Assembly: GCA_041697335.1 (NCBI GenBank)
Contig: JBGUGD010000001.1
Location: forward strand, 79,598-143,597
Direction: 5' to 3'
Source of the DNA: Vampirovibrionaceae bacterium NZW_1234
Lineage (GTDB): Bacteria > Cyanobacteriota > Vampirovibrionia > Vampirovibrionales > JAGQHJ01
Length of the DNA stretch: 64,000 bases
Both the position numbers and the translations under genes were made by a program. Shown piece by piece: positions 1-64,000 of the stretch; position 1 is the stretch's first letter, and each line of letters begins with the position of its first letter. Below the pieces are notes generated by a model, which ran no database searches, was not told where the DNA came from, and worked only from the letters and a program-made list of their open reading frames with translations.

Positions 1-231
1 ATTGACCGGCTTGGCATTTTCAAGGATGTTCTGGCCCGCATTGCAGATATCAATACCAACGTTTCCAACGCCAGAGTGAAGATGTTGGCCAATAACACTG
101 CACTTATCGAGGTGACGGTTGACATTGCCGATTTGGATCATCTGGAAAAAGTGAAAAGAGTGATTGCCAAGTTGAGTGATGTAATTTCCGTAACCCGGTC
201 TCAGGTTCGTCCCTTGAAAAAGAAAAGCTAA
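1..231 (+). CDS. 3' end (C-terminal ACT/regulatory domain) of a RelA/SpoT-family (p)ppGpp synthetase/hydrolase; partial, enters the window in frame 1
   Basis: Frame-1 translation ...IDRLGIFKDVLARIADINTNVSNARVKMLANNTALIEVTVDIADLDHLEKVKRVIAKLSDVISVTRSQ... matches the conserved C-terminal ACT domain of RelA/SpoT; stop at 229-231. Confidence 0.6.
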   Translation: MDRLGIFKDVLARIADINTNVSNARVKMLANNTALIEVTVDIADLDHLEKVKRVIAKLSDVISVTRSQVRPLKKKS

Positions 232-382
232 GGGTGTTCGCATCGGTTATCTTGGGTGGTTGACGGGTTACCCCGGCCGGAAAGATTTCGTATAATGAAG
301 CTACTGTAGAGGGCTGGGCTCGTCATATCAGGCCTGCCTGAGCATTTGCACCGGTGTGATAATAAAGCAGAGATGGGTGGCT

Positions 383-1186
383 ATGAACATATTGGATTCC
401 ATCATTTTGGGAATTGTTGAGGGCGTAACAGAGTTTTTACCAATCTCGTCCACAGGGCATATGATTCTGACCAGTCACCTGATGCACTTGAACGATCAAT
501 TTGTGGATACCTTTGAGGTCGTGATTCAGTTGGGCGCCATTCTGGCCGTGGTTGTCTTGTACGCCTCCCGCTTTAAAATGCTGCTGAAGCCCAGTGAAGA
601 CCATGCTTTTTCGGGTCTTAGAGGTTTATTGCTCCTGATGGTAACCAGTTTTCCTGCCGCATTCTTGGGTCTGGTGTTGCACAAGAAAATTGAAACGTAT
701 TTGTTTGGTCCGGGGCCCGTGTTGGCCGCCTTGGTTGTAGGGGCGGTAGCTATTATTCTGGTTGAACGCCAAGTTTTTCGTCATTCGGTTCGCTCGCTGG
801 ATGATATTGGGTTTAAGCAGGCCCTGATGATTGGCTGTTTTCAATGCTTTGCACTTTGGCCCGGGATGTCTCGGTCCGCTTCAACCATTATTGGCGGCTT
901 ATTTTCCGGTTTGGAGCGTAATGTCGCGGCTGAATACTCGTTTATTGCGGCGGTTCCCATTATGGTAATGGCGACAGGGTATTCACTTGTAAAATCACTG
1001 GATCTGTTACAGGGATACAACTTAATGGTCTTGGCCGTCGGGTTTGTGACCGCCTTTGTTTCCGCCATTTTGGCCATCAAGTTCTTCATCCGCCTCTTGC
1101 AACGGTGGACCTTGGTGCCCTTTGGTATTTATCGCATTGGGCTGGCTATCGTCATGTTCTTCGTATTTCAAGCCACCGGTTGGTAG
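383..1186 (+). CDS. uppP: undecaprenyl-diphosphate phosphatase (UppP/BacA)
   Basis: MNILDSIILGIVEGVTEFLPISSTGH... is the hallmark UppP N-terminus; multi-TM protein. The ORF track begins at a GTG at 356, but the ATG at 383 matches family N-termini. Confidence 0.85.
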   Translation: MNILDSIILGIVEGVTEFLPISSTGHMILTSHLMHLNDQFVDTFEVVIQLGAILAVVVLYASRFKMLLKPSEDHAFSGLRGLLLLMVTSFPAAFLGLVLHKKIETYLFGPGPVLAALVVGAVAIILVERQVFRHSVRSLDDIGFKQALMIGCFQCFALWPGMSRSASTIIGGLFSGLERNVAAEYSFIAAVPIMVMATGYSLVKSLDLLQGYNLMVLAVGFVTAFVSAILAIKFFIRLLQRWTLVPFGIYRIGLAIVMFFVFQATGW

Positions 1187-1223
1187 TCGCCCTCCAAGGA
1201 GGATGCTAAAGCCGTATTTGGAT

Positions 1224-2093
1224 TCAGCTCAGGCTTTTCAAGGCTAGCCGGGCCACTCGCATGTTGTCGTCTTCGTAGAGAGCCTGAAAGCCTGAGGTTA
1301 ATTGGGCCACTTGATAGGGGTGGAACCCAAAGAGGTCCTGAATTTTTTGGGTGTAGTCCTTGGGCGATTTTGGGGATGTGTCAGCGGCTGCTTGCGAACC
1401 CAGAAGAAATCGCTTGCAATCCTCTGAAGCATGATCGACGGCAAGGGACGCCACCAGGCTCAGCCAGTCATAAGCACTATTGTATTGCTTGTTCTGGAGA
1501 GCCAGCGCCAGAATAAACTCATCCTTGGTTGCAGGATCTAAATCCACAACAGCATCGACGGCGGGTTTCAAAAGCATGGCCAGGTTTTTACTTTTGATGC
1601 TTTTCGGATAGCCCGGCACGCGCCCGAGCTCGGCATAGCCTGTGATGACCTTTTCTATCAGGCTATTCATCTCCATTAAAAGGTGATCTAATGCCTTTGG
1701 TTTTGGCCGATTCGGGTCCAGTGCTTCGTCCAGGGATTCCATAGGTCCTTTTGGCACTTTCGCCATTTGATAATAGGGAGAGGGCCCAATAATGATAGGT
1801 GAATAGGGATTGTTGGGATAGACCGGAATTGCAGCAAAGGCTCCGGGTGAAGCAAAAGGGATTGAACTGAGAATGCTGTGTTTTTTTTCGTATTCCTGTT
1901 TGCGTTTGGCTCGTTGGGCTTCTGCCTCAAAAATATGGGGAAGTTCAAAAAGCATTGAGCGAAGCAGATGTTTTACCGGGTACGGCCAATCCAGGGTGTT
2001 TTGTTCACCGAACCGGAGGGTGGCTGTTTGAGGTAAACCTCTGCGAGTGGGGCGTGGGGTGTGAGGAACACTTAAAACAGAATGGAGGTTCAT
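1224..2093 (-). CDS. hypothetical protein (289 aa), no recognisable domain
   Basis: Long ORF with no family motif recognised by eye. Confidence 0.4.
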   Translation of the reverse strand: MNLHSVLSVPHTPRPTRRGLPQTATLRFGEQNTLDWPYPVKHLLRSMLFELPHIFEAEAQRAKRKQEYEKKHSILSSIPFASPGAFAAIPVYPNNPYSPIIIGPSPYYQMAKVPKGPMESLDEALDPNRPKPKALDHLLMEMNSLIEKVITGYAELGRVPGYPKSIKSKNLAMLLKPAVDAVVDLDPATKDEFILALALQNKQYNSAYDWLSLVASLAVDHASEDCKRFLLGSQAAADTSPKSPKDYTQKIQDLFGFHPYQVAQLTSGFQALYEDDNMRVARLALKSLS

Positions 2094-2344
2094 GGTCCGA
2101 ATCCGTTTCTAATCGATATGACTGCTTGCAACCTGAGATTGAATCTAAACCTTAGTCTATGACAAACAACACCAAAGATGGGATGGAATTGTTTTGAAAT
2201 CCCACGGTATTACAGATTTGTAACATGGCCAAGGGGCACGCTCTGGGCATGGCTATGCTGCTCCTCCTTGAAAAATACCTTGGTTTGCATTATCCCTAAA
2301 TACATAATGTTACCTAAACACATGAGCAGGAAGAGGCGCGATCC

Positions 2345-3142
2345 ATGGCAGCGGTACAAGCAGAAATCGGCGTATTCGGTGGTTCCGGGTTTTATCAGTT
2401 TTTAGAAGATGCCGAAGTCGTTCAGGTGGAAACTCCTTATGGAATGACCAGTACAGACATTACCATTGGCACGGTTGCCGGTCGTCGTGTAGCCTTTTTG
2501 CCTCGGCATGGCGCCAATCATGCCATACCGCCTCATCTCATCAATTACCGGGCTAATGTGTGGGCCTTTAAAAAGTTGGGTATTACCCGGGTGATTGCCC
2601 CCTGTGCGGCAGGAAGCCTTCAAAAATATGTCCGCCCGGGTAGTTTCGTCATTTGCGATCAGTACGTTGACAGAACCAATGGCCGGAAAGATACCTTTTA
2701 TGATGGCCCCGTGACGACCCATGTGAGTGCTGCTGATCCGTACTGTCCGGAGATGCGCAAGTACGCTATTCAAGCGGCTCAGGAGTGTGGAATTGAACAT
2801 CACCCGGAAGGGACCATCGTTGTGATTCAGGGGCCGCGCTTCAGTACTCGGGCCGAATCCAATTGGTTTCGCAGTCAAGGCTGGGAAGTCATTAATATGA
2901 CCCAGTACCCGGAAGTCCATTTGGTCAAGGAATTGGAGATGTGTGTGGTGAACATCTCCCTGATGACGGATTATGATACGGGTATTCCAGGTGTGGAACC
3001 CGTCAGCCACGAAGAAGTTTTAAAAGTCTTCAGTGCGAATAACGACAAATTGAAAACCCTGTTGTTTAAGCTCATTGAAACCTTACCGACCGAGCGGCAT
3101 CATTGTGGTTGTGGGCACGTTCTGTCGCATGCCCGAGTCTAA
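2345..3142 (+). CDS. mtnP: S-methyl-5'-thioadenosine phosphorylase / purine nucleoside phosphorylase (PNP-UDP family)
   Basis: GVFGGSGFYQF...VETPYG...GRRVAFLPRHG..H.IPPH.INYRAN. is the MTAP signature. Confidence 0.8.
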   Translation: MAAVQAEIGVFGGSGFYQFLEDAEVVQVETPYGMTSTDITIGTVAGRRVAFLPRHGANHAIPPHLINYRANVWAFKKLGITRVIAPCAAGSLQKYVRPGSFVICDQYVDRTNGRKDTFYDGPVTTHVSAADPYCPEMRKYAIQAAQECGIEHHPEGTIVVIQGPRFSTRAESNWFRSQGWEVINMTQYPEVHLVKELEMCVVNISLMTDYDTGIPGVEPVSHEEVLKVFSANNDKLKTLLFKLIETLPTERHHCGCGHVLSHARV

Positions 3143-3151
3143 GAGGACCCA

Positions 3152-3433
3152 TTGCTGATGTATCAGTTGTTTATGTTTCTTGAACAGGTGTTGAATCTGT
3201 TTATGGTGCTGCTCATTATCCGCATTATCATGTCTTGGGTGTCGCCGGGGAACATGTACCGTCAGCCATTTCGTTTTTTGTATGCGGTTACAGAGCCTGT
3301 TATGGCGCCCTTTCGGGCTATTATTCCGCCCATTGGCGGGTTGGATCTGTCGCCAATGCTCTTGTTTATGCTGATAGGCTTTCTGCAAAACACACTGCGT
3401 CATCTGGCCGTGATGTCTTTGCGAGGAATGTAG
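3152..3433 (+). CDS. yggT: YggT/Ycf19-family membrane protein
   Basis: Small 2-TM protein with the IRIIMSWV motif typical of YggT. Confidence 0.7.
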   Translation: MLMYQLFMFLEQVLNLFMVLLIIRIIMSWVSPGNMYRQPFRFLYAVTEPVMAPFRAIIPPIGGLDLSPMLLFMLIGFLQNTLRHLAVMSLRGM

Positions 3434-3462
3434 GCAGCAAGCTCCCTTTTGGCTCCAAAGGC

Positions 3463-4077
3463 CTAGCTCAGCTTGCGTAAGGGCAATAAGTTGTTTTCCT
3501 GGGCTACGGGCTCGCAGTGGCTTGCACCATAGCGAGCCGGATTCTGGTTGCGTTGCCATTCAAAGGCACTTCCTTTGAAGGCCCGTCGGGTTCCACGGAA
3601 CTCAGTTTTGCGGATGACTTCGGCTTCAAATATATCGCCGCTTTCCACATGCACTGTGGTTTTTCGGAACGGATTGAAAACGGCGGGCTCGGATGTGGGC
3701 AGGTCCGTGTAGGAGGTGGACTTCATGGCCACGGCATACATGAGTTCGTATGCTTCAATGTGGTCCTTTTTAACCATTTTGGTGCCCTCCAAGCCACAGT
3801 GACGACAGAACTGTTGTACGGGCTTTATGTGGCCGGTCAGTGTTTGTTTTGGAACACGTCGAGCATTGCATCCTCGGCAGTGAAGAAATACCCATTCGAT
3901 TTTCACGCCATACCCACAATCGGGGCAATAGGTTGGGGCTTGTAATAAATTAACATGCGGGTGTGGACATTCCCCTTTTCCGAAAAGCACCTGAAAAAAC
4001 GCTTGAAATGCCTTAGCTAGGGTCACTAGGCTGCTCCCTTCTCTTCTCATATTTGTATTATAGAGCGATCTGTCCAT
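3463..4077 (-). CDS. Cys-rich zinc-ribbon protein, hypothetical; paralogue of 32901..33344
   Basis: CPDCGYGVKIEWVFLHCRGCNARR...CRHCG; the same CPDCG-x11-C-x-GC...CRxCG architecture recurs at 32901..33344. Confidence 0.5.
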   Translation of the reverse strand: MDRSLYNTNMRREGSSLVTLAKAFQAFFQVLFGKGECPHPHVNLLQAPTYCPDCGYGVKIEWVFLHCRGCNARRVPKQTLTGHIKPVQQFCRHCGLEGTKMVKKDHIEAYELMYAVAMKSTSYTDLPTSEPAVFNPFRKTTVHVESGDIFEAEVIRKTEFRGTRRAFKGSAFEWQRNQNPARYGASHCEPVAQENNLLPLRKLS

Positions 4078-4277
4078 GTTTCATCCACCACATGAAGGGG
4101 CTGTGTATGTGTCACATTGCTTGATTCTGCGCACGTTTAACCGCCCTATCCCCTCGTCCAATTGTTTTTTGAGCTATAGCGATTTTAACACTTTGTGCAT
4201 ATTCAGGGAATATATTTTGTCAAAAATGTAACGACCAGCTACTGATCCGGGAAAGAGCCTCAAGAATATTCTTTGTA

Positions 4278-4970
4278 TTACTCGGTCTCCAGGATCTGTT
4301 GGAGGAATCGGGTAGTATTTTGGGCGGCTCGAATACATTTGGTCGGAAGAAAATGTGTCAGGCGCCATTCTTTTGCGTCGAGGAGATTGCCTGTCTGTGT
4401 GTCCAGAACAATCTCATGGCGGTACCGGGGTGAGCCTTCCGGATAAAAACACAGGGAAAGTTGATGGATTTCAGGCGCATACTTGGCCTCATTGCCCTCA
4501 AGGTTCAGGGCTTTCGCAGAGTCTTCTTGGAATTTTGTGTCGAGTACTTTAGCAATGAGAGCCGGGCTGACAACGGCATGATGAGTTTCGAAGGCTTTTT
4601 TAAGGGTGCAGACATCCCCAGCCATTTCGCCGTATGCGGGATGACTTGTCGGTAGCTGACTTTCTTGACCCTGTGGACCTTTGACAAAGATGTCTTGTGT
4701 GAGTTGCCACTCAGCACCGAAGCCTGCCTTGCAGAGTTGATGATCGTTGGCATTGGACAAGGGCGTCATAACTTCGCCATACCCAAGTGGACCTTCCGCG
4801 TGGATGTAGAGAAAGGCTCGGTGATGACCCAGGCTGGGATGGAGACGAACCGGGCGGGCGGTATAGGTCACCTTATGACCCATGGCCTCGTTGCTACCGG
4901 AGGCTTTAAGCAAACCGCCTTTGAGGAGGTTGATGGTCTCTATTTTCCCAAACCGAATACTGCTAAACAC
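4278..4970 (-). CDS. hypothetical protein (230 aa)
   Basis: Long ORF, no recognised domain. Confidence 0.4.
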   Translation of the reverse strand: MFSSIRFGKIETINLLKGGLLKASGSNEAMGHKVTYTARPVRLHPSLGHHRAFLYIHAEGPLGYGEVMTPLSNANDHQLCKAGFGAEWQLTQDIFVKGPQGQESQLPTSHPAYGEMAGDVCTLKKAFETHHAVVSPALIAKVLDTKFQEDSAKALNLEGNEAKYAPEIHQLSLCFYPEGSPRYRHEIVLDTQTGNLLDAKEWRLTHFLPTKCIRAAQNTTRFLQQILETE

Positions 4971-5180
4971 GAGTCTTACCTGAGATTAAGATGGCTTTAT
5001 TATGATGAGGCGAATACATTCTTGATGCAAGCAGATGGTTATGGGTGGCTATCCCAGATCTAAATGAGCTTTGCAGCGCAAAATAAAGTTTGACAGCGCT
5101 TCGTCGAAGCCGAGACTAAAGGATGGCATGACGCGGATGTTTCTTGTGACCTCATTTCGGAATGAAAACCTGAGGACCGG

Positions 5181-7127
5181 GTGATGGGTGGATTTGCCGG
5201 AATTGTATGCAAAGACTTTCTTTCGGAAGAAGGCGCATCCAAAATTGTACACAGGATGCTAAAAACATTGGTGCATCGCGGCCCTGAGTGGCAAGGCACA
5301 GCTTTTATTCCTTATGGTGGTTTCGGGCATCAACGCCTCAGTATTCATGACCCCCGAGGTGGGCATCAGCCGATGCACCACCCTATGAAGCCTTATGTGC
5401 TGGTGTTTGACGGAGAAATTTATAATTTCCAGTCGCTTCGGGAAAAATTAATGGCTAAAGGGCTTGAGTTTCACACCCGAAGCGATACCGAAGTTCTGCT
5501 GATGATGTATGACCATTATGATGTGGACATGTTTACCTACCTGGAAGGTATGTATTCTTTTGCCTTGTGGGACGGCATTAAGAAAGAACTGCTTCTGGCA
5601 CGGGATCCGTTGGGCCAAAAACCTTTGTATTATGAGATGGACTCCCATGGGATTGCCTTTGCTTCGGAACTCAAGGCGATTCTAAAAGCTCGTGAAACCA
5701 AGCCGGCGTTGAACCCTGTGGCGCTCCAAAGTTATCTTGCGCTGCAGTACACACCTTCTCCAATGACCTTGTTTGACGACATCTATAAACTCCCACCGGG
5801 CTATATGCTGCGTTGGGCCATTGAGACGGGTGACTTGCAGGTTGACCCTATCTGGATCCCCGATGCCGAAATCTCCAAGGCGTTGACCCGCAATAAAGGC
5901 ATATCCATGGAGGACGCTTTAAAGGCCTTTGATCTCCAACTGCGCCAGGCTTTTGAGCGTCAGGTGGGCACCCTCGACATGCCCCTGAATTTGATGCTCA
6001 ACGATGGTCCTGGTTCTCGTATCCTCGCCGCATTGACTCGGGAATATACCAAGCATCCGGTTCATACCTATACGGCAACCTATACCCATGGGCGTGGGCA
6101 ATGCCGGGTTGCCGATTCGGTGCAATCCTGGGTAGGGCAAGCCGGGTACAGGCACCATCTTGTTGAGGTCGGTCCAGAGACACTGGAGCAACTGCCGCAT
6201 ATTTTGTGGCATATGGATGAGCCGGTGGCAGATCCGAATTTATTGGCGCTTCATACGTTGGCTCGGGTTGCATCCGATCACTCGAAGGTAACCTTGACAG
6301 GTCATGGTACCGCGCAGTTGTTTGGCAGTTTGCCTAAGTACAGTGCGTATCAAAATCTAAAGCCGTTTTATGCCCTACCCTCTATACTACGCAAATCCTT
6401 CTCGATTGCCTTAGGCGGAGCGCCCTTGTTTTTTCTGGGGTGGGATTCGTCTCAGTTGCTACAGGGGGTATTAAATAACTCCGATCCTTTAGCCATCTGG
6501 CATACGTATACGAATTTCCCCGAATATGAACGCCGTAAGATGCTGGCCCAAGGGCTGGCCTTTCCGGATAAACAAGTTCGGGTCTTTTCCACGGTGGGAT
6601 TTGACCCATTTGTCCAGTTGCAGTGGGATGACTTGCAGCATTTGTTGCCCCACAGCGTTCTCTTAGGCTTGGATAAGGTGTTTATGGCTGCCAATCAGGA
6701 AGTTCGACTGCCCTTTTTGGATCTGCAACTGCTGGCCTGGTCTATTGGACTACCCTATGGGTTTAAATGGAAGGGGCGGCAGAGCAAATACTTGCTCCGA
6801 GAGTACATTCGGAGGCGTTATCCGTCTTACAGCAATGGTATCCCTCAGAATGCTCAGGCCATTTCATCTCCTCCTTTGGATGATTGGCTTTATGCGCGCC
6901 TGGATGCTTTGGAAAAAAGTCTTCTGGAGAGTGCTTTATTCGAGGAAACTCATTTCTTTTCCCGCCCCTATATCCATAAATTATTTCAGCGTTATGCTGC
7001 CGGAACATTGCGTTCCGCAAATCCGATCTGGACTCTGATTGTACTAAAGACCTGGTACGATGCATTTTTCAAGTGTGACACCAAGGAGGGGCTTTGGGAG
7101 CTTCAGACTTTAGGTCGCGTTTATTAA
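5181..7127 (+). CDS. asparagine synthetase B-family protein with degenerate catalytic motifs (likely non-canonical/pseudoenzyme)
   Basis: Class-II glutamine amidotransferase N-domain (HRGPEW, FDGEIYN) plus an AsnB C-domain. The N-terminus is M(M)GGFAGI rather than MCG(I/F)AGI, so the nucleophile Cys is Gly. The PP-loop SGGLDSS is replaced by NDGPGSR. Confidence 0.7.
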   Translation: MMGGFAGIVCKDFLSEEGASKIVHRMLKTLVHRGPEWQGTAFIPYGGFGHQRLSIHDPRGGHQPMHHPMKPYVLVFDGEIYNFQSLREKLMAKGLEFHTRSDTEVLLMMYDHYDVDMFTYLEGMYSFALWDGIKKELLLARDPLGQKPLYYEMDSHGIAFASELKAILKARETKPALNPVALQSYLALQYTPSPMTLFDDIYKLPPGYMLRWAIETGDLQVDPIWIPDAEISKALTRNKGISMEDALKAFDLQLRQAFERQVGTLDMPLNLMLNDGPGSRILAALTREYTKHPVHTYTATYTHGRGQCRVADSVQSWVGQAGYRHHLVEVGPETLEQLPHILWHMDEPVADPNLLALHTLARVASDHSKVTLTGHGTAQLFGSLPKYSAYQNLKPFYALPSILRKSFSIALGGAPLFFLGWDSSQLLQGVLNNSDPLAIWHTYTNFPEYERRKMLAQGLAFPDKQVRVFSTVGFDPFVQLQWDDLQHLLPHSVLLGLDKVFMAANQEVRLPFLDLQLLAWSIGLPYGFKWKGRQSKYLLREYIRRRYPSYSNGIPQNAQAISSPPLDDWLYARLDALEKSLLESALFEETHFFSRPYIHKLFQRYAAGTLRSANPIWTLIVLKTWYDAFFKCDTKEGLWELQTLGRVY

Positions 7128-7327
7128 TCGGCAGAGCGAGCGGCTGCCAAACTACTTTTGTTGTAGCAGTGGAAATATTACTTCATTAAACCTGTCAGAT
7201 TCTTATGGGAAGTGGGTTTTGCAAAAAGAATGTAACGATTTGGTGACTATGACTTTGAATTGTTCTTGTCTGTGGCTATTATCATTAATAGCAACCGTTT
7301 CGGCTGGATAAAAGAGGAATCACGACC

Positions 7328-8047
7328 ATGCAAGCGTTACAAGAGAAGGTGGTATCTGTTCTCGATCATGGGTTTGTAGAGCTGGTAGGGGCTCTGGGGG
7401 ATGACTTAACGGTCGTAAATGCAGCTCGTGTGTCTTTTGGAAAGCGCAAAACCGAACTTTCCGATGGGGATAAAAAGCTGATCCGCTATCTGGCAGAGCA
7501 TCAGCATTGGAGTCCCTTTCGGCATGTTCAACTGCAGTTTCACTGTAAAGTTCCCGAGTTTGTGGCGCGCCAGTGGTATAAGCACGTTGTGGGCATTGCC
7601 TATTCCGAAGTGCCCACGGTGGATCACGCATGGAACGAAATCAGCCTTCGCTATGTGGATGCCTCTCAGTTTGAGTACTATACCCCTCAGGGGTTTCGTA
7701 AGCAATCTGAGGACAACAAGCAGGCTTCTACGGATGATATTCTGGAGGACGCGGGTGATACCCTACGCTTGCGCTATCAGGCTCATTCGAAGGCCGCCTT
7801 CGAACTTTATGAAGAAATGATCGTGGCCGGTGTTGCCAAAGAACAAGCCCGCGGGGTGTTGCCCTTGAATATCTATACTGAATTCTATTGGACAGCGTCC
7901 CTACAGGCTGTGGTGAATTTTATCAAACTACGACAGCATCCCGGTGCTCAGTTTGAAATTCGCGAATACGCCAACGCCATCCAAGACTTAACGAAGTTGG
8001 TGGTTCCTACCTCTTTCGAGGCTTTGCTGGGAGTCGACAGCCACTAA
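7328..8047 (+). CDS. thyX: flavin-dependent thymidylate synthase ThyX-family protein with divergent signature motif
   Basis: GFVELVGALGDDLTVVNAARVSFGK...LIRYLAEHQHWSPFRH...FVARQW aligns with ThyX; the canonical RHR-x7-S after FVARQW(F/Y) reads KHVVGIAYSEV...S. Confidence 0.75.
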   Translation: MQALQEKVVSVLDHGFVELVGALGDDLTVVNAARVSFGKRKTELSDGDKKLIRYLAEHQHWSPFRHVQLQFHCKVPEFVARQWYKHVVGIAYSEVPTVDHAWNEISLRYVDASQFEYYTPQGFRKQSEDNKQASTDDILEDAGDTLRLRYQAHSKAAFELYEEMIVAGVAKEQARGVLPLNIYTEFYWTASLQAVVNFIKLRQHPGAQFEIREYANAIQDLTKLVVPTSFEALLGVDSH

Positions 8048-8210
8048 GCTTATCTTCATGGGCTTGTGCCATGGTGACGTTGCCGAATTCGGCAGCATGA
8101 CTCATGTTGAACATTTGTAAATATTTTGCAGGGAATGAGTTACATGTCTTCCCATGTATCCTCATGGGCGGTATAAACATGATCAAACTCTAACTCTCTA
8201 TCCTTTGTTG

Positions 8211-8251
8211 CCCTTTAGCAGCTACTGCTAAGGGTTTTTTTTTGCTTAATT
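8211..8251 (+). terminator. rho-independent terminator downstream of thyX
   Basis: ccctttagcagc-tac-tgctaaggg hairpin followed by a T9 run. Confidence 0.6.
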
Positions 8252-8521
8252 GCGCAATACATGATGCTGTCCATGTCAGCGCCCCCTGCGGGCTGAAAAT
8301 AATGATCCTGTCATGTCTTTCGATGACCCGGTCTTAAAGGGTCATGAGGGACATGGGTGTGTTCTGTATTCAGGTTGGAAAAGTGCACTGGGTGTGCTGA
8401 TGACGGAACGGTCTCGTTGCAGGAGTTTACAACGAACCGGGAACTGTGATGCCCTAGACCGGCTTATGGAAAAACCGGCCTAGGGAAGAATTGTCTTATC
8501 AAGGAGGAAAGGACGACTATT

Positions 8522-8932
8522 TCAGGAACCCCAAACAAGTCGAGTGAGACTCATACCGGCCCAGACGGCCAGTAATCCAATACTGATGGAAGAAAGAATA
8601 TAAATTAAGGCTGAACCCAAGGACACTGAACCTGCCAAAGAATATGCTTCCAATCCAAATGCGGAAAATGTGGTGAACCCTCCGAGAATTCCCGTCATGA
8701 AAAAAAGACGCAAATCTTCTGGAATGGGAACGTTGCGGAATAGTTCACTCAATAAGCCAATAAAAAAGCATCCAATGAGGTTAACGCCAAGAGTGCCAAA
8801 TGGAAAGGATGTGCCTAACCAGTGGCTGAGGAAAATTGTGAGCCCATAGCGTCCAAGCGTACCGAGACTACCACCCGCACCCAGCAAGAGTAGTCGGGTC
8901 AACATGGGAGCTAGCTCCGGGTATGCTTCCAA
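8522..8932 (-). CDS. crcB: fluoride ion channel CrcB/FluC
   Basis: LGAGGSLGTLGRY...GTLGVNLIGCFFIG...GILGGFTTFSAF are the conserved CrcB motifs. Confidence 0.85.
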   Translation of the reverse strand: MEAYPELAPMLTRLLLLGAGGSLGTLGRYGLTIFLSHWLGTSFPFGTLGVNLIGCFFIGLLSELFRNVPIPEDLRLFFMTGILGGFTTFSAFGLEAYSLAGSVSLGSALIYILSSISIGLLAVWAGMSLTRLVWGS

Positions 8933-9414
8933 AAGGCTTCTGTGGTAAAGTCTGTGGCTTTAGGTTGCTCTGTGGCAATGGACACATGGTTGGGGGTAAA
9001 GATAAACACACCATCGCCAATCCGTTGTTGATTGCCATCAATGGCATGGGTGGCACCGGATAGGAAATCGACAACCCGTTGTGATTGGGCAGTATCCAAC
9101 AAGTGGAGGTTTAAAATAACAGATTTTTTTGCTCTCAGATGCTCAACAATTTCCAGAGATTCTTCGAAGGCTTTGGGTTCAATTACAATGACTTGGTTTG
9201 CCGTGGTTGGTTGCTGACCAGGATGATCAACAACTTTCAAACTTTTGGTGCGACGGGATACACGCTCTGTCATAGGTTCTTCCTGTATCATTTGGGTCGT
9301 CATCGGTTGATAAACGGAACGTTCGGTTTCAAATTCCTCATCAATAGAGTACACATCATCCTCAAAATCGTCACCGGTAACCCAACTCTTAATCCGATTC
9401 ACGAAGCCACTCAT
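8911..9414 (-). CDS. sepF: cell division protein SepF (DUF552)
   Basis: C-terminal VIVIEPKAFEESLEIVEHLRAKKSVILNLHLLDTAQSQRVVDFLSGATHAIDGNQQRIGDGVFIFTP matches the SepF core; overlaps the crcB start by 22 nt. Confidence 0.8.
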   Translation of the reverse strand: MSGFVNRIKSWVTGDDFEDDVYSIDEEFETERSVYQPMTTQMIQEEPMTERVSRRTKSLKVVDHPGQQPTTANQVIVIEPKAFEESLEIVEHLRAKKSVILNLHLLDTAQSQRVVDFLSGATHAIDGNQQRIGDGVFIFTPNHVSIATEQPKATDFTTEAFWKHTRS

Positions 9415-9493
9415 GGATATTCACAACCTCCTCGATTCTATCTATCCTTTGTTTCATTGTCATTGGGGTTTGTAGTAAGTGTGGTTTGTACGA

Positions 9494-10177
9494 TCAGGCG
9501 CCGAAAATTCGGTTGCCTATTCTAATTATTGTAGCACCACATTTCAAAGCGTGAACAAAATCTTGACTCATTCCCATAGAAAGTTCCGGAAGCCGGATCG
9601 AGTAGGTTTGTTCCAAGTGGTCTCGAATGTTTGCCAGATGTGTGAAGACATGAATGCTGGCTGCTGCATCCATTGTGTGTGGCCCCATTGTCATGAGGCC
9701 TTGGATTTCAATGCCGGATAAATTCATGAGTTTGGGGAATTCTTCGAGCAAGGACTCTCTTGAGAAGCCGGTCTTTTGTGGCTCTTGTGTCAGGTTTACC
9801 TGTAATAGTACGGGTTGTCGAGAACCGTATTTCTCATTGGCTTCTGATAGCATCAAGGCCAAGGTGAGCGAATCCATGGAGTGAATCAGGTGAATTTGAT
9901 GCGTCCGGATTTTTTTGATTTTGTTTCGTTGCACGTGTCCTAAAAAATGCCATCGACTGTTTTGGGCAACTGTGGGTGGAAGTGCGGAAAGTTTCGCTTC
10001 AAAATCCTGGACTTTATTTTCGCCAAAATCTCGGATACCAGCCTCATAGGCTTCACAAATCTGATCAAGAGTCGCGTACTTGCTCACGGCAACCAGGCGA
10101 ACATTTTGTCCGCCGGAACGGTGCTGGTCCAGTATGGTTTGTAGTTCCTGAATGCGTTGGGTAACCGTGCTCATTTT
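9494..10177 (-). CDS. yggS: YggS-family pyridoxal-phosphate homeostasis protein (PLPHP, alanine-racemase-fold)
   Basis: VRLVAVSKYATLDQICEAYEAGIRDFGENKVQ...SMGMSQDF are typical YggS motifs; likely start at MSTVTQ (10177), not the upstream ORF-track start. Confidence 0.8.
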   Translation of the reverse strand, partial: KMSTVTQRIQELQTILDQHRSGGQNVRLVAVSKYATLDQICEAYEAGIRDFGENKVQDFEAKLSALPPTVAQNSRWHFLGHVQRNKIKKIRTHQIHLIHSMDSLTLALMLSEANEKYGSRQPVLLQVNLTQEPQKTGFSRESLLEEFPKLMNLSGIEIQGLMTMGPHTMDAAASIHVFTHLANIRDHLEQTYSIRLPELSMGMSQDFVHALKCGATIIRIGNRIFGA

Positions 10178-10187
10178 GAAGGGGGAA

Positions 10188-10508
10188 TTACAAGGTAGGG
10201 AGCACAGATGATTTTTTAACCAGAAGCAGAACAAACATCACAGCACTCAAGGTCAGCATCAGACCCGAAGGCATAAACGCATGGGTTTTCAGCAAGCGCA
10301 TCACAAAGACGATGGTTAAAATCCCAGAAAGCCCTAGTAAACCATAATAGCCGAACATTTTGCCTTTTAACAGGGCAAAGGCACTGAGCAATATGAGGAG
10401 GCCGGATACACTGCCACTGATCAACGATGCCGTACTGCCTTTCGTTAAGTAGCCGATAACCCCACCAATCAGGGTTAGAATGCCATAAGCAAAAGCAATG
10501 TAAACCAT
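10188..10508 (-). CDS. small 4-TM membrane protein (TMEM14/UPF0136-like)
   Basis: GGVIGYLTKGSTASLISG... glycine-rich TM pattern. Confidence 0.4.
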   Translation of the reverse strand: MVYIAFAYGILTLIGGVIGYLTKGSTASLISGSVSGLLILLSAFALLKGKMFGYYGLLGLSGILTIVFVMRLLKTHAFMPSGLMLTLSAVMFVLLLVKKSSVLPTL

Positions 10509-10621
10509 CGGATTGTCCTTTCTATTGAGACCCTTGTGACTGTTCAGTATAATGCCAAGGAGTCCTTAATAATGAGGATAGCAAAAAGGTCCTGCATGAC
10601 AAAGGAGGCTTTGGCCCTAGG

Positions 10622-11854
10622 ATGCAAGTTGATAAACGCGTGTTTTGGATTATCTTTTTTGTGGTTTTTATTGATCTCATTGGCTTTGGTATTGTGTTTC
10701 CCCTACTCCCTCTGTATACCCGGCACTTTCAGCTCAATGGGTTTCAGATTGGCTTAATTCTGGGGATCTATTCTTTAATGCAGTTTATCTTTGCTCCCAT
10801 TCTGGGGCGATGGTCTGATCGGATTGGACGGCGACCTGTTCTGCTGATTTCCTTGTTAGGTACAGCGGCTTCTTTTTTCCTCCTGGCGTGGGCGAATAGT
10901 TTTTGGTTGTTCTTTTTGGCTCGTGCGCTGGATGGGATTGCCGGAAGTAACCTGTCGACAGCTCAGGCCTATATTGCAGACATTTCTCCCAAGGAACAGA
11001 GAACTCGCAACATGGGCATGTGGATTGGAGCGGCATTTGGATTAGGGTTCGCATTTGGTCCATTTTTTGGCGGTGCCTTGCATTGGATTGGCTTGCATCT
11101 GGTTCCTTCGTTTGCCTTAGGCTTCCCGTTCTTCGTGGCGGGGATTATTACGTTGCTGAATGCATTAATGGCCTTCTTCCTCTTGCCGGAGTCGTTAAAA
11201 GTCCGAGATTCGGAGCACTTGATTGGGCGTCGTACGTTTTCCTGGTTTACTATTCAAGGGCGCTTGTCAGGTGCGGTGGGTGGGCTTATTGTAACCTATG
11301 CCAGCGTTATTTTTGCCTTTGCCTTAATGGAGGCCACCTACACATGGTTGTCTAAAGATCGGTATGGTTTAACGCCGGCTCAGATTTATGCCATGTTTGG
11401 CTACCTGGGTATCGTGATGGCCTTTGTTCAAGGTGGACTAGTCCGCCGTTTGGCACCCCGTTTGGGGGACAAAAACCTGGCCCTGCTCGGTGGGTTTTTA
11501 TTGATGATCGGTTTGGCTTCATTGCCTTTTGGTTCCTCTTTACCGTGGTTGATGGTGGCTTCGGGGTTAATGGCGGCTGGTGAAGGCTTTTCCAATACGG
11601 CCTTGATGGCCAGTATTTCGAAAGGATCTCACGAGACCATTCAAGGGGAAACAATGGGGGTTACTCAATCTCTGGCCAGTTTGTCCCGCTTTGGTGGTCC
11701 CGTTCTTGCTGGGTATTTATACCAGCACTACGGTGCGACCTCGCCTTACGTAACCGGGGCTGTCGTTGTTTTGGTCTCTCTGGGGCTTTGTGTCATGGGT
11801 TTTAAACGTCTGGTTGTTCTGGATGACTCTCCAACTAAAGCCTTATCCACATAA
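10622..11854 (+). CDS. MFS transporter (drug:H+ antiporter-like, 12 TM)
   Basis: FLVAFIDLIGFGIVFPLLP...GRWSDRIGRRPVLL are MFS signature motifs. Confidence 0.8.
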   Translation: MQVDKRVFWIIFFVVFIDLIGFGIVFPLLPLYTRHFQLNGFQIGLILGIYSLMQFIFAPILGRWSDRIGRRPVLLISLLGTAASFFLLAWANSFWLFFLARALDGIAGSNLSTAQAYIADISPKEQRTRNMGMWIGAAFGLGFAFGPFFGGALHWIGLHLVPSFALGFPFFVAGIITLLNALMAFFLLPESLKVRDSEHLIGRRTFSWFTIQGRLSGAVGGLIVTYASVIFAFALMEATYTWLSKDRYGLTPAQIYAMFGYLGIVMAFVQGGLVRRLAPRLGDKNLALLGGFLLMIGLASLPFGSSLPWLMVASGLMAAGEGFSNTALMASISKGSHETIQGETMGVTQSLASLSRFGGPVLAGYLYQHYGATSPYVTGAVVVLVSLGLCVMGFKRLVVLDDSPTKALST

Positions 11855-12043
11855 CGAGGTCGATACCAGTCTGAGTGTATCAATGCCCTCTTTGTTCAAC
11901 ATCTTGTTGATGCGAGGAGGGCATTTTGCATTGTTGCCTTACCTCTGACGTCGACTTTGAGTAGGATGTGTTCTGTGGCTTAGCGCTAGGGGCAGAGTAT
12001 TCATCTTGAGAATTGAGATTAATGTGGAGCTTTGTGCGAGAAA

Positions 12044-12078
12044 CGGCAAAAAGCCCCCTCTCTTTCGAGAGGGGGCTT
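12044..12078. terminator. bidirectional intrinsic terminator between the MFS gene (+) and the KA-rich protein gene (-)
   Basis: aaagccccctctc-tttc-gagagggggctttt perfect 10-bp GC stem flanked by A and T runs. Confidence 0.65.
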
Positions 12079-12102
12079 TTCAAAGGTGTAGGACAATGTG
12101 GC

Positions 12103-12918
12103 CTAGGGTTTGTAGAGTTTGTAGGGGCGGCCAATTGCATCTTTAATTTGATCGTATTTTAACGGGGACTCGCTCAGCAATTTGCTGACACCGGTGGTGA
12201 TGGAGCTTTCGTTCAAGTCCTTATGTTTATTCATAATCCACTCGGTAACGTCTTTGCTCCGGAAAGGCTTGCCTGCTTTTACCAATGCATCAATCCCTTC
12301 CTGAATCAAAGGGGTCAATTTACTGGGCTGACGACCTGTACTGGCGGTCTTTTTCACGGCGCTGGCAGAAACTTTTTTGGTTGCTCCTGCTTTGGTTACC
12401 GGCTTTTTAACAGCAGGTTTACTGGCTGCGGGTTTTTTGGCTGCTGTTTTAGTGGCTTTAACTGCTTTTACGGCTTTGGCAGGTTTTGTGTTTTTAGCCG
12501 GTTTGGCAGATTTAGCAGGTTTAGCTGCTTTTACAACAGGCTTTTTCGGTGTTGCTTTTTTCGTAGCGGTTTTAGCAACGGCTTTTTTTGCAGTTGCTTT
12601 AGTCACGGGTTTCTTTGCAGCAGTTTTTTTGGTCACGGTTTTTTTGGCAGCAGCTTTAGCAACCGGTTTTTTTGCTGCAGGCTTTTTGGCAGCCGTTTTT
12701 TTAGTAGCAGACTTGGGGGTAGTTGTTTTCTTGGTGGAAGCTTTCTTAGCCGGGGTGGCTACAGCAGCCGATGCTTTTCGGGTCGTTGTGGTGGATGCTT
12801 TTTCTGAAGCACCAGTTTGTTTGCGAGCTTTGGAGAGAGCTTGTTCCAATCGGACGTTTTCTAGAAAACGAGCTAATTCTTCATCCGTATCGCACGTCAC
12901 GGAAAATGTAATGGGCAT
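12103..12918 (-). CDS. histone H1-like / AlgP-like lysine-alanine repeat DNA-binding protein with distinct N- and C-terminal domains
   Basis: About 150-aa run of AKKP/AKKT-type repeats between a 45-aa N-domain and a 75-aa non-repetitive C-domain. Confidence 0.6.
   Translation of the reverse strand: MPITFSVTCDTDEELARFLENVRLEQALSKARKQTGASEKASTTTTRKASAAVATPAKKASTKKTTTPKSATKKTAAKKPAAKKPVAKAAAKKTVTKKTAAKKPVTKATAKKAVAKTATKKATPKKPVVKAAKPAKSAKPAKNTKPAKAVKAVKATKTAAKKPAASKPAVKKPVTKAGATKKVSASAVKKTASTGRQPSKLTPLIQEGIDALVKAGKPFRSKDVTEWIMNKHKDLNESSITTGVSKLLSESPLKYDQIKDAIGRPYKLYKP
12377..12760. repeat. imperfect tandem coding repeats (about 24-30 bp units) encoding the KA-rich segment
   Basis: Repeated gcagc(a/g)gttttt(t)(a/g)g... 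units seen directly in the sequence. Confidence 0.6.
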
Positions 12919-13670
12919 TCGGGAATACTCCTTTCACTCAAGTTCGTTGAGGTTTTTAATCCAAGTTATCCATATTACGTTAGAAATAACATATTTAGAA
13001 AAAATTGAAAAGCCCTACTATGATTAAATTGGAAATGTTGGGGGACGAGGATTGAAATTGTGTCTCGTTGAATTTCGGCTGTTTGGTCCTCCAGGAATTC
13101 GTTTGGCGGCGATCAACGCAACAGAATGTTCCGTTTAATATTAGTTTGTCAGATTCGTTAGAAACACATCCCTTGAATGTAGGAGTCCTGTAAATTGCAA
13201 AGGCAAATTTGAGATCTGCCGACTTGGACCAAGATGTGTTTAGCGGAGTTATCGGTTTGCACTAGAATGGGCATTTGTGTTTCTTATGACTCACAAGGAT
13301 GCTAAGTCCTTGTCTTACAAGGCTTTTTTTCAAGATGAGTTAACTGGATAATGGTCTTGAAGTTTTCTGCAGGCTATCCATTGATGTTTTTGCCTGCGCT
13401 ATTTTGCGCGATAAATTGGGGTTCCACTTTTTTGTTGGTGAGAAATTTTTTGGTTTCAAAAATAAGTCAGATGGGTTAGTTTTTGCCACTCCCGGAGGCC
13501 ATTTTGTCCTCATATCTGGAAAACCGTGGTATTGCCTTCCAGCCTATATTCGGGTTTAAATGCAGATCTGTAACAGATGAACTCAATCCGGTTATGTTGG
13601 TCATCTTAGTGTCTTCTCTGGAAATTGCCGGACACGAGCTCTGATAAGTGGTTGAAAGGATAGAGAATCA

Positions 13671-14423
13671 ATGGACATTCAAACTCGTTGGGAAACGATT
13701 GATGTAGCAGGAAACGCCATGAATGCCTTTATTGCATCCCCGGCCGATGGTGGCTCCTATCCCGGTGTTTTGGTTTTCATGGAAATCTTTGGCGTAAATG
13801 AGCATATTCAGGATGTAACCCAACGGATTGCCAAAGAAGGCTATGTGGCCATGGCCATTGATTATTATCACCGCGTCGCACCAGGGATTCAGCTTGGCTA
13901 TTCGCAAGCCGATATAGAAGAAGGGCGCAAATATAAGGATATGATCAGTCAGGCAGATATGGAGGCCGATGCCCGTGCTGCCATTGACTATTTGAAGGAA
14001 CTTCCCAATGTCAGCTCCAAAGATCGGGTTGGAACCGTTGGATTTTGCTTTGGAGGATATGTCGCTTACGTGGTTGCAACATTGCCTGAAGTTGCTGTTA
14101 CGGCTTCGTTTTATGGTGCCGGGATTGCGCAGGATATGCCCGGAAAGGAAGAACCGCCTGTTGATAAGTCCGGTGAAATTGAGGGTTATATGCTCTGCTT
14201 GTTTGGTGAGAAAGACGCCTCAATTCCGCAGGAAGATATTCAAATGATTGAGAGTTCTCTTGAGCGTGGTCGGGTGAGTCATAAAATCATTGTTTACCCG
14301 GATGCCGATCATGGGTTCTTCTGTGATAAACGCGGCAGTTATCATCCCGAGTCTGCCCTGGATGCATGGTCTGAATTATTACAAGCGTTTCAATCTCAGC
14401 TTAAAGGAGCTGCGGTCCGTTAA
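13671..14423 (+). CDS. dienelactone hydrolase family protein
   Basis: DLH-type alpha/beta hydrolase: PGVLVFMEIFGVNEHIQD...GFCFGG...DHGF. Confidence 0.75.
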   Translation: MDIQTRWETIDVAGNAMNAFIASPADGGSYPGVLVFMEIFGVNEHIQDVTQRIAKEGYVAMAIDYYHRVAPGIQLGYSQADIEEGRKYKDMISQADMEADARAAIDYLKELPNVSSKDRVGTVGFCFGGYVAYVVATLPEVAVTASFYGAGIAQDMPGKEEPPVDKSGEIEGYMLCLFGEKDASIPQEDIQMIESSLERGRVSHKIIVYPDADHGFFCDKRGSYHPESALDAWSELLQAFQSQLKGAAVR

Positions 14424-14453
14424 ATTTAGAAACGGCCTGGTTTCTATTAGACC

Positions 14454-16532
14454 TTAAACACCCTCTTTTGCCCGGATGGCGGAAGGGGGTGTTTGCATGG
14501 TGGGAGAGGCTGCAATTTTTTGAATGGCAGGTAAGGAGACATAAAATCGGGTTTCTTTGTCCGGCTCACTTTCGGCCCAAATTTTACCGCCATGTAATTC
14601 GACAATCCGTTTGGCGATGTAGAGACCCAGGCCCGAGCCAATTTGTTTGAACTTTCGGGAAAGCGAGTAATATTTGTCAAAAATATGTGGAAGCTCTTGC
14701 GGTCCGATGCCTTTACCCAGATTGCTGATGCAGACTGTTACGGCCTCCTCCTGATCGGCTTGGTGGATATAGAGATGAAGGGTGCTTTGACGTAATGCGT
14801 AGTTCAGGGCATTGGATAAAATGTTATGAAATACCCGCTTCATCTGAATCGGGTCAACAGAGACCTCGGGCAGGTTCAAGGCGGCATGAAATTCCAGCGA
14901 GAGCTGGCGCTTCTCAAGCAAGGGCTGAAGGGAGTCAATCACGTCTTTTAAGAGCAGTTGCAGGTTCATGGGCTGTTTGTACATGGCAAGGTGAGACGAC
15001 TCCAGCTTATAAAAGAGGAGCGTTGCATTGACCATGTCCAGCAGATCTTTCACACTGTCGCTGGCACCCATCAAGAGTTTTTGCTGGTCAGAAGTAATGG
15101 TTCCCGCCTTGCCATTGATCAACGAACTTAAGACCAACTCCTGGGCCAGCAGTGGTGTTTTCAGATCATGGGTCAATGTTGCAATGTGGCTTTCCTTTAC
15201 CCGCTCCAGTTCTTTGCGAGTGGAAATATCGCCCAGAACACAAATAAATCCGCGTTGCTCCTGAACACCATCTCGCTCGGCCTTATCGGCCTTGAGCCGG
15301 GAGGCATTGAGACGCAAGGTTCGATTAATGCCGCTCTGATTGTGTGTGATCTCGGTTTCCAGAGACTCGGGCAATTCTCCCTCGAACTGATCGCTGGTGC
15401 ATAACAAGAAGGACAATTCTCGGCATTTTGCCATGTGAGGGCATTGACAGGAGAAGAGATCGAAGAAGGTTTTCTTCGAAAGGGCTTCGGCACTCAAGCC
15501 ACTCCATTCTTTAATAGGCGGGTTTGTCAGTTGTAATTCCAGGTTGTCTCCTAACATTAAAATTCCGTCGGGAGAGGCATGGAACATGGTTTCAAATTGG
15601 TGTTGGGCTTCACTGAGATTGCGTTTATACCGCTTGGCTCCGTTGATGAGCATTTGGGTCAGAATCAGAATCAGGAGGCCACCAAACCAGAGGGCCAATC
15701 GCTGGTTCAGGAGTAAGTCGCGAAGCCCGTGTCTGGGTTCAACGGTAAGATGCCAAGGCTGGTTTGTAACCAAAAAAGTTAATTGGGCTGCCGGCTTTTG
15801 TTTTTCACGAACACTTGGGGCAGTTTTTTGAAGTACGCGTCCCGCAGGATCGGACAGGTGAATGGTACGCTGGTTTGCCATGCTTTCTTTTTGCAGAGGA
15901 TTCCACAGCACTTGCATCGCAATGTCACCGACAGCATAACCGATAAATTCCGAGTTGTTTCGGTAAATGGGGATGATGGCCAGCACACTGTCCTCATCGC
16001 CCATGAAATTGAGAAGGCCGGATGTGAAAGGTTGGCGGGTCTGTCTAGCTTGACTGAACAGGGACGCGTAGACAGGTGCTTTATCAAGGTGTGTGTTCAC
16101 CAGTTGGGCATTCTTGGGGGTATAGGGATAGATGCGGGTCAGGGTTAAGTTCGGGCTGACATAAAACAGCCGTCGGAACCCATGCAGGTTGGCAGTAATC
16201 GATTGCCCATACTGTTGAAAATCATACTGGCTGATGTCCACGAAATTCTGATAAATGACGTTCAAGGCAATCAGTGCGGTTACATGCGCTTCCATGGAAG
16301 ATTGCAGGCGGGACTGAAAATGCTGAGCCACGAGGCTGTGTTGGTACTTCTCTTCCCGCTGGGTATTTTGGACCAGAAGCAGGTCGATACCGCCCAGGAG
16401 GAGAAAACCGCTGAGCCAAACCACGAGAACTCCTCGGTTTCGAGAGAGGTTCTTGACGATAGGCTTGGTCAGGAACTGGTTTGATCGGATTGCTTTTATT
16501 GTTGCTATCGTACGTTCAATGGCATTGGGCAT
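14454..16532 (-). CDS. sensor histidine kinase (2 TM, extracytoplasmic sensor domain, PAS, HisKA, HATPase_c)
   Basis: THDLKTPL H-box; C-terminal GSGLGLYIAKRIVELHGGKIWAES G-box; two hydrophobic segments flanking an approximately 250-aa sensor region. Confidence 0.8.
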   Translation of the reverse strand: MPNAIERTIATIKAIRSNQFLTKPIVKNLSRNRGVLVVWLSGFLLLGGIDLLLVQNTQREEKYQHSLVAQHFQSRLQSSMEAHVTALIALNVIYQNFVDISQYDFQQYGQSITANLHGFRRLFYVSPNLTLTRIYPYTPKNAQLVNTHLDKAPVYASLFSQARQTRQPFTSGLLNFMGDEDSVLAIIPIYRNNSEFIGYAVGDIAMQVLWNPLQKESMANQRTIHLSDPAGRVLQKTAPSVREKQKPAAQLTFLVTNQPWHLTVEPRHGLRDLLLNQRLALWFGGLLILILTQMLINGAKRYKRNLSEAQHQFETMFHASPDGILMLGDNLELQLTNPPIKEWSGLSAEALSKKTFFDLFSCQCPHMAKCRELSFLLCTSDQFEGELPESLETEITHNQSGINRTLRLNASRLKADKAERDGVQEQRGFICVLGDISTRKELERVKESHIATLTHDLKTPLLAQELVLSSLINGKAGTITSDQQKLLMGASDSVKDLLDMVNATLLFYKLESSHLAMYKQPMNLQLLLKDVIDSLQPLLEKRQLSLEFHAALNLPEVSVDPIQMKRVFHNILSNALNYALRQSTLHLYIHQADQEEAVTVCISNLGKGIGPQELPHIFDKYYSLSRKFKQIGSGLGLYIAKRIVELHGGKIWAESEPDKETRFYVSLPAIQKIAASPTMQTPPSAIRAKEGV

Positions 16533-16647
16533 GACGTTGGTTTGAACTCCAGTGAACCCTCAGATAGTTCATTATGGCGCATTCAAGAAGCGTCAACAAC
16601 GAAAATCGAAGATATTTGAATCTGAATCCGTCACGGTCTGGATTGGC

Positions 16648-17730
<1,083 letters not shown>

Positions 17731-18048
17731 TTATCGTCCGACTTCCAGGACGACATCGCCATGGATGCGACATTGACAGGATAAACGGTCATTGGGGTCG
17801 AGGTAGAAGACGGCTTCCTCAACAACGGTTTTGGGGCATATGTTTTCCATCCCCTGAAGGACGGTAACCACACAACTGCAACAGGCTCCGTTGCCGCCAC
17901 AGCGATCATGGACATTGATGTCCAGTAGATGTGCCGCCTCTCGCAGCGTGGTTTCACCGTCAATTTCAATTTCCAGGTTTTGGGGTGTAAAACGGACTTT
18001 GGGCATGAGTCTAATGGTTTGTTGCTCTGTAAATATCGTGCTTTTCAT
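17731..18048 (-). CDS. 2Fe-2S ferredoxin
   Basis: CGGNGACCSC...C.C cysteine pattern of the 2Fe-2S ferredoxin fold; start assumed at MKSTIF. Confidence 0.6.
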   Translation of the reverse strand: MKSTIFTEQQTIRLMPKVRFTPQNLEIEIDGETTLREAAHLLDINVHDRCGGNGACCSCVVTVLQGMENICPKTVVEEAVFYLDPNDRLSCQCRIHGDVVLEVGR

Positions 18049-18151
18049 TGTATCGGATCGCCGCCTTTGGGACAAAAAGAAAAAACCGAAGGGGTGACCT
18101 TCGGTAGGGTAATGTGTGTGTGTTGTCAGACATGGGGTTTGTGGGAAACTT

Positions 18152-18550
18152 TTAAAAAGCGGATTCGTAGAAGGTGATAACAGGCGGTTGACCATTGTTC
18201 TGGTGAACAACCGTAATCACGTCAAACGACACTTGATTGTATTGAAAATCTGGCTGCGTAGCGAGGTACGCTTCTGCTAAAATCCTGATTTTCTCTTGCT
18301 TTACTGGCGTTATTGCCTCATGTGCTTCTCCATACTTCGTATTTCGACGTGTCTTCACTTCTACAAATTTAAGGGTTAACGTTTTCGGGGAATACGCAAT
18401 GATATCTATTTCGCCAAACTGACCGTATCTCCAATTACACTGAAGGATTTCGAACCCAGCTTGTTCTAGGAATACCCTTGCGAGGGATTCACCGTGTTGA
18501 CCTAATTGACGAGACTTCACTCTGGCCTTAACAACACAAACACTACAATG
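18152..18550 (-). CDS. yraN: YraN-family (UPF0102) endonuclease-like protein
   Basis: GESLARVFLEQAGFEILQCNWRYGQFGEIDIIAYSP...FVEVKTR is the YraN signature; N-terminal extent uncertain. Confidence 0.65.
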   Translation of the reverse strand, partial: HCSVCVVKARVKSRQLGQHGESLARVFLEQAGFEILQCNWRYGQFGEIDIIAYSPKTLTLKFVEVKTRRNTKYGEAHEAITPVKQEKIRILAEAYLATQPDFQYNQVSFDVITVVHQNNGQPPVITFYESAF

Positions 18551-18563
18551 GTTATTGTAACGT

Positions 18564-18896
18564 TTAAGCGTTAAAGGTTTTGAACGAAGAGTCAATGTTT
18601 TTGTTGATAACCTTTTGAACCGCTTCAATCTCTGTCTGAACTGCCTGACGTTGGGTGTCCACACGACGTAAGTTCATTTCGAGAGCCTTATCCAGCGTCT
18701 GAATCGCTGCAATTCTCGCTTGGATAGCGATAGCCGCAGGGGATTCAGGTTCAAGGTTAGCACTAATCGTAAACAGAGCGCCAGTGACGTTGGCCAGGGA
18801 CATACGAGCTTGGTTAATGAACTGCCCCTGCAATTCCAAGTCACTCTTACGAGCTGTTAGGATTAGATATCTGGCTTGACTTGCTGCAAAACCCAC
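18564..18896 (-). CDS. hypothetical coiled-coil protein (110 aa)
   Basis: ORF in an apparent operon with yraN-fdx-add; no recognised domain. Confidence 0.4.
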   Translation of the reverse strand: MGFAASQARYLILTARKSDLELQGQFINQARMSLANVTGALFTISANLEPESPAAIAIQARIAAIQTLDKALEMNLRRVDTQRQAVQTEIEAVQKVINKNIDSSFKTFNA

Positions 18897-19314
18897 TTCT
18901 CTATTCTCCTATTTATTCTTCTCGAATGAGTTACAAGTGACTTACATAATATATATAAAACATTCAAAATAACCGGATTGCTCAAAACGGTCCAAATTGA
19001 TCTCAAACTGTAATAATTCTTAAAAAACAATCAAAAGATAAGGGAAACTTAATGATTTCCCGGGCAATATCCGTGTTGCGGCCTTATACGGCTGCCATTT
19101 GAGCCCTTTTCGAAGGGCGAAAATCCGGGTTTTGGGACAGAATATTATCTTTTCATTAGGATTTCTAAAGGATAGATCGATGACCTTACCCCCTCAAGGA
19201 CGAGTCCGGTAAGTTGAGCCATCCCGAATCAATCCCTGTGGATGGGGCTTGTAGCAAGGGAATTTGGCTTCCTTGAAAGGAAGGTGTGCCTAACAGCCAA
19301 GCAAAAGGGACTGG

Positions 19315-19632
19315 TTAAATGATTTGTGTCCCATCCGGCACGCCGTGATCGCCAAAGCTAAGCCGGATAACGCTTAATATGCTTTCTATTAGCTCTTCCT
19401 GACTTTGGAACTCTTCTTGCGGACTGTCATGAAGAATGTCAGCCAAAACCATGGACTCTGTCTGGGACCATTGGATTTCCAGCGGCCCGATATGTCTCAT
19501 CAATTCAGGCTTGCGGGCCGGGAAGCGAACTTGGGCCAAGGCGTCGTTTAAGCTATCCAGATTGCTGGTAAGGTTTGGCTCAGCCGTATCGGGTTGAGTT
19601 AATTTGGGTTCGTCTTGTTTTGACTTGGCCAT
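19315..19632 (-). CDS. DUF2795-like small protein
   Basis: VRFPARKPELMRHI and an acidic C-terminus resemble the DUF2795 family. Confidence 0.4.
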   Translation of the reverse strand: MAKSKQDEPKLTQPDTAEPNLTSNLDSLNDALAQVRFPARKPELMRHIGPLEIQWSQTESMVLADILHDSPQEEFQSQEELIESILSVIRLSFGDHGVPDGTQII

Positions 19633-19810
19633 GGTGTCTCCCCCCTGTTTTGAGCACTTCGCTGTCCAGACTGTCTCTCTCGGACGTTCTGGTCTTTGAT
19701 TACTTTACCCTACCTGGCGGGGGTGGGTGTATTCACTGAAAGACGGATCACCCCGGAGGGTTCTTTTTCCTATTCTTTTCTATATAGGATGGCGGCGATG
19801 TCCCGACACG

Positions 19811-19843
19811 AAAAAAATCCCTGTGATGTTGCCGTCACAGGGA
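19811..19843 (-). terminator. intrinsic terminator of repeat unit 0 (3' end of the small-ORF transcript)
   Basis: Minus-strand tccctgtga-N8-tcacaggga hairpin followed by U7. Confidence 0.7.
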
Positions 19844-19859
19844 TAGGGATTTTTCCCTA

Positions 19860-19890
19860 CAATCGTACATTGGCTATGGGTTAAGTTAAA
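19860..19890 (-). ncRNA. conserved about 30-nt core element, copy 0 (3'-UTR position of the small ORF)
   Basis: caatcgtacattggctatgg(g/a)t(t/a)a(g)... is shared by three loci, always immediately 5' of a terminator on the minus strand. Confidence 0.5.
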
Positions 19891-19986
19891 GCGAAAATGA
19901 GTAGTAACTGCTACTTAGCCCCAAGATTGCAGGGAAACAACATAGCTCGTGTATTGCCGCCCCAAAGTAGGGGGCGGGTTTCGGTT

Positions 19987-20166
19987 CTAAGCTTCCGTCC
20001 AGAGGCGCTGGTTGCTGTTGGGTGCGCCAGTCAAAAGGTTACCGCTGATCCCACCACCAAAGCTGCTGGCCGTGTCATTGGAGACCCCGTTAAAGCTATT
20101 GCTTGGAGGGAAGGTGGTTTTCATTACGTTTGCTGAACCGCCCATTGCGCTCATACTGCATGCCAT
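19987..20166 (-). CDS. unannotated small ORF, 59 aa, Gly/Ser/Asn-rich (MACSMSAMGGSANVMKTTFPPSNSFNGVSNDTASSFGGGISGNLLTGAPNSNQRLWTEA)
   Basis: AAGGAG RBS 7 nt upstream of the ATG; sigma70-like promoter TTCTTG-17-TATAAG; terminator downstream; falls below the 60-aa ORF-track cutoff. Confidence 0.55.
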   Translation of the reverse strand: MACSMSAMGGSANVMKTTFPPSNSFNGVSNDTASSFGGGISGNLLTGAPNSNQRLWTEA

Positions 20167-20216
20167 TGGTAGACTCCTTTTCTTGTTTCCTACTAACCTA
20201 ACTGAAACGTTATATT

Positions 20217-20245
20217 CTTATAATAATGAATTGTTGAAACAAGAA
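20217..20245 (-). promoter_or_regulatory. putative sigma70-type promoter of the small ORF (TTCTTG-17 nt-TATAAG)
   Basis: Hexamers and spacing read directly from the minus strand, about 50 nt upstream of the RBS. Confidence 0.45.
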
Positions 20246-20410
20246 GTGTCTTCTGGCCTACAAATTTAAAAAGAAAATAAAAAAACGTGGTGGCGTGGGT
20301 TGCATCTTTGCCCGAAAAGCCTCAAGGCATGGGCCATTTGCCTATTGTTACGGTTTCTGGAAGTGAACATTTATGCCTGTAATTTTCCAGGTGCCACAGG
20401 GGGGCTGGAC

Positions 20411-20443
20411 AAAAAAGAAAAACCCTATGGAAGTCATAGGGTT
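20411..20443 (-). terminator. intrinsic terminator of repeat unit 1
   Basis: Minus-strand aaccctatgacttccataggg hairpin followed by UUUUUCUUUUUU. Confidence 0.7.
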
Positions 20444-20445
20444 AA

Positions 20446-20576
20446 CAATCGTACATTGGCTATGGATAAGTCGTTAAGAGTAAGATCGATTTAGCGTGTT
20501 TTCTGTGAGAGTAGAGTTTCGATACTTTTATTATGTCAAATTGATGTGTTGCTTTCTGTCGGGTAGCCAACAAATT
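20446..20576 (-). ncRNA. sRNA-like repeat unit 1 (63-nt conserved 5' block, about 36-nt variable region, conserved 30-nt core, terminator)
   Basis: Near-identical to unit 2 at a 297-300 bp offset; no ORF; terminator orientation fixes the minus strand. Confidence 0.5.
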
Positions 20577-20706
20577 TGTTCAGCGGACTCAAATTCGTCT
20601 TCGGAGTTTATCCGAAGCGTCTGAAACCCTTTTTAGATCTGGGTTTGAGGTGGTTTACATTTCGCAATCATCCTGCTCTCCAAGCGCGTTCCTCTAAAGG
20701 ACGGAC

Positions 20707-20737
20707 AAAAAAAAGAAACCCTATGGTGAGCATAGGG
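20707..20737 (-). terminator. intrinsic terminator of repeat unit 2
   Basis: Minus-strand ccctatgctcaccataggg hairpin followed by UUUCUUUUUUUU. Confidence 0.7.
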
Positions 20738-20742
20738 CGAGA

Positions 20743-20876
20743 CAATCGTACATTGGCTATGGATAAGTCGTTATGAGAGAGAGGTTTAGAGTTTTGGTCT
20801 GAAGAGATGTGTTGAGTTTCGATACTTTTATTATGTCAAATTGATGTGTTACTTTCTGTCGGGTAGCTGACAAATT
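20743..20876 (-). ncRNA. sRNA-like repeat unit 2
   Basis: Same architecture as unit 1; the 63-nt block differs at 3 positions, the core is identical, and the middle about 40 nt differ. Confidence 0.5.
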
Positions 20877-20900
20877 CGACGGACTCCTCGGGTAATCCTG

Positions 20901-20947
20901 AAAAAACCGCCTAAATGCTCTCCACGAGAGGCAAAAAGGCGGTTTAC
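20901..20947 (-). terminator. intrinsic terminator of the 20992..22233 gene
   Basis: aaccgcc-N-ggcggtt hairpin followed by a U-run on the minus strand. Confidence 0.6.
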
Positions 20948-20991
20948 AAAAGTTAAAGATTGAAGGCTTACAGCGAAATCAAGCCCGTCTG

Positions 20992-22152
20992 TTATTTGAA
21001 ATAGGCGCTGACTTGCTTGTCTTCAGCATAACAGCTCCCGTTCCAGCGATAGACATAGATCGGGTGGTAAGGGTCTTTGTCAAACTGGCGAACCACAATT
21101 TCCATCTTGCCGTCGCCATCAATGTCTTCGGTAATATGGGGGCCTTTGTGGGATTTCAGTTCCCCGATCACCTGGTTTTTCCCGTTGAGAATACGAACCT
21201 CATAGGGGGCGTTGGGCGTGCCGGTTAAAAAGAAATTGATGGAATCGGTCGTGCCGTCCTGATCCAAATCCAGCGATTTACTGGTTTTCAGTTGGTTCCA
21301 GTTGACGGGTGTCGAACTGAAGGAGCATGTCTGCGCAACTTCCGGGGGACGAGATGTCGCGGTTGTTGTACTCTGGTCCGACTCTACCGTGTTGCCATCA
21401 GCCATGGACAAGGCCATCAGCGCACTATTGGGGCTGGATGACGTCGCACCGTAGGGAACATAAATGGTCGTCACGTCTTCATTAATTAAGCTGCTATAAG
21501 CTTCATAAGGCTTCAGTCCTTCCAAAATGCGCACATAGCTGGGCCATACACCGGGTTTCATATCATCGCGGTTAAAAATCAGGGCATCTTTCAGCTTGTA
21601 GCCCACATCCATCTTGCGGGTGGTCATGGCATCCGGCGGCGCGTTTTCAAAGATAATGTCCGTATCGACCTGGGCCAAGCCATAGGCCAGGCTGGTATAG
21701 GGGGAGCCGATTTTATCGTTGGCTTTTCTCAGGAAGAAAAGGCCGTTCTTATTGGCTTCCATCACCAGTTGGGCGTATCCATAGTCGAAAAACTTGATGG
21801 GGTCATTTTCATTGGTCAAATAGCGGGCTTTCAAAGCCTTCATCAGCTTTGCACGCTCTTCGGGAATCTGGCCATAGGCTGCATAGGCCCGTCGAAGGGT
21901 CTCCATATGCAGGAGCAGCGAATCGGTCGACGTCATAAACTCATAGGTTCCGTCTGCCGTTTGGACAGCCTGGTCCAGGCCTTCGGCTTGGGGGACACTG
22001 GACACTTCCAACGGAACTGTTCTAAGCAGCATGGGCTTTTCAGTAACCGTGGTTGACGTTGCTTCCAGTGCGACATCTTCAGCCTTGCCGGGTGCCAGGA
22101 GGGCTGTTGTTAATGTTAGCGCCAGCATGGAGGCAAAGGTGGTTTGCTTCAT
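20992..22152 (-). CDS. secreted hypothetical protein (signal peptide; C-terminal DGDG/FG-GAP-like segment)
   Basis: MKQTTFASMLALTLTTALLAPGKA signal peptide; start assumed at MKQ. Confidence 0.5.
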   Translation of the reverse strand: MKQTTFASMLALTLTTALLAPGKAEDVALEATSTTVTEKPMLLRTVPLEVSSVPQAEGLDQAVQTADGTYEFMTSTDSLLLHMETLRRAYAAYGQIPEERAKLMKALKARYLTNENDPIKFFDYGYAQLVMEANKNGLFFLRKANDKIGSPYTSLAYGLAQVDTDIIFENAPPDAMTTRKMDVGYKLKDALIFNRDDMKPGVWPSYVRILEGLKPYEAYSSLINEDVTTIYVPYGATSSSPNSALMALSMADGNTVESDQSTTTATSRPPEVAQTCSFSSTPVNWNQLKTSKSLDLDQDGTTDSINFFLTGTPNAPYEVRILNGKNQVIGELKSHKGPHITEDIDGDGKMEIVVRQFDKDPYHPIYVYRWNGSCYAEDKQVSAYFK

Positions 22153-22833
22153 CCAACTCAGTGACCGGTTGTCCATAGAACACACTCCTCTAAAATCGCT
22201 TGCTTTTGGACTTACATGGCCCCATATCACCATATCGGGGCAGATTTGATTTTCTTTATCATGGCCTCTCTCTATATATAGAATAAAGGGAGGTCATTTG
22301 TCTGAAAGTCATCCGATCTCAATTATAAGGAAAAGCCTCAAATCGGGGGACGGGGGCGTAACGATCTTCAATGACGAGGTCGTTGGCAAGGAGGTTCCGA
22401 TAGGGGGAATTTCCCCGACTCCGAACCGGCTTCACCGGGGAGACTGATCGAAGCCTTCATGGGGCGCCCTCTGCCATGGGCTGAGGACAGGAAAGTACCG
22501 CTAGACAAAGGATTTGTTTTCTGGCACAATAAACCAGCCTCGCCATACCCAACCCGATCGGGAGTGACCCCTGATCCGGAACTGCGATGAGACCGGGCTC
22601 GGTTTTTGCCCTCAAGAACCAAAGATGCGCCCCGCGCTGTGGTCGCCCACAGAAATCATAACGATGGTCTTGATCCTGTTTTTTGTTTTGGTTATGGTGT
22701 TGGTTCACACTGTATGGCACGGCGAATTTCGGTCGCTCGCCACACCAGTTACGAAAACGTAAGAAGCTACAGAGTCAAAACGTAACGAACACGGTACGAA
22801 ATAAGTAAAGAAAGCTGAGAAAGTACAGAAAGC

Positions 22834-23208
22834 ATGGCACGGATTGTTGGTGTAGATCTTCCACGTAACAAGAAGCTTTTATGGGCTTTGACCTATATTT
22901 ACGGCATTGGCCTGACAAGCAGCAAAAAGATTTTAGAAGCCACCGGCATTGACCCGGACAAGCGTACAGATGATCTGACCGAGGATGATATCAACCGTCT
23001 GCGGGAAGAAATCGAAAAGAACTACCAGGTCGAAGGGGATCTGCGGCGTAAAGTGGGGATGGACATCAAGCGTCTCCAGGAGATCAACTGTTATCGCGGT
23101 CAGCGTCACCGCAGAGGTCTGCCGTGTCGTGGTCAGCGCACCAAGACGAATGCCAAGACTCGTCGTGGTAGAAAAGCTGGCAGCCCCATCAAGAAAAAAG
23201 CCGGTTAA
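22834..23208 (+). CDS. rpsM: 30S ribosomal protein S13
   Basis: [14 protein letters not shown]...LTYIYGIG. Confidence 0.95.
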
Positions 23209-23251
23209 TGCGTAGACAAGCTTAAGCACAGTGGAGAAAGCGTAATTTACT

Positions 23252-23650
23252 ATGGCCAAACAACAAAAAGACAAAGGCAAAGTCAAACGTAAAGAGAAAA
23301 AGAATGTGCTCCAAGGCGTGGTGCACATTCAGTCCACGTTTAACAACAGTATTGTGACCTCGACCGACCCGCAAGGTAATGTCATTGCTTGGTCGAGTGC
23401 AGGGGCTTGTGGCTTCAAGGGTGCTCGCAAAGGCACACCGTTTGCCGCTCAGTCCGCCGCCGAAGACGTGGCCAAAAAGTCCGTCGAGCACGGTATGCGC
23501 TCGGTAAAAGTCTATGTCAGCGGACCGGGTGGCGGCCGTGAAACGGCTATCCGCGCCCTTCAGGTTGCTGGCTTGGAAATTACCTTAATCAAGGATGTGA
23601 CCCCCATTCCGCACAACGGGTGCCGTCCTCCCAAACGTCGTCGAGTTTAA
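23252..23650 (+). CDS. rpsK: 30S ribosomal protein S11
   Basis: [22 protein letters not shown]...SSAG. Confidence 0.95.
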
Positions 23651-23682
23651 GCAGCAGAAATTGATAACAAGGAGAAGTACCC

Positions 23683-24297
23683 TTGGCACGCTATCGTAAA
23701 TCAGTTTGCAAATTATGCCGCAACGAGGGCATGAAGCTCTTCCTGAAAGGGGCTCGTTGCGAAACCAAATGTGCAATCGACAAGAAACCCTACGCCACCG
23801 GCCAACATGGTCAGGCTCGGAAAAAGCTCTCTGAATACGCCATTCAGTTGCGTGAAAAGCAAAAAGTTCGCCGTATGTATGGTGTTCAGGAAAAGCAATT
23901 CCGCAAGTACTACGAAAAAGCAACCCGGACCACTGGGGTTACCGGTACCATCATCTTCCAATTGTTGGAAGCTCGCTTGGATAACGTTCTTTACCGCTCC
24001 GGTCTGGTTCCTTCCCGTGCCCAAGCCCGTCAAATGATTGGCCATGGACACTTTCTGGTGAATGGACGCAAAGTCGATATCCCGTCGGTTCAGCTCAAGC
24101 CGGGTGACGTGATTACGCCCAAGGAAAAGAGCAAGGAACTGATCAAGCAACTTTCCGAAATTGCCACCACGGCCACCCCGCGCTGGTTGGATGTGGATAA
24201 GGACAATCTGGCCATTCGGGTGAATGCAAAAGTTGAACGGGAAGACGTGGATGCTACCCTCAAAGAAGCGCTGATCGTTGAATACTATTCACGGTAA
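23683..24297 (+). CDS. rpsD: 30S ribosomal protein S4
   Basis: MARYRKSVCKLCRNEGMKLFLKGARC. Confidence 0.95.
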   Translation: MARYRKSVCKLCRNEGMKLFLKGARCETKCAIDKKPYATGQHGQARKKLSEYAIQLREKQKVRRMYGVQEKQFRKYYEKATRTTGVTGTIIFQLLEARLDNVLYRSGLVPSRAQARQMIGHGHFLVNGRKVDIPSVQLKPGDVITPKEKSKELIKQLSEIATTATPRWLDVDKDNLAIRVNAKVEREDVDATLKEALIVEYYSR

Positions 24298-24364
24298 GCG
24301 ATATACTTTTGTTCTAGAACAGTTCTATCCGCCGGATAATTTTTAAGAGGAGTTTTAGCCCCCT

Positions 24365-25327
24365 ATGGAACACCAACCCAACATTAAATGTGTCAACACA
24401 ACCACCGATTCGGATGGTTCGATTTATGGCAAGTTTGTGATTGAACCGTTGGAAAGAGGCTACGGGACCACTTTGGGTAACTCGTTGCGTCGGGTTCTTT
24501 TGTCCAGCTTGCCGGGTTCTGCCATTACGGCTGTTCGTATCGAAGGGGTCAGTCACGAGTTCACTACCATGCCTGGTGTCAAGGAAGACGTCATGGACAT
24601 CATCCTCAATCTCAAAGGCATCGTGATCAAGAATCTGACCGAAGATACCCAATATCTTCGCATTGATGCCGATAAACCCGGCCCGGTGTTTGCAGGCGAT
24701 ATCAATTTGCCTGGTGATGTTCGTATCGTCAACCCCGATCGCTTGATCTGCACCTTGTCCGAGGGTGGCAGCTTCCATGCCGATCTGACCGTTGAAAACG
24801 GCAAAGGCTATGTTCCGGCCAACACCAGCGGTAACCTCCCGGTTGATGTATTGCCCATTGACGGTGTCTTTATGCCCATCCGCCGGGTTGCCTACACCGT
24901 GGAAGATACCCGGGTCGGCCAGCGCACCGATTATGACAAACTGATTCTGGAAGTCTGGTCCAACGGCAGCATCGAAGTGGCTGAAGCCCTGAGCCGTGCT
25001 GCAAACCTGCTCATCGAGCACATGTTGCCTCTGGCCTCTTTGTCCGGTATTCCCAAGCTGGTGGCTCAACCTCAGCCTGAAGAAACCGAGACGGAGACCA
25101 AGGCGCCCAATATCACCGTCGAAGATCTGGAATTGTCCGTGCGTGCCTTCAACTGCTTGAAGCGGGCCAATATCAATTCCATCAGCGAGTTGCTCAACAA
25201 GTCCGAAAACGACTTGCTCAACATTAAAAACTTCGGCAAGAAGTCCGCTGACGAGGTGATTGAGCGCTTAAGAGCCTTTGGTTTGGATCTGAAGCCCAAT
25301 CCGGAAGAATCGGAACTGATTTCGTAA
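24365..25327 (+). CDS. rpoA: DNA-directed RNA polymerase subunit alpha
   Basis: N-terminal dimerisation domain plus C-terminal CTD (SVRAFNCLKRANINSISELL). Confidence 0.95.
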   Translation: MEHQPNIKCVNTTTDSDGSIYGKFVIEPLERGYGTTLGNSLRRVLLSSLPGSAITAVRIEGVSHEFTTMPGVKEDVMDIILNLKGIVIKNLTEDTQYLRIDADKPGPVFAGDINLPGDVRIVNPDRLICTLSEGGSFHADLTVENGKGYVPANTSGNLPVDVLPIDGVFMPIRRVAYTVEDTRVGQRTDYDKLILEVWSNGSIEVAEALSRAANLLIEHMLPLASLSGIPKLVAQPQPEETETETKAPNITVEDLELSVRAFNCLKRANINSISELLNKSENDLLNIKNFGKKSADEVIERLRAFGLDLKPNPEESELIS

Positions 25328-25362
25328 GAAGGAAAGAATAAACTCCAAAAGGACTATCGATC

Positions 25363-25764
25363 ATGAGACACAGATGTAAACGTCATCACCTGTCCAAAGC
25401 GGCTGACCAGCGCAATGCGCTGATCCGGACTTTGGCAACCAGCTTTATCAAGCACAATGAGATTGTCACCACGCTGCCTCGGGCCAAAGCGCTTAAAGAA
25501 ACCGTGGAGCAGCTCATTACCCTAGGTAAGCAAGGTGATGTTCACGCTATGCGTCAAGCTGCTCGGCATGTCTACAACCAGCCGACGGGCGAGCTCATGA
25601 CCACGGACAACGGAAAGACCATCTCCCAGACGGTATTGCGTAAGCTCTTCTCCGAAATCGCTCCCAAGTTCCAGGGGCGTAAGGGTGGATACACTCGTGT
25701 GGTGAAGCTTCCTCCCCGTCGTGGTGATGCCGCTCCGATGGCCCTCATTCAGCTGGTCGATTAG
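25363..25764 (+). CDS. rplQ: 50S ribosomal protein L17
   Basis: MRHRCKRHHLSKAADQRNALIRTLA. Confidence 0.9.
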   Translation: MRHRCKRHHLSKAADQRNALIRTLATSFIKHNEIVTTLPRAKALKETVEQLITLGKQGDVHAMRQAARHVYNQPTGELMTTDNGKTISQTVLRKLFSEIAPKFQGRKGGYTRVVKLPPRRGDAAPMALIQLVD

Positions 25765-25791
25765 GGATTTTTTCCCTTTCTGGGACCAGGC

Positions 25792-26700
25792 ATGATGACG
25801 GACATTCACTCTCAAAGTATCGACACCCAGCAGCAGCGCATTGCACTGCTGCTGGAGTATTTTGGCCCGGCTTTTTCGGGGGCGGCCCGACAGATTGAAG
25901 CCTATACGGTTCAAGGCGCTTTGGAAAACACCTTGGCCAAGCTGAACATTCCGCATACCGGTGTGTGTCTCGCCGGGCGTACGGATGCCGGCGTGCATGC
26001 CAAGGGTCAGGTGGTTCATTTCGATATTCCCTTTCAAGGCCTGAATCAGATTCCAAGCCTGAATCTTTCCTTAAATGCAAAGTTACCCCATACTATGTCT
26101 GTGAAGGATTCGGTGATTGTGCCTCTGTCGGAGGTCAAGAAGCAGAACTTTCATGCCACCGTGTCGGCCCAGTGGCGCTGGTATCAGTACCGCATCTTTA
26201 ATCAGCCCCTGCGGTCCACCTGGAAGCGTCCCGATGCGGCCTGGGTTCGCTATCCGATGGATGTGGAGCGCATGGCTGAAGGGGCACGCTACTTCCTGGG
26301 TGAACATGACTTTGAGAGTTTCAAATGTCCTCGGACCGATAATATGAATAATGTTTGCAACGTCATCCACAGCCGCCTGTATCGGGAAGATGAAAACTAT
26401 ATTGTCTTTGACATTGTGGCCAATCGGTTTGTTTACAAAATGGTCCGCAATCTGATGGGGCTGTTGATTCAGATTGGGCTTGATGATCGTCTCCAGCCGG
26501 AAGACATTCCCCAGATTATTGGATGCAAAGCCCGTCAGGATAGCTTTTCTACCGCACAACCCGAGGGTCTTTCCCTCATGGCGGTCCATTATCCCAAACC
26601 ATGGGACTTTTTTCAGAACGATGTTTATGTTACAACTTTGAATCAGATAATACAGGAGTCCAGCAGTTATGAAAAAAACGTACTCCGCAAAGCCTCTTGA
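25792..26700 (+). CDS. truA: tRNA pseudouridine(38-40) synthase TruA
   Basis: [15 protein letters not shown]...[17 protein letters not shown]. Confidence 0.85.
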
Positions 26701-27115
26701 AGTAGAGCGTAAGTGGATCATCGTCGACGCTAAAGGCCAACGCCTTGGCCGTTTAGCCAGCACCGTGGCAACCTTGCTGCGTGGCAAGCATAAGCCCGAG
26801 TTCACCCCCCACGTGGATACCGGGGATTTTGTTATCGTCATTAACGCCAGTGATGTTGAAGTGACCGGCAACAAGGCGAATGATAAAAAATACTACCGCA
26901 ACACCGGCTACCCGGGTGGTTTGCGGACGTTGACCTTTAAAGATTTCATGGCCAAGTCCCCTGAAAAGGTGATTGAGTTGGCCGTTTGGGGGATGATTCC
27001 TCACACTCGCCTGGGTCGTGATCAGATCCGCAAATTGCATGTGTATCCCGGTGCTGAGCACCCGCATCAAGCTCAACAGCCGGAACTCTACAGAGAATTG
27101 GAGGTCGTGAAATAA
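26669..27115 (+). CDS. rplM: 50S ribosomal protein L13
   Basis: [27 protein letters not shown]. Confidence 0.95.
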
Positions 27116-27116
27116 C

Positions 27117-27518
27117 ATGGATTACCCGCAAAAAGGAACCCGTGGTACGGGACGTCGTAAAACCGCTGTTGCTCGGGTACGTTTGGTCAAAGGCACCGGC
27201 AAGCTTCTGGTGAACAACCAAACCGGTGAAGATTATTTTGGCCAACGGGCTGCGTTGGTTACCCAAGCGGTTCAGCCCCTGGTGGTTGCCGGTGTTCGCG
27301 AGAAATACGATATTCTGGTCAAAGCCCATGGCGGCGGCAAAAGCGGTCAGTCTGGTGCTATCCGTCTCGGTGTGGCCCGTGCGCTGATCGAAGTGATGCC
27401 GGATCTGAACAAGTCCATCCGTGATGAAGGCTTCCTGACCCGTGACCCTCGCGTGAAAGAACGGAAAAAGTACGGTTTGCACAAAGCCCGCAAACGTCCT
27501 CAGTACTCCAAACGTTAA
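27117..27518 (+). CDS. rpsI: 30S ribosomal protein S9
   Basis: GTGRRKTAVARVRL...C-terminal RKRPQYSKR. Confidence 0.95.
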   Translation: MDYPQKGTRGTGRRKTAVARVRLVKGTGKLLVNNQTGEDYFGQRAALVTQAVQPLVVAGVREKYDILVKAHGGGKSGQSGAIRLGVARALIEVMPDLNKSIRDEGFLTRDPRVKERKKYGLHKARKRPQYSKR

Positions 27519-27565
27519 TTTCTGCTGGGATTCAAAGACAACACACTGTATTATCCGATTCACAA

Positions 27566-27608
27566 CCATCCTCTCACTCGAAGACCTCGGTGGGAGGATG
27601 GTTGCTTT
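27566..27608 (+). terminator. intrinsic terminator after rpsI
   Basis: ccatcctctcac-N12-gtgggaggatgg hairpin followed by ttgcttt. Confidence 0.55.
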
Positions 27609-27663
27609 AAGGATTGGAGCGGGTGAGAAGAAAGAGCGACCACTAGGCAAATGACATAAAAAC

Positions 27664-27699
27664 GCTCGGATCTTTAGAGGCTCCGAGCGTTGGGTTTTT
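27664..27699. terminator. bidirectional intrinsic terminator (rpsI operon on + / 27720..28385 gene on -)
   Basis: cgctcgga-N10-tccgagcg hairpin flanked by an A5 run 5' and a T-rich run 3'. Confidence 0.6.
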
Positions 27700-27719
27700 C
27701 AAATGATAGGGGCGTGTCG

Positions 27720-28385
27720 TTAAACAATTCTGTCGAATTGCGGTTCAAGGTTGCGAGAGACCACCCCAAATTGTCCGACAAGCGGCTTTCCTTTAAGGGC
27801 GGCCAATTCCTTGATCTGGGTGGTATCAATCCGGAAGGCATCATCGGATGCCAACGCCGTATCCGGATCCAACGCGCCTTTTAAGAGCTCGACCCCCGGT
27901 AATTGGAGCAAGGCTTTCAGGAGGGTTCGTTTCTCCGGTTCCGTATGGGAGGCGGTGAGCAGTAAGACTTTGGGGTCGCTGGAAGGCGGATCTGTTTTTC
28001 GGCGACCATACCCCACAAACAAGGTCGGATGGTCTAACATCTGCTTCAGGAGGGTGGATTGTTTGGTGAAAAATGTTTCTAGAAACGTTTTCACAATGCT
28101 CCCTTCGGCTTTTTCAGCTGATGTGACTGCTGGAGCCTGTTCGGTCCGGTGCTCGTTCAGGAGTTCTGCCTTAAGTCGAGCCAGGGCCTCTTGGGTGTTC
28201 GATGAATCACTAGAGAACTTCAGAGGCTGTTTCGCTGCCCTGGTTGGCAGATACGGTTTAATTGCCAAAATTTTCATTGCTTTTAGAGACTCCCTTTCAA
28301 CCACCACGGGTGTTTTCACCTCAAATGATATTTGGAAAGCAGCTGGTAAGCAATTAAAAATTGGCATTGGGCTTAAGATGTCCAT
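27720..28385 (-). CDS. hypothetical protein (221 aa)
   Basis: ORF with good length, no recognised domain. Confidence 0.4.
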   Translation of the reverse strand: MDILSPMPIFNCLPAAFQISFEVKTPVVVERESLKAMKILAIKPYLPTRAAKQPLKFSSDSSNTQEALARLKAELLNEHRTEQAPAVTSAEKAEGSIVKTFLETFFTKQSTLLKQMLDHPTLFVGYGRRKTDPPSSDPKVLLLTASHTEPEKRTLLKALLQLPGVELLKGALDPDTALASDDAFRIDTTQIKELAALKGKPLVGQFGVVSRNLEPQFDRIV

Positions 28386-28548
28386 ACGTGAAGAATATGG
28401 GGGCAGAACGGTTTCTGACTAGGTCGCTTCCAAAATTACGAAATGTAACAAATGGATCGGCTTTAGGCATTTTTAAACCTTCTTAATTTTTTATTTACAC
28501 ATAGAGAAGAGATTACCTTGTTTTGCGAAGAAGGAGAGAGAAGACGTT

Positions 28549-29448
28549 ATGTATTCGATGAATCCTTACGGTGGTGGTATCAGTCCCAACGTCGGAGGCT
28601 ATGGCTTTCCGCAGTCACCGCGTAGCAGCTCGTCCTCCTCAAGCTATAACAATTACAGTCCTTCAGCAGTTTCGAATTATTCGAATTACAGCCCGTCTGC
28701 CTCATCGGCATACTCGAATTTTTCAAATTACAGCCCCACGGCGGTGAGTTCCAATTTCTCGCCGAACTACTCGCCGACGCTGAACCAGTATTTGCATAAC
28801 GAAAACAAACCGATTTATTACAGCAATTCGACCAACTATTATGGTCAGGAGGGTACCCCGGTGTATAATCCCCCAATGTCGTATTCGCCGCCTGGCGGAA
28901 GCTATTATCAGGGCGGCACCTATAGCCCCAGCAGCAGTTATTATCAAGGTGGTAATTATCATGGTGGCAACTGGGCCTATGATAACAGCAATTACCACAC
29001 CTCGGCTCAGCACAATAACTACAAGAGCGATTTCACCTTTGCCCCGCAAGTCACTCAAATCGGTGACCCCTGGGCTGCCCGTTTCCTGGGCCGTCCCAAC
29101 GTATTTGGATTCAAATCCGTGGGTGACATTGCGTCCAACAATACCCGTCTCGGTGTTGGCGTCAACTCGGTGGGCGACATTAATTCCCGGAACATCTTCA
29201 ATATCAATTCCGGCAACAATTTCATTAATGTCAGCAACCTGACCCAACCCCAGCCTACCCCATTTTACTGTCCACCCGGCTACTATACGCCGTTCTATCT
29301 GGACCCCACCCAGTATGCAGATTGTCCCCCCGAGTTGTTGCAATACCTAGGCCAATCCTTTGATAGTTACCGAGGAGCTTTCGGCGGCAGCCAAAATACC
29401 TCGACCAACAACTATAACCGGGTGTTACGCGATTTTACCGATGCCTAA
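28549..29448 (+). CDS. low-complexity Ser/Tyr/Asn-rich protein with NYSP(S/T) repeats (prion-like, Pol II CTD-like)
   Basis: NYSPSAVSNYSNYSPSASSAYSNFSNYSPTAVSSNFSPNYSPT..., no signal peptide. Confidence 0.55.
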   Translation: MYSMNPYGGGISPNVGGYGFPQSPRSSSSSSSYNNYSPSAVSNYSNYSPSASSAYSNFSNYSPTAVSSNFSPNYSPTLNQYLHNENKPIYYSNSTNYYGQEGTPVYNPPMSYSPPGGSYYQGGTYSPSSSYYQGGNYHGGNWAYDNSNYHTSAQHNNYKSDFTFAPQVTQIGDPWAARFLGRPNVFGFKSVGDIASNNTRLGVGVNSVGDINSRNIFNINSGNNFINVSNLTQPQPTPFYCPPGYYTPFYLDPTQYADCPPELLQYLGQSFDSYRGAFGGSQNTSTNNYNRVLRDFTDA

Positions 29449-29523
29449 AACCCGGCATCACCGGTGAACAAGTTACCTTCCTAATTAATCTGGCTCTGCT
29501 TAGCGGCAGGGCCCTTTTTATTT

Positions 29524-30597
29524 TTACGCCGGCAGATGCAGGCCCAGGTGTTGGGCGATGAGTGGAGCATCGGCGGGGAGGGTGTCTTTTTGGGCGTTGC
29601 CGAATTGAATGGCGTTGTCCGGGTCTTTCAGGCCATTGCCGGTCAGCACGCACGTCACCGTCGAACCGGGTTCAACGTAGCCGTTGGCGCAGGCTTGAAA
29701 CAGCCCGGCCACGCTGGCGGCGCTCGCAGGCTCACAGAAAATGCCTTCTTTGGAAGCCAGGAACTGATAGGCGTAAACGATTTCGTCATCGGTCACATCA
29801 TCAATCCGCCCGCCGGATTCGTCCCGGGCGTTGACGGCCCCTTGCCAGCTGGTGGGATTGCCAATGCGAATGGCCGTGGCCAACGTTTCGGGGTTATCGA
29901 TTTTTTCACCCCGCACAATGGCCGCCGACCCGGTGGCTTCGTAGCCGAACATTTTGGGCAGGCTATCGATTTTGCCCGCATCCTTATAGGCCTTATACCC
30001 GGCCCAATAGGCGGTAATGTTCCCGGCATTGCCTACGGGAATAAAATGATAGTCGGGGGCTCGGCCCTCGAGCTGGTCACAGATCTCAAAAGCCCCTGTG
30101 CGCTGCCCGAGGAGGCGATAAGGATTGATGGAGTTGACGATGGCCACATTGGTGGCCTGCCCGAGGATTTTGACCACATCCAGGGCCTGGTCGAAATTGC
30201 CGGCAATTTCCACAATGCGGGCCCCGTACAAAATGGCTTGCGACAGTTTGCCCATGGCAACCTTGCCCTGAGGTAGCACAATCAGGGTCTCAAGCCCGGC
30301 CCGAGTGCCGTAGGCGGCCGCAGAGGCACTGGTGTTACCGGTGCTGGCGCAGATAATATGGGTATAACCCTCAGCCTTGGCTCTGGAGACGGCATAGGTC
30401 ATCCCTCGGTCCTTGAAGCTCCCGGTGGGGTTCAGGCCTTCGAATTTGAGATAGACTTTTAAACCGGGGACTCCGGCCTGTTTCGCCACGGCTGGGGCGG
30501 GAATCAGCGGGGTATTGCCTTCGTTTAAGGAGACAATGGGAAACGTGTCGTCAAAGTCAAAAAAGGACCGATAGCGGCTTAAAATGCCCTGGCTCAT
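29524..30597 (-). CDS. thrC: threonine synthase
   Basis: PLP-fold: NEGNTPLIP...SFKDRGMT... Confidence 0.85.
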   Translation of the reverse strand: MSQGILSRYRSFFDFDDTFPIVSLNEGNTPLIPAPAVAKQAGVPGLKVYLKFEGLNPTGSFKDRGMTYAVSRAKAEGYTHIICASTGNTSASAAAYGTRAGLETLIVLPQGKVAMGKLSQAILYGARIVEIAGNFDQALDVVKILGQATNVAIVNSINPYRLLGQRTGAFEICDQLEGRAPDYHFIPVGNAGNITAYWAGYKAYKDAGKIDSLPKMFGYEATGSAAIVRGEKIDNPETLATAIRIGNPTSWQGAVNARDESGGRIDDVTDDEIVYAYQFLASKEGIFCEPASAASVAGLFQACANGYVEPGSTVTCVLTGNGLKDPDNAIQFGNAQKDTLPADAPLIAQHLGLHLPA

Positions 30598-31949
30598 GGA
30601 TGGAAAACCCTCAAAACAGTTGCAATGGTTTGTGTGGTGGATTGGTTCCGGATTTGCTCAAGTGCGGCCTGCATGGCGCTTTCCTGCACATCATGGGTAA
30701 TCAGTACAATTGTCGCCGAGCCGGTCTTGGGGTCGGTGCCTTTTTGCATAATGGCATCCAGGCTGACGTTATGGTCGCCGCAGGCTTTGCCCAGATTGCC
30801 GATGACCCCGGATTCATCTTCGGCTTCCAGGCGGATGTAGTAAGCGTTTCGGGTTTCGGAGACGGGAATGAGCTTGCTTTGGGCTTCCAAGGAAAGGTTC
30901 ATACCCGCCACGGAGTGTTGGCCGGTTCTCAATGCATTGGCAATCAAGAGGACATCACCCGAAACGGCACTGGCGGTAGGTAATTCTCCAGCGCCTTTGC
31001 CGTAAAACATTACATCACCCACCGCATCGCCTTGAACAAAGATGGCGTTGTTTTCAAACAGAACCTTGGCCAGGGGGTGCTCCGAGGGAATCAACATCGG
31101 GTGAACCCGAATGTCGATGGCTTCGCCATTTTCGGAACGGGCCATGGCAATCAGACGAATGGTATAGCCCAAGGTCCGGGCCATCTCGATGTCTACCGGC
31201 CCAATGGTCGAAATGCCTTCGGCATGAATGCCGCTTTGTGCGACCTGGCGCTGGTAGGCAATGGAGGCCAGGATGCCGATTTTACAGGCCGCATCGTGGC
31301 CTTCCACATCGGCGGTGGGGTCGGCTTCGGCAAAGCCTAAATCCTGGGCTTCCTTGAGGGCCGCCTGAAAATCCAGCCCGGCCTGTTCCATGCGGGTCAG
31401 AATATAATTGGTGGTGCCGTTTAAAATGCCGGCAATCTGGCGGATCTGGTTCCCGGCCAGGGAGGTTTTTAAAGGCGAAATAATGGGAATCCCACCGGCA
31501 ACCGCCGCTTCAAAGAACAGATTGACGCCGTTTTGGGCGGCCAATGCGAACAGCTCCGGCCCATAGTTGGCAATAACCACCTTGTTGGCCGTGACCACAT
31601 GTTTTTTATTTTCCAGGGCCTGGCGAATCACTTGGTAAGGATGCTCTTTGCCCCCCATGACTTCTACAACGATATCAATGTCCGGATTGTTGATCACATC
31701 GGCCACATCATCGGAAATAATTTCGGTCGGCACGGTTTCCAGCGAGCGTTTTTTATCCAGGTTCTTGACCACAATGCGGGAAACGTGGGTGAAGGGGCAA
31801 CGGGTCAGCAATTTGTAGACGCCGGTGCCCACAGTGCCAAGACCCAGCAATCCAACATTGATGACGGGCTTGCCCGCATTGTGGGCGGCATCGGGTTTAT
31901 GGGCATCTTGTGTCAACATGGGGGACAGTCCTTCTGGTTGGTTACTCAA
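30594..31949 (-). CDS. hom: homoserine dehydrogenase (with C-terminal ACT domain)
   Basis: VGLLGLGTVGTGV NAD-binding site and a homoserine-DH catalytic domain; 4-nt overlap with thrC. Confidence 0.85.
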   Translation of the reverse strand: MSNQPEGLSPMLTQDAHKPDAAHNAGKPVINVGLLGLGTVGTGVYKLLTRCPFTHVSRIVVKNLDKKRSLETVPTEIISDDVADVINNPDIDIVVEVMGGKEHPYQVIRQALENKKHVVTANKVVIANYGPELFALAAQNGVNLFFEAAVAGGIPIISPLKTSLAGNQIRQIAGILNGTTNYILTRMEQAGLDFQAALKEAQDLGFAEADPTADVEGHDAACKIGILASIAYQRQVAQSGIHAEGISTIGPVDIEMARTLGYTIRLIAMARSENGEAIDIRVHPMLIPSEHPLAKVLFENNAIFVQGDAVGDVMFYGKGAGELPTASAVSGDVLLIANALRTGQHSVAGMNLSLEAQSKLIPVSETRNAYYIRLEAEDESGVIGNLGKACGDHNVSLDAIMQKGTDPKTGSATIVLITHDVQESAMQAALEQIRNQSTTQTIATVLRVFHP

Positions 31950-31967
31950 CGGGTTTGACGTTTGCTA

Positions 31968-32684
31968 TCACCAGGTCGGGCCCAGCGAAAAGGGCACATG
32001 GGCCGTTGCCAGAGCGGTGACGCTGATATCGGGGGAAACTTTCTGGAAGGCTTTGACGGCCTCGCTGAGGGTGGCGCCGGTGGTCATCAAATCATCCATG
32101 ATCAGAATCCGGGACTTGGGCTGGAGTCGTTGGGCCAAGGCTGGATGCACTTCTAAGGCGCCCTGGATATTCTGGCGGCGTTTGCGGCGGTGATAGATGG
32201 TGTGTTGGGCCTGAATAGGATGACGCCATTGAAGGCCGTTTTCCAGAAAGTCATAGCCGAAATGGCTGGCCAATGGGCGTGCCAACAGGGGCAATTGAGC
32301 GAGGGCGGAGTCTGCATGCGGCGGAATCATGACCACCGTCCACCCGGATTGCTGGGCCTGCGGGAGTTGCTGCCAATAATGCAACAAGATCTGGGACAAG
32401 GGAAACCCCAGCTCGGCTTGGTTGTTGAATTTTAATTGATATAAGAGCCGCTTGAGCCGGAAGGGAAACTCGCAGGCGGTATAAATAGGGGCCTTGGAGA
32501 CCGTCATAATGGGGACGGCGTGACGCACCATCAGCTGTTGTTCACAGGTGGGGCAGATGAACCCCGGCATTTTGGGAGGCATACTGTCACGGCAAACAGG
32601 GCAAAGCGCATCCGTCAGGGCCAGTCTCAGTCTATCCAATAAGAAGCCAAAAGGTTTGACAGCCATCCATCCAATACCACTCAA
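31968..32684 (-). CDS. comF: ComF-family protein (double zinc ribbon + phosphoribosyltransferase domain)
   Basis: CPVCRDSMPP...CPTCEQ zinc ribbon; ILIMDDLMTTGATL PRTase motif. Confidence 0.75.
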   Translation of the reverse strand: MSGIGWMAVKPFGFLLDRLRLALTDALCPVCRDSMPPKMPGFICPTCEQQLMVRHAVPIMTVSKAPIYTACEFPFRLKRLLYQLKFNNQAELGFPLSQILLHYWQQLPQAQQSGWTVVMIPPHADSALAQLPLLARPLASHFGYDFLENGLQWRHPIQAQHTIYHRRKRRQNIQGALEVHPALAQRLQPKSRILIMDDLMTTGATLSEAVKAFQKVSPDISVTALATAHVPFSLGPTW

Positions 32685-32900
32685 AAAAACCGGATGCCAT
32701 AGTCATAACACTCATTTTGAGCAGAATCAACCTTGTGTTAACTCCTGGCCAGTCCGATGCTTTGGCCGATTCTTGGCCCTCGGCAACCGGGGAATCCCGG
32801 GGGCGGGACTCCGGTTTTTGATCCCGGTTGCATTTTTTACAAATCCGCATACGCTTTCTCTAACAGGATTGTCGAGAGAGAATGAGTAGCCTGGTGGAGC

Positions 32901-33344
32901 ATGTGTGTTATGCGAGAAAGCGGATTCATGGATCTGTTGAAAGCCCTGGTGACGTGCAGTCATGCCCGGGCCAATGCGGTTGAAGGCAAAACGTTTTGCC
33001 CGGACTGTGGGCAGGGGGTGGTGTTTCGGTGGGTTGTTCTTAAATGTGTCGGCTGCGGGCAACGACGATCGGCTTGCTATCGGTTTCGTCAGGTAGCCCC
33101 TGTCGATCTGTGTTGCCGCTTTTGCGGTGATCCGTCCTGGGAGGCTCGGGTGTTGGTGGATCCGGAATATTATCAGCTTCGCTATGCCCTGCTCCAATAT
33201 GAGCCGGATCCGGAGGAAGCCGCTGGACGACCCGACTGGGGGTATGGGGTGCTTGTGTCCTTGATAGCGCGTTTGTGGGCATGGCTGGATCCCTCGCCAA
33301 CACAATCCCCACCCCTGTTGTGTCCTTCCTCACCTCTGTCCTGA
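32901..33344 (+). CDS. Cys-rich zinc-ribbon protein, paralogue of 3463..4077
   Basis: CPDCGQGVVFRWVVLKCVGCGQRR...CRFCG has the same cysteine spacing and similar flanks as the 3463..4077 product. Confidence 0.5.
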   Translation: MCVMRESGFMDLLKALVTCSHARANAVEGKTFCPDCGQGVVFRWVVLKCVGCGQRRSACYRFRQVAPVDLCCRFCGDPSWEARVLVDPEYYQLRYALLQYEPDPEEAAGRPDWGYGVLVSLIARLWAWLDPSPTQSPPLLCPSSPLS

Positions 33345-33572
33345 GGTGGCGGATGGGGGCAGCATCATAAATGGATGTTGTTTGTAGCGAAAACATCGGT
33401 TTTGCTTGAATTCAGGCCATGCCTTCGGCAGTGAATGGGATGAGGAATGTGTCAAAGCGTAAAATTTTTTAAAAGCCTGACTGAGCTGCTTTGAATCCCT
33501 TGACAAGCGTCGTGATGCGATGAGCGATGGCTCTTGATCACAGGCCATGGTGAATGCAGCGACCAACTGTCA

Positions 33573-33591
33573 ATACTACATCGAGTAGTAT
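33573..33591. promoter_or_regulatory. perfect inverted repeat ATACTAC-N5-GTAGTAT about 155 nt upstream of the BlaI-family gene; candidate operator
   Basis: Perfect 7-bp dyad; contains TAC(T)A/T(A)GTA half-sites reminiscent of BlaI/MecI operators. Confidence 0.35.
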
Positions 33592-33745
33592 TTGTGGAGG
33601 TAGGCTAGATTGAGAAATAGACGTTGATTTTTTAAAAGTGCTTTCCATATACTGGTAGGAACAAAATTTGAGAGTTATTCAGAGATCAATTGAGAGATAG
33701 GTAGTTTATCTATTTCAATTTGGAAGCGGAGGTTTTCTCACGGAT

Positions 33746-34210
33746 ATGAAAATGAACTTGAAGCAAGGCGACCTCGAAAATATTATTCTTAATGCTCTGT
33801 GGGATCTGGAAACGGATGGGCGCACCAAGATTTTCGTGGGAGACATTCAAGAGAAGATTAAACAGGACCGGGCCGATTCCAGAGAATGGGCCTACACCAC
33901 GGTTAAAACCGTCCTGGATCGCCTCGTGGATAAAGAAATCGCCTTCCGTGAAAAAGACGGTAAAAAATATCTCTATCGCTCGGTTCTCAAACGCGATGAA
34001 GCCGGCACCCTGGCATTAACCAAGCTGATTCGCCAGTATTTCCGCAACGATGTGAGCAACCTTGAAGCCTGCCTCGATCGCATTCGCCACACCTTTGAAC
34101 CGGTGAAGCCTTTTGCCTCCAAGCCGGTTGCTCCCTCGCTAGAAGAAGTTCTGGCCCCCATTCCCGCTGCCTCCGTTGAGACCCGAGTTGCTGAGCCGGC
34201 GATTTCTTAA
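33746..34210 (+). CDS. BlaI/MecI/CopY-family transcriptional repressor
   Basis: N-terminal winged helix ...NALWDLETDGRTKIFVGDIQEKI...EWAYTTVKTVLDRLVDKEIAFREKDGKKYLYRSV matches the penicillinase-repressor family. Confidence 0.7.
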   Translation: MKMNLKQGDLENIILNALWDLETDGRTKIFVGDIQEKIKQDRADSREWAYTTVKTVLDRLVDKEIAFREKDGKKYLYRSVLKRDEAGTLALTKLIRQYFRNDVSNLEACLDRIRHTFEPVKPFASKPVAPSLEEVLAPIPAASVETRVAEPAIS

Positions 34211-34215
34211 GGCCG

Positions 34216-34743
34216 CTATTTTTTCAGGTACGAAATTAAATTTTTCACAATCGCTTTGTGTTCTGGTGAATGCAGATTCTGCATGAAGGCTGGATCGTTT
34301 TCTGCCTTGCTCACCAAGCTGCGCTGGGCCTGAGCCGCGTTGACCTGGGCAATAAATTGCTGGAACTGGGCCGGATCTTTGGCAATGGTTTTGGTTAATT
34401 CCTGATACTCTTCCCAGGTGAGGCCCTTGGCGGCCAGAATTTGTTTGATCTGACCTTCCGAGCGCAGGGATGAAGGCGTATAGTATGTTGGCTTTAAGAC
34501 GGCCGATAATTCTTCGACGTTGGTGTTGCCATTAAAGCTTTCCAACAAGAGATTAACGGCTTGGTTTTTGCCACCGCCACCGTGATAGGACACGGTTTGT
34601 GTGGTGCTTTGAAACAGGTCCGGATAAATGTCGGCGTAAGCCTTCATTTTTTCCGGAGAAACCCCCATCGCCCAAGATTGGGCGATGATTAACACACTGA
34701 ACCCTACCGACATGACACTTTTGCCAATCCAGCCTGTCATCAT
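34216..34743 (-). CDS. hypothetical exported/membrane-anchored protein
   Basis: N-terminal hydrophobic segment MMTGWIGKSVMSVGFSVLIIAQSWAMG; start uncertain (ORF track extends to 34848). Confidence 0.4.
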   Translation of the reverse strand: MMTGWIGKSVMSVGFSVLIIAQSWAMGVSPEKMKAYADIYPDLFQSTTQTVSYHGGGGKNQAVNLLLESFNGNTNVEELSAVLKPTYYTPSSLRSEGQIKQILAAKGLTWEEYQELTKTIAKDPAQFQQFIAQVNAAQAQRSLVSKAENDPAFMQNLHSPEHKAIVKNLISYLKK

Positions 34744-35866
34744 CCAGCCATTTCCTTCTAGCGTTTGCTCAATGAAGATATAGCCCGTATCGGACGGACG
34801 TTTGCAAAACTTCAGTAATCCTGACTCCCTGATCACAATTTGTAACATGTTTCAAGTCCGTGCGATTGCTCGTCTGGGCGATTTTTCCAGGGCCTGGGAG
34901 CCCTTTGGAGAGACAGTGCTGACTGGGGTCGTGATTATTGAGATGTGGGGGTGGATGTGGACAAGGGAAAAAGGGTTGGCTTGGAGCGGCAACGAAACCC
35001 CATGTGAGGCAATTTCACCGTGCGGACAATTTGTCCGCACGGTGATTTTCAGACCGGCATGGTTTTCAGAGGGGGTATTGGCGTGTAAGGTATCGAGTTG
35101 GGGCATTCTTGAAACCTTCTTGATAGGATTTTAGTGTTATTATTCCCACTGGGTAATGTTTTTAAACGTGTATTTTGGGTAAATTAGCCTTTATATAAGC
35201 TTTTTTCCTGATTTGTTTGTGAAATTGCTTTTAAAAGTGGTGTCTTCGCCCAGGGTAATCCAACGGATTTGCGTTGCCGATCCATTGGGAATACACCGTT
35301 GGGCGGTTGGAGTGATAATGGCGATAAGCCTCTTGTGGAGGGCGTTTTTAAGATTTACTTAATGCAACATCGGCGTGTTTTTTGTTTTTAATTTATTACA
35401 GTCTTTAGAAGGACAAGTTGTCTGGCTTGCGGACTGTTCCAGTTGCAGTTTTTGGAGGATCGTCCTTTCGTACAAGGTTATGTGTGTGCGCGAAAATAAT
35501 GCGTGTGTGCGTCTTACGTGCTTTCCCAAAAAGTCCAGGCCGATTTTTCGAGCTTGTGAGTTTATCCGGTTTTTTCTCTAATCAATAAGGTTATGGACCG
35601 AGCATCTGGGGTAATAAGGCCGTGTGCCAACATTTTCCTGGATGTGCATGAGATTGAAACAGAAACAGAATAGGTGCTTTCGCCTTCTGCAGGCCGCCAT
35701 GTCCATCGGCATCCGCCCTGGGCAGGCTAACCGGCGGTGCGTTGTCAAGTGTGCTTTCTCCCCTGAAGTCACTGCTGAAGCCTACTGATTGCTGCTGAAC
35801 TCTCATGCATTCGGCAGCTTTTTTTTGTCCTTTGTGTCATGAGGGTGTGGGGCAGCGTGATAGGTG

Positions 35867-36880
35867 TCAGTCAACGTTGATGACAATCTTTCCGAAATGT
35901 CGGCCACTTTGGAGGTACTCAAAGGCCGAAACAGCCTCTTCAAAGGGGAAGATTCGGTCGATGACGGGATGAATGGGGAGCTGGCTCAAGGCCTTGTTCA
36001 TGGCTTCAAAAGAGGCTTTGGAGGCCACATAGATCCCCTGGAGCCGGATACGTTTCATCAGAACCGGTAGCACATTCAATTGGGATGCGGCACCGGAGAG
36101 GATGCCGATGACATGGATAGCTCCCTGATGGCGAACGGCATTCATCGAGAGGCTTAAGGTGTTGGCCCCACCCACCTCAATGACATGATCGACGCCCTGG
36201 CCTTCGGTCAGATCCAGCACGGCCCGATCCCATTGCGGCGTCGTGACATAGTTGAGGATCTCATCGGCTCCCAGGGTTTTGGCCCGAGCGAGCTTTTCGT
36301 CACTGCTCGACAGGAGAATTGTACGGGCCCCTATGGCCTTGGCCAATTGCAGTGCAAAGAGGGAGACCCCACCTGTACCTTGAATCAGCACGGTGTCACC
36401 GGGTTTAAGCTGACCTTCATCCACCAGGGCGCTCCAGGCCGTCAGGGCGGCTATGGGCAAGGTGGCCGCCTCCTGAAAATTCAGATGCTCAGGAATCGCC
36501 ACGACACCGGTTTCCGGCAAAATGACATGCTCGGCCAGAAGGCCGTCCAATGGTCCTCCCAAGGTGGCTTTGGCTTTCTCCCGGGTGAGCCCGCCCTCGA
36601 ACCAGCGCTGGGCGAATAGCCCCATGACCCGATCGCCCACCTTGACCTGGCTCACGCCAGGGCCTACGGCGTCAATGACACCCGCACCATCCGAGACCGG
36701 AATCAGGGGGAGAGGTTGTTTCGGGTTGTAGAGACCTTGAACCATCAGCAGATCCCGGTAATTAAGCGAAGTGGCTTTGACCTGGACCCGAACTTCGCCA
36801 GGCCCGGGACTGGGGGTGGGGCGTTCAGTTATGGCCAGTGCGTCCAACCCAAAGGCGTGTTGCAGTTCCCAGACGCGCAT
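35867..36880 (-). CDS. NADPH:quinone oxidoreductase / zinc-type alcohol dehydrogenase-like (MDR superfamily)
   Basis: GxGxxG Rossmann motif (IQGTGGVSLFALQLAK) and a GroES-like N-domain. Confidence 0.75.
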   Translation of the reverse strand: MRVWELQHAFGLDALAITERPTPSPGPGEVRVQVKATSLNYRDLLMVQGLYNPKQPLPLIPVSDGAGVIDAVGPGVSQVKVGDRVMGLFAQRWFEGGLTREKAKATLGGPLDGLLAEHVILPETGVVAIPEHLNFQEAATLPIAALTAWSALVDEGQLKPGDTVLIQGTGGVSLFALQLAKAIGARTILLSSSDEKLARAKTLGADEILNYVTTPQWDRAVLDLTEGQGVDHVIEVGGANTLSLSMNAVRHQGAIHVIGILSGAASQLNVLPVLMKRIRLQGIYVASKASFEAMNKALSQLPIHPVIDRIFPFEEAVSAFEYLQSGRHFGKIVINVD

Positions 36881-37115
36881 CAGCAGAATTCCTTTTCCGA
36901 TTCTTGATAATGCGACTAGCTTATCACTGCTTGCCCGCTTTGTCAGTGGATGGATACTGATACCGGATTCACACCAAACACGGGGCGTGTAGCGATGATG
37001 ACAACCTCGTGTTATTTGTGTTGATAACGGATTCGGCCAGGCTCAAAACATTCGAATTTGGATATTCAAGGACTGGCGTGGACTATTCCATGGGGATTCT
37101 TGTCTTGGGGGATTC

Positions 37116-37787
37116 TCATCCTGAGGTTTGGGAGCGGTTTGAATCCCCTAACAATTGGGCGAGGCGTTGTTCGAGCTTAAGCCAGTCTCCTGCAAGCTGG
37201 AGCAGGCCTGACACGCGTGATCCGATCGGCCTCGGTTGTCTCGGCTGAGAATCGGCCCGTTGTCCTCCAATACCAGAGTCTTGGTCAGTAAAGCGCTGGC
37301 CTTGCCTTTCTGACAGTCTTTGGGAGGAGTTGGAATTGCCTAACAACTGGGCGAGGCGTTGCTCGAGCTTAAGCCAGTCTCCTGCGAGCTGGAGCATGTT
37401 TGACACGCGTGATCCGATTTGCCTTGCTTGTCTCGGTCGAGAACCAGCCCGTTGCCCGGCAGGATCAGAGCCCTGTTCAGAAAAGAGCCGGCCCTGTGTT
37501 TGTGGCAGGCTTGGGGATGCGAATGGGTCAACCCGGGGTTGACTCAACAACCCCGGATTCGTTCTTTGCCAATTATTTTCAAGGCGTTGTTGTATCTCGA
37601 AATAATCCTGGACCTGGCCTAAAGCACGTGAGATGTTAAACCCTTGGGGGGTATACATATCCGAGGGGAAAAAGCCAGTTTGTGCTACGTCTTGAACAGC
37701 AGCCCAATTGCTGAGTTTTTCCAGCTCCCGGCTCAGGCGACCCCAGGGCGTCGATCCCATGAAGGAATTGTTGGCATTGCCAAACAT
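37116..37787 (-). CDS. hypothetical low-complexity protein with an internal tandem repeat of about 63 aa; N-terminus MFGN...
   Basis: Two copies of ...RVS(N/G)(M/L)LQLAGDWLKLEQRLAQLLG(N/D)SN...; GGAAGGAG RBS. Confidence 0.5.
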   Translation of the reverse strand: MFGNANNSFMGSTPWGRLSRELEKLSNWAAVQDVAQTGFFPSDMYTPQGFNISRALGQVQDYFEIQQRLENNWQRTNPGLLSQPRVDPFASPSLPQTQGRLFSEQGSDPAGQRAGSRPRQARQIGSRVSNMLQLAGDWLKLEQRLAQLLGNSNSSQRLSERQGQRFTDQDSGIGGQRADSQPRQPRPIGSRVSGLLQLAGDWLKLEQRLAQLLGDSNRSQTSG

Positions 37788-37854
37788 GCGGGGCTCCTTC
37801 CATAGCTTATATCAATGTTTGGAAATAGACGGGAGATGATGTGCCAATTGCTTT

Positions 37855-38529
37855 CTAGGTCAATAATTCAGCTAATCCCTGAACGAGAGGGTTCTCGCCG
37901 CCGGGACGGCCGCCTTCACCTTGGCCGCCTTCGCCCATGATGCGCTCAAGTAAGCCGTTTAGAAGTTGACCCAGAATGCCTTCCGGTCCGTTGCCATTTC
38001 CGGCGCCACGGCCACCCCCGCCATTCTGGTTGGGAATCTGGTTTGGATCCATATTCTGCCGCAGGAACTGCCGGGCTTCGTCGTCATCCATTTCATCGGC
38101 CATATCTTCGGCCGTATCGCGATCGACGCCCATTTGTTGTTCCAGCACCCGGGCCACTTCGTCTTCCAGATCGTCGTCATCAATGTTATTGACGCGTTGC
38201 TCAATGGCATCCTGATCGATGCGATCCTGAAGCAGGGCGGCGGTTAGCTGGCGTAATGCCTGCATTTCCGCCTCCTGAGCGGCCTGGTTGTTATTGTTGG
38301 CCCGCCCTTGTCCGGCGTTGGCGTTGTTGTTGGCATTGCCGTTGCCTTGAACATTATTATTGTTGTTATTGGCATTGTTGTTATTGTTGGTGTTTTCTTC
38401 GGGCCCACCCATGCGGTCTTCCATGGCATCCAGACGGTTGTTCATCCGATCCATGCCCCGTTGCAGATTTTGGGCCATATCTTGCCATGCCGCAGCATTG
38501 TTTCCGTTAATTATGACGTTACCAGCCAT
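37855..38529 (-). CDS. hypothetical Asn/Asp/Glu/Gly-rich protein; N-terminus MAGN...
   Basis: poly-N tract, acidic coiled segment, Gly-rich C-terminus; GAGGAG RBS before MAGNVIING. Confidence 0.5.
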   Translation of the reverse strand: MAGNVIINGNNAAAWQDMAQNLQRGMDRMNNRLDAMEDRMGGPEENTNNNNNANNNNNNVQGNGNANNNANAGQGRANNNNQAAQEAEMQALRQLTAALLQDRIDQDAIEQRVNNIDDDDLEDEVARVLEQQMGVDRDTAEDMADEMDDDEARQFLRQNMDPNQIPNQNGGGGRGAGNGNGPEGILGQLLNGLLERIMGEGGQGEGGRPGGENPLVQGLAELLT

Positions 38530-38932
38530 TTGTCGCTCCTCACACGCGTAACTATCTTCTGCCACCGATATCGGTGTCATAAACACTAACGAACCTACAT
38601 CCTAAGCGTATAAAAACAAACGTTAAAATTTTTTTGACAGCTTTTTTTAGAATTTTTTTCATCCACTTAAGACGGCTTAAGAATTGGGGGCATATGGGGA
38701 GGTCGGGGGGAGACGGGGCTCTGCCTGTTTTTTTTACACGTCTCTCACACGTTTCTCGCAGGGACAAAGGCGGGTTCTGCTATCAGTGTCGACTGTGGAC
38801 GCATGGTCGGGTTATCAGGCTTGTTGGTGAGGGACCTGGCTGAGGCAGCTCACTTTTTTTGCCGCTACTCAGGAAATGCTTGACGTGCCCGAGTGGAGTT
38901 GTTATTTTGTGTAAGACTTGATTATGTCTTGT

Positions 38933-39004
38933 GCGTCCTTAGCTCAGCGGTAGAGCACTCCCCTTTTAAGGGATAGGTCCTGAGTTCGAATCTCAGAGGA
39001 CGCA
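38933..39004 (+). tRNA. tRNA-Lys (anticodon UUU)
   Basis: Cloverleaf GCGTCCT/AGGACGC acceptor, GCTC/GAGC D-stem, anticodon loop CTTTTAA, T-arm CTGAG-TTCGAAT-CTCAG; no encoded CCA. Confidence 0.85.
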
Positions 39005-39070
39005 TTTTCCCCTCCATATAAGGTTGTGTATGCGCCCCAATGAAGACGTTGTGGGTGCGTTTTTTTGCTT

Positions 39071-40711
39071 TTAAAGAACGTCGAGTGCCGGGGCGATGGG
39101 AGAAAAACTGTCGGGGTTGGCGCGATGCCAGTCTTTTCGAAAGCTCGCAGGAATTGGGTCTTTAAGCAGGCTATCGGGGGCAAGATAGTCATAAATGTAG
39201 CTTAAGGGGAGCACATGGGTTGGGCTGATGCGGCGTTGGATATGGAAAGGTTGAAGCTCCGAGGGGTGCGATAGTCCGGCTGCAGCGAGGATCTCCATAA
39301 AGGCATGGACCGTGCCGTCGTGGAAATTCTGGACCCGCCGCCATTTGTCTTCCACAACCAGGCCTTTGACCAGATCCGGATTTTGGGTGGCCACCCCGGT
39401 TGGGCAAGTGTTGGCATGGCACTGCAAGGCTTGAATACAGCCCAAGGCAAACATCATACCTCGGGCGGAATTGCACAAGTCGGCACCCATGGCGATTTTT
39501 GACGCGATATGAAACCCGGTGGTTACTTTGCCGCTGGCTATGAGGCGAATATGTTGGCGCAACCCACAGCCGACCAGGGCGCTATGAACAAAGGTCAAAG
39601 CGTCATCCAGGGGGGTGCCTACGGAATCGGAAAACTCCAGGGGAGCAGCCCCGGTTCCGCCTTCACCGCCATCGACGGTAATAAAATCAGGATAAATGCC
39701 TGTCTCCAGCATGGCTTTGCAGATGGCCAGAAACTCATGCCGATGGCCCAGGCACAGTTTGAAGCCGATGGGCTTGCCGTCGGACAGTGTGCGCAGGCGA
39801 TCAATAAACAGCAACAACTCACGCGGTGTGGAAAAAGCCGAGTGCCACGGTGGGGACAGAACATCTTCTCCCATGGGCACCAGACGGATGGACGCAATCT
39901 CGGGTGTGATTTTTTCCTTGGGCAAAATCCCCCCGTGGCCGGGCTTGGCTCCCTGGGAGAGTTTGATCTCAATCATTTTAATTTGGGGCAGGGCGGCTTT
40001 TTCCTGGAAACGATCCGGGCAAAAGGCGCCGTCCGGGGTACGGCAGCTGAAATAGCCGGTGCCAATCTGCCAGATGAGATCCCCACCGGGCTCCAGGTGG
40101 TAAGGGCTGAGGCCCCCTTCGCCGGTGTTATGGGCAAACCCACCGGCTTTGGCGCCTTTATTCAAGGCCAGAACGGCATTTTTGCTGAGGGCACCATAAC
40201 TCATGGCTGAAATATTGAAAATGGAGGCATCGTAAGGCTGGGTGCACTGAGGCCCCCCGACGCGAATGCGAAAGGGTTCCGTTGGCATGGGTTTTGGGCT
40301 TAGGGCGTGGTTGATCCATTCATAGCCGATGTCATAGACATTGCGCTTGGTGCCGAAGGGATGGGTGTTCAGATCTTTCTTGGCCCGTTGATAAATGTTG
40401 GCCCGTTTCACTCGATCGAAGGGGCGTCCGTCGATGTCGGATTCGATGAAATATTGGTTGATTTCCGGGCGAATGGATTCCAATAAATAACGCCCATGGC
40501 CCAGGATCGGGAAATTCCGGAGCACGGCATGGCGCTTTTGAAAGACATCATGAAGGCCTACGCCAATGAGCGGCAAGGCCAGAGCATAGGCAAAGCGAGC
40601 TGCCGGCCAGGCAATGGCCCACGTCTCGATGCTTAACAGGGAGATGGCCGATGCGAAATAAAAAATACGCCGGATGGGAATTTTCCCGAACACCGCTGCT
40701 CTGCTCCACAC
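39071..40711 (-). CDS. FMN-binding glutamate synthase family protein (GltB domain-2 homologue) with N-terminal TM segment
   Basis: ...GGEGGTGAAPLEF... and the FMN/Fe-S region of the PF01645 type. Confidence 0.75.
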   Translation of the reverse strand: MWSRAAVFGKIPIRRIFYFASAISLLSIETWAIAWPAARFAYALALPLIGVGLHDVFQKRHAVLRNFPILGHGRYLLESIRPEINQYFIESDIDGRPFDRVKRANIYQRAKKDLNTHPFGTKRNVYDIGYEWINHALSPKPMPTEPFRIRVGGPQCTQPYDASIFNISAMSYGALSKNAVLALNKGAKAGGFAHNTGEGGLSPYHLEPGGDLIWQIGTGYFSCRTPDGAFCPDRFQEKAALPQIKMIEIKLSQGAKPGHGGILPKEKITPEIASIRLVPMGEDVLSPPWHSAFSTPRELLLFIDRLRTLSDGKPIGFKLCLGHRHEFLAICKAMLETGIYPDFITVDGGEGGTGAAPLEFSDSVGTPLDDALTFVHSALVGCGLRQHIRLIASGKVTTGFHIASKIAMGADLCNSARGMMFALGCIQALQCHANTCPTGVATQNPDLVKGLVVEDKWRRVQNFHDGTVHAFMEILAAAGLSHPSELQPFHIQRRISPTHVLPLSYIYDYLAPDSLLKDPIPASFRKDWHRANPDSFSPIAPALDVL

Positions 40712-40967
40712 CTTAAGGACTGTTCCTTCAGTTTACGAAAGCGACCATGCAAGGGAATCCTTCTTTTGGTGGAGCCAGGGTGCAGCCAAATGGCTACGGT
40801 CTTAAGAATGACTTAAGAATTGGGGTAACAACAAGGGGGCAAATTATTGTTTTTATAACAGTATCTCATTGGTTGAAGAGACCGTGAACCGTGAATCGAA
40901 GAATCGGCACATCTAAATCCCCGTGCTGGTTTGAAATATCGGATATTGTGCTGGAGGAAACAATACA

Positions 40968-41465
40968 ATGGCTTTTGGTAATCTTCGAGGTGTCCCTCAA
41001 CGGCAACCCAGTGTCAACGGTGGCAACAACCCCATGATGCCTGACATGACCAATGGTGCCAATGGCAACAATTTAATGGCGCAGCTCATTAATAGTCCAT
41101 CGGCCAACCCAGGAGCACGTCCTGCTGGCGATGGCCAGGCGCCCGGAGGCGGTAATGCCGGCATTGATCCGCGGCAGATGTTTCAGGATGTGCGTAGCTT
41201 TTTAACCGGTGGTGGTGGCTTGCCTGACTATCTGACCGGTGGGGCCCAAGGCGGCAACGCTGGGACGCCTACAAATCTGGGTGAGGGGCTGCGCGGCATT
41301 TTTGGCAATGGCTCGAATAACGGGGCCCAGACACCGGGTGCCGATGCGTTGGCTCAGCGGCCTGGTGGTCCCAATTTAGGCCAGAACCCCGGGCTTCAGG
41401 CCATGGGTGACATCTTTGATATGACTCGGCGCCTGGATCTGCAATCGGGGGCTTCCGGCATGTAA
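40968..41465 (+). CDS. hypothetical Gly/Asn/Gln-rich low-complexity protein; N-terminus MAFGN...
   Basis: GGAGGAAAC RBS; composition similar to the 37855 and 37116 products. Confidence 0.5.
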   Translation: MAFGNLRGVPQRQPSVNGGNNPMMPDMTNGANGNNLMAQLINSPSANPGARPAGDGQAPGGGNAGIDPRQMFQDVRSFLTGGGGLPDYLTGGAQGGNAGTPTNLGEGLRGIFGNGSNNGAQTPGADALAQRPGGPNLGQNPGLQAMGDIFDMTRRLDLQSGASGM

Positions 41466-41844
41466 TCGCTTGCTATGCCTGCTTTGAAGGCCTACTGGGG
41501 CTTTTTACCGGGTTTTCTGATCCATTTCCATCGGGCCTGGTGAGTCACCGGAAAATAGGGATTGACACGCTTTTTCGGTATTCTTGTGTCAGGTTGGGCT
41601 TGGGATCTTAATGAATCCCTAATGTTTGACCTGACACAAATTATTGCTTTGGGTGTTTTTATATAAACACAAGGTGAAAATAACTCACCGACTCCCAACT
41701 CTCTCTCTCGTTTCTCGTGTGTGTGATAAAAACCCCTTTTTTCATCCCGAATGAATGATGCCGGATAAGCCCATTATCGTGTGCATTGTTTTTCCCTGAT
41801 AAATCAACCGTGTGTATGTGTGTGTGTTAAGGAGGTTCTCTGAA

Positions 41845-42567
41845 ATGGTTATCGCTCGTCCAATCGGTGGTCGTCCCACGACCCCGCCCACTCGTCCTAC
41901 GACGCCCCCCAGACCGACGACTCCCCCAACAACCCCGTCGCCAACCACGCCGCCCGTGACCGGGACTAGCAATAACGGCGACCGGACGTTGATGCTTCAG
42001 ATTTTATTGCTCCTGTTGCAAATGATTATGAAAATGCAGCAGACCCCCCGCTTTCCCTTCGGTGCCGGCGGTGGTTATAACCGAGCCTTCGGTGGTGGTT
42101 TAAGCGCTGGCTCGGGAAGCAGTTCCTCTCCCCGGTTCCCGAATTCGCTGTTCCCCTCGTTCAGCAATTCGCCGACCCTGCCTTTGGCGCCGCAACGCTT
42201 GGATTCCCCATTTCGAAATACCGGTGACCTGACCCTGGATCGCTTAGTTGCGCCAGGCACCCCGGTGGCTCCCAATGACTATAACAGCACGGATTTTCTG
42301 ACCGGCTTGAGCCAGTTTACCTCGCCATTCGGGCGACAGGTTGGGCCCAACACCACGCTGGAAGAAGCCCGAAATGCAACGCTGGCCGTACAATCCTACC
42401 TGCCCAGCAATATCAACAAGCAGCTGAACCTTGGATTGTTGCTCACCCAGTTGAATGCACGGGATCCTCAGCCTCTGGATCAACCGGAATACGCCCAGGC
42501 GCTGTTCGACCTGACGGGTAACATTGACCCTCAAACCCAGGCGCTGTTCAGAATCCCCGGTTTCTAG
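41845..42567 (+). CDS. hypothetical protein with Pro/Thr-rich N-terminus, hydrophobic segment and Gly/Ser-rich region
   Basis: RPTTPPTRPTTPPRPTTPPTTPSPTTPP...LMLQILLLLLQMIMKM...; start assumed at MVIARP. Confidence 0.45.
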   Translation: MVIARPIGGRPTTPPTRPTTPPRPTTPPTTPSPTTPPVTGTSNNGDRTLMLQILLLLLQMIMKMQQTPRFPFGAGGGYNRAFGGGLSAGSGSSSSPRFPNSLFPSFSNSPTLPLAPQRLDSPFRNTGDLTLDRLVAPGTPVAPNDYNSTDFLTGLSQFTSPFGRQVGPNTTLEEARNATLAVQSYLPSNINKQLNLGLLLTQLNARDPQPLDQPEYAQALFDLTGNIDPQTQALFRIPGF

Positions 42568-42601
42568 AATCAAGTTTTCGCTACCGTTACGAGTTCTCTT
42601 C

Positions 42602-42636
42602 TACAACAACACAACACAACAACACAACACAAATCA
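42602..42636. repeat. simple (ACAAC/ACA)n microsatellite-like tract
   Basis: ctacaacaacacaacacaacaacacaacacaaatc. Confidence 0.6.
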
Positions 42637-42855
42637 GGGTAAATGAGATTCCTATAGTGTGGGAATAATGGGCTGTGTCGGGAGGTTTGGCCACGTGCCA
42701 GGCCTCCCGACTTATTTATTACAGAAGGCTGGACAATACCATTGAGAGTAACGCTGCTTCTGGAAAAGGACGCTTTGGCGCCAAGGGCTGATTGTTTTCG
42801 GCCAAGGAGTGTCGTACACTGAAATGCAGTTTTTCGCACCGTAACTGAAGTTTGA

Positions 42856-43815
42856 ATGATGACCGCCTCAAAGCCCGATCCGACTCCAAATTCTCCTCGC
42901 CCGGTGTCCGGGGGACCTTTGATGCCAGGGGCCTCTCCTTCCGGGGCTGGTATCTTGCCGCTCTTTGCTGAGACATTCCTGTTGGTGGGCCGGTACTTTA
43001 TTATTGTTTACCCGGTGTTTCTGTATTTCATTCTGAGCAGTTTTCTGCTGCCCCACACGACACCGGATTTCAGCCATTGGGCCTGGTGGGTTGTCAGCTT
43101 GGGCCTGGTCGCCATTTTGTATATTTTCAAGGCCGGCTGGAGTCTGATGATGTACCGGGCCGTGAAAGAATGGCAGGTGTTTCAGCAACGCTTACTGCAA
43201 GGACCAGTTGCCGACGCGGATGAGCCGTTTCCGCTACCCATGATTCCTTTTTCCCTCCTAAAAGAGTTTATTCCCGGCATGGGACAATATGGCCTGACGT
43301 TTTTACTGGGCGGCATTCTTTGGGCGCTGTGCGTGATTACTCCCATCGGCCTGTTGGTTTGGGGAGCCTATCACTGGATTGGCAGTCCGGAGTTTATTTT
43401 GCCCTTGTATAACCAGAATACCCTCACGTTTCAAGACTTCCAGCAGTTTTGGGATCGCTTGCCGATGCATCAGAAAACCCAGTTGAGTCAATGGAACCTT
43501 GTCTCCATGGCGGCGATGGGGATTCTGTTCATCGTCAATGCCCTGACGCTGTATTGGCAACAATACGTGATTTTGAAAGACACCCATGCCTTTAAAGCCT
43601 TTTGGCTCAGTGCCCGGCGCGCCGTTCGGCACCCCTTCCAGACGGTCCTGATTCTGGTTTATTTCTGGACCTTTTACCTGTTTTTCTCCCTGGTCGGGAA
43701 TATGTCTGATGTGTTGGCCTTTTTGGGTATCTTCCTGCTGATTCTGACCATGGTCTACTTTGGTCTGTTCCTGTTTTTGTATCTTCTGCGGATCGATGCC
43801 GAAGCAACCCCCTGA
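42856..43815 (+). CDS. polytopic membrane protein, hypothetical
   Basis: 6-8 hydrophobic helices; Pro/Ser-rich N-terminus. Confidence 0.5.
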   Translation: MMTASKPDPTPNSPRPVSGGPLMPGASPSGAGILPLFAETFLLVGRYFIIVYPVFLYFILSSFLLPHTTPDFSHWAWWVVSLGLVAILYIFKAGWSLMMYRAVKEWQVFQQRLLQGPVADADEPFPLPMIPFSLLKEFIPGMGQYGLTFLLGGILWALCVITPIGLLVWGAYHWIGSPEFILPLYNQNTLTFQDFQQFWDRLPMHQKTQLSQWNLVSMAAMGILFIVNALTLYWQQYVILKDTHAFKAFWLSARRAVRHPFQTVLILVYFWTFYLFFSLVGNMSDVLAFLGIFLLILTMVYFGLFLFLYLLRIDAEATP

Positions 43816-44713
43816 GGTTATTGTTGTTGCAGGCCCGACAGCCACGGGGAAGACCCGTGTGGGCGCAAGTATTGCCAAGCACTTGGGCTCCGAAGTCATT
43901 TCGGCGGATTCCCAATTGGTGTATCAGGAGCTGTCCATTGGTGTGGCCAAGCCCACGGCTGAGGAAATGCACGGGGTGGTCCACCACATGATCGATGTGG
44001 TTACTCCGACGGAGCAGTTTTCTGCGGGACAATATGCGGATATGGCTCGGCCTATTCTGGAACGATTGCTTTCGGAAGGGCGATCGCCTGTTGTTGTAGG
44101 TGGCACCGGGTTTTATATCCGAGCCTTGCTCCAGCCCGGCCATATTCCCCAGGTGCCTGTGGATGAGGCCTATCGGGCGCAGTTGCGAGACCGCCTGGCG
44201 GAGGAGGGACCCGAAGCCTTGTATCAGGAGCTGCTGGTGCGGGATCCCCAACGAGCGTCTCAATTGCATCCCAATGATACGGTTCGGGTGATCCGGGCGC
44301 TGGAGATTATTGAAGCGACCGGAAAGCCAGTGGAAGCCAGCCCCGTGGAACCTGTCTACCCTACGCGGGCCATTGGGCTTCGCTATGCCGATCGGGAGCG
44401 CCAGTGGGCCCAGATCAATCGGCGTCTGGAGGCCATGATGGCTGAAGGTTTTTTGGAAGAGGCCCGACAGGTGTATGGCCGCTACGGGTTTTGTGAAGCA
44501 CTGCATAATGCCCATGGGTACCCAGAGCTGATTCAGGTCCTGGAAGGGCAACGCACTCTGGAGGATGCCATTGGCCAGATACAGATCAATATTCGCCAGT
44601 ACAGCAAGCGCCAATTGACATGGTTTAATCGTTTTCCCGGTATTCAGTGGTATTGTGTCGACCAGATGGGGTTGGATGAAGTTGTTACGGATGTCGTTGC
44701 TTTATATCGTTGA
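43796..44713 (+). CDS. miaA: tRNA dimethylallyltransferase MiaA
   Basis: VIVVAGPTATGKTRVGASIAKHLGSEVISADSQLVYQELSIGVAKPT is the MiaA P-loop N-terminus. Confidence 0.85.
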   Translation: MPKQPPEVIVVAGPTATGKTRVGASIAKHLGSEVISADSQLVYQELSIGVAKPTAEEMHGVVHHMIDVVTPTEQFSAGQYADMARPILERLLSEGRSPVVVGGTGFYIRALLQPGHIPQVPVDEAYRAQLRDRLAEEGPEALYQELLVRDPQRASQLHPNDTVRVIRALEIIEATGKPVEASPVEPVYPTRAIGLRYADRERQWAQINRRLEAMMAEGFLEEARQVYGRYGFCEALHNAHGYPELIQVLEGQRTLEDAIGQIQINIRQYSKRQLTWFNRFPGIQWYCVDQMGLDEVVTDVVALYR

Positions 44714-45173
44714 CCCGGGCAGGGGATCTTCCTTAAGATGACTGGTGTCGTAATTTTGTTGACTGTCTTGATTTGATTTTTTGTTTTCCGAGTTGTTTTG
44801 TTTGTAAGGAGCGATAGTGAGTTGGTCTGGCAGGAGCGCCCGTTTCATGTCTCTGAAGACACCCGGCTCCCGGTAACACAACCCTTGAAGGACATGACCT
44901 TTATTCACTGTCCCATGACGGTTGCCTTGCGTACTCGCACGCCGATTTACAAGGACTATGTCCTGTCCTCGGAACCCTATTTGCTGAATTAGGCTGGCGA
45001 TGCCCTGCCCTTTAGTTGGGTTGGTGAGTCAGGATGCCTCCAGAATTTAAAAAAAAAGAAAGAGCAGGCTGTTTGGGAGAGGGCAGGGGATGTAACAGCG
45101 CTGCTCTTATTCTGCTTATTGTGCTGATAATCTGTGAGTGTTTGCGATAGCTTGAAGAGAGGGGATAGGTGTG

Positions 45174-46013
45174 TTATTTCCAGAGCCGTTTCCAGGCACT
45201 TGAGATTTTTTGCCCAACAGCCGATGCCGCATTGGAGACCTTTTCAGCGGCAGTGCTGACGGCATTGGAAATCTGGCTTGAGGAGACTTTGCCTACACCT
45301 GGAATAGTGGCTGTAACGCCTTCCTTGGTGCTGTAGCCGACACCGACTTCAACGCCCTTGATTTTGACCGAGGCGTCAACAAATTCGCCTCGCTCCTCAG
45401 ACTTTCCGGCAGTGACGCCCACTTCGGCATTCAACTTCTTGCCCAGGCCGACTTCGACTTTGGCCTCGACCGACTTTTCGCCGGGCTTGTCGGTGACAAT
45501 GACACTGGGACTGCAGCTGACCGGGCCAACTTTTCCTTCCACCTTGGCCCCGTATTTGCCGTCTTCGCCGGTGTATACTGTGGCGGCCCCGCCTACGGAC
45601 GCATCGATTCCGGCGACACCGACTTTGCCGATGGCAGCGACTTCGGTTTTTTCTTTGCTGACGTTGGCGCCAAGTTTTGCGGAACCTTCCAACGGAACAC
45701 CTTCAAATGTTGTGGTGCTTTTCACCTCGGCCATGGCGCCAACGCCGTCTTTGGCATTGCAGTTGGCTTTGGCACTTGCGCCCAAGGAGCCGGTCATGTC
45801 ATAGCCGTTTACCTTGGCTTTCCAGTCCGCCCCGGCAGCAGCACCGGCCTTGGGGCCATCTGCGCCATTCGAGGCATAGGCCTCGGTGGTGATTTTTTCA
45901 TCGTAATTTGTGACGTTGATCTTTTTTTCAGCAGGCTTCCTGTCCGAAGGAACTGCATGCAACGGCGCGCCATAGCTTTTCGCATATGGCTTTACCCCTG
46001 AGGATAAGCTCAT
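45174..46013 (-). CDS. hypothetical Gly/Ala/Lys/Val-rich repetitive protein
   Basis: Repeated GxxVxxKVG-type segments; no signal peptide. Confidence 0.45.
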   Translation of the reverse strand: MSLSSGVKPYAKSYGAPLHAVPSDRKPAEKKINVTNYDEKITTEAYASNGADGPKAGAAAGADWKAKVNGYDMTGSLGASAKANCNAKDGVGAMAEVKSTTTFEGVPLEGSAKLGANVSKEKTEVAAIGKVGVAGIDASVGGAATVYTGEDGKYGAKVEGKVGPVSCSPSVIVTDKPGEKSVEAKVEVGLGKKLNAEVGVTAGKSEERGEFVDASVKIKGVEVGVGYSTKEGVTATIPGVGKVSSSQISNAVSTAAEKVSNAASAVGQKISSAWKRLWK

Positions 46014-46504
46014 ACTATATAGCCTCCAATGTCCAGCCTAGTCGTAATATCTAAAGAAACGAGTAATATTTGTATTAATATAAAAATAATTATTGAAAGA
46101 TTTTTGATAGCGGAATTCGGCTGAGTTAATTGTTATAAAAACAATCAATTGCTGGGCACTTTTGAAAAGAACCTGGTGGCGTGATTCGAGAAGTCTTTTG
46201 GATCGGATACCCAGTTTGAGGCACAGGTCTCTGAAATGCGAAGTTTTTTTAAGTATCCGTACTTTGTCTTACCTCTGGATTTGAGAAAGATATAAGCCGC
46301 GGCTGCACTCGTTTTGCACAGCCTGACCGCCTGGTCAGGTGAACCGATGAGGCGGGTGAGGGGCCTCTGGTTTTTTGTCGACATGATGAATTGAAAACAT
46401 CGATTTTCAGCGTGCATCATAGGGAATGGTATACGGTGAAAACGCTTCAGCCTGATTGATAGTGGGCTGAGCCGTTCTGAAACTATTAATTAAGAGGAGG
46501 GTCT

Positions 46505-46771
46505 ATGGTTCCGCATTCCAAAGATGAATTGCAACAACGTAAGGAAGAGCTTCAGAAAAACGCTGAGATTGCCTATACGCAAGTTCCAACCCAGGAAGAG
46601 ATGCTGAATGGAGGCAAGCCCGTTGAAAAACCGGCCGATAAAGAAGAGAATCTGAAAAAAACCGAGAAGTCCCAGGAGACGGGGCACAAGCATCACGACC
46701 AGGCGTTAGCCCAGGATATTGATGAGGCGCTTTACGAAGCGGCGCAACAAGGCAATATTGGCGGTGATTAG
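46505..46771 (+). CDS. hypothetical small acidic/lysine-rich protein (88 aa)
   Basis: AGGAGGG RBS 5 nt upstream of the ATG. Confidence 0.5.
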   Translation: MVPHSKDELQQRKEELQKNAEIAYTQVPTQEEMLNGGKPVEKPADKEENLKKTEKSQETGHKHHDQALAQDIDEALYEAAQQGNIGGD

Positions 46772-47895
46772 GACTTGGGCTTGGGTTTTGCGCTTTTTTG
46801 CAGGGGACGATTTTGTTCGTCCAGTTCAAAAATCCAGCGTGATAAGGCATAGGCCGTGTTCAAAATAATAAGCGATACGCTGTCGCCAGGTTGAATATTA
46901 ACTTCCTGTTTGTCCTCTTGACGTGTGGCTCGCTTAAAGCCTTCGCTGAGATCGGCATTGGCGGCTGTGTTCTCCGCATTGCTTGAACTGGTGGATGTTT
47001 CCTGAGCTGCTCCTCCCGAGTTCAAGAGCGACGTGTCAAAGATTGCCGCAGGCAGACCGTCTTTTGCCAACTGTTCGTTGGTCTTGTCTTTCAATATCGG
47101 AAGAATTGGGGCGGCAATTTTTTCATGAAACATCAAAACACCCACTTGCAAGGGCTCATACTGTGAGACCACGATTTTGAAACGGCCCAAGGTGTTGGTT
47201 TCCAGATACATGACGACCGACATATCACGTTCCTGGCCTTCTTCGCCGCCACTGCCGTCTTCAAAGGACAGGTCCATTTTCTGGGGTGGTACCAGGGGAT
47301 AAATGGGCAGGTAAAGCAGTACGAGGGTTTCGGTCGCGTGCATGGGGGATTGCTTTATTTTCTCACTCATCTTGTCAAGGGTCTTCACCAGCTCGGCCAC
47401 TTGCGGGCCACTTTGGGTTTGACTGATGGGAGAGGCCTGAAGGAGTTTCATGAGCTTGGATTTGGCTTCATCCGTATTTTTTCCCAGGAGCTTCTGCATC
47501 TCATCCAGGGGAATGGTTAATTCGTTGGCATTGTCTTGAATGACCTGTTTAAGTGTTTGTTTCAGGCTTTTTTTCAACGTTTCGGGCGTGGCTTCCAGGG
47601 CCATCATCATCAGTGTGGTCCGAAGCTCTTCGGGAAGCTTCATGGCATCTTTCAAAAAAGTTGCAACCTCATCGGCCGGAAGACGTACCGATTCATCGGC
47701 AAACAAAGCCGCCATGGTGAGCTTGGCAAGCTGTTGCTGCAACGTGGGAGGCCCTGTTGGAATGGGAGTGCTGGGAACGCCAATGTCGTTTGAACCGCCA
47801 CTAATCAGTTGCTGCGCCTGGCTCAGCAAGTTTACAAGATTGAATTTGGGAAAACCGGCGTTTGACATCATCAGCCTCATCGCGCTCTTGTTCAT
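46768..47895 (-). CDS. hypothetical protein (375 aa); weak resemblance to the FliK C-terminal domain
   Basis: Segment LETNTLGRFKIVVSQYEPLQVGVLMFHEKIA... loosely resembles the FliK C-domain; otherwise Pro/Gln-rich. Confidence 0.35.
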   Translation of the reverse strand: MNKSAMRLMMSNAGFPKFNLVNLLSQAQQLISGGSNDIGVPSTPIPTGPPTLQQQLAKLTMAALFADESVRLPADEVATFLKDAMKLPEELRTTLMMMALEATPETLKKSLKQTLKQVIQDNANELTIPLDEMQKLLGKNTDEAKSKLMKLLQASPISQTQSGPQVAELVKTLDKMSEKIKQSPMHATETLVLLYLPIYPLVPPQKMDLSFEDGSGGEEGQERDMSVVMYLETNTLGRFKIVVSQYEPLQVGVLMFHEKIAAPILPILKDKTNEQLAKDGLPAAIFDTSLLNSGGAAQETSTSSSNAENTAANADLSEGFKRATRQEDKQEVNIQPGDSVSLIILNTAYALSRWIFELDEQNRPLQKSAKPKPKS

Positions 47896-47957
47896 TATCG
47901 ACGGTAAAGCAGAAAACGTGAATTCCTGAAAAGAGCGACTCTGGGTATAATATATGC

Positions 47958-48779
47958 ATGAAGTTGTTTTCCACTTATTTTTTGCTTGTGTTGGGTCTGG
48001 TCCTGGCCGTCAGTGCATTGGGCTGTCGTACCACCTTGCCTGAGAAGTCCACCGATCTGCTCCACTCGGTGCAGCAGCGGGATCAGATTATTGTGGGGAC
48101 CAAATACGATTCGCCCCCTTTTGGGTATCTGGATAAAGATGGCCAGTTGAAGGGGCTGGAAGTGGAGCTGGCTCACGAAATTGCCAAGCGCCTTTTGGGT
48201 GATCCGAACAAAGTCAAGTTTGTTCAGGTGAACTCGTCCACTCGGGTTGCCGCCTTGAACGCTCGCCACGTGGACTTTGTCCTGGCAACAATGACGATTA
48301 CTCCAGAGCGTAAACAAGTGGTGAATTTTACCGAGCCCTATTACAAATCGGCCCAGGCCATTATGGTTCGTGAAAATTCCGGTATTACCTCCATCAATGA
48401 CTTGGCTGACAAGCGGGTGAACTATGTTATTGGGACCACCGGGGAAGCCAACCTGAAGAAAGTCTTGCCCAAGGCCAAACTTTTGGGCTTCAAGTCCAAT
48501 ACTGAAGCCTTTTCGGCCTTGAGTGCCGGGCGGGCAGATGCCTTTAGCCAGGACGATTCCATCTTATACGGTTTTCTTCATGAGCATTGTGATGTCAAAG
48601 TCTTACCGGATCGGATTTCCGAAGAGCCCTATGGCATTGCTTTTCGTAAGGACGCTCGCAGTAAGCCCTTACAGGATGCAATTCAAAAAATTCTGGACGA
48701 TATGGCCAAAGAAGAATACCTTCAGGGGTTACGCCAAAAGTGGGTACGTCCGGCCCCTCCTACGGTCTGTGCTCTGTAG
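47958..48779 (+). CDS. polar amino acid ABC transporter substrate-binding protein (SBP family 3)
   Basis: Signal peptide plus the GTKYDSPPFGY...motif of Gln/His/Arg-binding proteins. Confidence 0.8.
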   Translation: MKLFSTYFLLVLGLVLAVSALGCRTTLPEKSTDLLHSVQQRDQIIVGTKYDSPPFGYLDKDGQLKGLEVELAHEIAKRLLGDPNKVKFVQVNSSTRVAALNARHVDFVLATMTITPERKQVVNFTEPYYKSAQAIMVRENSGITSINDLADKRVNYVIGTTGEANLKKVLPKAKLLGFKSNTEAFSALSAGRADAFSQDDSILYGFLHEHCDVKVLPDRISEEPYGIAFRKDARSKPLQDAIQKILDDMAKEEYLQGLRQKWVRPAPPTVCAL

Positions 48780-48913
48780 ATTTGTGGCCTTGCTTGAAAT
48801 CAAGATATCCGGTCCGTGTCTCTTTAAAGGCGCGTGGGGTTTGCGAAAGCTTGTTATAATGAAACTAGTTCCTGCAGAAGCAATTCCCCTGGCAGCATGA
48901 AGAGATAGCGTCG

Positions 48914-49597
48914 ATGGATTTTGACATTTCGGTTTTACTGGACCAGCGGCAATTGATTGCCCAAGGTGTTGGCTATACCCTTGCTATCTCGCTTGTGAGC
49001 ATCCTGCTGGCCATGCTGATGGGCTTATTGGTGGCCTTTGGGCAATTGAATTTTACCCCGCTTCTGCAGTGGGGCATGAAGGCCTATGTCCAGTTTTTCC
49101 GAAATACGCCTTTGCTGATTCAGATCTATTTTTTTTATAAGGGACTTCCAAATCTGGGAGTGAATTGGCCTCCGGAGGTCTGTGGTGTTGTGGCGTTGTT
49201 TCTTCAGTCGGGGGCTTACATGGCTGAAATCTTCAGAACCGGCGTCGAGTCTATTCCGAAAGAGCAGGTGGAGAGCGCTCTATCACTTGGGTTTTCCAGG
49301 CTTCAAACTTTCGTTCAGGTCATTATACCCCAGGCGGTGCGGATTATTTTGCCGCCCCTTGGCAATCAATGTGTTGCGGTGATTAAAAACTCCTCACTGG
49401 TGGCCTTCATTACGGTTCCGGATCTGTTTTATGTGGTGTTTAACGGGGGCGCCGAGCATTTTCGGTATCTTGAATTCTTCCTGGCCGGCATCGTGGTCTA
49501 TATGATTCTGACCTTGATGGCGACCGGCCTGTTTCGTTTGCTGGAATACCAGCTTTCCCGTCGAGAGCGTCAATCTCAGGAGCCCTTGTATGTTTAA
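48914..49597 (+). CDS. amino acid ABC transporter permease
   Basis: EAA-loop region ...SLGFSRLQTFVQVIIPQA... Confidence 0.8.
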   Translation: MDFDISVLLDQRQLIAQGVGYTLAISLVSILLAMLMGLLVAFGQLNFTPLLQWGMKAYVQFFRNTPLLIQIYFFYKGLPNLGVNWPPEVCGVVALFLQSGAYMAEIFRTGVESIPKEQVESALSLGFSRLQTFVQVIIPQAVRIILPPLGNQCVAVIKNSSLVAFITVPDLFYVVFNGGAEHFRYLEFFLAGIVVYMILTLMATGLFRLLEYQLSRRERQSQEPLYV

Positions 49598-50273
49598 TTG
49601 GTTTCGCATTGACGATCTGATTCATTATGGCCCGTTGCTAGCCCATGGGTTAAGTTTGACGCTGTTTCTCTCCCTAACTGTGATGGTGACCTCACTATTT
49701 CTGGGGTTGCTGGTAGCCATCTGCCGCTATTATCGTCTGGTTGCAGTTCATGGGATACTGGAAGGGTATGTTTATCTGGTGCGCAGTATTCCCGTGGTGA
49801 TGCTGATAGCCCTGGTGCATTTTGGATTGCTGCCCGCCTTAGGCATTGAAAATTCATTTATGCTATCTGCCTTTGTGGGGTTATCTTTGTCGACAACGGC
49901 TTATGTGGCCGAGATTTTGCGAGGCGGCTTCACGACCATTCACCAGGAAGAATACGAAGCGGCCACCAGCTTGGGGCTCAATGTTTTTCAGCAGTTGCTC
50001 TATGTCCTGGTGCCGTTGGTCTTGTCCCGCATGATGCCGACCCTGGTGAATCAGTTTGTGACCTTGATTAAGGACACCTCGTTAGCCTCCATTATCGGGG
50101 TCATCGAGTTGACCCGGGCCTCGGAAATTGCTTATGAACACACCATGAGAGAAGCCACTATTTTGATTTTCGTGGCTCTGATTTACTTTGTGCTTTGCTA
50201 TGGTCTGTCTCGCTGGTCCCGGACACTGGAGAGCAAGAACGCCAAAGCGCTTCAGAATACAACGGCGGGTTAG
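49590..50273 (+). CDS. amino acid ABC transporter permease (second subunit)
   Basis: EAA-loop ...ATSLGLNVFQQLLYVLVP...; overlaps the upstream permease by 8 nt. Confidence 0.8.
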   Translation: MFNWFRIDDLIHYGPLLAHGLSLTLFLSLTVMVTSLFLGLLVAICRYYRLVAVHGILEGYVYLVRSIPVVMLIALVHFGLLPALGIENSFMLSAFVGLSLSTTAYVAEILRGGFTTIHQEEYEAATSLGLNVFQQLLYVLVPLVLSRMMPTLVNQFVTLIKDTSLASIIGVIELTRASEIAYEHTMREATILIFVALIYFVLCYGLSRWSRTLESKNAKALQNTTAG

Positions 50274-50337
50274 GTTTTTTTTGCCCATGACTTTGATTAC
50301 AATGAGACCAATGCCCCTAGCTCCTGTTGAGGTTTAG

Positions 50338-51114
50338 TTGATGACGTTTTCATCAGAACGCTTGTTCGTCGTGCTCTGCGCCGGCTTTGTCACAGCGTTG
50401 GTGATTGCCGATATTGTGGGTTCAAAGCTGATTGCCACGCCGGAGATCACGTTTCAGCTTCCTGACTGGCTGGCCCAGCTAGCTGGTCAACCCCAATGGG
50501 TCATTCCTTCTCTGGTGATGTCGGCTGGGATTATTCCCTTTCCCTTGACCTTTGTGTTGACCGATCTGATTAACGAGTTCTATGGCAAGAAAGGGGCCCG
50601 CTTTGTTACGTTTGTTGGCTTGGGAATGGCCATTTTTGCCGTGGGATTGCTCAGCATTACCCGGGTTATCCCGGCGACACCCAATTCACCCATTCCTCAT
50701 CAGGCTTTTGAGGCTGTTTTTGGTCTGTCTGGTCGGATGTTTTTAGCGTCTTTGACAGCCTACCTGATTGGCCAGTTTCTGGACATCCAGGTTTTTCATA
50801 CCCTTCGGCGGTTAACCAAAGAGAAGATGTTGTGGCTTCGAACCACAGGCTCTACGGTGATGTCCCAATTGATGGATTCATTGGTGGTAACCTTCGTCGC
50901 CTTTAGCGGCAAGCTGGCTTTTATTGATATTACCCATATCGCCATGAATAATTATGGGGTGAAGTTCTTGATTGCCTTGAGCTTAACTCCGATTTGCTAT
51001 CTGGGGCACTCGATTATTGTCAGCCTTCTGGGGTATCACCCCAGTTCTCGCTATCAGGCAGGGCACTCTCTGCCTGCTGAAATTTCTGCGGAGCCTGATA
51101 ACCTGGCAGTGTAG
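50338..51114 (+). CDS. YhhQ/Vut-family (DUF165) queuosine-precursor transporter-like membrane protein
   Basis: PFPLTFVLTDLINEFYGKKGAR motif of the YhhQ family. Confidence 0.55.
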   Translation: MMTFSSERLFVVLCAGFVTALVIADIVGSKLIATPEITFQLPDWLAQLAGQPQWVIPSLVMSAGIIPFPLTFVLTDLINEFYGKKGARFVTFVGLGMAIFAVGLLSITRVIPATPNSPIPHQAFEAVFGLSGRMFLASLTAYLIGQFLDIQVFHTLRRLTKEKMLWLRTTGSTVMSQLMDSLVVTFVAFSGKLAFIDITHIAMNNYGVKFLIALSLTPICYLGHSIIVSLLGYHPSSRYQAGHSLPAEISAEPDNLAV

Positions 51115-51368
51115 ATCTGGAAATGCCTGCTTGCCACTATGGTGTCGTCTTTTTTCAATAATTTACCTCGCTTTTCCTCATGCTAACTTCGCTGCAAGGG
51201 GTAAACCGTGTATCAACGCCACGTTTGTGCTATAACTGCCATGGTTCGCCCGAGGTCGGCGATGCTTGCCCCGTGTGGGGGCTCTGTGATGAATACTTGT
51301 AAATCATTTTCGAGTGTGTAAGATTGTAGAGTAATTCGTGTCTAGACAAAGAAGGAGATTCGTTTTTC

Positions 51369-52217
51369 ATGCCTGTCGCAACGTTACAAGAGTTATTGGA
51401 AGCCGGTGTGCACTTCGGCCACCAAACCAAGCGTTGGAACCCCAAAATGAAGCCGTACATCTGGGGCGAGCGCAACGGCATTTACATTATTGATTTGACC
51501 CAAACCACCCAACTCTTGAACGACGCATACGAGGTTGTCAAAAAGGCTGCCTCTCAGGGCAAGAAAATCGTTTTTGTTGGGACCAAAAAGCAAGCTGCCG
51601 ACATCGTGCAGGAAGAAGCCCAACGCTGCGGGGCCTACTTTATCAACCGTCGCTGGCTGGGTGGCACCTTGACGAACTTTGAAACCATCCGCACCCGGAT
51701 CAACAAGCTGCGTGAGCTGGAAGACATGAAAGCCAGCGGGCACTTCGATCGCTTGCCGAAGAAAGAAGTGGCTGTCCTGACTCGCCAGTTGACCAAACTG
51801 GAACGCTCCTTGGGCGGTGTTAAAGAAATGCGTGGCATGCCTGACCTGCTCTTCATCGTGGACCAGAAACGTGAATTGAACGCTGTCCTGGAAGCCAACA
51901 AGGCGGGTGTTCCGGTTGTGGCCGTTGTGGATACCAACTGCGATCCCGACAAGATTGACTATGTCATTCCTGGTAACGATGATGCCATTCGGGCGATCCG
52001 CTTGATTACCCGCACCATTGCCGATGCTGTTCTGGAAGGCAAGCAAATGCGCTCTGCTGAAATGACGGCTCGCGGTACTGCTGGTGGTCCGATCCAGGCC
52101 GAAGACTTTGAAGGTGCTCCGCAAGACGACCAAAAGCCTGCTTCTGAAGAAGCTCCGGCTGGCGCTGTTGAAGACGCCGCCCCGGCTGAGGCTGTTGAAG
52201 AAGAGCCTGTTTCCTAG
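51369..52217 (+). CDS. rpsB: 30S ribosomal protein S2
   Basis: [19 protein letters not shown]. Confidence 0.95.
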
Positions 52218-52297
52218 GCCGACCCTTTGCATTCGGCCCTCCACCCCAACCACAACCTATAGCATTGACCCTCGTAGGAGATAAGGAAGTGACTACT

Positions 52298-53233
52298 ATG
52301 ACTCAAATTTCTGCCAGCATGGTAAAAGAACTCCGTGAGAAAACCGGCGCTGGTATGATGGACGCCAAGAATGCGCTCATCGAAGCCTCTGGTGATATGG
52401 AGCGTGCCGCTGAAATCCTGAGACAAAAAGGGATTCTGACTGCAGAGAAGAAAAGTGGTCGTGCGGCCGCTGAAGGGCAAGTGCTGGCCAAGTTGAGCGC
52501 TGACAACAAACAAGGCGTCCTCTTGGAAGTGAATTGCGAAACCGATTTCGTGGCCCGCGGCGAAGATTTCCAAACCCTGGCCAACCAGTTGCTCGATCAA
52601 GTGATGCAGTCTTCTGCCGCTGATGTGGATGCGATGAATGCCGAGAAAGCGCTTGCCGATCCCAGCAAGACCGTTTCCGAGATGGTGAAGGAACGTATTG
52701 GGGTTATCAAGGAAAACATCACCCTGCGTCGTTTTGCTCGCTTCAGCGTGGCTCAGAACGGCTATGTTCAGTCTTACATCCACACAGGTGGTAAAATCGG
52801 CGTGCTGCTCGAATTAACCACCGGCTCCGATGCGAGCAAGAACGAAGCACTGGTTCAGTTGACCAAGGACCTGGCGATGCACATTGCCAGCTCTGCCCCT
52901 GAGTTCTTGACCCGTGATGATATCCCGGCTTCGGTTATCGAAGAAGAGAAGCGCATCGAAATGGGCAAAGAAGACCTGCAAAGCAAGCCTGTTGATATTC
53001 GTGAAAAAATCGTTTCTGGCCGTATCGATAAGATTCTGGGCCAGCGCGTGTTATTGGAACAGCCCTTCGTGAAAGATCCCAGCAAAACCGTAGCTGATCT
53101 CGTCAAAGAGACCGCCTCTCAGTTGGGAACTACCGTTGAGTTGAAGCAGTTCGTCCGTTACCTGTTGGGTGAAGGCCTTGAGAAGCGTGAAGACAACTTC
53201 GCTGCCGAGGTTATGGCCCAAATTAAAGGGTAA
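52298..53233 (+). CDS. tsf: elongation factor Ts
   Basis: MVKELREKTGAGMMDAKNAL; GGAG RBS before the ATG at 52298. Confidence 0.9.
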   Translation: MTQISASMVKELREKTGAGMMDAKNALIEASGDMERAAEILRQKGILTAEKKSGRAAAEGQVLAKLSADNKQGVLLEVNCETDFVARGEDFQTLANQLLDQVMQSSAADVDAMNAEKALADPSKTVSEMVKERIGVIKENITLRRFARFSVAQNGYVQSYIHTGGKIGVLLELTTGSDASKNEALVQLTKDLAMHIASSAPEFLTRDDIPASVIEEEKRIEMGKEDLQSKPVDIREKIVSGRIDKILGQRVLLEQPFVKDPSKTVADLVKETASQLGTTVELKQFVRYLLGEGLEKREDNFAAEVMAQIKG

Positions 53234-53242
53234 TGGGACACG

Positions 53243-54028
53243 ATGCCGACCAATACTGACGCCACCGACACTGTCACCTCCACCCCGCTCGACGACACCG
53301 ACAAGTCAGCGCTCAAGTACCGCCGTGTTCTGTTAAAGATCAGTGGCGAGGCCTTGATGGGTGATCAAGGGTTCGGAATTAAGCCGGAAGTGGTTGAGGC
53401 CATTGCCGACGAAATTTATAAAGGTGTCGCTCTGGGTGCAGAAATCGCCATTGTGGTTGGCGGCGGAAACATCTTCCGGGGTGTTCAAAACAGCGCCAAG
53501 CTGGGCATGGATAGAGCCGCTGCCGATTATGTCGGCATGTTGGCCACGGTGATGAACAGCTTGATTCTGCAAGGCATTCTCAAGAAAAAAGGCCTTCAAA
53601 TTCGGGTCTTGAGTGCCATTGCCATGGATCGTGTTGCAGAGCCCTACATTCGTCTTCGAGCGATACGTCACCTTCAGAAAGGGCGTGTGGTCATTTTTGG
53701 CGCCGGAACCGGGAACCCGTTCTTTTCGACGGATACCACTGCGGCGTTGCGGGCTGCTGAAATCAGCGCCGATGTCATTCTGATGGCCAAGAACAATGTG
53801 GATGGGGTGTATGACAAGGACCCCAATCAACATAGTGATGCCCAGAAGTTTGAGACGCTGACCTATGATGAGCTGATGATACGGAACCTCAAGGTCATGG
53901 ATCAGACGGCGGTGACCCTGTGCAAGGACACCAAAATGCCCATTATCGTCTTTGACTTTGCCAAACAGGATGCCATCAGCAATATTCTCACCGGCAAATC
54001 CGAAGGATCCTTTATCGGTCCCGCTTAA
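53243..54028 (+). CDS. pyrH: UMP kinase
   Basis: [13 protein letters not shown]...GGGNIFRG. Confidence 0.9.
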
Positions 54029-54331
54029 GATCGTTTTGCTGCATCTGTTTAGCCTGTTTGGCGAGTTCGTATTTCTGGAATGGCGCTCTGTTGAACAATG
54101 CTAAACCGGCGTCATTTTAAACTTTCTGCTGTTTTTTCCTGCCGCGAGTCGGTTTACGGCAGAAGAACTGGGGCTTAAGCATGTCTTAAACACCCTGAAA
54201 TTAATCTAAAGCCTATGTCGAAGTAGCATCATTTTATAAATGATTGTTTTTATAATTATGAATTAAGACTTTACCGTATGTGCTTTGGGATATTCGGCAG
54301 TGAAGATGTAAGCGTGAAAGGACCTTGAGAC

Positions 54332-54724
54332 ATGGTTGTAAGTTTAAATGGCGGCCGTTCTGCACAACCTGCAGGGGGCGGTATTCGAGGAGATCTCCAG
54401 CAAAAAGTCAATCAACTGGAATCCATGGTACAGCAACAGATTCAAAACCCCGGTGAGCAACGACGTATCCTGGGGGCGCTGCAAAATGTGAAGTCCGGTA
54501 CGGATTTATCCGATGCCTTGAGTAGCTTGTCGGGAAAAGAGAAAACGGACTTGGCCAATCTCATTGCCTCCGTGGCGGAACCCCCCGAAGAGCTCAAAGA
54601 GTATTGTACGGTCGATAAAAACTGGAGCGAAGGCCAGGAAGATGACTGTGCCTTGCGTCAGGTTGAAACGGCTGAAAAAGAAGGGACCAAAGACGCGGGC
54701 GGCCTGATGAACATGATGGCATGA
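54332..54724 (+). CDS. hypothetical protein (130 aa)
   Basis: ORF only. Confidence 0.35.
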   Translation: MVVSLNGGRSAQPAGGGIRGDLQQKVNQLESMVQQQIQNPGEQRRILGALQNVKSGTDLSDALSSLSGKEKTDLANLIASVAEPPEELKEYCTVDKNWSEGQEDDCALRQVETAEKEGTKDAGGLMNMMA

Positions 54725-54824
54725 ACCCTCTTGGGTGCGCCCAGAACATAACGCCGGACGAAACTTCTAGCCCCCCCCCGCAACCAAGCTCTCTCTTCTA
54801 AAGTCAAAGGCCCCATTCTTCAGA

Positions 54825-55535
54825 CTAACTGTGTTTTGAGCTTTCGATAAGGCCGCTTTGCAGGGCTTTTACGGCTGCCTGAGTCCGGTCATCGACTGCC
54901 AGTTTCTGGATGAGGTTACGCACATGGGCTTTGACCGTATAGATAGAGATGCACAGAATATCCGCGATTTCTTTGTTGCTCTTGCCTTGGGCAATCAATT
55001 CCAGGACTTCCGTTTCCCGTTCCGAGAGGTCATTATGGGGGTTAGGTTCTATTACGGGAGGGGACTGTCGGTCTTTCCCAACGCCCGGGCGTTGTTGAAG
55101 CACCAAAGCCACTTTGCGGGCGATGGCCGGATCCAGCCAAACGGCACCATCTTTTACGGTTTCAATGACATGAATCAGGCGCTCGGTCTTAATGTCTTTC
55201 AGGCAATAGGCATCGGCCTGGGCCGCGAGAGAGGCATAGATTTCCTCGTCAATTTGACGGGAGGTTAAAATCACAACCTTGGTTTCGGGGTACAGCGACT
55301 TGATTTTCTGGGTGGCTTCAATGCCATCAAGCTCCGGCATTTCAATATCCATCAGGATAACGTCGGGTTGGAGCTTTTCTGCAAGGGCCAGGGCTTCCAG
55401 CCCATTTTGCGCTTCGGCAACGATGTTAAACGAGCTCTTACTTTGGAGCGAAAAGCTCAGGCCCGTTCGGGTAAATTCATGGTCATCCACAACCATGACC
55501 TTGAGGGGTTTTTGATCTGAATCGGGGGTTACCAT
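54825..55535 (-). CDS. response regulator, NarL/LuxR family (REC + HTH_LuxR)
   Basis: KVMVVDDHEFTR...DVILMDIEMPELDG...; C-terminal LSERETEVLELIAQGKSNKEIA; start taken at MVTPD, 8 nt after the kinase stop. Confidence 0.8.
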   Translation of the reverse strand: MVTPDSDQKPLKVMVVDDHEFTRTGLSFSLQSKSSFNIVAEAQNGLEALALAEKLQPDVILMDIEMPELDGIEATQKIKSLYPETKVVILTSRQIDEEIYASLAAQADAYCLKDIKTERLIHVIETVKDGAVWLDPAIARKVALVLQQRPGVGKDRQSPPVIEPNPHNDLSERETEVLELIAQGKSNKEIADILCISIYTVKAHVRNLIQKLAVDDRTQAAVKALQSGLIESSKHS

Positions 55536-55542
55536 AAAGGGC

Positions 55543-57837
55543 CTATTCCTTTCGTTCGTCATTGGGGAGTACGATGGTGAAGCAGGTTCCCTTGTTCGGG
55601 ACGGTGTCGACCTCAATGCTTCCCTGGTGCAGTTCGACAATCATTTTACAAATGTATAATCCCAAGCCTGTTCCAATTTTACGACGAGCCTGATCGCCTT
55701 TGTAGTACTGTTCGAAGATATAGGGCAAGATTTCCGGCGGAATCCCCGGGCCGGTATCTTGCACAATGAGCCGTGAACTCCGGGGGCCGTGGGTGAGGCT
55801 AATGGAAATGCTGGAACCTGATGGGCAATTCTGTAGTGCGTTGCCGATGAGGTTGGTTAACACCCGTTTCATCAGCAGATAATCCGCCAATAGGGGAGCC
55901 GAATGATTTGGAATATCGTTGATGAGCTCGATACCTTTGGCTTTGGATAATTCCTGGAGTTCAATGAAGCTTTCCTCAATCAGCACGTGGGGTGAAATGT
56001 TCTGCTTGTACGCTTTGGTAACCCCTTCTTCCAGTTGGTAGACATCCAAGAGCCGGTTAACCATGTCCAGCAAGCTGCTGTTGTTCTTGATAAACCCGTC
56101 CAGAAGCGAAAATAACCGCTTGTCTTCAGAAAAAGGAGAATTCTCATGCAGGACTTCCAGAATACGCTGCTGAGCAATCAAGGGGGTGCGTAGGTCATGG
56201 GTCAGGGCGGACACAAATTTTCGACGTTGCTTGGTTTTCTGGTTCAGCCTTTCCAGGGCGTCCAAGTACTGGTCTTCCAGCAGCTTGCGATCCGTAAAGT
56301 CCCGCGCCACGGCATAAATGTAGTCTTTGTTGCTATCAGAACTGGCATTCCACAGCAGCCATTTTAACGTTCCATCCTTGCAGATATAGCGGTTCTCGAA
56401 GTTGGTGACGGTTCGCCCCTGGGCCAAGGCGCTCATGACGTGGAGGGTGCGATCATGATCATCCGGGTGAACAAAATTCATAAAGGGCGAGCCCAGGAGT
56501 TCGGCCTCGCTATAACCTAAAATTCGACTAAACTCCGGGTTAACCTGATGGAAATAGCCGTCGGCCCTGGCCACGCACATCATATCGGCGGACAGGGAAA
56601 AGAGATTCTCAATTTGTCGAAGTTGGTGCGTGGTGTGCTTTAGTTCGTCTTCCAACTGCTTGCGTTGATTCATGTCTCGAACAAAGCAGAAATAGCCCAG
56701 GGTTTCTCCATTGACATCGACACTTTTAACCAGCGCAATGGCCTGATGGGTGAGCGAGCCATCTTTTCGAATCAATCGGGCTTCTACGTCGATGCGGTCC
56801 TGGGTAAAGAGTTTTTCACCGGCTTTAACCAGCGCTGGTCTGTCATCGGGGTAAACAAAGGGTTCCCAAAACAGGCCAACCAATTCTTGGGGCTGGTATC
56901 CCAGCTCACGGGCATAGGTTTGGTTGACGGATAAATAGTGGCCCTGGCTGTCCATAATACTGATGCCTTCCAAGGCATTGTCCATAACCACGGCATAGCG
57001 CTGGAGAATGGTGTGCATCCGCTTTTGCTCGGTAATATCCTCGGAAATGCCCAATAAATAGGCCGGTTCGTGATTTTCATCGAATAAAGGCACCTTTTTC
57101 GTGTGCAACAAGCGTACTGCGCCATCCTGAACCGTAATGCGTTCTTCCGGAATGTCATGAAGGATTTTGTGGTTGAGCACGTCTCTGTCTGCGGAGGTAA
57201 AGAATTGAGCCTGCTCTGCCGGAAAGACGTCGAAGTCGTTTTTACCCAGCAAATGCTCTCGCTGGATGCCCAGGAGATCTTCGCCTGCTTTATTGATGAG
57301 GACAAACCGAAGCTCTTTGGATTCTTTGACAAAGACCATGTTGGGGATATTTTCCACAATGGAGTTCAGCAGTCTCAGCTCATCCTGGGTATTTTGCGAC
57401 GAGGTGAGGCTTTGCACCGTGATTTCCTCACAAGTACCCATGGCCTGACGCAATTGACCCGACTCATCGAAGACCGGCCACAGGGTAATCTCGTGCATCA
57501 CCGGGCCTTTGTGGGGGTGGGTGGACGAGAGGCGTTGCCGGAAGGTTCGGTTGGCCTTTAACGTTGAAATCAGTTCTTGGATAAAGGCTTGTGGGGGTGC
57601 AGGCGAATAGAATTCGGTCAAAGGAAGGGGTAATGCGCTTTGTTGAACCTGGGGCAGCAGGTCACTGAATTCGGGGCTTACATAGGAAACACAGGGGACA
57701 GGAAAAATCGGGCTGAGGGTGAACATGCCTTTTACAGGAACGCTCTCTTGAGCATGGGTGCTCGAGCACTTCGGAACGTGTTGCTGGTGTTGTTGAGAAT
57801 GCGGGGACATGCGATTGAATGTAACCTGTATTGGCAC
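55543..57837 (-). CDS. cytoplasmic multi-PAS sensor histidine kinase
   Basis: Several PAS/PAC segments, H-box THDLRTPL, G-box GTGLGLYICK; no TM segment. Confidence 0.8.
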   Translation of the reverse strand: MPIQVTFNRMSPHSQQHQQHVPKCSSTHAQESVPVKGMFTLSPIFPVPCVSYVSPEFSDLLPQVQQSALPLPLTEFYSPAPPQAFIQELISTLKANRTFRQRLSSTHPHKGPVMHEITLWPVFDESGQLRQAMGTCEEITVQSLTSSQNTQDELRLLNSIVENIPNMVFVKESKELRFVLINKAGEDLLGIQREHLLGKNDFDVFPAEQAQFFTSADRDVLNHKILHDIPEERITVQDGAVRLLHTKKVPLFDENHEPAYLLGISEDITEQKRMHTILQRYAVVMDNALEGISIMDSQGHYLSVNQTYARELGYQPQELVGLFWEPFVYPDDRPALVKAGEKLFTQDRIDVEARLIRKDGSLTHQAIALVKSVDVNGETLGYFCFVRDMNQRKQLEDELKHTTHQLRQIENLFSLSADMMCVARADGYFHQVNPEFSRILGYSEAELLGSPFMNFVHPDDHDRTLHVMSALAQGRTVTNFENRYICKDGTLKWLLWNASSDSNKDYIYAVARDFTDRKLLEDQYLDALERLNQKTKQRRKFVSALTHDLRTPLIAQQRILEVLHENSPFSEDKRLFSLLDGFIKNNSSLLDMVNRLLDVYQLEEGVTKAYKQNISPHVLIEESFIELQELSKAKGIELINDIPNHSAPLLADYLLMKRVLTNLIGNALQNCPSGSSISISLTHGPRSSRLIVQDTGPGIPPEILPYIFEQYYKGDQARRKIGTGLGLYICKMIVELHQGSIEVDTVPNKGTCFTIVLPNDERKE

Positions 57838-58070
57838 TAACCGGACTTTGGAGCCCTATGTTTATTATACAAAATACAAAACCCACCTCGGTCGGGCTTG
57901 CCCCAATCCAAGGCTGCAGGCTTGACGCTTCCCAAGGGTTGGTAATAAGGGCTTATGCCTAGTGTATAGTGCTTTACACAAAAAAACGAGTTTCACTCCA
58001 TTGCGAACGTCATGCAAGAGGCATCCCTGTTTTCAGTTTTAGGGCCGTTTGGGCTTGAGATTACTTGCCG

Positions 58071-58601
58071 TTAGTGGGTTTGGCTGACCCCAAAGGAGGT
58101 ATACTCCTCGCTTATATCCGGGATGTCTCCGGGTGCTTCCTGGGGCTGCAAGACTTTGGCACTCGGGGTCAGATCCCGTTGCAGGAGGCTTTGGAAACGG
58201 TCCAGGTCGTCAACGACGAGCAACTCCAAATGCGGATAGTGGCGCTTTTTAAACTCCTGGGAACGGGGATTTCGCTCATCCACGCAAATGCTATAGGTCA
58301 TCCGGCAGGCGGTCGTATCGATGGCTTCAAAATGCACCTGAATGGACAGGGCGACCGGTCCATTGGGTTCGCTCTGCCACGATAGGGTTTCCGGAAAATC
58401 CAGGGTATCCCGGCGCATCTTCCAGTGATACTGACGCTGATCCGTTCCGGTTTCGAACCATTCAAACACGTTGGGGGCTTTCGTTGGGCGCACGTCTGTG
58501 ACTCGGTTCATAAAGCGAGGGATATTGTCCGGATTGGCCATAAAGGTATAACACAACGCTTGAGGGGCTTTGACCATCAATATCTTGGTTACCGAATCCA
58601 T
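58071..58601 (-). CDS. hypothetical protein, possibly SRPBCC/polyketide-cyclase-like fold
   Basis: Weak pattern only. Confidence 0.3.
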   Translation of the reverse strand: MDSVTKILMVKAPQALCYTFMANPDNIPRFMNRVTDVRPTKAPNVFEWFETGTDQRQYHWKMRRDTLDFPETLSWQSEPNGPVALSIQVHFEAIDTTACRMTYSICVDERNPRSQEFKKRHYPHLELLVVDDLDRFQSLLQRDLTPSAKVLQPQEAPGDIPDISEEYTSFGVSQTH

Positions 58602-58908
58602 TTTTCACCCTCCTCGTCTCTGTTGCTTCTCTCGTCGTGGAAAGACACACGTAGGGGTAGTGTAAGGGGTGCCCCCCAGAAATGCTATTCCAATGCAGGG
58701 CAATTTGTTGCTTATGGTGGCAGTGCCGGGTTCGCTTTTGAGGAGAGTCTTCGCCACAGGGGCTTGCTAAATTCCTCATTAGCGTAGCGCAATGATATTA
58801 TCATGGAATGCCTAAGGCTGCTTTCAGAGGCGCTCACGCCAGGTCGAAATTGCTCTTCCTGCTAATAGAGGCATGTCGGGTGATCGTATACGATAGGCCA
58901 CTGAAAAA

Positions 58909-59451
58909 GTGTCTTTTTCGATATGTCGCGTAATAACTTCAAAAAAGGAGTGTCGGATGATGCTACGAAGATTAGGTTTTCTCTCTCTCGGGCTGTCGAT
59001 GGTGATGTCAATTTTTATGACAAATCCTGCGATGGCATTGAACGATGATGTGGCCGCAACGCTGACGATGACCCGGCAAGGTGCAGGCGAATTTGTGGTG
59101 GATGATTTGGATGTGGGTGATACCCTGATCCTGACCCTGGTGAATCCTACAAACAAGCCGTTGCAGTTCGAAACCACGGAAAACGTCTTTAACCAGAAGA
59201 GCTTTGTGGTTCCGGCCAATAGCCAGCGAGTCGTGACCTTTAATTACACCAAGCCGTTTTCCGATGATGTGACCTACGTAATTCGTGAAGTGGCTCCTTC
59301 CAATGTGGAAGTTGCCCGCAACGTCCTGATTCATCGTGAAACCACCACACAAACCACCCAGACGGGCCCCAACCAATATACTGAAACACAAACCACCCGA
59401 ACCACCACCACACAAACCGGTGGAACCACCAACGTCCGGGGCTACTGGTAA
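58909..59451 (+). CDS. secreted hypothetical protein with Thr/Gln-rich C-terminus
   Basis: Signal peptide MMLRRLGFLSLGLSMVMSIFMTNPAMA. Confidence 0.45.
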   Translation: MSFSICRVITSKKECRMMLRRLGFLSLGLSMVMSIFMTNPAMALNDDVAATLTMTRQGAGEFVVDDLDVGDTLILTLVNPTNKPLQFETTENVFNQKSFVVPANSQRVVTFNYTKPFSDDVTYVIREVAPSNVEVARNVLIHRETTTQTTQTGPNQYTETQTTRTTTTQTGGTTNVRGYW

Positions 59452-59537
59452 GTCTCTGACATTTTTGATGAGAAACAAAACGAGCGGTTCTGAAGAAGAA
59501 CCGCTCGTTTAAATTTTACTGAATCCGACAGGTGGGT

Positions 59538-60113
59538 TTAGAGTCGGGTAATTTTGGTGCCTTCCAGGCTGAGGTTATACATCAACCCCTTCTGGTCGGT
59601 CACAAAGGCCACAACCGGTTTGTTCTCCAAACTTTTGGTATCGATGTTCCCTTCGGCCCCAACGGTAATGACGGCAACCGAAGCATCCAAACCAATCTCC
59701 CAACCCTTGCTGTTTAAGAACTCATTCAAAGCTTGCTGGGTTAAGAAAGCCAGGATAACCGACTTGCGCTGTCCACCCAGCTGAAACCCGACGGAACCGG
59801 AGGTCATCCGATAGAAGCCGTGTTCCTTGCCTTTAATCATCAGGGCTCCTTTACCGTATTCTCCGCCAATGGCAAAGATACCGGCCTGATAGACCTTGGG
59901 GAAAACTAATACACCAGCCGCCCGTTGAACAACGTTGTAGGCGCTACGGTTTTTTTCCTGAAGATTCTGTAAGGTATCCCGGGCATCTTCGCGGATCCGT
60001 GATTTGGATTGGGCTTCAGCACTGGGCATCATAAAGAAGATGCTGGCCAGTAACGCCATGATAAACGTAAGCGCTGCAACGCGCTTGAATGAACTCAATT
60101 TGAATCGTTTCAT
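59538..60113 (-). CDS. SYLF (Ysc84/DUF500) domain lipid-binding protein, exported
   Basis: Signal peptide plus GIFAIGGEYGKGALMIKGK...SVGFQLGGQ SYLF-type motifs. Confidence 0.55.
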   Translation of the reverse strand: MKRFKLSSFKRVAALTFIMALLASIFFMMPSAEAQSKSRIREDARDTLQNLQEKNRSAYNVVQRAAGVLVFPKVYQAGIFAIGGEYGKGALMIKGKEHGFYRMTSGSVGFQLGGQRKSVILAFLTQQALNEFLNSKGWEIGLDASVAVITVGAEGNIDTKSLENKPVVAFVTDQKGLMYNLSLEGTKITRL

Positions 60114-60314
60114 TAATTTCCTCTCCTTGTGGTTAATACAGGGTCTACGCTAAGATTTACGCATTATGGTACTGAGTCGAGAGACCTCAGCATAGTGGTT
60201 TTCTCATATGGCTGTGAGTACCTAGATGGCTAGGTCGGGGGCTACCCAAATAGGGAATTTTCACATTTCAATCCCAGACTAGGCTTAAAAAATAGTGATC
60301 CGTAATTAGGTAAT

Positions 60315-60875
60315 TTGACGATGAAACATGCCTTGACCCTGAGTTTGTTGATGTTACTCCTGCCCTTGTCCTCATTGGCGGAAGAGGTCACGTTAAAAGG
60401 GGGTATCAAGTGGGATGAGGAAAGAGCCCGGACCTATGCCTTAAAACACTTGAACCCGGAGATTGATACCGCTCACTTCCAGGCGGTGGATCCAATTTAC
60501 CGGCAAAATTCCCTGTTGCCTCATGAATTGCCGGAAACTTTGCGCCAGGCGTTTCGACAAGTCACCTTTTTTAACAGTGGGGATTACTCGGTGGTGTACG
60601 ATGGCGAGAACATCGTGCATTATTACACCCAACAAGGGGACTTGTTAAAAGTCTCTATTTGCTCCACGCCTTTTGGACCAGAAACGGATTATTCCAGCTA
60701 CCCGCGCAAGTGCGTGGAATACGGCTATCCCGAGGGTCGCATTATCACGGTCAGTATGGATGTTTCGCCAAAAGAATCCTTTGTGTTTTCGCCCTCGGGT
60801 GAATTGAAAAACCATTGGGTGGGCGAACAGTGCTTTGATGACTGTGGCAACGAGATCCTGAAGCGCCAACAGTAG
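60315..60875 (+). CDS. secreted hypothetical protein
   Basis: Signal peptide MKHALTLSLLMLLLPLSSLA. Confidence 0.45.
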   Translation: MTMKHALTLSLLMLLLPLSSLAEEVTLKGGIKWDEERARTYALKHLNPEIDTAHFQAVDPIYRQNSLLPHELPETLRQAFRQVTFFNSGDYSVVYDGENIVHYYTQQGDLLKVSICSTPFGPETDYSSYPRKCVEYGYPEGRIITVSMDVSPKESFVFSPSGELKNHWVGEQCFDDCGNEILKRQQ

Positions 60876-60905
60876 TCCGCTAAGCCCCTTTGGACTCAGT
60901 TGGGT

Positions 60906-63900
60906 TTAGACCGAGTGTGTCGCCGTCATGAGGTCGTCTTTGCCTCGCAGCCATCGGCCCAGTCGCTGGTGGGTCTGGTTGACCAGGATGTAGAAGACCG
61001 GAATCACGTACAAGCTAAAGACGGTTGAGAAGACCATGCCGCCAAAGACACCGATGCTTAAGGAATGGCGACTGCCGGAACCGGCGCCTTCAGAAAGCAT
61101 CAACGGCAGAATCCCGATAATAAAGGCCAGAGAGGTCATCAAAATGGGACGCAAACGAATCTGGGCTGCCTCAACCACGGCATCCTGCAAGGTCATGCCT
61201 TGCTGACGCAGCTGGTTGGCAAACTCCACGATCAGGATGGCATTCTTGCTGGACAGCCCAATGAGCATGACCAGACCAATCTGGAAGAAAATGTCGTTTT
61301 GCTGCCCGGCCAGCCATTGGGCCAGGGCCGCTCCCAGCACGGCCAGGGGGACGGCCAGCATAATGATGAACGGATCCCAGACACTCTCGTACTGGGCAGC
61401 CAGAATCAAGAAGACCAGCAGAAAGCCCAGACCAAAGATGAGCAGCACCTGTGAACCCGATTCCAACACCTCTTTGGAAATCCCGGCCCATTCGTAGTCC
61501 GAACCATTGGGCATTACGGGTTTGGCTATCTTGAGCAGAGCATCCATGGCTTGCCCGGTGCTGTAGCCTGCACGAGAGGACCCGGCAATCTCGATATTTC
61601 GGAACAGGTTGTAGTGGAAAATCTGTTGCGGGGCCGAAGTCTGGGTGACCTTGACCAGGTTCTCCATGGGGATCAGCTTGTTATTGAGGGATTTGACCTG
61701 GAGGTTGTGAATATCACCCGGTTCGCGCCGGAAGGGCTGATCGGCCTGCAGATAGACCCGATAGACCCGGTTCATATAGTTAAAGTCGTTCACATAATTC
61801 GACCCCAGGTAGGTTTGCAGGGTGTCTGCAATGCGGTCCACCGGCACACCCAGGGCTTCGGCTTTATCGCGCTGGATATCGATGTCCACGATGGGGCTGT
61901 TGGGGGTAAAGTTGGCGAAGACCGCGACCATTTCCGGGCGCTGATTGGCTTGAAACATAATGCTGTTGGCGGCTTTGGCCATGTCATCGAAGGTCAGGGT
62001 GCCGCTTTTATCGAGAAATTCAAACTGGACATCCCCGTAATCGCCATAGCCCTGGACCGGAGGCGGAGTAAAGGGGATGACGGTCGCTTCCGGAATACTC
62101 ATCAGCTTGGGCTGAAGGCGAGCCACAATGGCATTGACCGTATGTTCATGGCCTTTACGCTCTTCATAGCCTTTGAGGGTTGGAAAGATGGCCCCCCGGT
62201 TGGGGCTGGGAGCCGATAAACTGAACCCGGCCACTTCAAAGGTTCCCAGCACATCGGGATCCTCTTGAATAATCCGGGCGGCCTTGGTCACGATGCGGCT
62301 GGTGTATTCAGCCGAGGCGCCCACGGGAGCCTGAATGTCCACAATAAAGTATCCTTGATCTTCGTTGGGGACGAAGCCGGACGGAATAATTTTGAACAGA
62401 ACGACCACGCTGGCCAGGGAGAGGCCAAAGAAGGCCAGAACCCAGGGCTTATATCTCAGAACACTGACCAGGGTGCGCTGATAGGTCCGCCGGATGAGAT
62501 CCAAAACCCCTTCCACGGCCCGAAAGAAGCGATTATCCTGATCCGTGTGCCCGGTTGACATCAGTCGGGCCGAGAGCATGGGCGTCAGGGTCAAGGCCAC
62601 AAAGAGGGAGATGAGAATAGACACGGCAATGGTCAGGGAGAACTGCCGGTAGAAGACCCCGGTACTGCCCGGAAAGAACATGACGGGAATAAAAACCGCC
62701 ACCAAGACCAATGAGGAGGCGATGACGGCACTGACCACTTCTTTCATGGCCAGAGGCGCCGCCTGCATGGCCGAAATCTTGCGCTCTTCCACGTAGCGGG
62801 CAATGTTTTCGATGACGACGATAGCGTCATCGACCACCAGGCCGGTGGCCAGGATGATGCCGAACAGGGTCAGCGCATTAATGCTGAAGCCAAAAAGCTT
62901 GATAAAGGCAAAGGTGCCAATCAGGGAGACGGGGATCGCAATCGCCGGAATCAACGTGGTTCTGACCCGCTTGAGGAAAAGCAGGATGATGGCAATAACC
63001 AGTAGAATCGTGATGCCCAGTGTCAGCACGACTTCGTTGACGGTGTGGCCCACGATGCTGGTGGCGTCAAAGGCCATGGTGGTCTTCAGGCCCGGCGGGA
63101 ATTTTTCGGCCAGACGGTTCATTTCCCGGGTAACGCCGGTACTGACCGCAAGGGCATTGGCGCCGTTGACAGGGGAGACCAGAATGCCCACCCCGGGATG
63201 GCTGTTGTAGTGGAAAATCGCGCTGTAGTCCTCGGCACCCAGCTCCACCCGGCCAATATCCCGGAGTTTGACCAGGGCGGTTCCCGAGGCGTTTCGCTTG
63301 AGGACAATGTTTTCAAATTCCGTGGCGTCTTTGAGAAGGCCTCGGGCGTTGAGAGTAAATTGGGTGACCCGGCTGGGATCGCTGGGGGGCTGGCCGACTT
63401 GACCGGCTGCAATCTGGATGTTTTGAGACCGGAGGGCTTGGGCCACATCCTGAGTCGACAGACCCCGCATGGCCAGGCGATTGGGATCGAGCCAAAGGCG
63501 CATGGAGAAGCGCCGCTCGCCGATGAGCTGCACGTTGCCGACCCCGTCCACCCGTTTCAGGACGTCTTTGATGTAGCGATCGGCATAGTTGCTGATGAAC
63601 AGCTCGTCATAGGCCCCGTTTTCCGAATACAAGGCCCCGGCCATCAAAATGGCGGCGGACTTGGTGACCTGAATCCCGACGTTGCGGACTTCTGCGGGCA
63701 AGCGTCCTTCGGCAGCATTAATGCGGTTCTGGACGTCGACGGCGGCCTGATCGATATCGGTCCCTTGCTTGAAGACAATGGTAATGGTGCTGGTGCCGTT
63801 GTCCGCACTGGTGGACTTGATGTAGTCCATGTTCTTGACCCCGTTAATCTCCCGCTCCAGCGGCTGGGTTACGGAAGATTCGACGACCTGGGCGTTTGCA

Positions 63901-64000
63901 CCCGTGTAGGTGGCGTTCACCACAATCTGCGGCGGCGCAATGTTCGGGTAGAGTTCCACGGGTAACGTGGGAATGAAGACCAGGCCCACCAGCATAATGA
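60906..64000 (-). CDS. RND (HAE1/AcrB-type) efflux transporter permease; N-terminus lies beyond the window end
   Basis: 12-TM AcrB architecture; in-window N-terminal MLVGLVFIPTLPVELYPNIAPP aligns to about residue 25 of AcrB. Confidence 0.85.
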   Translation of the reverse strand, partial: IMLVGLVFIPTLPVELYPNIAPPQIVVNATYTGANAQVVESSVTQPLEREINGVKNMDYIKSTSADNGTSTITIVFKQGTDIDQAAVDVQNRINAAEGRLPAEVRNVGIQVTKSAAILMAGALYSENGAYDELFISNYADRYIKDVLKRVDGVGNVQLIGERRFSMRLWLDPNRLAMRGLSTQDVAQALRSQNIQIAAGQVGQPPSDPSRVTQFTLNARGLLKDATEFENIVLKRNASGTALVKLRDIGRVELGAEDYSAIFHYNSHPGVGILVSPVNGANALAVSTGVTREMNRLAEKFPPGLKTTMAFDATSIVGHTVNEVVLTLGITILLVIAIILLFLKRVRTTLIPAIAIPVSLIGTFAFIKLFGFSINALTLFGIILATGLVVDDAIVVIENIARYVEERKISAMQAAPLAMKEVVSAVIASSLVLVAVFIPVMFFPGSTGVFYRQFSLTIAVSILISLFVALTLTPMLSARLMSTGHTDQDNRFFRAVEGVLDLIRRTYQRTLVSVLRYKPWVLAFFGLSLASVVVLFKIIPSGFVPNEDQGYFIVDIQAPVGASAEYTSRIVTKAARIIQEDPDVLGTFEVAGFSLSAPSPNRGAIFPTLKGYEERKGHEHTVNAIVARLQPKLMSIPEATVIPFTPPPVQGYGDYGDVQFEFLDKSGTLTFDDMAKAANSIMFQANQRPEMVAVFANFTPNSPIVDIDIQRDKAEALGVPVDRIADTLQTYLGSNYVNDFNYMNRVYRVYLQADQPFRREPGDIHNLQVKSLNNKLIPMENLVKVTQTSAPQQIFHYNLFRNIEIAGSSRAGYSTGQAMDALLKIAKPVMPNGSDYEWAGISKEVLESGSQVLLIFGLGFLLVFLILAAQYESVWDPFIIMLAVPLAVLGAALAQWLAGQQNDIFFQIGLVMLIGLSSKNAILIVEFANQLRQQGMTLQDAVVEAAQIRLRPILMTSLAFIIGILPLMLSEGAGSGSRHSLSIGVFGGMVFSTVFSLYVIPVFYILVNQTHQRLGRWLRGKDDLMTATHSV

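Follow-up and report, generated by a model that had tools for sequence, protein, structure and literature searches.

The 64,000-nucleotide stretch of DNA analysed here (the window) is part of the chromosome of an uncultured cyanobacterial relative and contains a 1.1-kb tract with three minus-strand repeat units and no larger gene. Upstream of the tract, on the same strand, lies a gene for a 413-aa FG-GAP-repeat protein (20992-22233), which ends in an intrinsic terminator of its own at 20901..20945 (stem AAACCGCCU/AGGCGGUUU, then UUUUUU; fold -22.5 kcal/mol, z -4.2). This terminator isolates unit 2, the first unit in the direction of transcription, from read-through out of the FG-GAP gene and, because it is strong, the units need promoters of their own. 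Unit 2 is followed by unit 1 and by unit 0, which includes a 59-codon reading frame (ORF59), and then by a gene for a 105-aa DUF5789-like protein; all units and both of these downstream genes share one orientation. Pfam scans of 42 larger ORFs across the window returned housekeeping families, with several ORFs lacking any match, and an Rfam scan of the whole 64 kb at gathering thresholds gave a single match, a tRNA at 38933-39004.

The three units are held together by an invariant core. On the plus strand, CAATCGTACATTGGCTATGG starts exactly at 19860, 20446 and 20743, the three positions given in a preliminary description of this DNA, with spacings of 586 and 297 bp; its minus-strand form is of the ACCATAGCCAATGTACGATTGT type, in three copies within 900 bp. 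The preliminary description took 30 nt to be common to the three units. The stretch that is identical in all three copies is 21 nt long (19859-19879 in unit 0, 20445-20465 in unit 1 and 20742-20762 in unit 2), and a 32-nt identity (32/32) is limited to units 1 and 2. No further copy occurs in the 64 kb at up to three mismatches, where chance would give 0.01. Unit 0 matches the core at 21/21 positions within alignable flanks of ~70% identity (hand count, alignment A4), and 21 consecutive identities at this flank identity are expected by chance with a probability of ~6e-4.

Each core copy is adjoined at its 3' side by a hairpin and U-run on the minus strand, as described before, and the stems (19817-19844, 20421-20443 and 20718-20738 in units 0, 1 and 2) have computed energies of -22.9, -12.1 and -10.8 kcal/mol, respectively, with z-scores of -4 to -5 overall (unit 1 -4.1, unit 2 -4.6). 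Units 1 and 2, for which different stems had been reported, have the same stem, CCCTATG/CATAGGG, and differ in their loops alone. Unit 0 forms this helix too, except that a compensatory change has turned one A-U pair into G-C (columns 61/76; AU in two of three copies, GC in one), and an extra 16-nt mini-hairpin is inserted in its terminator region. Since no collection that we searched contains a related sequence, the covariation evidence consists of this single pair among three copies.

Units 1 and 2 are tandem duplicates of about 300 bp, as the preliminary description had it, offset by 297-300 bp. Both begin with a conserved 5' block, a 66-nt direct repeat of 94% identity (20811..20876 in unit 2, 20511..20576 in unit 1; minus strand, like all parts of the units), which bears out the near-identical upstream block with a TTGACA noted earlier. 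Inside the block, TGaCATAAT reads as an extended -10 promoter (20830-20838 in unit 2, together with TTGACA, and 20530-20538 in unit 1), from which transcription would start near 20823 and 20523, respectively; this is a consensus reading by eye, and a -35/-10 scan did not flag TGaCATAAT. The variable middle that follows measures 37 nt in unit 2 (20774..20810; alignment A1), with a single G and a CU-rich CCUCUCUCUC stretch, and 34 G-poor nt in unit 1 (20477..20510). Next comes the 32-nt 3' module that includes the invariant 21 nt, UAACGACUUAUCCAUAGCCAAUGUACGAUUGU in unit 2 (20742..20773) and identical to it in unit 1 (20445..20476), and finally the intrinsic terminator (20704..20738 with U-run 20704-20717 in unit 2; 20408..20443 with U-run 20408-20420 in unit 1).

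Conservation between these two units is a mosaic: identity is 38% in the upstream spacer, 89-94% in the 5' block, about 54-65% in the middle and 100% in both the 3' module and the terminator stems. The middles had been called completely different. Their alignment, however, indicates that they are strongly diverged homologues, as 20/37 positions are aligned in MAFFT and the global alignment is outscored by only 14 of 2000 shuffles. Such mosaic identity fits a tandem duplication of ~300 bp that is old and has been under selection at the promoter or 5' end and in the 3' module, although with two non-coding copies only, patchy gene conversion could also give this pattern. The predicted RNAs have a G content of 9-12% (GC skew +0.2 on the plus strand in the middle of unit 2) and outside the terminator fold no better than shuffles; the 3' module is predicted to be single-stranded except for a 4-bp mini-stem, CAAU/AUUG. 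Low G content and weak folding are together consistent with unstructured pairing RNAs.

The coding part of unit 0 is ORF59 (19987..20166, minus strand), an orphan G/S/N-rich frame of 59 aa with a strong Shine-Dalgarno sequence, AGGAG, at 20174-20178. The protein collection has an entry for it as a called protein (P0055) but no true homologue, its other matches being repeat proteins that are found via a short low-complexity motif; nor does it have a Pfam match. The 3'UTR (19859..19986; fold z -3.7) contains a GC hairpin without a U-run at 19957-19977, ends in the 21-nt core and is followed by the mini-hairpin (19844-19859) and the terminator, which together occupy 19810..19859 with the U-run at 19810-19816. 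The mRNA of ORF59, or a fragment of its 3'UTR, would carry the same element as units 1 and 2, given the identical core and the homologous terminator at the end of the 3'UTR. The preliminary description was right to place both after the 59-codon ORF; the terminator it took to be the same is the same helix with one compensatory pair and the additional mini-hairpin. ORF59, which is located ~240 nt past the unit 1 terminator, has an AT-rich promoter-like region of its own. Homology of this region to the 5' block that units 1 and 2 share was considered and rejected, being suggestive in MAFFT and not significant (p about 0.08-0.13). No trace of an ORF59-like coding sequence is found inside units 1 and 2.

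Reading frames do run through the units. ORFs with a TTG start, 37-38 aa long on the minus strand and 62-66 aa long on the plus strand, qualify the earlier statement that there is no coding potential, which stands in so far as none of them has support as a gene: a search of 5.8 billion protein clusters gave neither a relative nor a called gene for them, while ORF59 and a neighbour gene of the contig are present there. On the plus strand, the frame that crosses the core stays open over 69, 59 and 59 codons in the three copies, with a joint probability of ~1.4e-3 (dinucleotide shuffles, post hoc). An sRNA model of the units leaves these open plus-strand frames in all three copies unexplained.

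What kind of locus is this? Judged by its sequence, the tract probably consists of two duplicated candidate sRNA genes and a tiny protein gene with a 21-nt element and a terminator in common. The explanation that we favour, with a probability of roughly 0.55 for the whole, is that 19810-20880 (minus strand) comprises three paralogous transcription units, unit 2, unit 1 and unit 0, of which the first two would be lineage-restricted sibling sRNAs of OmrA/B-like layout and the third an mRNA with their 3' element. The tract has repeats, terminators and mosaic conservation, no ORF through the similar copies is supported, and they belong to no known family; the promoters are the consensus readings that the scan left unflagged. 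Units 2 and 1 would be non-coding genes for sRNAs of ~115-120 nt each, which probably start from the extended -10 promoter inside the 66-nt block and would be composed of a short conserved 5' end, a diverged, G-poor and C/U/A-rich body with essentially no structure, the 32-nt 3' module and the terminator, and unit 0 would give the mRNA of the orphan 59-aa protein. The RNAs may act in trans by base pairing, and CU-rich bodies such as CCUCUCUCUC in unit 2 would be suited to pairing with purine-rich ribosome-binding sites. Next to the terminator, the core could offer an RNA-binding protein or an RNase a common place to bind, or else be a pairing site that the three RNAs share; in either role it would link both sRNAs and the mRNA of ORF59 to a single regulator. 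Target prediction, proposed in the preliminary description, found pairing within the window to be no better than for shuffled controls, both in duplex energy against 64 translation-initiation regions and in the longest complementary word. That description had likened the array to multi-copy regulatory sRNAs or a shared 3'-UTR element, and it is partly supported. The architecture holds, with its repeats, minus-strand units, promoter-like block, less constrained middle, core and terminators; core length, middle and terminator stems were wrong in their details, and no membership in the Qrr, Omr or another Rfam family was found.

OmrA and OmrB share their first 21 and last 35 nt (PMC4211561). Like them (PMC4211561), the present units would be adjacent same-strand sRNA genes of ~80-120 nt, each with a promoter and an intrinsic terminator, near-identical 5' and 3' ends and a divergent centre. 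Unlike them, they have no sequence or covariance-model match to that family, belong to a host of an unrelated phylum and share their 3' element with an mRNA 3'UTR. PrrF1/PrrF2 of Pseudomonas aeruginosa and AbcR1/AbcR2 of the Rhizobiales are also tandem duplicates, ~100 nt apart, with possible PrrH-like read-through (PMC4211561). Similarity extends over the whole length there whereas it is mosaic here, again with no Rfam match.

In photosynthetic cyanobacteria, which belong to the same lineage at phylum level, the NsiR1 tandem array and the Yfr2 family are multi-copy sRNA genes with Rfam families, and each NsiR1 repeat unit has its own promoter and terminator. The present tract differs from both in that it has no Rfam match at E<=10, includes only two non-coding copies and lacks a regular short period. 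DapZ is a 3'UTR-derived sRNA with a GcvB-like seed, a module that it shares with a stand-alone sRNA. Here, too, the 3' end of an mRNA bears the same element and terminator as what would be independent sRNA genes, but what they have in common is an invariant block of 21 nt, a candidate module. LhrC1-5 and the csRNAs are CU-rich, anti-Shine-Dalgarno sRNAs of the Firmicutes, present in multiple, partly tandem copies. Their likeness to the present units lies in G-poor, C/U-rich single-stranded stretches that may pair with ribosome-binding sites; in contrast to them, our two units have no repeated UCCC-type motif in common and no homology to these sRNAs, and pairing with ribosome-binding sites in the window is no better than shuffled. 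The csRNAs are among the sRNAs listed in PMC4211561.

Searches for relatives of the tract, several of them suggested by the preliminary description, gave no family and no related sequence. A permissive scan of 19650-21000 (E<=10) against Rfam 15, which includes OmrA-B, Qrr, PrrF, NsiR1 and Yfr2, returned nothing. Qrr sRNAs were rejected as well on the lack of a TGGCAC-N5-TTGCW-like sigma-54 site upstream on the minus strand, the count of such sites in the window being that of chance. In exact-word scans, the core 20-mer matched neither GTDB genomes nor JGI metagenomes (0 each), the core 18-mer had one chance match, inside a 725-aa Chitinophagaceae ORF, and a 20-mer of the 5' block had one chance match, also inside an ORF. 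In 2.9 million viral contigs there were 0 matches to the core 18-mer or to three 20-mers taken from the middles, and phage and plasmid collections, searched with the tract by blastn, gave no match. Of six loci of relatives with an FG-GAP homologue (<=59% identity), none shows a non-coding tract of this kind, the homologue being directly followed by other genes, and a covariance model of the 3' module gave only weak, terminator-driven matches in these loci (best 17.6 bits).

This restriction to one genome bears on an explanation that we consider unlikely, namely that the units are non-functional relics of a small gene that was duplicated in tandem and lost its coding part in two copies, so that the conserved patches would be due to gene conversion or chance, the terminators being the only parts of importance. 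ORF59 as a low-complexity orphan, the absence of the tract from relatives, the null results of the target searches in the window and the lack of significance in the resemblance of the 5' block to the sequence upstream of unit 0 are all in line with such decay. However, spacers of 38% identity beside blocks of 94-100%, and a core of 21/21 in flanks of ~70%, are hard to obtain by neutral decay; furthermore, the terminator helix is preserved by a compensatory change, and units 1 and 2 retain nothing that resembles the ORF59 coding sequence.

Quite improbable in our view is a cis-acting array of leaders or attenuators, in which the terminators would gate read-through into ORF59 and the DUF5789-like gene and the core would be a sensor or antiterminator. 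The common orientation of the units and both downstream genes is compatible with such an array, by inspection of the sequence the core CAUAG could pair with the 5' arm CUAUG of the unit 1 and unit 2 terminators, and read-through of tandem sRNA genes is known from PrrH, which is made from prrF1-prrF2 (PMC4211561). Yet this alternative pairing amounts to 5 bp against terminators of 8-9 bp and is absent from the predicted folds, ORF59 has its promoter-like region and a distance of ~240 nt from the unit 1 terminator, and the scan at E<=10 gave no match to a riboswitch or leader family.

The open plus-strand frames raise the question of a protein-coding or type I toxin-antitoxin-like locus, with plus-strand ORFs at 19696-19884, 20300-20494 and 20576-20776 and the minus-strand RNAs as 3'-overlapping antisense transcripts. 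Type I loci are frequently multiplied in tandem, and the plus-strand peptides here end in NRTLAM(D/G), the same frame being open in all three copies. Still, the ORFs have TTG or GTG starts only and no Shine-Dalgarno sequence, the three peptides resemble each other solely in the parts encoded by identical DNA, and units 1 and 2 use different frames across their homologous hairpin DNA. The plus strand has no terminators here, inspection by eye shows no clear transmembrane segment, and the peptides have neither a relative nor an entry of their own in the protein collection, all of which makes coding on this strand very doubtful. An equally slight chance falls jointly on two bolder readings: that the 21-nt element would be the recognition handle of an undescribed RNA-binding effector in Vampirovibrionia, with the diverged ~35-nt segments as interchangeable, guide-like specificity and the two RNAs and the ORF59 mRNA as a programmable regulatory or defence module, or alternatively that the plus-strand frames are real and would form a new sense/antisense small-protein system.

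CRISPR-like or otherwise programmable guide-RNA cassettes, with the variable middle as guide and the 3' module as handle, are highly improbable. The constant-variable-constant layout, the ~35-nt middle and the position of the putative handle next to the terminator invite the comparison, but the two constant parts are different sequences and not one repeat, none of the 42 Pfam-scanned ORFs (several of them without any match) was recognized as a cas, TnpB/IscB, transposase or RT gene, and the middles are alignable, G-poor and of low complexity, with no exact 20-mer match in the viral contigs. Guide scaffolds known elsewhere are far longer than this handle. The preliminary description had already discounted a CRISPR array, rightly so, as TRF finds no array, the spacings are irregular, and neither cas genes nor protospacer matches were found in the same scans. 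Fragments of a mobile element, be it a MITE, which it had named as an alternative, a REP-like element or integron attC sites, are just as improbable, since a repeat with a hairpin and orphan small ORFs between repeats are offset by copies confined to this tract of the window, by the lack of inverted repeats flanking the units (as a MITE would have) and of an inverted partner of the core beyond the hairpin (as in an integron attC array), by the lack of an integrase or transposase among the scanned ORFs nearby, and by public collections without a match beyond the two chance ORF matches.

Sibling sRNAs at this locus would be a plausible lineage-specific example of a well-known type of regulator. 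Our literature search returned nothing about regulatory RNAs in Melainabacteria/Vampirovibrionia, a sister lineage of the cyanobacteria that lacks photosynthesis, and which RNA chaperones are used in Vampirovibrionia is, to our knowledge, not known. The practical weight of the locus is limited, as it concerns one uncultured genome, no conserved relatives and a familiar regulatory pattern. If expressed, the units would in one respect be an unusually clear case: an invariant single-stranded element next to the terminator that is shared with a neighbouring mRNA points to a specific RNA-binding partner, which is of use given the little that is known of chaperones there. They would then be a first and easily testable example of sibling sRNAs in Vampirovibrionia, and CCAUAGCCAAUGUACGAUUG is the stretch of the predicted minus-strand transcripts that a probe would target.

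The three minus-strand repeat units at 19810-20880 are best read, from predicted transcripts, as a tandem pair of sibling sRNA genes (units 2 and 1) and a small-protein mRNA (unit 0, the 59-codon gene ORF59 with its 3'UTR) bearing the same 21-nt pre-terminator element, a reading to which we give a probability of roughly 0.55. The feature is genuine, not random, and probably functional. As a preliminary description had it, the 20-mer CAATCGTACATTGGCTATGG lies on the plus strand at 19860, 20446 and 20743; no further copy with up to three mismatches occurs in the window (0.01 expected). Each core is indeed followed on the minus strand by a hairpin and U-run (stems 19817-19844, 20421-20443 and 20718-20738), with folding energies for units 0, 1 and 2 of -22.9 (an extra mini-hairpin included), -12.1 and -10.8 kcal/mol (z-scores -4 to -5). 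The invariant core, reported as 30 nt, measures 21 nt across the three copies, and a 32-nt 3' module containing it is common to units 1 and 2 only.

Upstream of unit 2, the gene for a 413-aa FG-GAP protein (20992-22233, minus strand) ends in a strong intrinsic terminator of its own (20901-20945, minus strand, -22.5 kcal/mol), and therefore any downstream transcription needs its own promoter. On the minus strand, unit 2 consists of a 5' block (20876-20811), a 37-nt middle (20810-20774), the 32-nt 3' module (20773-20742) and a terminator (20738-20704); the corresponding elements of unit 1 occupy 20576-20511, 20510-20477, 20476-20445 and 20443-20408. The proposed duplication of about 300 bp stands, with 66-nt blocks at 20511-20576 and 20811-20876 that are 94% identical (62/66 ungapped; 58/65 in MAFFT) at a period of 300 bp. 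Identity is 38% in the upstream spacer, 32/32 in the 3' module and 30/39 in the terminator region, where the stems, said to differ, are identical (CCCUAUG/CAUAGGG) and the loops alone vary. The middles, described as completely different, share 20/37 positions in MAFFT, and their global alignment is matched by only 14/2000 shuffles. This segment-wise pattern points to an old duplication with two blocks held constant; that the units are decayed duplicates, retained solely as terminators, seems rather unlikely. Between units 2 and 1 lies a spacer (about 110 nt, 20590-20700, minus strand) with two unremarkable hairpins (AAACCC...GGGUUU and CUUCGGA...UCCGAAG) and, behind GGAG, a 12-codon ORF (MIAKCKPPQTQI). 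The spacer also has the stretch TGTAAACC(A/G)CCT in common with the terminator region of the FG-GAP gene, suggesting that this terminator was part of the ancestral 300-bp duplication.

Unit 0 has the same terminator helix as units 1 and 2, with a single compensatory change from A-U to G-C and a 16-nt mini-hairpin inserted. Its core is identical at 21/21 positions inside alignable flanks that are about 70% identical (our own count on the alignment), a rate at which 21 consecutive identities have a probability of about 6e-4; the core would thus be constrained at the sequence level or else homogenised by short-tract conversion. ORF59 (20166-19987, minus strand) begins about 240 nt beyond unit 1, with a good AGGAG seven nt before its ATG. 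Directly after its stop codon, at the start of the 3'UTR, stands a 7-bp all-GC hairpin (CCGCCCC...GGGGCGG, 19957-19977) that lacks a minus-strand U-run and may be a processing or stability element between the coding part and the core-bearing distal 3'UTR. The last elements of the 3'UTR are the core (19879-19859, minus strand), the mini-hairpin and the terminator (19844-19810, minus strand). Immediately downstream lies a 105-aa DUF5789/DUF2795-like gene (19315-19632, minus strand). Together with the hydrophilic ORF59 it hints at a small stress-protein neighbourhood to which the RNAs possibly belong; a cis-acting attenuator array feeding these two genes is a doubtful alternative. The ORF59 product, MACSMSAMGGSANVMKTTFPPSNSFNGVSNDTASSFGGGISGNLLTGAPNSNQRLWTEA, is a small orphan protein rich in G, S and N, and its gene has a strong Shine-Dalgarno sequence. 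A HMMER search found no true homologue, the matches being repeat proteins that share a 14-residue low-complexity motif, PPSxS[FY]NG[VI]xxxTA, which recurs in a 607-aa protein; residues 7-44 separately and weakly match a 2718-aa YadA-type adhesin.

Where might transcription of units 1 and 2 begin? The TTGACA previously noted in the 5' block is a perfect hexamer, but no usable -10 element lies 16-18 nt downstream of it. The minus strand inside the block reads AATTTGACATAATAAAAGTATCGAAAC, in which TGaCATAAT would make a good extended -10 element, with starts near 20523 and 20823 and RNAs of about 116 and 120 nt; since a two-hexamer promoter scan did not flag it, this promoter is an interpretation of the sequence rather than a finding. 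G makes up 9-12% of the predicted RNAs, versus 27% in the window, and the GC skew of the tract on the plus strand is +0.2. Outside the terminator, the RNAs fold no more stably than shuffled sequences (z-scores -1.7 and -0.4), and the 3' module is predicted to be single-stranded except for a marginal 4-bp stem, CAAU-GUACG-AUUG. Such unstructured C/U-rich bodies may act in trans through base pairing, and the core could serve as a protein or RNase binding platform or as a common pairing site of the three transcripts. Unit 2 carries CCUCUCUCUC, an anti-Shine-Dalgarno-like stretch. When the 5' end, both middles and the 3' module were paired in silico with 64 translation-initiation regions in the window, the predicted duplexes were no better than those of shuffled queries, and the longest perfect complementarity to either window strand did not exceed that of shuffles. 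PrrF1/2 and AbcR1/2, which are tandem sRNA pairs, are further analogues, alike in presumed working only; as no family model matches, the likeness to sibling sRNAs is resemblance and not membership.

Could the units instead encode small proteins on the plus strand, or a type I TA-like system? One frame, in which the core is translated as NRTLAM[G/D], contains no stop over the 69, 59 and 59 codons upstream of the respective cores (19654-19884, 20270-20494 and 20567-20776, plus strand), with per-segment probabilities of 0.06-0.10 in dinucleotide-preserving shuffles and a joint probability, for any of three frames, of about 1.4e-3, calculated post hoc. Yet these frames have TTG or GTG starts only, with no ATG, no Shine-Dalgarno sequence and no plus-strand terminator; their peptides resemble each other only over stretches of identical DNA, and units 1 and 2 read the homologous hairpin in different frames. 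On the minus strand, each of the two units has a TTG-start ORF that runs from the 5' block into the core (37 aa, 20460-20573, in unit 1; 38 aa, 20757-20873, in unit 2). Both keep the frame, since the length difference between the two middles is exactly 3 nt; their peptides read M[L/S]ATRQK[A/V]THQFDIIKVSKL...TTYP. All four 5'-block differences are non-synonymous. In unit 2 the FG-GAP terminator lies too close to the TTG start to leave space for a promoter, and the two ORFs lack homologues as well as a conserved Shine-Dalgarno sequence, so these ORFs are probably a by-product of the G-poor composition. The five hypothetical peptides, as a concatenated query, matched nothing among 5.8 billion protein clusters, not even self-entries; the same clusters do include ORF59 and the FG-GAP protein, both encoded on this contig. 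A coding or TA-like role is very unlikely, and we treat the open plus-strand frames as an unexplained oddity.

Rfam gave no match to the units at gathering scores or at E<=10. The core 20-mer had no match in the genomes of 185,579 species (one per species), nor in JGI metagenomes, and searches of viral contigs, phages and plasmids found nothing; single matches to a core 18-mer (inside a Chitinophagaceae ORF) and a 5'-block 20-mer (also inside an ORF) were put down to chance. With a covariance model of the 3' module and terminator, the three copies score 100.6, 100.4 and 68.5 bits. Across six loci taken from relatives, where the FG-GAP homologue is directly followed by other genes, the best score, 17.6 bits, fell on the terminator region of an unrelated 124-aa gene in a distant relative (GCA_025449835.1, locus L003, 20572-20644, plus strand; GCCAAAUUACUUG versus GCCAAUGUACGAUUG); this is the only core-like sequence seen outside the window and was judged noise. 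As far as public data show, the tract thus appears lineage-specific. It is likeliest to be a new member of a familiar class, candidate sRNAs, with a narrow distribution; it is improbable that the core is a handle for an undescribed effector with interchangeable specificity segments, or the locus a new sense/antisense small-protein system.

A Pfam scan of 42 ORFs found ordinary chromosomal DNA with housekeeping functions, or no match for several: the ribosomal protein S13-S11-S4-RpoA-L17 cluster (22.8-25.8 kb), adenosine deaminase, asparagine synthase, ThyX, SepF, CrcB, homoserine dehydrogenase, histidine kinases and an AcrB pump. None of the 42 matched a cas, transposase, integrase or reverse-transcriptase family, and both guide-like cassettes and a mobile-element fragment are highly improbable. 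The FG-GAP-repeat protein has homologues from MAGs labelled Cyanobacteria bacterium or Vampirovibrio sp., and the host is therefore a non-photosynthetic cyanobacterial relative (Melainabacteria/Vampirovibrionia); the closest relative among the 5.8 billion clusters shares only 59% identity, which leaves the genome phylogenetically isolated in public data. The next covariance-model match in the window (20.1 bits) is a plain intrinsic terminator at 18071-18161 (minus strand; ACCGAAGG...CCUUCGGU plus UUUUUUCUUUUUGUC) after a UPF0102/YraN-like gene, with a U-tail near-identical to those of units 1 and 2. It lies within a mechanically listed 159-aa ferredoxin ORF (17731-18210, TTG start), whose true start is for that reason probably further downstream.

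Follow-up and report, generated by a model that had tools for sequence, protein, structure and literature searches.

A tandem family of three sRNA-like units in a non-photosynthetic relative of cyanobacteria includes a candidate dual-function RNA with a 59-codon orphan ORF

The ORFs of most known dual-function sRNAs encode fewer than 50 amino acids. Other sRNAs occur as multicopy tandem families, among them LhrC1-5 of Listeria, the NsiR1 array of Anabaena, PrrF1/2 of Pseudomonas, and Qrr of Vibrio, or are embedded in a 3′-UTR, as in the case of CpxQ, DapZ, and SroC. The dual-function RNA SgrS has a length of 227 nt and carries the 43-aa SgrT reading frame at its 5′ end, with the base-pairing part and the terminator located 3′; the ORF and the base-pairing part are not necessarily equally conserved, and sgrT is missing in some SgrS homologues (PMC12612679). 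Here we describe a locus that resembles these three kinds of system in different respects. It lies within a window of 64 kb, by which we mean the whole stretch of DNA that was analyzed, in the 1359-nt gap between a gene for a 105-aa DUF5789-like protein (19632-19315) and a gene for a 413-aa FG-GAP protein (22233-20992). The gap contains three head-to-tail sRNA-like units on the minus strand, designated units 2, 1, and 0, with the following features.

20706-20872, minus strand: unit 2, with TGT-N10-ACA element at 20872-20857, -10 hexamer CATAAT at 20835-20830, core at 20762-20742, and terminator at 20738-20718
about 20823-20706, minus strand: predicted sRNA of unit 2, ~117 nt
20410-20572, minus strand: unit 1, with TGT-N10-ACA element at 20572-20557, -10 hexamer CATAAT at 20535-20530, core at 20465-20445, and terminator at 20443-20421
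about 20523-20410, minus strand: predicted sRNA of unit 1, ~113 nt
20247-20262, minus strand: TGT-N10-ACA element TGTAGGCCAGAAGACA of unit 0, candidate CRP/FNR-type site centered at about -41.5
20220-20225, minus strand: -10-like hexamer TATTAT of unit 0, predicted transcriptional start site (TSS) at about 20213
about 20213 to 19810, minus strand: predicted RNA of unit 0, ~400 nt
19859-19879, minus strand: 21-nt core CCATAGCCAATGTACGATTGT of unit 0, identical in all three units
19808-19844, minus strand: intrinsic terminator of unit 0 found by terminator scan (19844-19817 plus T-run)
19852-19937, minus strand: 13-bp helix with one G-U pair, found by inverted-repeat search in unit 0 only (19937-19925 with 19864-19852)

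Every unit of the repeat combines its own promoter-like element with the conserved core and with an intrinsic terminator, which the terminator scan flagged in all three; this is the layout of a tandem multicopy sRNA family. As in the families named above, the copies are arranged head to tail, possess their own promoter and terminator, and share an upstream site of a regulator type as well as an invariant core. Units 1 and 2 have a 66-nt promoter/5′ block with 94% identity in common, and folding indicated that their 5′ bodies, which are G-poor and CU-rich like those of LhrC, are unstructured up to the terminator. The promoters are spaced by 300 and 310 nt, and the terminators by 297 nt between units 2 and 1 and by 586 nt between units 1 and 0. 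In contrast to the known multicopy families, the three units belong to no Rfam family, and one copy is three times longer than the others and contains an ORF.

The core CCATAGCCAATGTACGATTGT was found to be invariant in the three units, with diverged flanks, and no further copy with up to three mismatches was present in the 64-kb window, where none is expected by chance. The terminator helix is 100% paired across the three units, including two compensatory pairs in unit 0, and a covariance model comprising core and terminator matched nothing in the window apart from the three copies. These features would fit the core as the probable base-pairing seed of the family, followed by an intrinsic terminator. 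A scan of the window for core targets with RNAduplex yielded no convincing candidate, the best duplexes being located outside sense-strand initiation regions. When the window was searched against Rfam at the gathering threshold, only a tRNA elsewhere was detected, and a search of the region 19600-21100 at E ≤ 10 gave no match, including the described dual-function RNA families SgrS, RNAIII, and SR1. A 20-mer of the core had no match in JGI metagenome contigs. Judged by these comparisons, the sRNA-like family is new, being absent from Rfam and having turned up nowhere else in the searches made.

Just 3′ of the FG-GAP gene, a hairpin of the form CCGCCT...AGGCGG followed by a T-run was recognized by eye on the minus strand (20897-20945); it had been excluded from the terminator scan by the loop limit. 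As the FG-GAP gene apparently has its own terminator, transcription of unit 2 by read-through from this gene is unlikely.

The TGT-N10-ACA element, AATTTGTnnGCnAnnnGACA (AATTTGT-N..-GACA), is present in all three units, exactly 21 nt ahead of a -10-like hexamer that reads CATAAT in units 1 and 2 and TATTAT in unit 0. The strict motif TTTGTNNGCNANNNGACA occurs only three times in the 64 kb, namely in the three units. Among 127,906 positions compared with the promoter consensus of units 1 and 2, the block of unit 0 was the top non-self match with 25 of 44 positions, a modest margin over the 23 matches of the runner-up. The original prediction had assigned to this region a promoter composed of TTCTTG (20245-20240) and TATAAG (20222-20217) with a spacing of 17 nt. 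The three units share the upstream layout, and the block is the best non-self match to the consensus, so that the promoter of unit 0 is probably located where it had been placed. For the -10 hexamer we prefer another assignment. The T that is conserved at position 6 is missing in TATAAG, and a scan for consensus promoters did not flag the TTCTTG/TATAAG site; TATTAT, which overlaps TATAAG by 3 nt, is the better -10 hexamer.

If TATTAT represents the -10 hexamer (-12 to -7), the center of the palindrome would be positioned at -41.5 with respect to the predicted TSS, as in class II sites of the CRP/FNR type, and the -35 region of unit 0 looks activator-dependent. The presence of the same layout in all three units suggests that they are co-regulated, possibly through class II activation of the CRP/FNR type. 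To our knowledge, the half-sites TGTYRG and CCGACA correspond to no known consensus, and Pfam scans of the large ORFs revealed no gene for a CRP-family regulator in the 64-kb window. The sequence CAnCAATT directly ahead of the -10 hexamer is also conserved in the three units. In addition, a perfect 10-nt inverted repeat, TTCTTGTTTC / GAAACAAGAA, is present at 20180-20189 and 20236-20245 and joins the formerly proposed "-35" hexamer to the sequence directly upstream of the Shine-Dalgarno sequence described below. It would form a hairpin in RNA only if the transcript included sequence ahead of 20245, as in the case of read-through from unit 1, and its significance is marginal by a rough estimate.

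Unit 0 contains an extra ~280 nt between promoter and core, which harbor a Shine-Dalgarno sequence, an ORF, and a GC hairpin. The terminator spacing of 586-599 nt, about twice 297 nt, suggested a fusion of two 300-nt periods, but this origin was rejected because no residual similarity was detectable and a single 17-nt match was out of register. An origin of the extra segment from a MITE or another insertion was likewise considered; terminal inverted repeats or a target-site duplication were absent. The core is enclosed by the 13-bp helix found only in unit 0, in which the 3′ end of the core (GAUUGU) is paired, and the region 19808-19950 had a folding z score of -4.2. According to this structure model, the helix could mask the core seed in the long transcript of unit 0.

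The ORF within unit 0 and the neighboring elements are as follows.

19987-20166, minus strand: 59-codon orphan ORF (MACSMSAMGG...RLWTEA) with ATG start and TAG stop, from the ORF list and the homologue searches
20174-20179, minus strand: Shine-Dalgarno sequence AAGGAG, followed by the 7-nt spacer TCTACCA and the ATG
19957-19977, minus strand: 7-bp all-GC hairpin, 9 nt past the ORF stop, without U-tract on the minus strand
19897-20136, plus strand: ORF of 79 aa, from the ORF list
20012-20269, plus strand: ORF of 85 aa, hydrophobic, from the ORF list

The 59-aa ORF was originally predicted from the minus strand together with the arrangement AAGGAG-7 nt-ATG and with the core and terminator downstream of its stop codon. 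All of these elements were recovered: the translation is exactly as given, the Shine-Dalgarno sequence at 20179-20174 precedes the ATG at 20166, and core and terminator follow the stop. The statement that the ORF had been missed by a 60-aa cutoff holds for the ORF list used for that prediction and not for the public protein collection, in which a protein of 59 aa with the identical sequence has already been called as a gene (P0001, NCBI source, on a contig of 177,740 bp).

The strength of the translation signals was assessed in several ways. When the 1359-nt intergenic region was shuffled with dinucleotides preserved, only 0.98% of the shuffles showed an AGGAG-N4-10-ATG arrangement followed by at least 59 codons. 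For a shuffled window of 64 kb, the expected number of such ORFs is ~1.45. The signal is therefore unusual locally, but not decisive for the window as a whole. The real window contains 15 AGGAG-ATG sites with an open frame of 59 codons or more behind them, and 12 of these belong to long or Pfam-supported genes. The opening energy of the initiation region of the 59-codon ORF was 5.3 kcal/mol, compared to 9.8 ± 2.9 kcal/mol for the genes of the window and 12.6 kcal/mol for random positions, which means that the region opens more easily than that of 96% of the window genes. The start codon is located on the sense strand of unit 0, ~47 nt downstream of the predicted TSS. The combination of a perfect and well-spaced Shine-Dalgarno sequence with an unstructured initiation region would make translation of the ORF at some level likely.

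The coding statistics were less clear-cut. At -0.02 bits per codon, the codon log-odds score of the ORF ranks at the 8th percentile among real windows of 59 codons, and 18% of spurious ORFs scored as high or higher; the synonymous-codon score of 0.004 is midway between real and spurious ORFs. In a 3-periodic model, the three overlapping open frames (two on the plus strand, one on the minus strand) scored alike at 0.01 to 0.04, compared to an in-frame mean of 0.114 for genes, so that none of them is gene-like in this respect. GC1, GC2, and GC3 are.42,.58, and.62 in the ORF versus.57,.41, and.58 in genes, i.e., GC1 and GC2 are inverted. Elsewhere in the window, on the plus strand, an ORF of 88 aa (46505-46771) with the arrangement AGGAG-5 nt-ATG and without Pfam match reached a codon score of 0.35 bits per codon, more than any other small ORF between genes, and probably represents a genuine small gene.

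The encoded peptide is of low complexity, with 17% serine, 14% glycine (13.6%), and 12% asparagine, and contains only 4 charged residues among 59. It has a GRAVY value of -0.17 and no transmembrane segment, the maximal Kyte-Doolittle mean over 19 residues being 0.55. AlphaFold returned a pLDDT of 57 without secondary structure, and the peptide is thus predicted to be disordered. The view that it is not a type I toxin was borne out, as a hydrophobic segment is absent. A hydrophilin-like function had also been considered conceivable. Hydrophilins are defined by a glycine content above 6% and a hydrophilicity index above 1, corresponding to a strongly negative GRAVY. The glycine content of the peptide exceeds this value, but its GRAVY of only -0.17 and its 4 charged residues do not agree with a hydrophilin.

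The original prediction had proposed to look for homologous small ORFs in relatives. Searched by word index against 5.8 billion clusters that represent about 15 billion proteins, the 59-aa ORF matched only itself, and HMMER, run exhaustively on 1.84 billion representatives, gave only repeat or low-complexity matches and no homologue. The scores of the two non-self HMMER matches, both in long proteins, were summed over several repeat stretches; P0057, which was inspected, contains a 15-aa stretch repeated 9 times, and owing to this repeat structure both were dropped as homologues. The peptide was also not found in a back-translation scan of JGI metagenome contigs, and it had no match in Pfam and NCBIfam. 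Four loci from the nearest relatives (L001-L004), selected as the surroundings of homologues of the 413-aa FG-GAP neighbor, contained neither the core nor the promoter motif, the peptide, or the sRNA array, and synteny around the FG-GAP gene was not kept in them. The protein searches, the metagenome scan, and the four related loci thus provided no homologue.

The source genome itself appears to be phylogenetically isolated. Homologues of the FG-GAP neighbor have at most 59% identity, the named ones originating from MAGs designated "Cyanobacteria bacterium," "Vampirovibrio sp.," and "uncultured cyanobacterium," so that the DNA probably stems from an organism of Vampirovibrionia type. For the 105-aa DUF5789-like neighbor the protein search returned only the protein itself, and it was dropped as a synteny anchor. 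As this neighbor has a Pfam match and nevertheless finds only itself, the absence of homologues of the 59-aa ORF weighs little.

We consider unit 0 to be a candidate for a dual-function RNA arranged like SgrS, a reading to which we assign a probability of roughly 0.45. It is suggested by the combination of ribosome-loading signals with a 3′ end formed by core and terminator. According to this proposal, three genes would form a tandem family of regulatory sRNAs, with unit 0 as the third and elongated paralogue, whose ~400-nt RNA would carry the ORF in the 5′ half and end with the core and terminator. The product, for which a function of its own is conceivable, would be a lineage-restricted, low-complexity, and disordered orphan peptide. 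SgrS/SgrT, RNAIII/hld, SR1/SR1P, AzuCR, VcdRP, and Spot 42/SpfP are alike in that a terminator-ended transcript contains a small ORF in its 5′ part and, as putatively in unit 0, a base-pairing region in its 3′ part. This likeness is one of sequence layout only, translation and base pairing of unit 0 being predicted, and it does not extend to sequence or structure homology, in keeping with the lack of an Rfam match at E ≤ 10. Moreover, the RNA of unit 0 is longer (~400 nt), and so is its ORF, with 59 aa compared to fewer than 50 in most known cases. Units 1 and 2, which have no ORF, parallel the SgrS homologues without sgrT, with the difference that the versions with and without ORF are tandem paralogues in one genome here and orthologues in the case of SgrS. 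In sharing the regulatory core and terminator with an upstream coding sequence, unit 0 also resembles 3′-UTR-embedded sRNAs, and by analogy with these the GC hairpin past the ORF stop could mark a processing or stability boundary. Here, however, the "mRNA" encodes nothing but the orphan 59-aa ORF, and the core is present in two free-standing genes as well.

Nearly as likely as a dual-function RNA is the explanation that the ORF is fortuitous. Unit 0 would then be a purely non-coding, longer sRNA paralogue or the result of a neutral insertion of ~280 nt, in which the reading frame and the Shine-Dalgarno-like purine run arose by chance and any translation would be functionless. The intergenic region has few stop codons in general, with 6 ORFs of 59 codons or more versus 2.9 expected, and an A/G-rich 5′ leader alone yields both a Shine-Dalgarno-like motif and low structure. 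The ambiguous coding statistics with equal scores for the three overlapping open frames, the ~1.45 chance ORFs of this type per window, the disordered and low-complexity nature of the peptide, and the fact that no homologue of it was found point in the same direction. A chance origin is less easily reconciled with the joint presence of a perfect, optimally spaced AAGGAG and an ATG-started frame of 59 codons or more, seen in only ~1% of the intergenic shuffles, with the position of the start on the sense strand ~47 nt after the predicted TSS, and with an initiation region less structured than that of 96% of real genes; the missing homologues are a weak argument in its favor, given that the Pfam-matching 105-aa neighbor stands alone as well.

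Two further explanations have far less in their favor. A real gene might be located on the plus strand, either the 85-aa ORF or the 79-aa ORF that had already been noted as a competitor and does exist in the ORF list, and the minus-strand RNA would then be an antisense RNA in the manner of type I toxin systems. The 85-aa ORF has gene-like GC1, GC2, and GC3 values of.58,.42, and.62 and a GRAVY of 0.68, and a plus-strand promoter-like site, GTCACA-18-TACAAT, is present at 19834-19863 within the terminator/core region of unit 0, from where it would drive transcription antisense to core and ORF. Promoter-like matches in the region are at chance level (2 found, 1.7 expected), though, and the 85-aa ORF starts with TTG, lacks a convincing Shine-Dalgarno sequence, and crosses the promoter of unit 0. 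The synonymous-codon scores of the plus-strand ORFs (-0.14 and -0.08) are below that of the minus-strand ORF, neither has a Pfam or NCBIfam match, and the terminator-like hairpin at 19957-19977 precedes the 85-aa ORF and falls within the 79-aa ORF; we therefore regard a plus-strand gene as very improbable. Hardly credible is the earlier suggestion of a leader peptide or RiPP, by which a double-glycine-leader or microcin-like precursor would be cleaved behind its 10 N-terminal residues and its Gly/Ser/Asn-rich core be modified or exported. The Gly-Gly at residues 9-10 and the Gly/Ser/Asn-rich remainder are reminiscent of double-glycine, microcin, and RiPP precursors, and with alanine included the composition recalls that of class II microcins. 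Known double-glycine leaders comprise 15-30 aa, end with GG or GA, and show a pattern that is recognized by the C39 peptidase, whereas the leader of 10 aa would be too short and is devoid of the usual hydrophobic/acidic pattern. Precursor families of Pfam and NCBIfam gave no match, the protein searches found no homologous precursors, and Pfam searches of the large ORFs in the 64-kb window revealed no C39-peptidase ABC exporter, YcaO protein, radical SAM protein, or lanthionine synthetase, nor are immunity genes present in the 64 kb. The genomic context largely refutes this class of peptide.

Concerning the origin of unit 0 as a candidate dual-function RNA, one member of the tandem family might have acquired, or uniquely kept, a translated 59-aa orphan, possibly as a frame that arose de novo in an sRNA gene; we advance this with some reserve, as a scenario that is possible but rather doubtful. 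If the ORF is not translated, the locus would amount to a newly delineated sRNA-like family of three copies that share a candidate site for a regulator, and the annotation of the ORF would stay hypothetical. If it is translated, an sRNA-only form and a form combining sRNA and ORF would adjoin each other under one type of promoter, which would offer a natural experiment on the origin of dual-function RNAs or of de novo small proteins. For the non-photosynthetic relatives of cyanobacteria, a literature search retrieved no paper that deals with sRNAs, and the family described here would, if true, be among the first regulatory RNA families proposed for these organisms.
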